This document shows, piece after piece, positions 1 to 22,201 of a stretch of 22,201 nt of DNA. How positions within the stretch are numbered: position 1 is the first letter of the stretch; the number at the start of each line of letters is the position of its first letter. This stretch comes from Candidatus Iainarchaeum sp. (GTDB taxonomy: Archaea; Iainarchaeota; Iainarchaeia; Iainarchaeales; GCA-2688035). The DNA lies in assembly GCA_028713935.1 (NCBI GenBank), contig JAQTNI010000019.1, forward strand, positions 1 to 22,201, in the 5' to 3' direction. The notes below the pieces were generated by a model that was not told the DNA's origin, ran no database searches, and saw only the letters and a list, made by a program, of their open reading frames with translations. A program made the translations under genes and the position numbers.

Positions 1-1
1 A

Positions 2-517
2 TATTTGCTTTTGGACAGGACAACAAATTTCAGCAGCCCATACCCAAATTTTGACATAGGCCTTTTGGGAACAAATATTACAGAAAACGGGGCAGTTGCA
101 ATCAGCCCTTTTGACAACCAGACACAGGTTGCTGCAAAAGGCAAAAACAGAACCCATTATTTGCCAGATACAGACGCATTAGGGCAGGTATCAGGGAATA
201 ATGACTATGTCATTGCCGCTTTCAAAATAAAGGCTGATGGCGGCAGCTCAGATGTAAATTTTAATGTTCAGACAGACACTGGAAAGCCAATTTTTTTCCC
301 AAATATTAATTTGTCAAATTGGAACACTGATGTTTCAATTTCAGGAAACAATGGGAATATTTGGAGCCTGACTACCAACACTAGTTCGCAAACTTATTTG
401 CAAAAAGCCTATCTGGATTATGGAACAAGGTTTGATTTGGATTCAAACAAGCTTTCCATTGCAGGCCCTGAAAACCAGGCGTATCTAAAATTAACTGTTT
501 TTGCAACAGGCTCTTGA
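2..517 (+). CDS. S-layer-like surface protein paralog, C-terminal part (5' end lies outside the window)
   Basis: The frame is open from the window edge (YLLLDRTTNFSSPY...). It aligns by eye with residues encoded at about 9740-10262 of the large S-layer gene. Shared strings are LLLDRxTNFSxPYxNFD, RTHYLPDTxAxGQVSGNNDYxIA, FPNxNLSxW, LTTNTSSxTYLQxAYLDYGT and YLKLT. Stop codon at 515-517. Confidence 0.7.
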   Translation, partial: YLLLDRTTNFSSPYPNFDIGLLGTNITENGAVAISPFDNQTQVAAKGKNRTHYLPDTDALGQVSGNNDYVIAAFKIKADGGSSDVNFNVQTDTGKPIFFPNINLSNWNTDVSISGNNGNIWSLTTNTSSQTYLQKAYLDYGTRFDLDSNKLSIAGPENQAYLKLTVFATGS

Positions 518-529
518 ATAAGAATCGCG

Positions 530-823
530 CTATTTTTTTTCCTGCCATCTGGAAAGATACATTATTGCAAAAACGCAGATTATTGTGACTATTGCTGCAG
601 TAATTATTTTGTAGATGTATGTTTCTCCGCTTAATCCCAAAAAAGCAGTTATGTCCTCAATGCCTGTTTTTATTGCGTCCTGCCAGAACAATGCGATTAC
701 AAGTGCAAAGGCAGTTGTTACTGCAGTGACAATTGTTTTTTTCACTTCCCTGTGAAATTCAATTCCTTTTTCCAGAATTTTTTCATGCGCAACCTTTTGT
801 TTTGCTGTTTCCAAAAAAATCAC
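530..823 (-). CDS. small two-TM membrane protein (DUF5654-like by recollection)
   Basis: 97-aa ORF with two hydrophobic helices (TIVTAVTTAFALVIALFW and IITAAIVTIICVFAIMYL) and an LFWQDAIK motif. It lies 18 nt downstream of the NUDIX gene on the same strand. Confidence 0.55.
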   Translation of the reverse strand: MIFLETAKQKVAHEKILEKGIEFHREVKKTIVTAVTTAFALVIALFWQDAIKTGIEDITAFLGLSGETYIYKIITAAIVTIICVFAIMYLSRWQEKK

Positions 824-841
824 TTTAATTATTGTGCTTTT

Positions 842-1288
842 TTAAATTAAAAAGCTATTCCCGGCTTGCCCAAAGATTTTTTCAAAAGATTTCTGGTTTT
901 TTTCAAACAATTCCAGTTCTTTCAAATAAAACTTGCTCATTTTTTGCCTTGCTGTTTTTATGCCTGCCCATTCAAACTCAGTGTGCTCGCTGCTCAATTT
1001 TACTGTTTTGCTTTTTGGCTTGCACAAAAAAATTATCATTGTAATTATTTGCCCGTCTTCCCTAGTAAAATGCCTCACGCTCATTGGGAAAACAATTTCA
1101 ATTTCAATGCCAGTTTCTTCTTTTATTTCCCTTTGCAATCCTGCAAGCGGGTCTTCTCCAGCTTCAAGCCTGCCGCCTGGCAATTCCCAGATTCCAGGCA
1201 TTTGTTTTGTATAACCCGACCTTTTCAGAATCAGGACTTTTTTGTTTTCAGTGATAAATCCTTTCACTGCCAGGCGAAAATCAGGCAT
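842..1288 (-). CDS. NUDIX hydrolase
   Basis: Complete Nudix box GX5EX7REUXEEXGU, read as GRLEAGEDPLAGLQREIKEETGI. Its ATG overlaps the stop of the upstream gene as TAATG at 1286-1290. Confidence 0.9.
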   Translation of the reverse strand: MPDFRLAVKGFITENKKVLILKRSGYTKQMPGIWELPGGRLEAGEDPLAGLQREIKEETGIEIEIVFPMSVRHFTREDGQIITMIIFLCKPKSKTVKLSSEHTEFEWAGIKTARQKMSKFYLKELELFEKNQKSFEKIFGQAGNSFLI

Positions 1289-2562
1289 TAAAATTCTCCC
1301 AGTTTTTTTTGTTTTTTTTCCTGCAAAGAAAAATTCAGGTTTTTTTCAATTTCTTTTCCAATTCTTTCAAATTCTTCTTTTGTTTTGCAGATAATCGGCT
1401 TTCCATAATTGCCTCCACCGCCCGGAACATATTGCACAAGCCCTTTCCTGAAAGCAATAATGTTTTCCGCAATTTTTTCGTCAACTTTGCGCAGTTCTTC
1501 TTCCCCTGCATCGACAAGCGCATTGATTTCATTGCCAAATTTTTCAACAAACTGTTTCCAGGCAGCCTGCACAGAATCTGTTTCAGGATTTTTTGCGCCA
1601 AAAGAAAACTGGATTATTTCTGCGAGCGGCAGCAGGTGCAAATACTTCGGCCTGAAATCCGGATGGGTTTCTTCCTTCAATTCCGCAAGCTCCAGAATCC
1701 TGTCGCGCACGCCTTTCTTAATTATGCTTCCGCATTTTTGGCATTTCCATTTTAATTGCACTGCCTGTTCAAAAGAATATCTTGTAAAACACGCATTGCA
1801 GGCAGTCCTGTGGTATTTTCCTTCACGCGGGTCAAGGCCCGCATTAAGCGTAATCAGTTTTTCCTCTTTTTCGCGCAATGCTTTTTCCAGTTCCTTGAAA
1901 CAGGGCTTTTTCATTTTTATGCGCGTGAATTCCCTTCCAATCCTGTGGGGCCAGGGAGAATGCGCATCGCTGCAGGTCAAGAAACTGTAATTGTGGTTGT
2001 CTTTTATCAAATCAGCAAAATAAGAATCAGCGCTTAATCCCAGTTCAATGAAAAAAATTTTTTTTGACAATTCAGAGTAACATTTTTCCATTGAATCAAA
2101 ATGTGCATAAACACTGAAATAAGGAGTGAAAGCATGGGCAGGCCCTATTGTTCCTCCGCAATCAAAAACCATTTCCGCAAGCTGTTTTGAAGAAATTCTT
2201 ATTCTGGGCCTTCCGCAGCCCCAAGAATCCAAAATTCCAAACGGCTTTATTTTTTCGCGCAGGTTTTCTGCGGAAGCAAGGTCTGGCAGGAAAACAAGGT
2301 TGTGCACCAAATCTTTGCACTGTATTTCTGTCTGCACAATGAAAAAAGTTTCAAATTGCCTTGACTTGAAAACCCCGTTTTCCTCTTCAACAATATTTTC
2401 TTTCACATGCTCAAGCCATTTTGCATGGGTAATGTCAGCTGTTCCGCAGACATCAAGCCCTTTCAGCTTTGCCTGTTCCGCAATTACAGGCAAAAGCATG
2501 TTTTTGCTAACCCCTCCTGAATGCAGGCCGTGAAAATGCAAATCACAGTTATACTCTTTCAT
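1288..2562 (-). CDS. PHP-domain endonuclease Q-like protein (TIGR00375 family)
   Basis: 424 aa. N-terminal PHP metal motif DLHFHGLHS. Also GPAHAFTP, SDAHSP, LNAGLDPREGKYH, a zinc-ribbon (CNAC...CQKCG), IKKGVRDRILEL and VPGGGGNYGKP. These match my recollection of Pyrococcus EndoQ, which has a similar length. SD-like GAGGA lies upstream. Confidence 0.75.
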   Translation of the reverse strand: MKEYNCDLHFHGLHSGGVSKNMLLPVIAEQAKLKGLDVCGTADITHAKWLEHVKENIVEEENGVFKSRQFETFFIVQTEIQCKDLVHNLVFLPDLASAENLREKIKPFGILDSWGCGRPRIRISSKQLAEMVFDCGGTIGPAHAFTPYFSVYAHFDSMEKCYSELSKKIFFIELGLSADSYFADLIKDNHNYSFLTCSDAHSPWPHRIGREFTRIKMKKPCFKELEKALREKEEKLITLNAGLDPREGKYHRTACNACFTRYSFEQAVQLKWKCQKCGSIIKKGVRDRILELAELKEETHPDFRPKYLHLLPLAEIIQFSFGAKNPETDSVQAAWKQFVEKFGNEINALVDAGEEELRKVDEKIAENIIAFRKGLVQYVPGGGGNYGKPIICKTKEEFERIGKEIEKNLNFSLQEKKQKKLGEF

Positions 2563-2607
2563 TCATTTTTCCTCTGCATTGAATTTTGCTAGGAAATGTT
2601 TTTCGCA

Positions 2608-2654
2608 AGCCTTTTGGAAGCGAGCCATTGGCGAGCGCTCCGAAAAGGCTTTTT
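2608..2654 (+). other. GC-rich imperfect hairpin followed by T5 in the divergent intergenic region
   Basis: AGCCTTTT (2608-2615) pairs with AAAAGGCT (2643-2650). Inner helices are GGA/TCC, GCG/CGC and GCC/GGC around an ATT loop, giving about 17 bp. T-run at 2650-2654. It is conspicuously GC-rich in an AT-rich spacer. Confidence 0.3.
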
Positions 2655-2836
2655 GAATATACTAAAAAGAATTTGCAATTCAATTAATATCTTATGGTTG
2701 AATTGTTCAAAGCAGGTTTTTTTGAAAAACTGCCTGAATTTGTATTTTTAATAATTCACTGGAAACCTGCTTCCGAAAATGTATAAAACCGGTATTTGCT
2801 ATTTTTATATTGACTATATTTGAAAGTGGGGTTCAA

Positions 2837-3952
2837 ATGGAGTTTAACACTTATGATGGCGGGATTGTAAGCATAACTGAAAAAGAGCTTGAATGCTTGC
2901 ATTGGAATGAACATTTGTCGATTAGGCAAATAGCAAAAAAGCTGAATATTTGTGCAAGTACTCTTAGAAAAGCAATGGCAAAAAACAATATTTCCAGAAG
3001 GGAAACTGCAAAGAAGATTTTGAACAAACCAACAAAAGAGGTTCTTGAAAAACTCTATTTTGACAGTTCTTTACCTTTAAAAGATATAATCAAAAAATTT
3101 GGCGTTTCTTATTTTACATTTTTTAAATGGCTTAAAGAGTATAATATTCCAAAAAATAGAAGGGCGAAATTAGAGATGCATGCATTTTCTAACAATTCAA
3201 AGGAAAAGGCTTATCTTCAAGGTTTGGTTTTTGGCGATATTCATGCAAGAAAGCATTGTAGGCAGGTAGTTGCTGAATTATCTACAACGCACTCTTCAAT
3301 GATAAACCTTTTTTGTAAAGTGTTTTCAAATTATGGAGTTGTTCGAAAGAGCGCCAAGTATAACAAAAAAACTGGACGGTTTGGCTGGGCGGTTCGTGTT
3401 TCGCTTGATTCTTCATTTGACTTTTTGTTATCAAAGAAAATCGAAGATATTGCTGATGAATACTTTTATTACTTTTTGGCTGGCTTTTTTGATTGTGAAG
3501 GTTGTTTATTCACTTACAATAATCATAATTATATTGGTCTTAGCCTTCTTTTGTACAACTGCAATAAAAATCTTCTTGAGCACATTTTTAAAAAATTAGA
3601 AAAGGACGGTTTTAATCCAAGGTTAAATAAGGCCTCTAGCAAGGGAACAAAAACAAGTGATGGTTATTGTCAAAGAAAAGATTGTTGGTCTGTTAGTTTA
3701 TACGCGAGTGAGGAAGTAAAGCGTCTCTTGGAGTATATGCCTTTTCGGCATGATGAAAGATTAAGAAAGGCGGAATTTGTTTTATCAATTGGCAGCCCAA
3801 AAAAGTGGAAAGATATTGCCAATGATGTAATATCCCTGCGCAACCAAATAAAAGAAGAAGTTAAGATTTCTGTATCCCAAGCGGTCGAACAGTGGAAAAT
3901 AAAACAGGGTGGTTTTGATGAAAGAGGCATTATTCTACAAAAAATTGAATAA
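2837..3952 (+). CDS. free-standing LAGLIDADG-family protein with two N-terminal HTH repeats
   Basis: Two LAGLIDADG motifs (YLQGLVFGDIHA and YFLAGFFDCEGCLF). N-terminal tandem HTH-like repeats (LSIRQIAKKLNICASTLRKAMAKNNI and LPLKDIIKKFGVSYFTFFKWLKEYNI). ATG at 2837 is preferred over the TTG at 2810. A/T-rich TATA-like tract lies just upstream. Confidence 0.8.
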   Translation: MEFNTYDGGIVSITEKELECLHWNEHLSIRQIAKKLNICASTLRKAMAKNNISRRETAKKILNKPTKEVLEKLYFDSSLPLKDIIKKFGVSYFTFFKWLKEYNIPKNRRAKLEMHAFSNNSKEKAYLQGLVFGDIHARKHCRQVVAELSTTHSSMINLFCKVFSNYGVVRKSAKYNKKTGRFGWAVRVSLDSSFDFLLSKKIEDIADEYFYYFLAGFFDCEGCLFTYNNHNYIGLSLLLYNCNKNLLEHIFKKLEKDGFNPRLNKASSKGTKTSDGYCQRKDCWSVSLYASEEVKRLLEYMPFRHDERLRKAEFVLSIGSPKKWKDIANDVISLRNQIKEEVKISVSQAVEQWKIKQGGFDERGIILQKIE

Positions 3953-4919
3953 CAATGCAGTGCAGTGTCAGTTGTGCCCTCATTTTTGCTTTATTGAGGA
4001 AGATAAAAGGGGAAAGTGTGGAGTCAGAGAGAATGTGAGCGGCAAACTCATTTCTTTAGTTTACGAAAAGCTTTGTTCAATTGCAGTTGACCCCATAGAA
4101 AAGAAGCCTTTGTTCCATTTTAAGCCAGGCTCAAAGTGCCTTTCAATTGCAACTGTTGGCTGTAATCTTTCTTGCAGTTTTTGCCAAAATTGGGGAATTT
4201 CGCAGCCGCAAAACAAAGAAATATTTGGGGAGCAGATAAGCGCAGAAAAAGTTGTAGAACTTGCTCTTGAAAAAAATCTTCCAGGCATTGCATATACTTA
4301 CACAGAACCATTAATCGCGATAGAGTTTTACCTCGAAATTATGAAATTCGCTAAAAAGGAAGGGCTTTACAATGTGTGGGTTTCTAATGGATTTTCAAAC
4401 CCCGAGCCAGTAAAGAAAGTAAGCTCTTATTTGGATGCTGTTAACATTGACTTAAAAGGCAACACAAAATTTTACAGTGAACTTTGTGGGGTTCCAACTG
4501 AAAAACCAATTCAAGAAGCATTAAAAATTTACAAAGAACAAGGGGTTTGGATTGAGATTACCAACCTACTAATTCCTGGATTCAATGACAAGCCAGAGCA
4601 GATAAAACAATTAGTTTCCTGGATTAAAGAAAATCTTGGCTATGAAATCCCGCTGCATTTTTCAAGGTTTTTTCCAACCTACAAAATGGCGCAGCTTCCG
4701 GAAACAGATATTTCAAAGCTTGAACGCGCAAAAAAAATTTCTGAATCAGCCGGCTTGGAATTTGTTTTTTTGGGAAATGTGCATGGAAAAGAAAATTCGT
4801 TTTGCCCAGAATGCAAAAGCCTTCTGATTGAAAGGGCGGGTTATTCCGCTGAAACAAAAGGTTTGGACAAAAAAGGCAATTGTGCAAAATGCGGTTACGA
4901 AACAGGAATTGTAATTTGA
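3918..4919 (+). CDS. AmmeMemoRadiSam-system-type radical SAM enzyme
   Basis: N-terminal Cys cluster (CQLCPHFC...GKCGVREN), DPIEKKPLFHFKPGS, and radical SAM CX3CX2C as GCNLSCSFCQNW. C-terminal CPEC...CAKCG. ATG at 3918 overlaps the 3' end of the LAGLIDADG ORF by 35 nt. Confidence 0.85.
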   Translation: MKEALFYKKLNNNAVQCQLCPHFCFIEEDKRGKCGVRENVSGKLISLVYEKLCSIAVDPIEKKPLFHFKPGSKCLSIATVGCNLSCSFCQNWGISQPQNKEIFGEQISAEKVVELALEKNLPGIAYTYTEPLIAIEFYLEIMKFAKKEGLYNVWVSNGFSNPEPVKKVSSYLDAVNIDLKGNTKFYSELCGVPTEKPIQEALKIYKEQGVWIEITNLLIPGFNDKPEQIKQLVSWIKENLGYEIPLHFSRFFPTYKMAQLPETDISKLERAKKISESAGLEFVFLGNVHGKENSFCPECKSLLIERAGYSAETKGLDKKGNCAKCGYETGIVI

Positions 4920-4963
4920 AAAAGAGCAGCAAGATTTTTATTTTTCGATCGAGATGTTATAAT

Positions 4964-5599
4964 ATGGTCTATCGTTTTAGGGCAAGGGAGCAAAAGCCAA
5001 AGCCGAGCGAACCTGTAATACAGTGGATGAGAAAACAGCCGCCTGCATGGCATAAGACAGCCAGACAAAGGATAGAGGGATTCTCCCGCATTAGCCGCGA
5101 AGAAATGGCAGTTTTTAAAAGGCGAGGAATTCCATATAGGATGTTTCCAGCGGCTTTGAAAAAAAGGGCAGAAGGAGTAGAAATCAAAGAGCCAGACGCA
5201 GGTATTCGGTCGATTACACATTCGCATTATAAGGGTCTTGCGGTTCCTTCTCCAGACGATTTAATGAAAGTATTGAAACATTTGCGTGAAAAAAGAATCA
5301 ATAAGTTTCATATTGTAAGAAACAGGGGAAGGACTGTTACGGGTTATTACAGTTTTTCATTTACTAAAAAATTTTTAAACCAGAGTCCGGAACAAATTGA
5401 GCAAATGCTGTCCAAGATTAAGTTGGAAGGCTCATCAGCAATATTCCAAGGTAAAGTTAGGATTTGGTTAAGAACGCTTTTCTCATTAGTTGAAGAAGGG
5501 TATATGAGGAAACACTGTACGCCAATGCCAGAATATAAATTTGATTCAAAAAAACAGGACTTTGTCAAAAAAGGAATAATCGGCAACAAACTTATTTAA
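4964..5599 (+). CDS. orphan protein with a JAMM/MPN+ (RadC-like JAB) metalloprotease motif
   Basis: HSHYKGLAVPSPDD fits H-x-H-x7-S-x2-D exactly (nt 5219-5260). Candidate upstream Glu residues are EE in REEMAVF, about 40 residues before the motif. Downstream INKFHIV...YYSF resembles the RadC pattern (hydrophobic-DHIIIG...YxSF). A TATA-like ATTTTTATTTTT at 4934-4945 sits about 24 nt before ATG 4964, suggesting a leaderless mRNA. Confidence 0.55.
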   Translation: MVYRFRAREQKPKPSEPVIQWMRKQPPAWHKTARQRIEGFSRISREEMAVFKRRGIPYRMFPAALKKRAEGVEIKEPDAGIRSITHSHYKGLAVPSPDDLMKVLKHLREKRINKFHIVRNRGRTVTGYYSFSFTKKFLNQSPEQIEQMLSKIKLEGSSAIFQGKVRIWLRTLFSLVEEGYMRKHCTPMPEYKFDSKKQDFVKKGIIGNKLI

Positions 5600-5609
5600 A
5601 TTGCGGCAC

Positions 5610-5912
5610 TCAGAACAGCCCGAAAAATTTCAGCAGTAGCATTGCCCCGATTCCAGCAAGGCCGAAAATTGCGCTTACAACAATTGCGGGGAGAAGCGGC
5701 AGTTCAATGTGAAAAACAAAATAAATTATTCCCAATGCAATTACTCCCAGAATGGAATTGATTATTACCTGTTTTATAAACAAGACAAGTACAATTGCAA
5801 TTACAATAAGCGCAATTCCTCCAATCAGAATTGTTGGGTTGTTCACTATCTGCATTGCTGCTCCGGCAGTTCCATCAAGGGGCGCTTCAAGCAGAAAAAC
5901 AGGCAGATTCAT
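5610..5912 (-). CDS. small polytopic membrane protein, BofA-like
   Basis: 100 aa, three hydrophobic segments. INSILGVIALGIIYF...IVVSAIFGLAGIGAMLLLK resembles the BofA family signature as I recall it. Confidence 0.5.
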   Translation of the reverse strand: MNLPVFLLEAPLDGTAGAAMQIVNNPTILIGGIALIVIAIVLVLFIKQVIINSILGVIALGIIYFVFHIELPLLPAIVVSAIFGLAGIGAMLLLKFFGLF

Positions 5913-5994
5913 GAATAATTATGCCCCCCAACTGTTTTAATTAATATTTTTTGCCCAAGGCAGGTTTTTAAAGTTTTTTAACAAATCTTTTGTC

Positions 5995-6630
5995 ATGCCC
6001 AAATTCACTGAAGAGCAGAAAAAAATTGCAATGCTGTTATTGCATGATGCAAAAACAATTGAAGACCTAAACAAGCAGTTAAATCTGCCCTATAACAAGC
6101 TCTCTGAAGAAGTAAAAGAAATGCTCAAATTGGGGGTTATTACAAAAGAAGGCTTTCCCACAAAATACAGGTTAAAAGAAAAAATTGCCTCGGAAGTCCT
6201 TAGAAGAAAAAAAATTGCAGAAGAAGACAATAATGCCCTGAGAATAAGGGCTTACATTGAAATGCAGGCAATAGAAGAAGACCTTTTAAAAAAAAGCCTT
6301 GAAAAGCTTGCAGAGGCAATGCAAAAAGACCAGAATTTCACTGTTTACAGCCTTGAAAAAGCCAAAGTAATCCAGGAATCAGAATACTATTTTTCTTATA
6401 TAGAGGTAAACCTTTCAATAAAAGACTTCGATTCACTTGTAAGATTCATGTATTTTTATGGGCCAAGCTCAATAGAAGTAATAAGCCCGGACAAAATAAC
6501 CTTTGCATCCCATGACCTGCAGGATGGCCTGGTAAACATGTCAGACATGATAAACAAATACTCTGCATACATAGCAAAAAGACTAAACAAAGAAGAACTC
6601 GAAAAATTCCAGGAAAAATTATACCATTAA
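5995..6630 (+). CDS. hypothetical protein with N-terminal winged-helix-like DNA-binding region
   Basis: 211-aa ORF. The N-terminus (IAMLLLHDAKTIEDLNKQLNLPYNKLSEEVKEMLKLGVITKEG) looks like a wHTH. The C-terminal half is not recognised. TTTTTAAAG lies about 25 nt upstream of the ATG. Confidence 0.5.
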   Translation: MPKFTEEQKKIAMLLLHDAKTIEDLNKQLNLPYNKLSEEVKEMLKLGVITKEGFPTKYRLKEKIASEVLRRKKIAEEDNNALRIRAYIEMQAIEEDLLKKSLEKLAEAMQKDQNFTVYSLEKAKVIQESEYYFSYIEVNLSIKDFDSLVRFMYFYGPSSIEVISPDKITFASHDLQDGLVNMSDMINKYSAYIAKRLNKEELEKFQEKLYH

Positions 6631-6735
6631 ACAAAAAACCCAAAATTGTTCAAACAACAATTGAACATTATTTTCTTTTTATTGCAAATTGACTGGAATT
6701 TTATAAGGCAAAAAATTACCTTTAAATAGCCCTTT

Positions 6736-7335
6736 ATGCCTTATTTTAATATGCCTGCAAAAAGACTCAGAGATAGGAGAAAAGGCACTCCAATTCCAGT
6801 TGGCTGGTTTAAAAAGAAGCAAATGTTTGAACGGCAAGCTGAACCAACTCCACAATTTACCAGCAATATGCGGACGGGAGATGCAGAGTGCCGGAAGAAT
6901 CTAGTTGGCCCTCGTTCTGGAACAGTCAGGCGCCTGAATCATGTTGGAGTTCTTGTTCATCATTCGTTTTATGGTAAACCTGGGCAGTTTGTTCGGTTTA
7001 CTCCTGCACAATTTAGGAATTTGTCTTTTGAGAAAAGGGCAGTTGGCAGCACAAAGGTAATGCTTTTTTGGAGAGGGAAGCGATCCATTCAAGAGGAATC
7101 CTTTTTTACTAAAGCTCAGTTTAATAAAATAAAACAGCTAGTCAAAAAAGACCCAGCCATTCTATTTATTGAAATGGAAGAAAGAAGGAAATATGCTGAA
7201 TCAGAAGATGACCAGGAGGCATACGAGGCAAGGGAAAGCTCTACTGGAAACAGTTTTAAATTATACCCCTCAGAAAGAAGGGTTTCTTTTCCAGAAAGAC
7301 GCAAATCTGATGGAAGGCGTTCCACAGACAAATAA
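6736..7335 (+). CDS. hypothetical basic protein (orphan)
   Basis: 199-aa open frame in an AT-rich genome, with no recognisable domain. TATA-like TTTAAATA at 6721-6728 would favour the second ATG at 6751 (MPAKRLRDRRKG) as a leaderless start. Confidence 0.55.
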   Translation: MPYFNMPAKRLRDRRKGTPIPVGWFKKKQMFERQAEPTPQFTSNMRTGDAECRKNLVGPRSGTVRRLNHVGVLVHHSFYGKPGQFVRFTPAQFRNLSFEKRAVGSTKVMLFWRGKRSIQEESFFTKAQFNKIKQLVKKDPAILFIEMEERRKYAESEDDQEAYEARESSTGNSFKLYPSERRVSFPERRKSDGRRSTDK

Positions 7336-7422
7336 ATTTCCAGGCAGGAAACAACAAGCCTGATTTTAAAAAACCGTTAAAGTTCGTTGGAAAGCGATTA
7401 TTTGAATTTCGAGGAACGCACT

Positions 7423-7448
7423 AATAGTTCGGCAATTGCCTTACTATT
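7423..7448. promoter_or_regulatory. 26-bp imperfect palindrome upstream of the S-layer promoter
   Basis: AATAGTTCGGCAA|TTGCCTTACTATT has 11 of 13 symmetric positions, with a perfect GGCAATTGCC core. It lies about 75-100 bp upstream of the putative TATA box. Confidence 0.3.
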
Positions 7449-7520
7449 GTTCAACAAATGCAGGAAAAAACACCTTATTAACAATTTTAAAAAATTAAAC
7501 AAATGTTATTTTACGAAACG

Positions 7521-7528
7521 TATTTAAA
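7521..7528 (+). promoter_or_regulatory. putative TATA box (preceded by purine-rich BRE-like ACGAAACG) of the S-layer gene
   Basis: TATTTAAA is the best TATA-like element in the 334-nt spacer. It implies a roughly 120-nt 5' leader. A GAGGTGA Shine-Dalgarno at 7654-7660 sits 9 nt before ATG 7670. Confidence 0.45.
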
Positions 7529-7669
7529 CCCCCCCAGTAGTAATTAGTAGTGAGTCTAGCTAGACACAATGCCTTCGAGTTTTAACCATCTATGAGTTAA
7601 CACTTTGCAGGCAAAAATCTAGACTTATTCTTTGTAAAAAAAAAAACAAAAATTTGAGGTGAAACAAAA

Positions 7670-10600
7670 ATGAAAGGACTGAACATAAAAAAACTAGCTG
7701 CAGTAGCAGTTGGTTCAGCATTAGTTGGTTCAGCTCTGGCCCCAATAGTGGCAGCCGCTGTATTGAACACAGCAGACCAGCTTACAAAAGCTGATTTGGT
7801 GAACACTACAACAGGCGCTCCAACAGTACAGGTTGCTGTAGGTTCGAACGCAGCAATATCTGACTTCATATGGGCTGGAAACATAGCTGCAAAAGTCGCA
7901 CAGTTGGCTACAACAGAACAGCCTGTCGTAGTTACAGCCGGAGGCGAAGGCGGCAGCACTCCAACAATATCCGACAAAACAGTTGACGTCACAGTAGGAG
8001 GAACACAAACATACTCTTCAACAGCCTCTTACCTAATGACAGACTCAAACTATCCCCTGAATTCAGGAACAGGCGAATCAGCACACGAATTCATTAAGGA
8101 ATTAGGAAACGGCCAATTGCAATTCCTGACAAACTCAACAAAAACATACACCTACAATGGTTCAACAAGCTCTGTGCTAATGAAAGAAGAAATTCATATA
8201 GATGCAGATGCAAAGTTTGACAAAACAACTCCAGTCAAGGACCTAGGCTTGTCAGTATCACAATCCGGGTTTAAATATGTTTTGTCTTTGGGCTCAGCTA
8301 CAAACAACGGAATTCCAGCAGAAAATTCAGCAGGATCTGCAACAGCATTCAATGATGGGGATAACGACAATATGGTAATACCTTTCTTAGGAGAAAGTTA
8401 CACCATAAACCAGATTGACACTACAGCATCTCCCATTACAATGAGGCTGATCAAGGAGTCTGCGAAAACAACTTACTACACAGGCAACGAAATTTCAGGT
8501 CTTAAAGGAAAAGGAGCATACGCGGGACAAGAACTCAAGGTAAAAGTTGCTGCAGTAACCGCATCAGGGCCAGCAGCATCAAGCTACAGCGCAAGAATGG
8601 ACCTCTATGACTCAGAAGGCAACCTTATTGACACACAAACAATAAGCACTGCTTCATTCCTGGACGAAATGTTCCTGAGCAACGGAGCCTATGTGTTGGA
8701 CAGCACAGTCTATATCTCAACAATAGCAATTGAAACAGAAACAAACAAAGGCTATGTAACTGCCACAGTCGGAACAGGAGTCTTAAGGTTGGCTGACACA
8801 AAACAGTTCCCCTATGATTCCACAGACACAAACACAAGCAACGACTATTGGATTGCAGGCTTTGACTTCAATTCAACACAAACAACAACTCCATCAAATG
8901 TGAAAACACTGCAAAAAGTAACAATCAAAAACTCTGTACAAAGATGGGACAATACAGTCGGCTACAATCCACTGTTTGCCGGAGACCAATCACTAATAGA
9001 AGCCCACAAAACAGGATCCCAAGAAGCAACATTCATGGAAGGAGTAGGATTAAACTCAGACACTCTGGGATACGGCTTTGTAAAACTGAAATTCGATGGC
9101 TTCAAGCAGGATAAAACAACAGTTACCCAGCAAATCGGAAGAACAGCAGATTGTACAGGAACAGGCAATGGAAGCAACACAGGATGCGTAGTATACAAGG
9201 ACTCAGGCAACCTGCAAAGGGCAATTCCATTCTATTTGGAATTAAGCTCTAACACAGGAACAACCTGGAATTCCTTTTACATAAGCAACGCAACCTTCTG
9301 GTACAGATGCGACTCAACAGATGTGAATATACAATGGGGCGCAGGAGACAGCAACTCATTGAACGGAGCCATTATTGCAACTACTGGATTGGATATAAAC
9401 AAAATATCCGACTATGGTAATGAAGCAGGTCCGGGATATGACAGCAAGCCAAGAGACCTAAATGGAGTAACCTATGTTAACACAGGGTTCCTACAAGACG
9501 GACAGGTAGCAGTAGGCCTTTTAGCAGACGGTAACTGCCAGTTCTCAAGCACAGACCCAACAACAACAGCAACATACATCGGAATGGGCGTTGCAACTCC
9601 AATGAACAACACAATCTATTATTCAGACACAAACGGAGCAAGACAGGGAAAAGCATCATTTCCATTGTCATTCACAGCAGCAAATATCACGGACACATAC
9701 AAGTATGCATTCACAGCAAATGAAGCATACAACAAAGCGTTCCTATTGCTGGACAGGCAGACAAACTTCAGCACGCCATACTCTAACTTTGACATAACCT
9801 TTTTGGGTTCAGACAAAGGAGAGACAGGCAATTTGGTTTTGCCACAAACACAATGGTATGGTGGAGGGGTTATTGCAAACCCGGCAACAATCAGCAACTA
9901 CAGAACACACTATCTGCCAGACACAGAAGCAATGGGACAGGTATCAGGGAACAATGACTACATCATTGCCCAATTTGGCATAGATGCAAACAGCACAGCA
10001 GGACAGGACCTGAACATAAACATAGACACAGGCACAGGAAGACCAATTGCTTTCCCAAATACAAATTTAAGCAGTTGGACTGTTGATGTCAATGCAGCTC
10101 CTTGGGGAAACCTCTGGACACTGACAACAAACACAAGTTCCGATACCTATCTGCAGGCAGCATACCTGGATTATGGCACAAAAGTGACATTAGTAAATGA
10201 CTATGTCACAATTGTAGGTCCAGAAACCCAGACTTACCTGAAGTTGACTGCAATTGGAAAAGCAGCTACAACAACAGTAAGCGGCGGAGAAGCGCTGACA
10301 GGGCTTGCAGAAGGCCAGAAAGGAAAGACAACAGGCGGAACAGAAGTCACAGTTGACAAAATCAATGTGACCGCAACTTGCCCAGCAGCAGGCGGCGCTG
10401 TAGCAGCACCAGCAACCTACAAGCAAATCTATCCAGTAGGGGAAATGGTTGTAGCTGACACAGTGGCACCAGCCAAAGCCATCATAGTTGGCGGCTATTT
10501 GGTCAACAACCTGGCAAGAGACGTTGTCTTGTCTGACGGCACAAGGCTGACAGAAGCACTGACTGCTTCAGGCGATAGAGTCGTTGATGTGTTGAATGAC

Positions 10601-10690
10601 GGCAGCGTAATAGTAGCCGGATACACAGCATCGGACACTAAGCAGGCAGCACAGGACTTAATATCAGCTTTGGACACATTGCTGCAATAA
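7670..10690 (+). CDS. S-layer (surface-layer) glycoprotein
   Basis: 1006 aa. Signal peptide MKGLNIKKLAAVAVGSALVGSALAPIVAAA. Thr/Ser/Asn/Gly-rich with few Cys and many N-x-S/T sequons. The C-terminus (IIVGGYLVNNLARDVV...VIVAGYTASDTKQAAQDLI) resembles the Methanococcales-type S-layer C-terminal domain. Strong SD, codon usage distinct from neighbours (few T-runs), and a strong terminator. Confidence 0.85.
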   Translation: MKGLNIKKLAAVAVGSALVGSALAPIVAAAVLNTADQLTKADLVNTTTGAPTVQVAVGSNAAISDFIWAGNIAAKVAQLATTEQPVVVTAGGEGGSTPTISDKTVDVTVGGTQTYSSTASYLMTDSNYPLNSGTGESAHEFIKELGNGQLQFLTNSTKTYTYNGSTSSVLMKEEIHIDADAKFDKTTPVKDLGLSVSQSGFKYVLSLGSATNNGIPAENSAGSATAFNDGDNDNMVIPFLGESYTINQIDTTASPITMRLIKESAKTTYYTGNEISGLKGKGAYAGQELKVKVAAVTASGPAASSYSARMDLYDSEGNLIDTQTISTASFLDEMFLSNGAYVLDSTVYISTIAIETETNKGYVTATVGTGVLRLADTKQFPYDSTDTNTSNDYWIAGFDFNSTQTTTPSNVKTLQKVTIKNSVQRWDNTVGYNPLFAGDQSLIEAHKTGSQEATFMEGVGLNSDTLGYGFVKLKFDGFKQDKTTVTQQIGRTADCTGTGNGSNTGCVVYKDSGNLQRAIPFYLELSSNTGTTWNSFYISNATFWYRCDSTDVNIQWGAGDSNSLNGAIIATTGLDINKISDYGNEAGPGYDSKPRDLNGVTYVNTGFLQDGQVAVGLLADGNCQFSSTDPTTTATYIGMGVATPMNNTIYYSDTNGARQGKASFPLSFTAANITDTYKYAFTANEAYNKAFLLLDRQTNFSTPYSNFDITFLGSDKGETGNLVLPQTQWYGGGVIANPATISNYRTHYLPDTEAMGQVSGNNDYIIAQFGIDANSTAGQDLNINIDTGTGRPIAFPNTNLSSWTVDVNAAPWGNLWTLTTNTSSDTYLQAAYLDYGTKVTLVNDYVTIVGPETQTYLKLTAIGKAATTTVSGGEALTGLAEGQKGKTTGGTEVTVDKINVTATCPAAGGAVAAPATYKQIYPVGEMVVADTVAPAKAIIVGGYLVNNLARDVVLSDGTRLTEALTASGDRVVDVLNDGSVIVAGYTASDTKQAAQDLISALDTLLQ

Positions 10691-10696
10691 AATAAG

Positions 10697-10753
10697 TTTT
10701 TTTTCGAAAAAAAAATCAGGCTTTAACGCCTGATTTTTCTTTTTCTTTTTTTT
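10697..10753 (+). terminator. compound terminator of the S-layer gene
   Basis: T8 at 10697-10704 begins 7 nt after the stop. A perfect 11-bp stem AAAAATCAGGC (10711-10721) / GCCTGATTTTT (10728-10738) has a TTTAAC loop. It is followed by T5-C-T5-C-T8 up to 10753. Confidence 0.65.
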
Positions 10754-10868
10754 AACCTCTTGTTTTGTAAAAACAATTAGAGGTTATGTAGAACACTTGC
10801 GTTTTTTTTACTTGCTTTAAGCGTTAATTAAAAAACTGTTTGCTCTAATTTTTTCTTAACCGGTTTTT

Positions 10869-11510
10869 ATGAATAAAAAAAATCTTTTTTACATTGTTGG
10901 CTTTTTTATTGTAATCGCGGTTATTGCTTGGGGCGCAGCTTTTGCACTTGCAAAGCCGAATTTTATTTATAATTACAATGCAAATGGCCTTATTGTAAGG
11001 TCAAATGATTTTGACCCAAAGATGTATTTTGCAGAATTGGGCAATTCAACTAATTTTATTGTTTCGCCTGAAATGCATGAAACTGTTTCGGCTGATGACC
11101 ATTCTGTTTTTGGGGCCGCAAACATTTTTTCTGTTGTCCTGACCGGCAATAAAAAGGCTGTTGTAATGCTTGTAAGGGTTTTGGATTCAGGCAATTCCCT
11201 TGCCTATTGCATGACAAACAAGGGCAGCTTGCAGGTTTCCGAAAAAGTTTCAAAAGAACAGTGCCTTGCTTACCTTGATTCAAATTCAGCAGTAAAAATA
11301 ATGGTGGATTATCCAAGCGAGTCTTTTCAAATTGCTTCCGCCTTTCTTGAAAAAGACAGGATTACAATTAGGACAAACAGTGCCTCTAACATTGGAAATT
11401 CCGCTTTTGTGGTTTCCGCAATAATGTATGAAAATACAGAAGAAATAATCAGCAAGTCAAATGACATTGTTGGAAGCGTGCTTTCAGGCGGAGTTCCAAA
11501 AGTCAATTAA
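10869..11510 (+). CDS. membrane-anchored extracytoplasmic hypothetical protein
   Basis: 213 aa. N-terminal signal-anchor LFYIVGFFIVIAVIAWGAAFALA, with the rest hydrophilic. It is directly downstream of the S-layer gene. Confidence 0.6.
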   Translation: MNKKNLFYIVGFFIVIAVIAWGAAFALAKPNFIYNYNANGLIVRSNDFDPKMYFAELGNSTNFIVSPEMHETVSADDHSVFGAANIFSVVLTGNKKAVVMLVRVLDSGNSLAYCMTNKGSLQVSEKVSKEQCLAYLDSNSAVKIMVDYPSESFQIASAFLEKDRITIRTNSASNIGNSAFVVSAIMYENTEEIISKSNDIVGSVLSGGVPKVN

Positions 11511-11547
11511 AACCTTTTTATTGGAATGCCATTTTAGAGGAACTTTG

Positions 11548-12600
11548 ATGGTTGGAAAATTCACACAATTTTTCCTGATTTTGCTGGGAATTTTTGCAGT
11601 TCTCCTTATTTTCTCCAGAATAACCAATTCATTTGAAGCAATAGCGGGCGCAAGCCTGTTTTTTTTGGCAATCGCATGCTTTTTTTTTGTTCTTTCCATA
11701 ACAATATGGGTTTTTTCCTGGGCTTTCCTGTTGAAAACTCGCTCCAAATTGCCTTTTTGGGATGCTGTTTTGGCTGGCTTTTCTTCTGTTTACGGTTCAA
11801 TTGACCCCTTCCAATTTGGCGCAGATGCATTGCGTGCGCTTTTTGTCAAGAACTGGCTTAATTCTTCTTATTCTGACTCTTTGGCTGCTTCAATGATAAC
11901 AAAAGGCCTGAAATTTTTGCTGATGGCATTGCTTGCAGGCATTGCAATGGTTTTTTTTGTTTTCACGCAGAATAATGCCCTGTTTGCAGTGTCTTTTTTT
12001 TCAGGGTTTGTGGTTATCGCACTTGCGGCATTGCTTTTCCTGCTTCCAATGGACAAAAAAATCGGCTTTAAAATTGCGGATTTTTTCAGGCATCTTTCAA
12101 AATTCTGGAAAAAATTTTTTTTGGCTGAAAATTTTTTTCGCGCATATTCCGGCTATCTCCAGGGCACAAGCAAAAGGGCAATTGCAATTGTTTTTGCAGC
12201 CGTTACTTTATCACTTTTTTTTGAATTCGTTTCGCTTTTTTTTTCATTTGAAGCAGTCGGCATTCCAATTCCATTTTTGCTGATGGCAGTGCTCTTTGTA
12301 ATAATCATAGTGCTTTCAAGAGTCCCTGTTCTCCCCTATGGAATAGGCCTTGTTGAAGCAGTCGGCTTTTCCTTTGTTTCCCTGAATGCGCCAGCACTTC
12401 CAGAAGAAAAAATTGCAGCAGCGCTTGCATTGTATGCAATTGCGCGCATCTTTGTCCCGACAATCCTGAGCTTTGCAGTTTATCTTGCCTGTGCAAAAAA
12501 ATTTTCAACTGCAAAGAATTTCAAAAACAGTTCACCAGAAAATGTTTCTCGCGAAAATAAAGGCAAGAAACCAGAACAGGCAGTTCAAAAAAACAATTAG
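11548..12600 (+). CDS. polytopic membrane protein, LPG-synthase-TM / UPF0104 flippase-like family
   Basis: At least 7 predicted TM helices and an FGADALRALFVK motif, similar to the GGEPLRA motif of UPF0104. AGAGG lies 8 nt upstream of ATG 11548. The longer 11461 start would overlap the preceding gene. Confidence 0.55.
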   Translation: MVGKFTQFFLILLGIFAVLLIFSRITNSFEAIAGASLFFLAIACFFFVLSITIWVFSWAFLLKTRSKLPFWDAVLAGFSSVYGSIDPFQFGADALRALFVKNWLNSSYSDSLAASMITKGLKFLLMALLAGIAMVFFVFTQNNALFAVSFFSGFVVIALAALLFLLPMDKKIGFKIADFFRHLSKFWKKFFLAENFFRAYSGYLQGTSKRAIAIVFAAVTLSLFFEFVSLFFSFEAVGIPIPFLLMAVLFVIIIVLSRVPVLPYGIGLVEAVGFSFVSLNAPALPEEKIAAALALYAIARIFVPTILSFAVYLACAKKFSTAKNFKNSSPENVSRENKGKKPEQAVQKNN

Positions 12601-13494
12601 CCAGATTACGCTGACAACCTGCCATTCTTTCATTGGCCCGAAAATTTTTATTACTAATTTTGCAAAATCCAGCCTTTCCTTTTTGTCAGGATAATCGGGA
12701 ATTCCAAGTTTTCCGTTTTCCAAAATTGCATAGGGCTGAATTGCCTTCTGGCTCAGGTCTTTTTTGTTTGTCCTAAGTTTTAACACAAAAAAATCAATTA
12801 AGTGCGGCAAATAAAACAGGAAAACAATTGCCATTAGCATTATGTTCCCAGTAAGCACAAGCACGCATCCAATCATTCCCCCGATTAACAGTGTCCCGGA
12901 ATCTCCCGGAAAAACCTTTGCTGGAAAAAAATTCCAGAATAGCAATCCGAGAATTGCTGCTGAAAAAACAATTGCAAGCAGAAAAAACTGTGTAGTTACA
13001 AGCAATGCAGCCACAAAACAGGAAATTATGAATCCGCTTCCAATTTCCCAGCCATTCAGGCCTGCAAAAGTGTTCTGCAATGCAGCCAATCCGACAATAA
13101 ACAATGCAAGCAAGGGAACAAGAGCCCAGTGCTGAGAAAACAGGAATGCAAATGCAAGGCAGAACAATGAAATAGGCACAGCCCTTGCTTTCCAGGAAAG
13201 GCTTCCCCGAAATTTTTTTTTCAAATCATCAAACAAGCCAATTATTGAACAGCCTGTTACAGCCAGGCCCAGAATAAAAAAGCCAGCATTAAAATTTTCA
13301 AATGCAATTATCAAAAAAATTCCAATCCATACTGGAACAAGCAGGGCAATTCCGCAGGCCTCAGGCAGAAAAACCTTTTTCTGCTTATTGATGTCCCTGC
13401 CCAAAACGCCAATTTTTTTCATTTTTTTTGCAGCAAAAAAAACGCTTGCAGCGCCTGCAAAAAAAATCACTGCAAAAAGCAGCAAAACATCCAC
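12532..13494 (-). CDS. glycosyltransferase family 4, polyprenyl-phosphate HexNAc-1-phosphate transferase (AglH/MraY/WecA-like)
   Basis: Polytopic membrane protein with IGLFDDLKK (DD motif), NTFAGLNGWEIGSG (archaeal version of NxxNxxDGxDG) and FPAKVFPGDSGTLLIGG. Confidence 0.8.
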   Translation of the reverse strand: MDVLLLFAVIFFAGAASVFFAAKKMKKIGVLGRDINKQKKVFLPEACGIALLVPVWIGIFLIIAFENFNAGFFILGLAVTGCSIIGLFDDLKKKFRGSLSWKARAVPISLFCLAFAFLFSQHWALVPLLALFIVGLAALQNTFAGLNGWEIGSGFIISCFVAALLVTTQFFLLAIVFSAAILGLLFWNFFPAKVFPGDSGTLLIGGMIGCVLVLTGNIMLMAIVFLFYLPHLIDFFVLKLRTNKKDLSQKAIQPYAILENGKLGIPDYPDKKERLDFAKLVIKIFGPMKEWQVVSVIWLIVFLNCLFWFLAFIFARNIFW

Positions 13495-13558
13495 AAAAAC
13501 ACCTTTGGTTCAGTATTTACTTTTCTCAAAAACAATAAAAACAGATTTTTTTAGGGAA

Positions 13559-14812
13559 TCAGGCAACATTGTTTTTCATGAGCTCTGCGAGCACAGTAGT
13601 CGCATAATTTCCCTTTTCGAGCTCAAAAAAAATTTTTGCAAACAATTTTCCCTCATTAAATTCATCCCTGCCGATTTCAATTAAAGCCATTTTTTCTGCT
13701 TTCAGGACAATTGCCTTTCTGCTGCCTTTTGAAGAAACCTCCGGCATTTCCTTGACTTTAAACTTTGCCAGATTAATGCCTTCTTCTTCAAGCACTTTTT
13801 TTTCAATTTTTCCAGGCAGGCCGGAAGCCAGTTCAGATTCAAAGCCAGGCAAAACAGCACTTGGCATTCCATCAATAAGAATGTCACCTTCAACAGGCTT
13901 CAATCCAATTCCCGACTTTAGCCTTTCTTCAATTATTTTGTTGAACAAATACGATTGATAGGCATGGGTAAACAAAAATCGCAGTTGCTTTGGCAGTTTC
14001 CTGAAAGCGCCCGCAAAATCGTTAGGGTATCTGCACAAATGGTGAATCAATGCCCTTTCAGGCCTGTATTCAATTGGAAACTCTTTGCTTGCCTTGCTGA
14101 AATCCATTGTTTCCGCAAGATTTTTTCTCGCAATTTTTATTTCAGGCTTTTCTTTTTCCCCCTGCTTTGTCAAAAAAAGCATTACTCCCTCTTTCAGGTT
14201 TCCGTTTATGAATTCTTTTCCTACAAGATGAGTAACGCTTCTCACTCCGCCAAACCTCTGCTCTCCGAAAAAATTTGCAATCCCGTTTTTTGCCTCTGCA
14301 AAAAAATCCTCAATTCTTTTTTTCAATTCTTTCTCTTCCAAATCAATTGCCCTTATTGTAATTGTAAACCTGTTTCCTTTTAACGAGCCAATTTCAATTC
14401 TTTCAGGCTGCCACTTCAATGGCCGCAAATCAATTGTCCTGCTCTGGAACAATTTAAGTTTTTCAGGGTCAGGAGAAAAAATTGTAATGAATTGCGAGGT
14501 TATTGCGCGCTTGTCTTTCATTCCCGCATAGCCAAACCTTTTCCTTGACAACTGCAGAAACCTTGAAAGCCTGCGAAGAACAAAATTTTCATCCGCATTG
14601 CATTTTTCAAGCTCGCAGAGCAACTGGCTGTTTTCCCTCTGGTTTTCATTTGCAGGCACAACAATCGGAGTTGCCCTGTTCATTGCATCTTCAAGCAAAA
14701 ACCTTTTTACTTCTGCAAGCCCCTGCAGGCCCATCTCTTCAACAACAAAATCAGAATAACGCAGCTTAATATGCCCGCCAATGCCCTTGCTTTTTGTCGA
14801 ATAAGACTGCAT
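13559..14812 (-). CDS. truD: tRNA pseudouridine(13) synthase TruD/Pus7
   Basis: GIGGHIKLRYSDFVVEE, catalytic FGYAGMKDKRAITSQ, NFFGEQRFGG and HAYQSYLFN. At 417 aa the length is typical of archaeal TruD. Confidence 0.9.
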   Translation of the reverse strand: MQSYSTKSKGIGGHIKLRYSDFVVEEMGLQGLAEVKRFLLEDAMNRATPIVVPANENQRENSQLLCELEKCNADENFVLRRLSRFLQLSRKRFGYAGMKDKRAITSQFITIFSPDPEKLKLFQSRTIDLRPLKWQPERIEIGSLKGNRFTITIRAIDLEEKELKKRIEDFFAEAKNGIANFFGEQRFGGVRSVTHLVGKEFINGNLKEGVMLFLTKQGEKEKPEIKIARKNLAETMDFSKASKEFPIEYRPERALIHHLCRYPNDFAGAFRKLPKQLRFLFTHAYQSYLFNKIIEERLKSGIGLKPVEGDILIDGMPSAVLPGFESELASGLPGKIEKKVLEEEGINLAKFKVKEMPEVSSKGSRKAIVLKAEKMALIEIGRDEFNEGKLFAKIFFELEKGNYATTVLAELMKNNVA

Positions 14813-14889
14813 AAAAAATCCCTGTATGCTTTCTATACAATGAATTTAAACAAAACTTATTTAAAAAGAAAAAAATAGTATTAACTGTT

Positions 14890-15528
14890 ATGCCTGGAAG
14901 AATCAGCATTCGTGGAGACCATGCAAGAGTAAAAACCCTGAGCAGGCGAAGGCACAGCAGGCTTGGTTTTGATCCAGAGCCAAGGATTGTGCAGCGCAAA
15001 TCCAAGAAAATCCTTGTGCGCAGTTATTCTGTTGCAATGGCTTTGGCGCATATTTTGTACCCGGAAAATTTTCCGAAACTTGTTGCAAGCAGCCTTGACA
15101 GGAAAACCACTTTTTCTGAACAAGTTCAAACCAACAAGAACAGCCACAAAGCAGTAAAATCTTTTTACAGAAGGCTTCCTTACAGAAAGGCTCTTGATAG
15201 TGTGTTTCCGCGCCTAAGAGTTTTGAAAGATTTAAAATACAATCCAAGAAAATACCGTGCACATGAGGAAAAAGTAAAACAAAATGCTATCCCGCTTGCT
15301 GATGAGGTCCTAAGTGAAAGTGGCATTGAAATCAACCCGAAGGCAATGAATATAGGTTTTGCAAAAAATGGTTCGCCGGTTTTTTTTGAAATTACTGGCA
15401 TTTATCCAAAAGTACTGCGTAAAAAAATAGAATCAATGCAGGAAAGCCTGGAAAAAAAACAGGCTATGCAATTGCTTGAAGCAATTGAAGCAGAGGCAAA
15501 AGGCAATGTCTTAATTTTTGTGCATTAG
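14890..15528 (+). CDS. hypothetical basic protein (orphan)
   Basis: 212-aa ORF with no recognised domain. TTATTTAAAAA at 14857-14867 lies about 28 nt before the ATG, suggesting a leaderless mRNA. Divergent from truD. Confidence 0.55.
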   Translation: MPGRISIRGDHARVKTLSRRRHSRLGFDPEPRIVQRKSKKILVRSYSVAMALAHILYPENFPKLVASSLDRKTTFSEQVQTNKNSHKAVKSFYRRLPYRKALDSVFPRLRVLKDLKYNPRKYRAHEEKVKQNAIPLADEVLSESGIEINPKAMNIGFAKNGSPVFFEITGIYPKVLRKKIESMQESLEKKQAMQLLEAIEAEAKGNVLIFVH

Positions 15529-15536
15529 TAACATAC

Positions 15537-18296
15537 TTACCTGTATCTAAGAAGTGCGCCCACTCCTCCAAATCCCTTGAAAAATTGCTCTCCTTCTGGA
15601 GTGTCAGTGCTTACAATGTATGTTGTTGCTCCTGTTGAATGGGCTTTTTCCATTAGCCAGTCAGCATAATCAATTTCTTCAAGGACTTCTGTTTGCGTAG
15701 TGCTTCCGCATTTTCCGCATTTGTAGGAAGAAGAATTGAATTTTGAAGGCTCTTTTACAATTACTTCCTCGCTGTTGCCGCATTTTTCGCAGTGAAACTT
15801 GAAAACCATCCATTCAATTGCATCGCTTACAAGCAAATTTGAAACCTTTCCGATTGCAAGTGCCTCTTCAACTTCTTTCTGGCCATAAGCAGCAAGCCCG
15901 CTTTTTACAACTGCTTCCAGAAACCTGTTAACAAGGTTTTTTTCTGTTATTATTTCCGCACCTTTCAGCAATTCATCGGCTTTTTGCACAACTTCCCGTA
16001 TTCCGGATTCGTCAGTGTAAGAAGTGTCAATCATTCCAAGAATTTTCTTTTTTATTCTGTGGTCAATAAGGTCTTTGTTCAAAAAATAGTTTTTTGTCAT
16101 CCCAGGGCCAGCAACAATCAGCCCTTTTAATTTTTCTCCATAAGGAAGGAAAATTTCGTTTATTTTTTCGCTGATTCTTTTGTAAAATTCCTGTGCTGCT
16201 TCTTCGTGCAGGCGTTCAAAACGAACCGAAGAATTATGGACAATTAACCCGTTTGCAATGAAATTCTTGTTTTCAACGCTAATGTCAATCATTTGTGTTG
16301 GCTTGTGCATTTTTTCTATTCTGTTGATTTTTACTGGCAAGAGCTTTTTTGACAGCGCATTTTCCAATTCTAAAATTAAGTCCTTGTTTTTTGCATATTT
16401 AATTATTGAATTCCTGAAAACGTTTTTTCCCATCATTCTTTCATTTCTGAAAAAATTTGTGACTTTTGGAAAATCAGTTATCCTAAAGCCATGTTTTTCA
16501 ATTATTCTTCTTATTTCTGCACCAGAAACAGCAATCTGCCTTACGCTGCTTTTGCCTTTTGTTCCAGCTATTAATTTTTCCAGTTTTTCCGCTTTGTCTT
16601 TTGCACTGAAGCCGATTTCTTTTTGGAACAATTCAAAGGATTCTTTTTCATTCAACTGCACTGTAAAACGCGTTTTTTTGGAATAAGGGTTTCTCCTGTT
16701 GTCATAGCGATTCAAACCTGCAATTATTCCAAAGCGCAATAATGCCAATTGCAATTGTTTTACAAGCTTTTCATTGTTCATTCCAAGCGCAACATGCCCC
16801 TTGCTTACATATCCTTCCGCATCAAACAATCCGCGCAAAAAGCCAGCTAAAACACTGTTTTCCGATTTCAGAATTTTTTTTGGAATCCTGCCCTGTTCAC
16901 AAAGTTCCGGAAAGTTTTCTTTCAAGAACCTTACAATCGGCTTTCCGTATATTCCGACTTCGAAATAGTTTTTTTTACCCCTGAACCTGAAATGGGTGTT
17001 TGCATTGAAAATATTTTTTGCAAGTTCTTCATATTTCTCCGCAACCTGTTTTCTTTGCTCGGAAAGGCGGATTCTTTCTTTTTCAAAATGGCCATCCCCC
17101 AAAAAATATCCAACAAACTGCGCAAGGTCTGTATTGAGCTCTTTTGGCAAAATTAATCCGCTGTTGGGCTTGCAATGCTCTTGCACAAATTCATTAAAAT
17201 CAATGCCAAGGCAATCGCAAATTTTTTTTAGTGTTGCAAATCTCGGATTAAATTTGCCCAATTCCAAAGCAGAAATGTTTGCCTGGAACAAGCCAATTTT
17301 TTTTGCCAATTTTTTTTGTGATAATCTGATTTGTTCCCTTGTTTCCTTGATTTTTCTTCTGCCTGATTCCAAAACAACAAACGAATTGGAGAAATTGCTT
17401 TCCAGTTTTTGCTTTGCTCCGTTTACGCTGATTTTTTCAGGGAGCAGCAAAAATTCGCCTTCCTTCAATTCTTCAGCGGCTTTTTCTTTTATTTTGCCAT
17501 TTTCCCAGCAAAAAAAAACATGGTCTTTGGAAGAGGTTATTTCCATTCTTGGTGCAGCAGTAATTATCTCAAATGCCTCCGGCTTTACAGTTTCCCACTT
17601 ATTATTGATAAAAGAATCTTTTACAAAACCTCCTTCAAAATCCGCTGTTTTTATTCCTGAAGGGTTGTGGCAATCCGCTATTTCAACAATGTTTCCATCG
17701 CTCAGCATTATCAAACTGTCAGCTGCGAGGCATTGGCCCCCCGCACGATGTTTCCCTGAAATGCCTGAAGTGAACCTGCCTAAAATTTCATATTTTTTTC
17801 CAATCAATACTGCAATTGTTGAATCGCTTTTGTCAATCACAACTATTCCAAAAACGTCTTTTGGCGAAACCATTTCTTCAAGAGGGGCAAGATGGAATTC
17901 CGAATCGCACCAGTACAATTTTGTTTTCAATGGTCGTATAGGGCGGATAGTCATTAACTGGATGTCGCTTTTTCCTTCCTGCTGTGAGACATTGCCTGAA
18001 AAAACAACAAGCCCGTTTTTTGGAAGCTTGAAATCAATTTGCTTCAAAAAATTGTCAATTCTCCTTAATGCACCCTGCACATTTTTCCTTGTCTGCGGGC
18101 TTTTTATGTTGGAGCTCTGGCTCATTTCCTCTGTTATCTGCCCGGTTATGCCGCTCCTGTCAACATCTTCCGGCATGTAAACGGAAATTAGCTCTGTTCC
18201 CCTTCCCTTGAATTCCTTGAGCTTTTTGAGCTTTTTCTTGAACAAAGCAAGTTCCGCTTCATCCACCTGTTCCAAACTTTCATGCGCCATAACCAT
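15537..18296 (-). CDS. prf1: peptide chain release factor aRF1, intein-containing precursor
   Basis: GRGTELISVYMP, NIKS (SSNIKSPQ), YxCxxxF (YWCDSEF) and GKHRAGGQ...SSVRFERLHEEAA (GGQ motif split by the insert). C-domain with CxxC...CxxC mini-ribbon and GFGGVGALLRYR terminus. Excluding the 500-aa insert, the extein is about 417-419 aa. ATG at 18296 or 18290 is preferred over the 18380 extension. Confidence 0.9.
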   Translation of the reverse strand: MVMAHESLEQVDEAELALFKKKLKKLKEFKGRGTELISVYMPEDVDRSGITGQITEEMSQSSNIKSPQTRKNVQGALRRIDNFLKQIDFKLPKNGLVVFSGNVSQQEGKSDIQLMTIRPIRPLKTKLYWCDSEFHLAPLEEMVSPKDVFGIVVIDKSDSTIAVLIGKKYEILGRFTSGISGKHRAGGQCLAADSLIMLSDGNIVEIADCHNPSGIKTADFEGGFVKDSFINNKWETVKPEAFEIITAAPRMEITSSKDHVFFCWENGKIKEKAAEELKEGEFLLLPEKISVNGAKQKLESNFSNSFVVLESGRRKIKETREQIRLSQKKLAKKIGLFQANISALELGKFNPRFATLKKICDCLGIDFNEFVQEHCKPNSGLILPKELNTDLAQFVGYFLGDGHFEKERIRLSEQRKQVAEKYEELAKNIFNANTHFRFRGKKNYFEVGIYGKPIVRFLKENFPELCEQGRIPKKILKSENSVLAGFLRGLFDAEGYVSKGHVALGMNNEKLVKQLQLALLRFGIIAGLNRYDNRRNPYSKKTRFTVQLNEKESFELFQKEIGFSAKDKAEKLEKLIAGTKGKSSVRQIAVSGAEIRRIIEKHGFRITDFPKVTNFFRNERMMGKNVFRNSIIKYAKNKDLILELENALSKKLLPVKINRIEKMHKPTQMIDISVENKNFIANGLIVHNSSVRFERLHEEAAQEFYKRISEKINEIFLPYGEKLKGLIVAGPGMTKNYFLNKDLIDHRIKKKILGMIDTSYTDESGIREVVQKADELLKGAEIITEKNLVNRFLEAVVKSGLAAYGQKEVEEALAIGKVSNLLVSDAIEWMVFKFHCEKCGNSEEVIVKEPSKFNSSSYKCGKCGSTTQTEVLEEIDYADWLMEKAHSTGATTYIVSTDTPEGEQFFKGFGGVGALLRYR
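16233..17732 (-). mobile_element. intein (500 aa) with XRE-type HTH and LAGLIDADG homing endonuclease domain, inserted after GGQ of aRF1
   Basis: Begins with Cys (CLAADSLIMLSDG, block A) directly after GGQ. Block B is TSSKDH. LAGLIDADG motifs are LAQFVGYFLGDGHF and LAGFLRGLFDAEGYV. Blocks F/G are MIDISVENKNFIANGLIVHN, followed by the +1 Ser of SVRFERL. Boundary codons were checked on the sequence: TGC at 17732-17730 and AAT at 16235-16233. Confidence 0.85.
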
Positions 18297-18451
18297 CACA
18301 AAAAACAAAATATTTTCAGCTAAGCAAAAGCTAGAAAAAGCAAGAATTCTTTTTGGCTTTGCAAAGCATTTTCCTACCAAACAAATTTAAGGATAAAAAG
18401 CTTTAAAACAGCATTCTTGGCATCAGCGAAAAAACAAGGAATTGAAAAAGT

Positions 18452-18808
18452 TCATCTTGAATGCGCCATTATCGGGCTTTTGTAGGCAATATTTTGTATT
18501 GCTATTGTTGCCGGCACTTGTTCTTTTTCAATTGGCAGGATTATTTTTACAAAAACAGTGCCCTTTTTTTCGATACAGGAAAAAGAAGCGTTTTCAATTT
18601 TGGAAAGCATTTGCCTGGTTATTTTTCTGTCAGTCAAATCCGTAAAATATTTTGATGCATCAAAAATTTCCAAGGCAACAATTTTGCCGTTCTTTTCCAA
18701 ATCAACAACCAATTCCCCAAATTCAATGCTGCCCTTGGATTTTTTGTTTTCATCGTACAAAAAAAGCAGGTCTTCTTCAAAATCATAATCAAGCTTAAAT
18801 TTAGACAT
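18452..18808 (-). CDS. DUF2283-like protein (putative antitoxin partner)
   Basis: KLDYDFEEDLLFLYD...GSIEFGELVVDLEKNGKIVALEIFDASKYF matches the DUF2283 pattern (YDxExDxL...VDxxxxGxIVGIEIxxAS). ATG 18808 overlaps the upstream stop as ATGTCTAA. Confidence 0.6.
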   Translation of the reverse strand: MSKFKLDYDFEEDLLFLYDENKKSKGSIEFGELVVDLEKNGKIVALEIFDASKYFTDLTDRKITRQMLSKIENASFSCIEKKGTVFVKIILPIEKEQVPATIAIQNIAYKSPIMAHSR

Positions 18809-19172
18809 TTCTTTCCACCTTTCTTTGCCAGTCAAGCCTTTGCTTTATAACAGTAATTACAACAATTTTTTGTTCCAAATGATTTATAACTATAACATAA
18901 ACATAAGCGATTTTTTTGAAAGGCACAGACCACAACTTGTATTTTTCAAAAGCCTTTTCTCCAAAGAGAAAAGCCTTGGGAAAATGCTTCGCAGAAGCCT
19001 TTTCCGCAAAAATTTTTTCTGCAAGCTCCAATGCAGCTGGATTTCTGAGATGATTAACCACAATTTCCTTTTCTATTTGCCTTTTTGCCAATCTGAACTC
19101 TGCATGGTTTGTAAAAACAACCGCATAATGGGCAATCTCGCTTAATTTTTCGCGCAAATTTTTGCCATTCAT
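18801..19172 (-). CDS. DUF4258-like protein (putative toxin)
   Basis: VVFTNHAEFRLAKRQI matches the T-x-HA-x2-R-x3-R-x-I signature I associate with DUF4258. 123 aa, translationally coupled to the DUF2283-like ORF. Confidence 0.55.
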   Translation of the reverse strand: MNGKNLREKLSEIAHYAVVFTNHAEFRLAKRQIEKEIVVNHLRNPAALELAEKIFAEKASAKHFPKAFLFGEKAFEKYKLWSVPFKKIAYVYVIVINHLEQKIVVITVIKQRLDWQRKVERNV

Positions 19173-19279
19173 AAAAGAACGGCTTGTTTATCAAATAAAA
19201 AGGATTTTGCAAGTACCTTTCCGCTGTTTATGCGTTCAAAACTTTTTTAAACTCCTTGTTCTTATTCTATTTGGTTTTT

Positions 19280-20203
19280 ATGCTTCCCGAATTTTTCAAC
19301 AGCGCTCTCATGGAAAGCGAAACAAGCAGGGAACCTTCAAGACAGGCTTATTCTTATGATTCAAATTCCAGCGGAATTTTTGTTGTTTCAATCGGCGGAA
19401 GCCTTCTTTTTGAGCAGGGCTCGCCAAGGGCAGATTCCATAAAAAGAATTGCCTCCACAATAAGTTCCCTTCATTCCCAGGGATACAAATTTGCGCTTGT
19501 TGTAGGGGGAGGGGCGCTCGCAAGGGATTTCATTGAAACAGCGCGCCAGCTTGGCTCAAATAATTTTGAGCTTGACGAAATAGGAATTTTTGCAACACGC
19601 CTGAATGCAATGCTTTTCATTGAAGCCCTTGAAAATTCTTTTCATGAGGTTTTGACTGACATAAAAAAATCAAAGGCAATCATTGATTCCGGAAAAATAC
19701 CTGTTTTTGGGGGCCTTATTTCAGGCGTGACAACTGATTTTGATGCCGCACTCATTGCGGAATACCTTAATGCGAGTTTTGTTAATCTCAGCAATGTAGA
19801 GGGAATTTTCAATGCAGACCCGAAAACAAATCCCGATGCGGAATTGCACAGGGAGCTTTCCCATAATGGCCTGCTTTCAATTCTTGTAAAACTGGAATCA
19901 AGGCCTGGCCAGAACCTTATAATTGACATTCCTGCTGTAACTGTTCTGAAGCGCTCAAAAATAACTGCTTTTTTCCTTAACGGAAGCAATATGCAAAACT
20001 TTGAATCAGCTATCCGCGGTGAAAGTTTTGACGGAACAATTGTTTCCGCAAATCCAGATGTTTCAGAAACAGAAATCCAGGAAGATTCCCAGGAACCAGA
20101 AAAAAAACACGGAAAACGAAAATCTTCCGGCACAGCAAAAAAAAGAAAAAAACCGAGAAACGACGATTCCGATGCAATTGCAATGGGATTAAGGCTTCAT
20201 TAA
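19280..20203 (+). CDS. pyrH: archaeal-type uridylate (UMP) kinase with basic C-terminal extension
   Basis: VVSIGGSLL, ALVVGGGALARDFIE, IFATRLNAMLFIEAL, PVFGGLISGVTTDFDAALIAEYL, VEGIFNADPKTNPDA. Collinear with Pyrococcus UMPK as I recall it. Start is ATG 19280 or 19310. TTTTTTAAA at about 19243-19251. Confidence 0.85.
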   Translation: MLPEFFNSALMESETSREPSRQAYSYDSNSSGIFVVSIGGSLLFEQGSPRADSIKRIASTISSLHSQGYKFALVVGGGALARDFIETARQLGSNNFELDEIGIFATRLNAMLFIEALENSFHEVLTDIKKSKAIIDSGKIPVFGGLISGVTTDFDAALIAEYLNASFVNLSNVEGIFNADPKTNPDAELHRELSHNGLLSILVKLESRPGQNLIIDIPAVTVLKRSKITAFFLNGSNMQNFESAIRGESFDGTIVSANPDVSETEIQEDSQEPEKKHGKRKSSGTAKKRKKPRNDDSDAIAMGLRLH

Positions 20204-20215
20204 AAGGGTTTTTTT

Positions 20216-20632
20216 ATGTTTGGAAGAAAAAAGCGCATTGAAAGAAAAAAGCCTGAACCAAAACCTCAGGCAAAAAGCCCAGTTCAAATTACTGTGGACA
20301 GTATTAAACAAGTTCTTTCAGAGCCAAATCGTGTTAAGGTGCTATTGGAACACAAAATGGACTCCCAATTTTTGAAAGCACGTGACCTTTGGTTAGGACG
20401 TTTAAGGAGAGAATACAATGTTTCCATTCAAGAGGCAGTGCAACTTGGTTTTAAGCTTCCGAGCTTTATAGAAGCAGGATATGACGCGAAAGAATTCAAA
20501 TCCATTGGTTATTCTGCAGAAAAAATATTGAAAGAATCCATTCAATGGGATGTGCGTCTAAGCTGCTTTGATTTGGAGCAAAGAGGCTTTTCTAAAGCAG
20601 AAATTCAACAGGCCATTAAAAGCCTTTCTTAA
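20216..20632 (+). CDS. hypothetical protein with basic N-terminus and short G[FY]-type tandem repeats
   Basis: 138-aa ORF beginning 12 nt after the pyrH stop. Three contiguous 10-aa units (GFKLPSFIEA, GYDAKEFKSI, GYSAEKILKE) plus a fourth copy, GFSKAEIQQA. Confidence 0.55.
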   Translation: MFGRKKRIERKKPEPKPQAKSPVQITVDSIKQVLSEPNRVKVLLEHKMDSQFLKARDLWLGRLRREYNVSIQEAVQLGFKLPSFIEAGYDAKEFKSIGYSAEKILKESIQWDVRLSCFDLEQRGFSKAEIQQAIKSLS

Positions 20633-21618
20633 AAAAATTTTTCTGTTTCGTATTCTTCCAGTTTTTTTTCCCCCAAAGCAATTTTTAATTCGTCCGGGTT
20701 TAACAATGGCTTTTTGAATGAACCCGCATCATCAATTGCAATGCGGGGGCAGCCAGTGCAGACAAACGTGTCAACATCGATTCCAAGCAGGTAATCAGGC
20801 CTGATTAAATCCGCACTGAACAGGAAAGCCCCCCTGTGATGCTTTTCAATCATTGCTTTTAATTCAAGTGCTTTTTGCAGCCTGAACTGGCCTTTTTTGC
20901 AGCTCATCAAGATTCCTATTTTTTTTGCATCAATTGCTTTTTCAATAAGCGCAAACCTTTTTTTCAGGAACAAGTCTTTTTCCTGGGCAAGCTCCTTTAT
21001 TTCATTGTTCAACGGGTTCATTGTGAAAACCCTGTTTTTTTGGCTGAAAGCGATTCCAAGCGCATGGAACAGGCCATCGCCAAAAAAAACAATTGCATCA
21101 TTTCCTTTTGAAATTCCAGAATAATTGCAGCCCAAAACCTGCCCAGCGGAAATATTTTTTCCCTTTCCAATTTCAACTTCAAAGCCTTTTTTTTCAAATT
21201 CTTTTTTCAGGAAATCCAGGAAGCCAAGGTATTGGATTGTTGAGCATAAAGAAATTTTTTTTATTGAATTCTTTTTCAGAATTTCAGAGCAATTTGCCGC
21301 AAGCCCTTTTAATTTTTTTTCCTCAAGCTCGTAATTCAGCGGCACAAAAATTGTCGGGATTTCAGTATTGCAAAGCTGTGAATGCCCGAAATGCACAATC
21401 AAATCAGCGCCAACCTGCCTTGCCTGCTGTTCAGCCAAATCACATGCGCCAAAGCAGGGGTCAATTGAGGAAACAGCCGTAATTCCTGTTTTTTTCTGCA
21501 ATTCTGATGCAATTTCAATGTTCCTTGTTTTCAGGCCTTCAGGAAACTGCAGCAAAACAATTTTTGCCTTGCGCTTTTTAATTTCTTCAAAAACAGGTTT
21601 CAAGTCAATCCGAAGCAT
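20629..21618 (-). CDS. dph2: diphthamide biosynthesis enzyme Dph2 (2-(3-amino-3-carboxypropyl)histidine synthase)
   Basis: VLLQFPEGLK, DPCFGACDL, HFGHS and VCTGCPRIAIDD. At 329 aa the length is typical of archaeal Dph2. Confidence 0.85.
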   Translation of the reverse strand: MLRIDLKPVFEEIKKRKAKIVLLQFPEGLKTRNIEIASELQKKTGITAVSSIDPCFGACDLAEQQARQVGADLIVHFGHSQLCNTEIPTIFVPLNYELEEKKLKGLAANCSEILKKNSIKKISLCSTIQYLGFLDFLKKEFEKKGFEVEIGKGKNISAGQVLGCNYSGISKGNDAIVFFGDGLFHALGIAFSQKNRVFTMNPLNNEIKELAQEKDLFLKKRFALIEKAIDAKKIGILMSCKKGQFRLQKALELKAMIEKHHRGAFLFSADLIRPDYLLGIDVDTFVCTGCPRIAIDDAGSFKKPLLNPDELKIALGEKKLEEYETEKFF

Positions 21619-21657
21619 AAAAAAATAGGGAATGAAATTGTTTTTAATACTGGGTTT

Positions 21658-22032
21658 TCAAATATCGCTGTTTTCCAGCATCATTTTTTTTCCTTCCATT
21701 ATGACTGTTTTCCTGATTTTTTCCACTGCATCAATGTTTGCTGAAACAGATTCAATTCCAAAGTGGACAAGATGCTTAACCATTTCAGGGTTTGAGCCTG
21801 CCTGGCCGCAGATGCTTGTAGTGACTCCAGCTGCCCTGCACGCCTGTATCACATGATTCACTGATTTCAAAATTGCAGGGTGCAATTCTGAAAACCATTT
21901 CTGGATTTTCTCGTTGTTCCTGTCCAAACCCAAAGTAAGCTGTGTCAAATCGTTTGTCCCAAAGCTGATAAAATCAATTCCCTCTTCAATCAGGTCATCA
22001 ATTATCCAGCAGGCAGCAGGTGTTTCAACCAT
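21658..22032 (-). CDS. PEP-utilizing enzyme (PEP synthase / PPDK-like) C-terminal TIM-barrel fragment, truncated
   Basis: MVETPAA, IDFISFGTNDLTQLTLGLDRNN and SICGQAGSNPE (catalytic Cys region). This covers only the last roughly 125 aa of a protein that is normally about 750-800 aa. Same-frame similarity continues upstream only to about 22050 (VQFGV) before a stop at 22069-22071. Confidence 0.7.
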   Translation of the reverse strand: MVETPAACWIIDDLIEEGIDFISFGTNDLTQLTLGLDRNNEKIQKWFSELHPAILKSVNHVIQACRAAGVTTSICGQAGSNPEMVKHLVHFGIESVSANIDAVEKIRKTVIMEGKKMMLENSDI

Positions 22033-22201
22033 TACGCCAAACTGTACATTTTTTCTTCTTCCTTGTTTTTACCAAAGAGTGCGCCCATTGCTTCGGCGTC
22101 TTCCTTTTTGATTGCTGCGCCGCCCATGATTATGGCGATTTTTCCTTTCAGGCCGGCTGCTTTGAGTGCTTCGTCGAGTTTTGGAGGTTGTTTTTTGCTG
22201 G
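22032..22201 (-). CDS. cobalamin (B12)-binding-domain-like protein, C-terminal end (5' part outside window)
   Basis: Hand translation of the reverse strand gives SKKQPPKLDEALKAAGLKGKIAIIMGGAAIKKEDAEAMGALFGKNKEEEKMYSLA*. The LxxAGLxxKIxIIMGGAxIxxEDAEAMGA pattern resembles the end of B12-binding Rossmann domains. The stop overlaps the next ATG as TAATG. It is too short for the ORF track. Confidence 0.4.
   Translation of the reverse strand, partial: SKKQPPKLDEALKAAGLKGKIAIIMGGAAIKKEDAEAMGALFGKNKEEEKMYSLA

Follow-up and report, generated by a model that had tools for sequence, protein, structure and literature searches.

The window, i.e. the whole stretch of 22,201 nucleotides that was analysed, is contig C19 of an archaeal genome of 1.23 Mb (72 contigs, 93.7% complete). 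The source names of homologs ("Candidatus Diapherotrites archaeon", "Candidatus ainarchaeum sp.") and the taxa of the ESM-Atlas matches assign the genome to Iainarchaeota/Diapherotrites, a phylum of the DPANN archaea. Its genes include an intein-bearing aRF1, TruD, diphthamide synthase and an S-layer protein. The ORF under study, 4964-5599 on the forward strand, was present as described in the first-pass annotation, with 211 codons open from ATG 4964 (211 aa plus stop). The AmmeMemoRadiSam radical SAM gene (3909-4919) lies directly upstream, and its start is overlapped by a gene whose product is a free-standing LAGLIDADG protein carrying two HTH domains at its N-terminus (2810-3952, forward strand). 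The reverse strand carries an overlapping pair of DUF2283 and DUF4258 genes at 18452-19172, which we take to be possibly a small toxin-antitoxin pair. An unannotated protein of 212 aa with a basic N-terminus is encoded at 14890-15528 on the forward strand. Homologs of this protein were located 3-5 kb from other members of the JAB family described below, on contig C14 of the same genome (L019:2433-3023) and in a second genome (G002:C64, L023:453-1055); this proximity, observed at 3 of 21 loci, may be due to chance.

The coding sequence more likely starts at ATG 5027 (5027-5599, forward strand; 190 aa), which is Met22 in the 211-aa numbering. This start is favoured because the gene caller's product P0001 (190 aa) begins there, because the homologs begin 5-10 residues ahead of a GRKxP motif, and because the open frame of the nearest homolog from the same genus reaches only six codons upstream of the ATG that is aligned with Met22. 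The N-terminus was basic and Pro-rich, in agreement with the initial description. A hydrophobic N-terminal segment was not found in the window protein, whose start is of the basic GRKxP type of its family. Judged from its sequence, the product is presumably a stand-alone cytoplasmic protein of 190-211 aa with no signal peptide.

The exact H-x-H-x7-S-x2-D motif that had drawn attention to the ORF was located in T-H-S-H-Y-K-G-L-A-V-P-S-P-D-D-L, residues 85-100 (5216-5263, forward strand). The upstream Glu candidates correspond to Glu38, Glu46 and Glu47, 39-48 residues ahead of the motif. From these, Glu47 (5102-5104, forward strand) is the predicted general base. The chance of a random occurrence had been considered low, and the exact motif appeared with a frequency of 2.2e-4 in 200,000 shuffles of the window protein. 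With the shuffled ORFs of the whole genome, 0.05 exact matches per genome were expected. The real genome contains two further exact matches, one to an integrase and one to a radical SAM/SPASM protein, so the motif alone is not diagnostic. These two matches speak for a reading in which the motif arose by chance in an unrelated or non-coding ORF. As the motif proves little by itself, the case rests on the homologs, their conservation and the fold.

The earlier view of the ORF as an orphan proved to be wrong. Scanning all 1.84 billion cluster representatives with phmmer resulted in 26 family representatives at E <= 1e-3, all 126-254 aa long and aligned nearly over the full length. At E <= 1e-5, the family profile matched 78 of the 214 genomes of the phylum, frequently 2-4 times in one genome. 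The genome studied here has three paralogs: the window gene, C46:3419-4159 and C14:15512-16147. A word-indexed protein search, the sensitivity of which is limited by the word index, returned only the window protein itself with the single query and three proteins with the alignment. The members share about 30% identity even inside a genus, and only the name "hypothetical protein" was found for them in the source records. The family is an unnamed, multi-copy and fast-evolving one, and all members observed to date come from Iainarchaeota (Diapherotrites) with small genomes.

The conservation was determined first with an alignment of 27 sequences and then with 72 sequences from 61 loci. The invariant columns of the 27-sequence alignment were E47, H86, H88, D99, H116 and G127. 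With the larger set, the catalytic positions were retained at high frequency: E47 in 68, H86 in 71, H88 in 70 and D99 in all 72 sequences, while S96 was found in 58, the remaining 14 having T, G, A or N. The corresponding counts of the other columns were 72/72 for G127, 65/72 for P95, 60/72 for F200 and 30/72 for H116. The loop between HxH and Ser had the 7 residues of the exact motif in only 6 of the 72 members, the window protein included; its length ranged from 7 to 25 residues with a mode of 12. Beyond the catalytic positions, two further elements are conserved in the family, a basic stretch at the N-terminus (GRKxP...K-[ST]-A-K-x-R-I-E) and the PMPGYxF hairpin at the C-terminus.

In three genomes, four family genes stand in a tandem array, at G076:C25:872-3898 (L063), G096:C85:451-3030 (L062) and G099:C3 (L061:5233-7812). 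The third copy of the G096 array is truncated to 94-123 aa. Two longer frames of 472 and 386 aa, G171:C50 (L079:751-2166) and G186:C50 (L080:204-1361), carry the family domain at the C-terminus with about 200-290 extra residues ahead of it and may be fusions or N-terminal extensions. In one tandem copy of another genome (G023), the catalytic site has been lost and the five positions read K-Y-K-A-D. Such a copy would suit the reading of the family as a non-catalytic MPN scaffold, which is contradicted by the conservation data, as the catalytic residues hardly vary across the 72 sequences, whose identity elsewhere is about 30%.

The structure of the window protein was predicted with AlphaFold2 on the basis of the 27-sequence alignment. 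A JAB fold, of the deaminase-like alpha+beta type of MPN domains, was obtained with a pLDDT of 88.8 and a pTM of 0.81, and the model was poor only at residues 1-22. The JAB/MPN core, delimited with the model and DSSP, the structural matches and hhalign, comprises residues 30-133 (5051-5362, forward strand). It is predicted to consist of a helix (33-38), the strands 49-53, 64-68, 71-74 and 81-88, a second helix (97-110) and a hairpin (114-121/124-133). The FHIV and YYSF segments, noted at first as a hydrophobic strand pattern, fall on the two strands of this hairpin. A helical hairpin, residues 135-177 (5366-5494, forward strand; pLDDT 89-97), is inserted after the strand 4/5 hairpin and is formed by the helices 142-162 and 165-177. 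It is followed by the C-terminal strands 181-187, 191-194 and 199-202, residues 181-203 (5504-5572, forward strand), with the family motif T-P-M-P-G-Y-x-F ... F-V-K-K, which reads TPMPEYKF...FVKK in the window protein.

In the model, Glu47 stands directly before the strand 49-53, H86 and H88 end the strand 81-88, and S96 and D99 open the helix 97-110. According to the published JAB topology, the Glu belongs to strand 1, the HxH closes strand 3 and the Asp lies in the next helix (PMC3239186), and the placement of the catalytic residues in the model agrees with that description. In the Foldseek search against PDB, all the matches at E <= 1e-3 were Jab1/MPN domains (Prp8), the best at 2.5e-4; these were followed at E of about 0.01 by AMSH, STAMBPL1 and a Caldiarchaeum Rpn11 homolog. 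An unbiased VIA structure search of 48,161 chains placed JAB/MPN proteins in 30 of the top 33 rows. The structural alignments ran from residue 30 to about 187-190, and in MPN structures the final strand of the core was the counterpart of the first C-terminal strand. The C-terminal part, which had been taken for an extension of about 100 aa, is therefore mostly a part of the MPN fold itself.

The sequence link to known JAB proteins was determined at the profile level. No Pfam model reached its threshold with the window family and NCBIfam gave no match. Prok-JAB (PF14464) scored 13-14 bits on residues 62-117 of the window protein (E 0.03-0.09), below its gathering cut-off of 25 bits. It matched 4 of the 27 members at E <= 1 (best E 0.0036), and no other Pfam family was matched by two or more of them. 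Searching the PDB sequences with the profile yielded chance matches only (E > 1). The genome also encodes one canonical Prok-JAB of 127 aa (C4:38531-38806), and this copy aligned with 20 homologs served as the canonical reference set. With hhalign, the 27-sequence family alignment matched the reference set with Prob 72.6% and E 3.2e-5; the 72-sequence alignment matched it over 102 columns with Prob 89.5%, E 2e-6 and a score of 43.4. E47, H86, H88, S96 and D99 were paired with the canonical E28, H75, H77, S85 and D88, respectively, E28 being invariant in Prok-JAB. The controls, i.e. the reversed alignment and 30 column-shuffled ones, scored 7-17 with Prob values of at most 0.9%.

The confident fold model, the conserved catalytic positions and the profile alignment with its clean controls support the JAB/MPN reading that had been proposed from the motif. 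They leave a chance motif or a non-catalytic scaffold as a highly improbable account of the window gene, even with the chance matches in the integrase and the radical SAM protein and the degenerate copy in G023. The ORF is a genuine gene of a conserved family, and with good confidence it is predicted to encode a highly divergent member of the JAB/MPN+ (JAMM) superfamily with an intact catalytic site.

Metal binding, catalytic activity and peptidase chemistry are properties that we infer for the family from its homology to JAMM proteins. By this analogy, His86, His88 and Asp99 would hold one Zn2+, Glu47 would activate the zinc-bound water, and Ser96 would stabilise the tetrahedral intermediate (oxyanion). 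The bond cut would be an amide bond, peptide or isopeptide, and the substrate chain would be bound in an extended conformation. The window protein is accordingly best described as a likely cytoplasmic Zn-dependent (iso)peptidase or amide hydrolase. Our confidence in peptidase rather than nucleic-acid chemistry is much lower than that in the superfamily membership.

JAB/MPN+ enzymes are best known as isopeptidases of ubiquitin-like proteins (Ubl). The window protein could be a desampylase- or deubiquitinase-type isopeptidase that removes or processes a modifier of the SAMP/Urm1 type, like PfJAMM1, HvJAMM1 and Rpn11. The complete E/HxH/S/D set is consistent with this, and the best structural matches were Ubl-specific JAMMs, namely BubCD, AMSH-LP, Sst2, PfJAMM1 and the Caldiarchaeum Rpn11 homolog. 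An E1-like ThiF is encoded elsewhere in the genome (C1:30170-30961). However, a Ubl gene of the ThiS/MoaD type was not detected in the genome, and a canonical Prok-JAB is already encoded on contig C4. Neither a Ubl nor an E1 gene was found in the 22-kb window, as had been pointed out from the start. A survey of homolog neighbourhoods, covering about 13 kb at each of 21 family loci, likewise revealed no Ubl or E1 gene beside any of these family members. The three to five fast-diverging copies per genome are also unlike a housekeeping deubiquitinase, and the export or anchor signal of the sister clade described below would place that clade outside the cell, away from Ubl conjugates. Taken together, a role in Ubl removal appears quite unlikely for the window protein.

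The same survey resulted in no common adjacent gene, only in residual synteny between close genomes. Since a conserved neighbour, a Ubl and an E1 were all missing from the 21 loci, nothing in the neighbourhoods points to a partner or a substrate. The genes flanking the tandem arrays were housekeeping ones (ribose-5-P isomerase, FtsZ, aldolase, an EamA transporter, GNAT acetyltransferases). A mobile-element or toxin-immunity reading of the family was dropped because of these flanks and the lack of a shared adjacent gene.

The other direction in which the protein could be read is an enzyme of the RadC/Tox-JAB kind that acts on nucleic acids or nucleotides instead of peptides, in which the basic N-terminal tail would be an arm that binds nucleic acid. 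A strongly basic N-terminus is indeed present, and structure and feature searches provided leads in this direction. The BFVD matches included phage "minor capsid proteins" (best E 1.7e-5, TM 0.49 by query), annotated phage JAB/MPN proteins, and iridovirus, mimivirus-like and asfarvirus (ASFV F317L) proteins of the NCLDVs. The named feature neighbours in the ESM-Atlas were Prok-JAB, DUF4329 and Toxin-JAB1. DUF4329 corresponds to Tox-JAB-2; this divergent clade of JAB proteins, with E, H[ST]H, S and D, occurs in polymorphic toxins, NCLDVs and phages and is a proposed nuclease (PMC3482391). For divergent JAB clades (RadC, Tox-JAB), a nuclease instead of a peptidase function has been put forward (PMC3239186, PMC3482391), and the BFVD and ESM-Atlas leads correspond to the host range and the families of Tox-JAB-2 and -1. 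Kinship of the window family with Tox-JAB-2/DUF4329 can be regarded as a lead from these model-based matches.

On the other hand, those papers themselves offer the nuclease activity of divergent, RadC-type JABs only as a hypothesis (PMC3239186, PMC3482391). RadC gave no Pfam match at E <= 1 in any of the 27 members. DUF4329 matched 1 of the 27 at E 0.11, and a scan of the genome with its HMM gave no match at E <= 10. The family is not fused to an HhH, helicase, primase or toxin-delivery module, and none of its neighbours resembles an immunity gene. The BFVD "minor capsid protein" matches may be more simply read as MuF-effector fusions (PMC5512222), and an ESM-Atlas structure match to Phage_Mu_F clusters rests on a poor model of the Atlas itself (pLDDT 0.56). 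The PHROGs matches were those of single members (E 0.005-0.09, including a "minor tail protein" family), and tblastn against 50,697 phage records gave no match. An activity on nucleic acids is regarded as improbable. Of the labels proposed in the first-pass annotation, the JAB-type enzyme is retained for the window protein, whereas the specific terms "deubiquitinase-like" and "RadC-like" were not established, as neither a Ubl partner nor a RadC Pfam match was found.

The likely cytoplasmic hydrolase of the window has a sister clade with a different N-terminus. In 17 of the 72 sequences, an N-terminal [ST]-R-R-x-F-L is followed by a hydrophobic segment, which resembles a twin-arginine signal, and in 6 of these 17 a lipobox-like Cys comes directly after the hydrophobic segment. 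The RR-type members are the C46 paralog of this genome (C46:3419-4159, L020) and 16 loci in other genomes (L026, L043-L049, L051-L054, L056, L058, L059 and L067). In a quick ML tree with long branches, they fell into one group in which they made up 17 of 18 rows (SH-aLRT 87). The sister of this group in the same quick, long-branched tree was a signal-less group of 13 rows that contains the window gene and the C14 paralog (SH-aLRT 94).

No TatC was detected either in this genome or in five others with members of the RR clade, and only 13 of the 214 genomes of the phylum had a TatC at the cut-off. This negative result weakens a reading in which the RR clade is exported in folded form by Tat. No TatA at the cut-off was detected in this genome either, the best match being at E 0.29 and 11.3 bits. 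A single further RR-type N-terminus was seen among this genome's ORFs of 100 aa or more, that of C9:76-405 (reverse strand), a small protein of about 90-110 aa with a very clear RR signal, R-R-W-F-L-K-G-L-G-L-G.

A bolder interpretation would combine these observations into a lineage-specific, expanding group of DPANN JAB hydrolases that has moved away from ubiquitin-like proteins. The RR-type signal or lipobox would bring one clade to the cell exterior, in genomes with no detectable Tat system, and the signal-less copies would act intracellularly. This would imply a new substrate class, for example cell-envelope or host-surface peptides or nucleic acid, and an unusual export route. We hold this interpretation to be rather unlikely as a whole.

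The family is not a new kind of system. What it adds is a well-defined JAB clade with an intact predicted catalytic set that is captured by no Pfam or NCBIfam model, and with it about a hundred DPANN proteins now listed as "hypothetical" can be annotated. The amplification to several copies is costly for a genome of about 1.2 Mb, and the family is split into cytoplasmic-looking and signal-bearing branches. It thus offers a concrete set of proteins for asking what the non-Ubl JAB enzymes cleave.

The window family was compared with four groups of known JAB proteins. The Ubl-specific JAMM deubiquitinases of eukaryotes and bacteria (AMSH-LP 2ZNV, Sst2 4JXE, Rpn11, CSN5, BRCC36, Citrobacter BubCD 9EA4, Cap3 9ILD) share 6-12% identity with it. 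In contrast to these enzymes, the window family shows no sign of the Ub-binding Ins-1/Ins-2 or of partner subunits, and no E1/E2/Ubl or CD-NTase operon surrounds it. With Tox-JAB-2/DUF4329 (PF14220) and Tox-JAB-1 (PF15659), it shares the motif E, H[ST]H, S, D, the divergence from the Ubl-specific JABs and the presence of apparently secreted versions. It has neither RHS, MuF or secretion-system modules at the N-terminus nor an immunity gene, and its surroundings are chromosomal housekeeping genes. RadC (PF04002; Chlorobium RadC 2QLC) resembles the window family in being a small stand-alone JAB with P-S-x-x-D and an H-I-type strand after the helix, but it is a bacterial family and usually carries an N-terminal HhH domain, which the window family lacks.

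The archaeal and prokaryotic JAMM isopeptidases were represented by Prok-JAB (PF14464) with AfJAMM (1R5X), PfJAMM1 (5LD9), HvJAMM1 and the copy on contig C4 of this genome. Compared with Prok-JAB, the window family is about 70 residues longer due to the basic N-terminal segment, the helical hairpin and the PMPGYxF C-terminal hairpin. It is also multi-copy with tandem arrays, stands outside a Ubl/E1 context and has an RR signal in its sister clade. The loop that is fixed at x7 in the canonical JAMMs is variable in the window family, 7-25 residues. Both have the E...HxH...S-x-x-D set at the same secondary-structure positions and a strand after the helix, often with a His (HI/HL).

Follow-up and report, generated by a model that had tools for sequence, protein, structure and literature searches.

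The archaeal release factor aRF1, the sole class-I release factor in archaea, is interrupted within its catalytic GGQ loop in Candidatus Iainarchaeum sp., a DPANN archaeon (Iainarchaeota), by a 500-residue insert that sequence and modelled fold identify as a class-1 intein. This element is very probably a canonical class-1 intein that carries a nested, monomeric, double-motif LAGLIDADG homing endonuclease and two helical modules, splices aRF1 and homes into the GGQS site. The gene lies within a 22,201-nucleotide stretch of DNA, referred to here as the window, and its features are collected in Table 1.

Table 1. Features of the intein-bearing aRF1 gene, with positions counted from the first nucleotide of the window
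Feature	Residues	Position	Strand	Basis or content
aRF1 precursor gene	917 aa + stop	15537..18290	-	Equals NCBI MAG protein P0001
N-extein	aa 1-186	17733..18290	-	eRF1 domain 1 and start of domain 2, up to GGQ
Intein	500 aa, Cys1-Asn500	16233..17732	-	Exact junctions, Pfam, conserved residues, AF2 model
N-Hint half	Intein aa 1-120	17373..17732	-	Block A (Cys1), block B (S68-x-x-H71); beta-strand-rich in model
Cro/C1 (XRE)-type HTH	Intein aa 122-186	17175..17369	-	HTH_3, five-helix bundle in model
Double-motif LAGLIDADG core	Intein aa 201-372	16617..17132	-	LAGLIDADG_3, model lobes, Foldseek
Second accessory region, all-helical	Intein aa 378-460	16353..16601	-	Between endonuclease core and C-Hint; model helices
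C-Hint half	Intein aa 464-500	16233..16343	-	Block F D483; block G ends H499-N500
C-extein	231 aa + stop	15537..16232	-	Opens with +1 Ser of GGQ/SSVRF; remaining eRF1 domain 2 and domain 3

A single open reading frame (15537..18380, minus strand) spans the whole precursor, and an alternative ATG at 18296 would lengthen the protein by two residues. The precursor is identical to a protein from an NCBI MAG labelled 'Candidatus Iainarchaeum sp.' (P0001). Pfam analysis found all three aRF1 domains (eRF1_1, eRF1_2 and eRF1_3), the second of them split. The N-extein contains the motifs NIKS (aa 61-64), YWCDSEF (aa 126-132, corresponding to YxCxxxF) and GGQ (aa 184-186), and domain 3 in the C-extein features a CEKC...CGKC zinc-ribbon-like insert. 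When the intein was removed in silico, the resulting 417-aa aRF1 scored 469.1 bits (E 1.1e-140) against the NCBIfam aRF1 equivalog TIGR03676, for which the cut-off is 234.7 bits. This spliced sequence aligns with an intein-free aRF1 (P0121, 417 aa) over its full length and gapless, at 91% identity. The masses of about 47 and 58 kDa expected in the original prediction for aRF1 and intein were close to those calculated here (46.8 kDa for spliced aRF1 and 57.1 kDa for the intein, from a 104-kDa precursor). Strong purifying selection on the extein (ω = 0.077) indicates that the aRF1 gene is in use. The window, a MAG contig, was found to contain neither a further aRF1 gene nor any tRNA. Some DPANN aRF1s have GGW or GGF in place of GGQ.

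The intein lies between Gln186 of GGQ and the native Ser, with the junction context GKHRAGGQ / C...HN / SSVRFERL. The Cys1 codon (17730-17732) and the Asn500 codon (16233-16235) were located via GGQ/C and HN/S, and both the coordinates and the exact placement at the aRF1 GGQ agree with those first proposed. The Pfam model Intein_splicing matched with an E-value of 1.4e-16 (61 bits; cut-off 35.8 bits), the endonuclease profile LAGLIDADG_3 matched in turn (E 2.3e-23, over two stretches), and the insert also hit several NCBIfam models that include inteins, among them those for RNA polymerase A'', RFC, IF-2 and V-ATPase; agreement of this order is far outside what chance would give. TIGR01443 (intein_Cterm) scored 17.6 bits, above its 15.6 cut-off, and TIGR01445 (intein_Nterm) matched intein aa 1-74 with a score under its own cut-off. 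Residues C1, H71, D483, H499 and N500 are invariant in alignments of 82 and 20 sequences, while S68 and the catalytic endonuclease residues D213 and E306 are either invariant or conserved at 90% or more across more than 100 diverged copies. Among the top 120 homologues the junctions could be parsed in 116, every one of which has Cys1 and, as the +1 residue, the native Ser of GGQS. Most of the class-1 hallmarks listed in the original prediction were thus found, namely Cys1, the terminal His-Asn, the +1 Ser and two LAGLIDADG motifs, but not a literal TxxH: block B reads T66-S67-S68-K69-D70-H71, in which the family-conserved residues are S68 and H71, so that Ser replaces the usual Thr to give S-x-x-H. 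The Cro/C1 HTH_3 domain is an addition to that list.

The first LAGLIDADG motif is LAQFVGYFLGDG (aa 203-214, acidic residue D213) and the second is VLAGFLRGLFDAEG (aa 294-307, acidic residue E306); the stretches G212-D213-G214 and D304-A305-E306-G307 are invariant or almost so across the alignments. An AF2 model of the intein (pLDDT 95, pTM 0.92) folds aa 201-372 into two alpha-beta-beta-alpha-beta-beta-alpha lobes, and Foldseek placed this core close to I-DmoI and I-Tsp061I (TM-score normalised to target length of about 0.7). For the entire intein, the top Foldseek matches were TliVMA (7qss, E 3.7e-26, TM-score normalised to target length 0.74), PI-PfuI, PI-TkoII, PhoVMA and PI-SceI. The model, with its predicted Hint fold, resembles the solved structures of archaeal inteins that bear an endonuclease. 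Between the N-Hint half and the endonuclease, Pfam HTH_3 matched at intein aa 128-182 (E 3e-11, 43.6 bits against a cut-off of 23), along with HTH_19 and HTH_26, and PDB sequence matches to this module included 434 repressor and C.BclI. The helical region at aa 378-460 occupies a position equivalent to the 'accessory domain' of the TliVMA and PI-TkoII inteins (PMC8966425). Most likely, both the HTH and this C-terminal helical module add to the DNA contacts made next to the LAGLIDADG saddle. The intein accessory domains that have been tested experimentally lie on the C-terminal side of the endonuclease (PMC8966425), whereas the HTH is N-terminal to it, so a role for the HTH in target recognition would be an extrapolation from them.

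Comparison with known inteins showed that the best structural matches, which are also sequence matches, are TliVMA and PhoVMA from V-ATPase subunit A (VMA-b; 7qss, 7qsu and 7qst; Beyer & Iwai 2022, PMC8966425). Like the window intein, these are archaeal and of class 1: a double-motif LAGLIDADG endonuclease is nested in their Hint domain, a helical accessory region separates it from C-Hint, and they also sit in a catalytic loop, the P-loop. They differ in their V-ATPase host, in their low sequence identity to the window intein (12-16%) and in having an unstructured linker of 28-32 residues rather than a folded Cro/C1 HTH_3. Strong fold matches were also obtained with PI-PfuI (RNR intein, 1dq3), which is the best PDB sequence match (E 1e-11), and PI-TkoII (PolB intein, 2cw7), both of which combine Hint and LAGLIDADG domains with extra DNA-binding domains. 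The extra domain of PI-PfuI is known as the 'stirrup'. That of PI-TkoII is domain IV (PMC8966425). Unlike the window intein, these two reside in replication and nucleotide-metabolism proteins, and their extra domains are differently placed and not recognisable by Pfam as XRE HTH. PI-SceI, the yeast VMA1 intein and the paradigm for splicing and homing, recognises DNA through a DRR outside the LAGLIDADG core (Foldseek E 5e-13). This eukaryotic intein differs in that the DRR is an insertion inside Hint with no separate HTH, and its other domain arrangement is reflected in a TM-score of 0.43-0.49.

Inteins of other translation, transcription and RNA-processing factors, which occupy other hosts and sites, are about 30% identical to the window intein. 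The intein parts of aIF2/IF-2 (NF011418) and RNA polymerase A'' (NF011491) matched at E 1e-19 to 1e-20, while an FttA/aCPSF1 intein (P0287) and a dCMP deaminase intein (P0303) contain the same HTH_3 module. A second aRF1 intein site was found inside the YxCxxxF motif of Nitrososphaerales-type aRF1s (for example P0421 and P0276), within the stop-codon-decoding domain 1. At this site, which is unoccupied in the window gene, the Cys of the motif itself is the +1 nucleophile, whereas the GGQ-site intein uses Ser. Both inteins are present together in about 16 proteins, and precomputed domain lists give neither LAGLIDADG_3 nor HTH_3 matches for nearly all of the proteins with the YxCxxxF-site intein only.

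The GGQ site had been proposed as a rare or undescribed one. It is not rare: an intein was present at this position in all 116 parsed homologues, and in the best 80 of at least 295 confirmed stretches from GTDB species representatives. Its carriers, from many DPANN archaea and also from Nitrososphaerales, include at least 80 genomes of species representatives, and their proteins form well over 100 clusters. Archaeon GW2011_AR20 (CP010426, locus L048) is one carrier with a complete or near-complete genome. No description of an aRF1/eRF1 intein at the GGQ or YxCxxxF site was found in the full-text literature searched, and the allele therefore appears to be common yet undescribed there. The JGI automatic annotation calls some homologues 'eRF1/intein/homing endonuclease', and other labels on these proteins of about 850-1450 aa are 'LAGLIDADG family homing endonuclease' and 'helix-turn-helix domain-containing protein'. 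Three size classes share identical insert boundaries: the form of about 500 aa, a form of about 432 aa that is missing exactly the HTH segment (intein aa 122-186), and mini-inteins of about 135-145 aa, with neither HTH nor endonuclease. Most close Diapherotrites aRF1s are intein-free. One locus (L055) was considered as a decayed pseudogene, but its in-frame stops stem from a frame shift caused by an assembly N-run.

Syntenic loci capture three states of the same site: empty (L001, the locus of P0121), a 135-aa mini-intein (L002 and L003) and the 500-aa element of the window. L001 shares the gene order Dph2 - AA kinase - aRF1 - TruD - GT4 with the window, and its coding sequence runs uninterrupted through the insertion point (...GGTCAA/TCG...), with the surrounding sequence CGTGCGGGGGGTCAA / TCGAGTACGCGG, also given as AGATTCACTTCAGGCATCAGCGGAAAACACCGTGCGGGGGGTCAA / TCGAGTACGCGGTTCGAGCGCTTGCACGAGGAAGCTGCACAGGAA. 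From pair to pair, intein identity follows extein identity only weakly (Spearman 0.26), and there are discordant pairs in both directions; P0069 and P0075, for example, have inteins that are 64% identical and exteins that are 43% identical. Such discordance points to horizontal movement. Selection was estimated between the window and L004, since dN/dS against L005 was saturated (pS > 0.75); dS of 1.1-1.8 is itself near saturation, so the resulting ω values of 0.09 for the endonuclease, 0.10 for the HTH, 0.08 for N-Hint and 0.08 for the extein are rough. In the same comparison the helical region at aa 378-460 was the least constrained part of the intein (ω = 0.32). Taken together, sporadic presence, discordant divergence and an ω of about 0.1 for endonuclease and HTH indicate, at the sequence level, ongoing homing of the GGQ-site intein. 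The GC content of the intein (0.366) is only slightly below that of the extein (0.410) and the window (0.391), and composition therefore carries no signal of recent foreign origin. A free-standing LAGLIDADG and HTH open reading frame elsewhere in the window (2810..3952) resembles the intein endonuclease at the motif level only (E 0.03), and the two were thus taken to be unrelated.

We infer splicing, endonuclease activity and the part played by the HTH from these features, and the splicing steps are modelled on standard intein chemistry. Once the 104-kDa precursor had been translated, Cys1 would undergo an N-S acyl shift, attack by the +1 Ser would give a branched intermediate, and Asn500 would cyclise with help from His499, Asp483 and block B residues S68 and His71. 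An O-N shift would then create the native GGQ-S peptide bond and release aRF1 and the free intein. Judging from ribosome structures, the peptidyl-transferase centre should have no room for a GGQ loop that carries a 57-kDa domain. An insert of this size in the loop that reaches that centre is expected to be incompatible with release, and aRF1 activity should therefore depend on splicing, which would restore an intact catalytic loop. In turn, the intein, either free or still within the precursor, would cut the uninterrupted GGQS-coding DNA of intein-free aRF1 alleles, and recombinational repair would copy the intein into the cut allele. Across DPANN lineages and Nitrososphaerales, the states observed would correspond to a homing cycle of invasion, endonuclease loss to leave a mini-intein, precise loss and re-invasion.

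Constraint on the endonuclease and HTH at the level of the host protein is tighter than the usual picture of a selfish element, which leaves room for a host-beneficial role. As the intein splits the catalytic loop of the sole class-I release factor, it is conceivable, although unlikely, that conditional splicing makes it a post-translational gate on termination capacity, and/or that genome-reduced DPANN archaea have taken on the excised XRE-HTH/LAGLIDADG protein as a DNA-binding regulator. In its full form, as a domesticated intein under host-level selection in which redox, temperature or substrate gates the supply of active aRF1 and/or the excised protein acts as an XRE-type host regulator, we regard this explanation as improbable. 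It draws on the low ω values, which are on a par with that of an essential extein, on an HTH that is by sequence a bona fide Cro/C1 repressor-type domain, on the retention of the element across very reduced DPANN genomes, and on a precedent, as some other archaeal inteins, that of RadA for example, have been documented to splice conditionally (cited in Novikova et al. 2016 and elsewhere). However, relatives thrive without the element, including the organism with the 91% identical P0121 and most Diapherotrites; same-site forms lacking the HTH, or both HTH and endonuclease, exist; and the discordant divergence speaks for horizontal movement. A conserved second Cys was considered as a redox trap, but the one non-catalytic Cys of the window intein, Cys21, is unconserved in the alignment, leaving no obvious conserved disulfide trap. 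The presence of the same HTH module in the FttA and dCMP deaminase inteins also favours a nuclease accessory over an aRF1-specific regulator.

It is very improbable that the intein splices but has an inactive endonuclease, and persists as a vertical passenger because imprecise loss would wreck the GGQ loop. Dead endonucleases are common among natural inteins, PhoVMA being one example (PMC8966425), the helical accessory region evolves faster than the rest, and cleavage by this family is a prediction. Against this stand the near-invariance of D213, E306 and the GDG and DAEG stretches over so many diverged copies, the low ω of the core, and an occurrence that is sporadic among close relatives, with some inteins far closer than their exteins. 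We give hardly any credence to the idea that the insert is a lasting domain of aRF1 that never splices out, or that this aRF1 gene is dead and an intact copy elsewhere in the genome stands in for it, even though the segment occurs in many orthologues and the incomplete genome leaves room for a second copy. The prospect raised in the original prediction, that orthologues might contain the segment as a conserved non-splicing domain, was borne out as to its presence. The residues for all four splicing steps are invariant, however, and the empty and mini alleles and the sporadic distribution are the opposite of what a fixed host domain would give. Inserts of 135, about 432 and about 500 aa share boundaries, empty-site orthologues align without gaps, and the poor fit of the insert in the peptidyl-transferase centre also argues against a non-splicing domain; a fixed ancient host domain was ruled out by the syntenic empty-site and mini alleles and the weak co-divergence of intein and extein. 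A dead gene is at odds with the extein ω and with synteny, since relatives have their intein-free aRF1 in the very slot that this gene occupies.

The GGQ-site intein of aRF1 bears on the distribution of these elements. According to Novikova et al. (2016), inteins are concentrated in proteins of replication, recombination and repair, and few are reported from the core translation machinery. The present data make aRF1 a frequent intein host with two independent sites, each in a signature motif, namely the peptide-release motif GGQ and the stop-codon-decoding motif YxCxxxF. Inteins at these sites occur in two archaeal groups that are far apart, and they extend the range of hosts known for inteins. 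Misleading annotation of the enlarged proteins means that aRF1, a universal marker, can look absent or aberrant in analyses of DPANN MAGs. The compact LAGLIDADG scaffold with a modular Cro/C1 HTH on the N-terminal side of the nuclease may interest meganuclease engineers, and the series of empty, mini, HTH-less and full alleles at one site, with syntenic loci, should be useful for studies of the homing cycle.

The release factor aRF1 and its insert are encoded in the window by a single long minus-strand ORF, within which the gene most likely starts at an ATG that gives a 917-aa product, deposited at NCBI as the MAG protein P0001 of 'Candidatus Iainarchaeum sp.'. Translation of this ORF located the GGQC and HNS junctions and placed exactly 500 aa between GGQ and S, with the first and last codons at the coordinates of the original prediction. 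Removing these residues in silico leaves a 417-aa aRF1 in which eRF1 domains 1-3 are all intact and the NIKS, YWCDSEF and GGQ motifs are present; it scores 469.1 bits on the NCBIfam equivalog TIGR03676 (cut-off 234.7). Separately, its C-terminal domain contains a zinc-ribbon-like insert with a weak Zn_ribbon_Elf1 match, whose CxxC...CxxC pattern is kept in the family consensus.

Pfam analysis of the insert returned Intein_splicing (61 bits) and LAGLIDADG_3 in two stretches (E 2e-23), and it also aligns to the intein portions of NCBIfam models for RNA polymerase A'', RFC, IF-2, V-ATPase A, GyrA and others. In alignments of 116, 82 and 20 family members, C1, H71, D483, H499 and N500 are invariant, S68, G212-D213-G214 and D304-A305-E306-G307 are invariant or at least 90% conserved, and the +1 residue is always Ser. 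The predicted Cys1, terminal His-Asn and +1 Ser are borne out, whereas block B reads S-x-x-H (sequence TSSKDH) and not literally the T-x-x-H first proposed. The prediction also did not list a helix-turn-helix (HTH), matched by HTH_3, HTH_19 and HTH_26 at intein residues 128-182. With the family alignment as input, AlphaFold2 gave a model (mean pLDDT 95, pTM 0.92) that resolves the intein into five regions (Table). Endonuclease-bearing inteins ranked first in a Foldseek search of the PDB with this model, led by TliVMA (7qss; E 3.7e-26, TM-score normalised to target length 0.74) and followed by PI-PfuI, PI-TkoII, PhoVMA and PI-SceI, and then by the free LAGLIDADG enzymes I-DmoI and I-Tsp061I. 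A PDB sequence search agreed, with the HTH matching 434 repressor-type domains.

Table. Positions of features in the window, the intein and related loci
Feature	Position	Remark
ORF spanning aRF1 and insert	15537..18380 (-)	
aRF1 start codon (most likely)	18288-18290	ATG
Cys1 codon	17730-17732	
Asn500 codon	16233-16235	
YWCDSEF motif	17895-17915 (-)	uninterrupted
Zinc-ribbon-like insert	15708-15791 (-); spliced aa 334-361	CEKC...(20 aa)...CGKC
N-Hint strands	intein aa 1-120	AlphaFold2 model
Five-helix bundle (HTH)	intein aa 122-186	AlphaFold2 model
Two alpha-beta-beta-alpha-beta-beta-alpha lobes	intein aa 201-372	AlphaFold2 model
Second helical region	intein aa 378-460	AlphaFold2 model
C-Hint strands	intein aa 464-500	AlphaFold2 model
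PEP-utilising enzyme, C-terminal 124 aa only	21658-22032 (-)	truncated by the contig end
Overlapping DUF2283 and DUF4258 genes	18452-18835 (-) and 18801-19172 (-)	directly upstream of aRF1
212-aa ORF	14890-15528 (+)	between aRF1 and TruD
Free-standing 380-aa ORF	2810-3952 (+)	LAGLIDADG_3 at aa 222-309
Radical SAM gene	3909-4919	
PEP-utilising enzyme with own intein	L001:1-2925; L002:1-2141; L003:1-2141	Intein_splicing, LAGLIDADG_3
GGW/C with intein	L073:1486-1503; L074:1486-1503	TGG codon checked
GGW	L084:4001-5233	TGG codon checked

A conserved domain of the host protein would be an alternative reading of the insert, but the comparison with intein-free aRF1s shows that it is an intein. The nearest relative of the spliced host sequence (extein), P0121, is a 417-aa intein-free protein with 91% identity over its full length, and most other Diapherotrites aRF1s found in the same search are intein-free too. 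The window, L001 (the P0121 locus) and L002/L003 (encoding the 552-aa P0059) have a common gene order of PEP-utilising enzyme, Dph2, amino-acid kinase, aRF1, TruD and GT4. The same chromosomal site is therefore seen empty in L001 (...GGTCAA/TCG...), with a 135-aa mini-intein in L002/L003 and with the 500-aa intein in the window. Of the full intein, the mini-inteins retain just N-Hint (aa 1-112) and C-Hint (~aa 467/482-500), and a further class of ~432 aa lacks exactly the HTH segment.

The surrounding region has features of its own. In L001-L003 the PEP-utilising enzyme (PPDK/PEP synthase-like) contains an intein. The DUF2283/DUF4258 gene pair resembles a cassette of the toxin-antitoxin type; at the same place in L002 stands a comparable small-gene pair, of which Pfam matches only the DUF2283 gene, and L001 instead has a HicA-like gene on the other side. 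The 212-aa ORF has no Pfam or NCBIfam match, and its place is taken by other unannotated ORFs in L001, whereas aRF1 and TruD are direct neighbours in L002, pointing to a variable spot beside aRF1. The 380-aa ORF, which lies just upstream of and overlaps the radical SAM gene, has N-terminal HTH_28/HTH_23 motifs and a weak Cbp1-like match; it was set aside as kin of the intein endonuclease, the similarity being at motif level only.

The original prediction considered the site possibly rare or undescribed. Among the 120 best full-length homologues, all 116 with parsable junctions have the insert at GGQ/C...HN/S. One genome was scanned for each GTDB species, and at least 295 stretches were confirmed; the best 80 are all aRF1 insertions at this site (78 GGQ/C and two GGW/C) from Iainarchaeota, Aenigmatarchaeota and Woese-/Pace-/Nanoarchaeota. 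Carriers include a complete genome (CP010426, archaeon GW2011_AR20). Of 1.84 billion cluster representatives searched, 109 gave matches to the intein at E <= 1e-30, and the same intein (~527 aa with HTH) occurs in Nitrososphaerales/Thaumarchaeota aRF1s. The allele is thus common rather than rare. The second part of the claim fared better, as an aRF1/eRF1 intein is not mentioned in the literature searched, of which coverage was incomplete and InBase lay outside. Release factors do not appear in the main text of the 2016 prokaryotic intein survey or of two eukaryotic intein surveys, nor inteins in a 2019 review of release-factor evolution. The sequences are already public, some labelled 'eRF1/intein/homing endonuclease' by JGI automatic annotation, and this is a canonical intein whose host and site are apparently undescribed.

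P0017 (888 aa, NCBI MAG) is missing ~31 residues across the N-terminal junction and so has neither GGQ nor Cys1, which points to a dead gene or else to an error of assembly or gene calling. Several genome records with the DPANN-type intein are titled 'uncultured Methanosarcinales archaeon' (e.g. L025, L049, L050, L052 and L056) or as CPR bacteria (e.g. L059 'Falkowbacteria bacterium' and L067 'Paceibacterota bacterium'), and probably represent MAGs with binning or labelling errors.

Intein and extein identities correlate weakly (Spearman 0.26, 5253 pairs), with outliers in both directions: P0011/P0015 (extein 98%, intein 69%) and P0069/P0075 (extein 43%, intein 64%). Nei-Gojobori omega (dN/dS) was calculated against L004, the closest intein-bearing relative (79% intein identity); the values, rough at a dS of 1.1-1.8, were 0.077 for both extein and N-Hint, 0.10 for the HTH, 0.09 for the endonuclease core, 0.085 for C-Hint and 0.32 for the helical accessory region. 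This discordance and these values, along with the conservation of the catalytic Asp and Glu, favour the view that the endonuclease is active and that a homing cycle maintains it.

Accessory DNA-binding domains are documented in endonuclease-bearing inteins; in TliVMA and PI-TkoII they are similar to HTH proteins and influence which site is cut (Beyer & Iwai 2022, PMC8966425). Both lie between the endonuclease and C-Hint, where the window intein likewise has a helical module. Where VMA inteins have an unstructured linker, it also has a sequence-recognisable Cro/C1 HTH. The same internal HTH_3 occurs in ~30% identical inteins of the unrelated hosts FttA/aCPSF1 (P0287, 1212 aa) and dCMP deaminase (P0303, 862 aa), so the module is not aRF1-specific; no HTH match was obtained in related inteins of RadA (P0285, P0320) and DHH-family proteins (P0315, P0327). 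We infer that the HTH is a putative modular target-recognition accessory. P0303 has an additional N-terminal LAGLIDADG_2 domain.

A second aRF1 intein site lies within the stop-codon-decoding YxCxxxF motif (...YLY(M/Q/R)/C...HN/CDDH(F/Y)H...), whose own Cys is the +1 nucleophile, in Nitrososphaerales/Thaumarchaeota-type aRF1s (P0269, P0276, P0390-P0478). Across 92 Nitrososphaerales-type proteins, 52 have this intein alone, ~20 the GGQ-site intein alone and ~16 both, reaching 1463 aa. In ten aRF1 alleles of DPANN archaea, GGW or GGF stands in place of GGQ with its supposedly universal catalytic Gln: GGF/S in P0143, P0150, P0153 and P0205, GGW/S in P0189, P0202, P0219 and P0234, and two intein-bearing GGW/C loci (Table). 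They stem from several independent assemblies, keep NIKS and YxCxxxF, and fall by sequence into at least three clusters: one of all four GGW proteins, one of the GGF proteins P0143, P0150 and P0153, and P0205 by itself. P0234, the sole such locus examined, occupies the same Dph2-AA kinase-aRF1-TruD slot as the window gene and is therefore an orthologue, not a paralogue. These alleles are not mentioned in the papers searched; they may be more unusual than the GGQ-site intein and merit separate study.

By standard class-1 intein chemistry, splicing would begin with an N-S acyl shift at Cys1, followed by trans-esterification onto the +1 Ser, cyclisation of Asn500 aided by His499, Asp483 and block B, and an O-N shift that would regenerate GGQ-S, with predicted products of 46.8 kDa (aRF1) and 57.1 kDa (intein). 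Since peptide release requires the GGQ loop to reach into the peptidyl-transferase centre, the precursor is expected to be inactive in this step, and we suggest that the GGQ glutamine, if modified at all, could be modified only after splicing. If the window gene is the only aRF1 gene, translation termination in this archaeon would depend on protein splicing.
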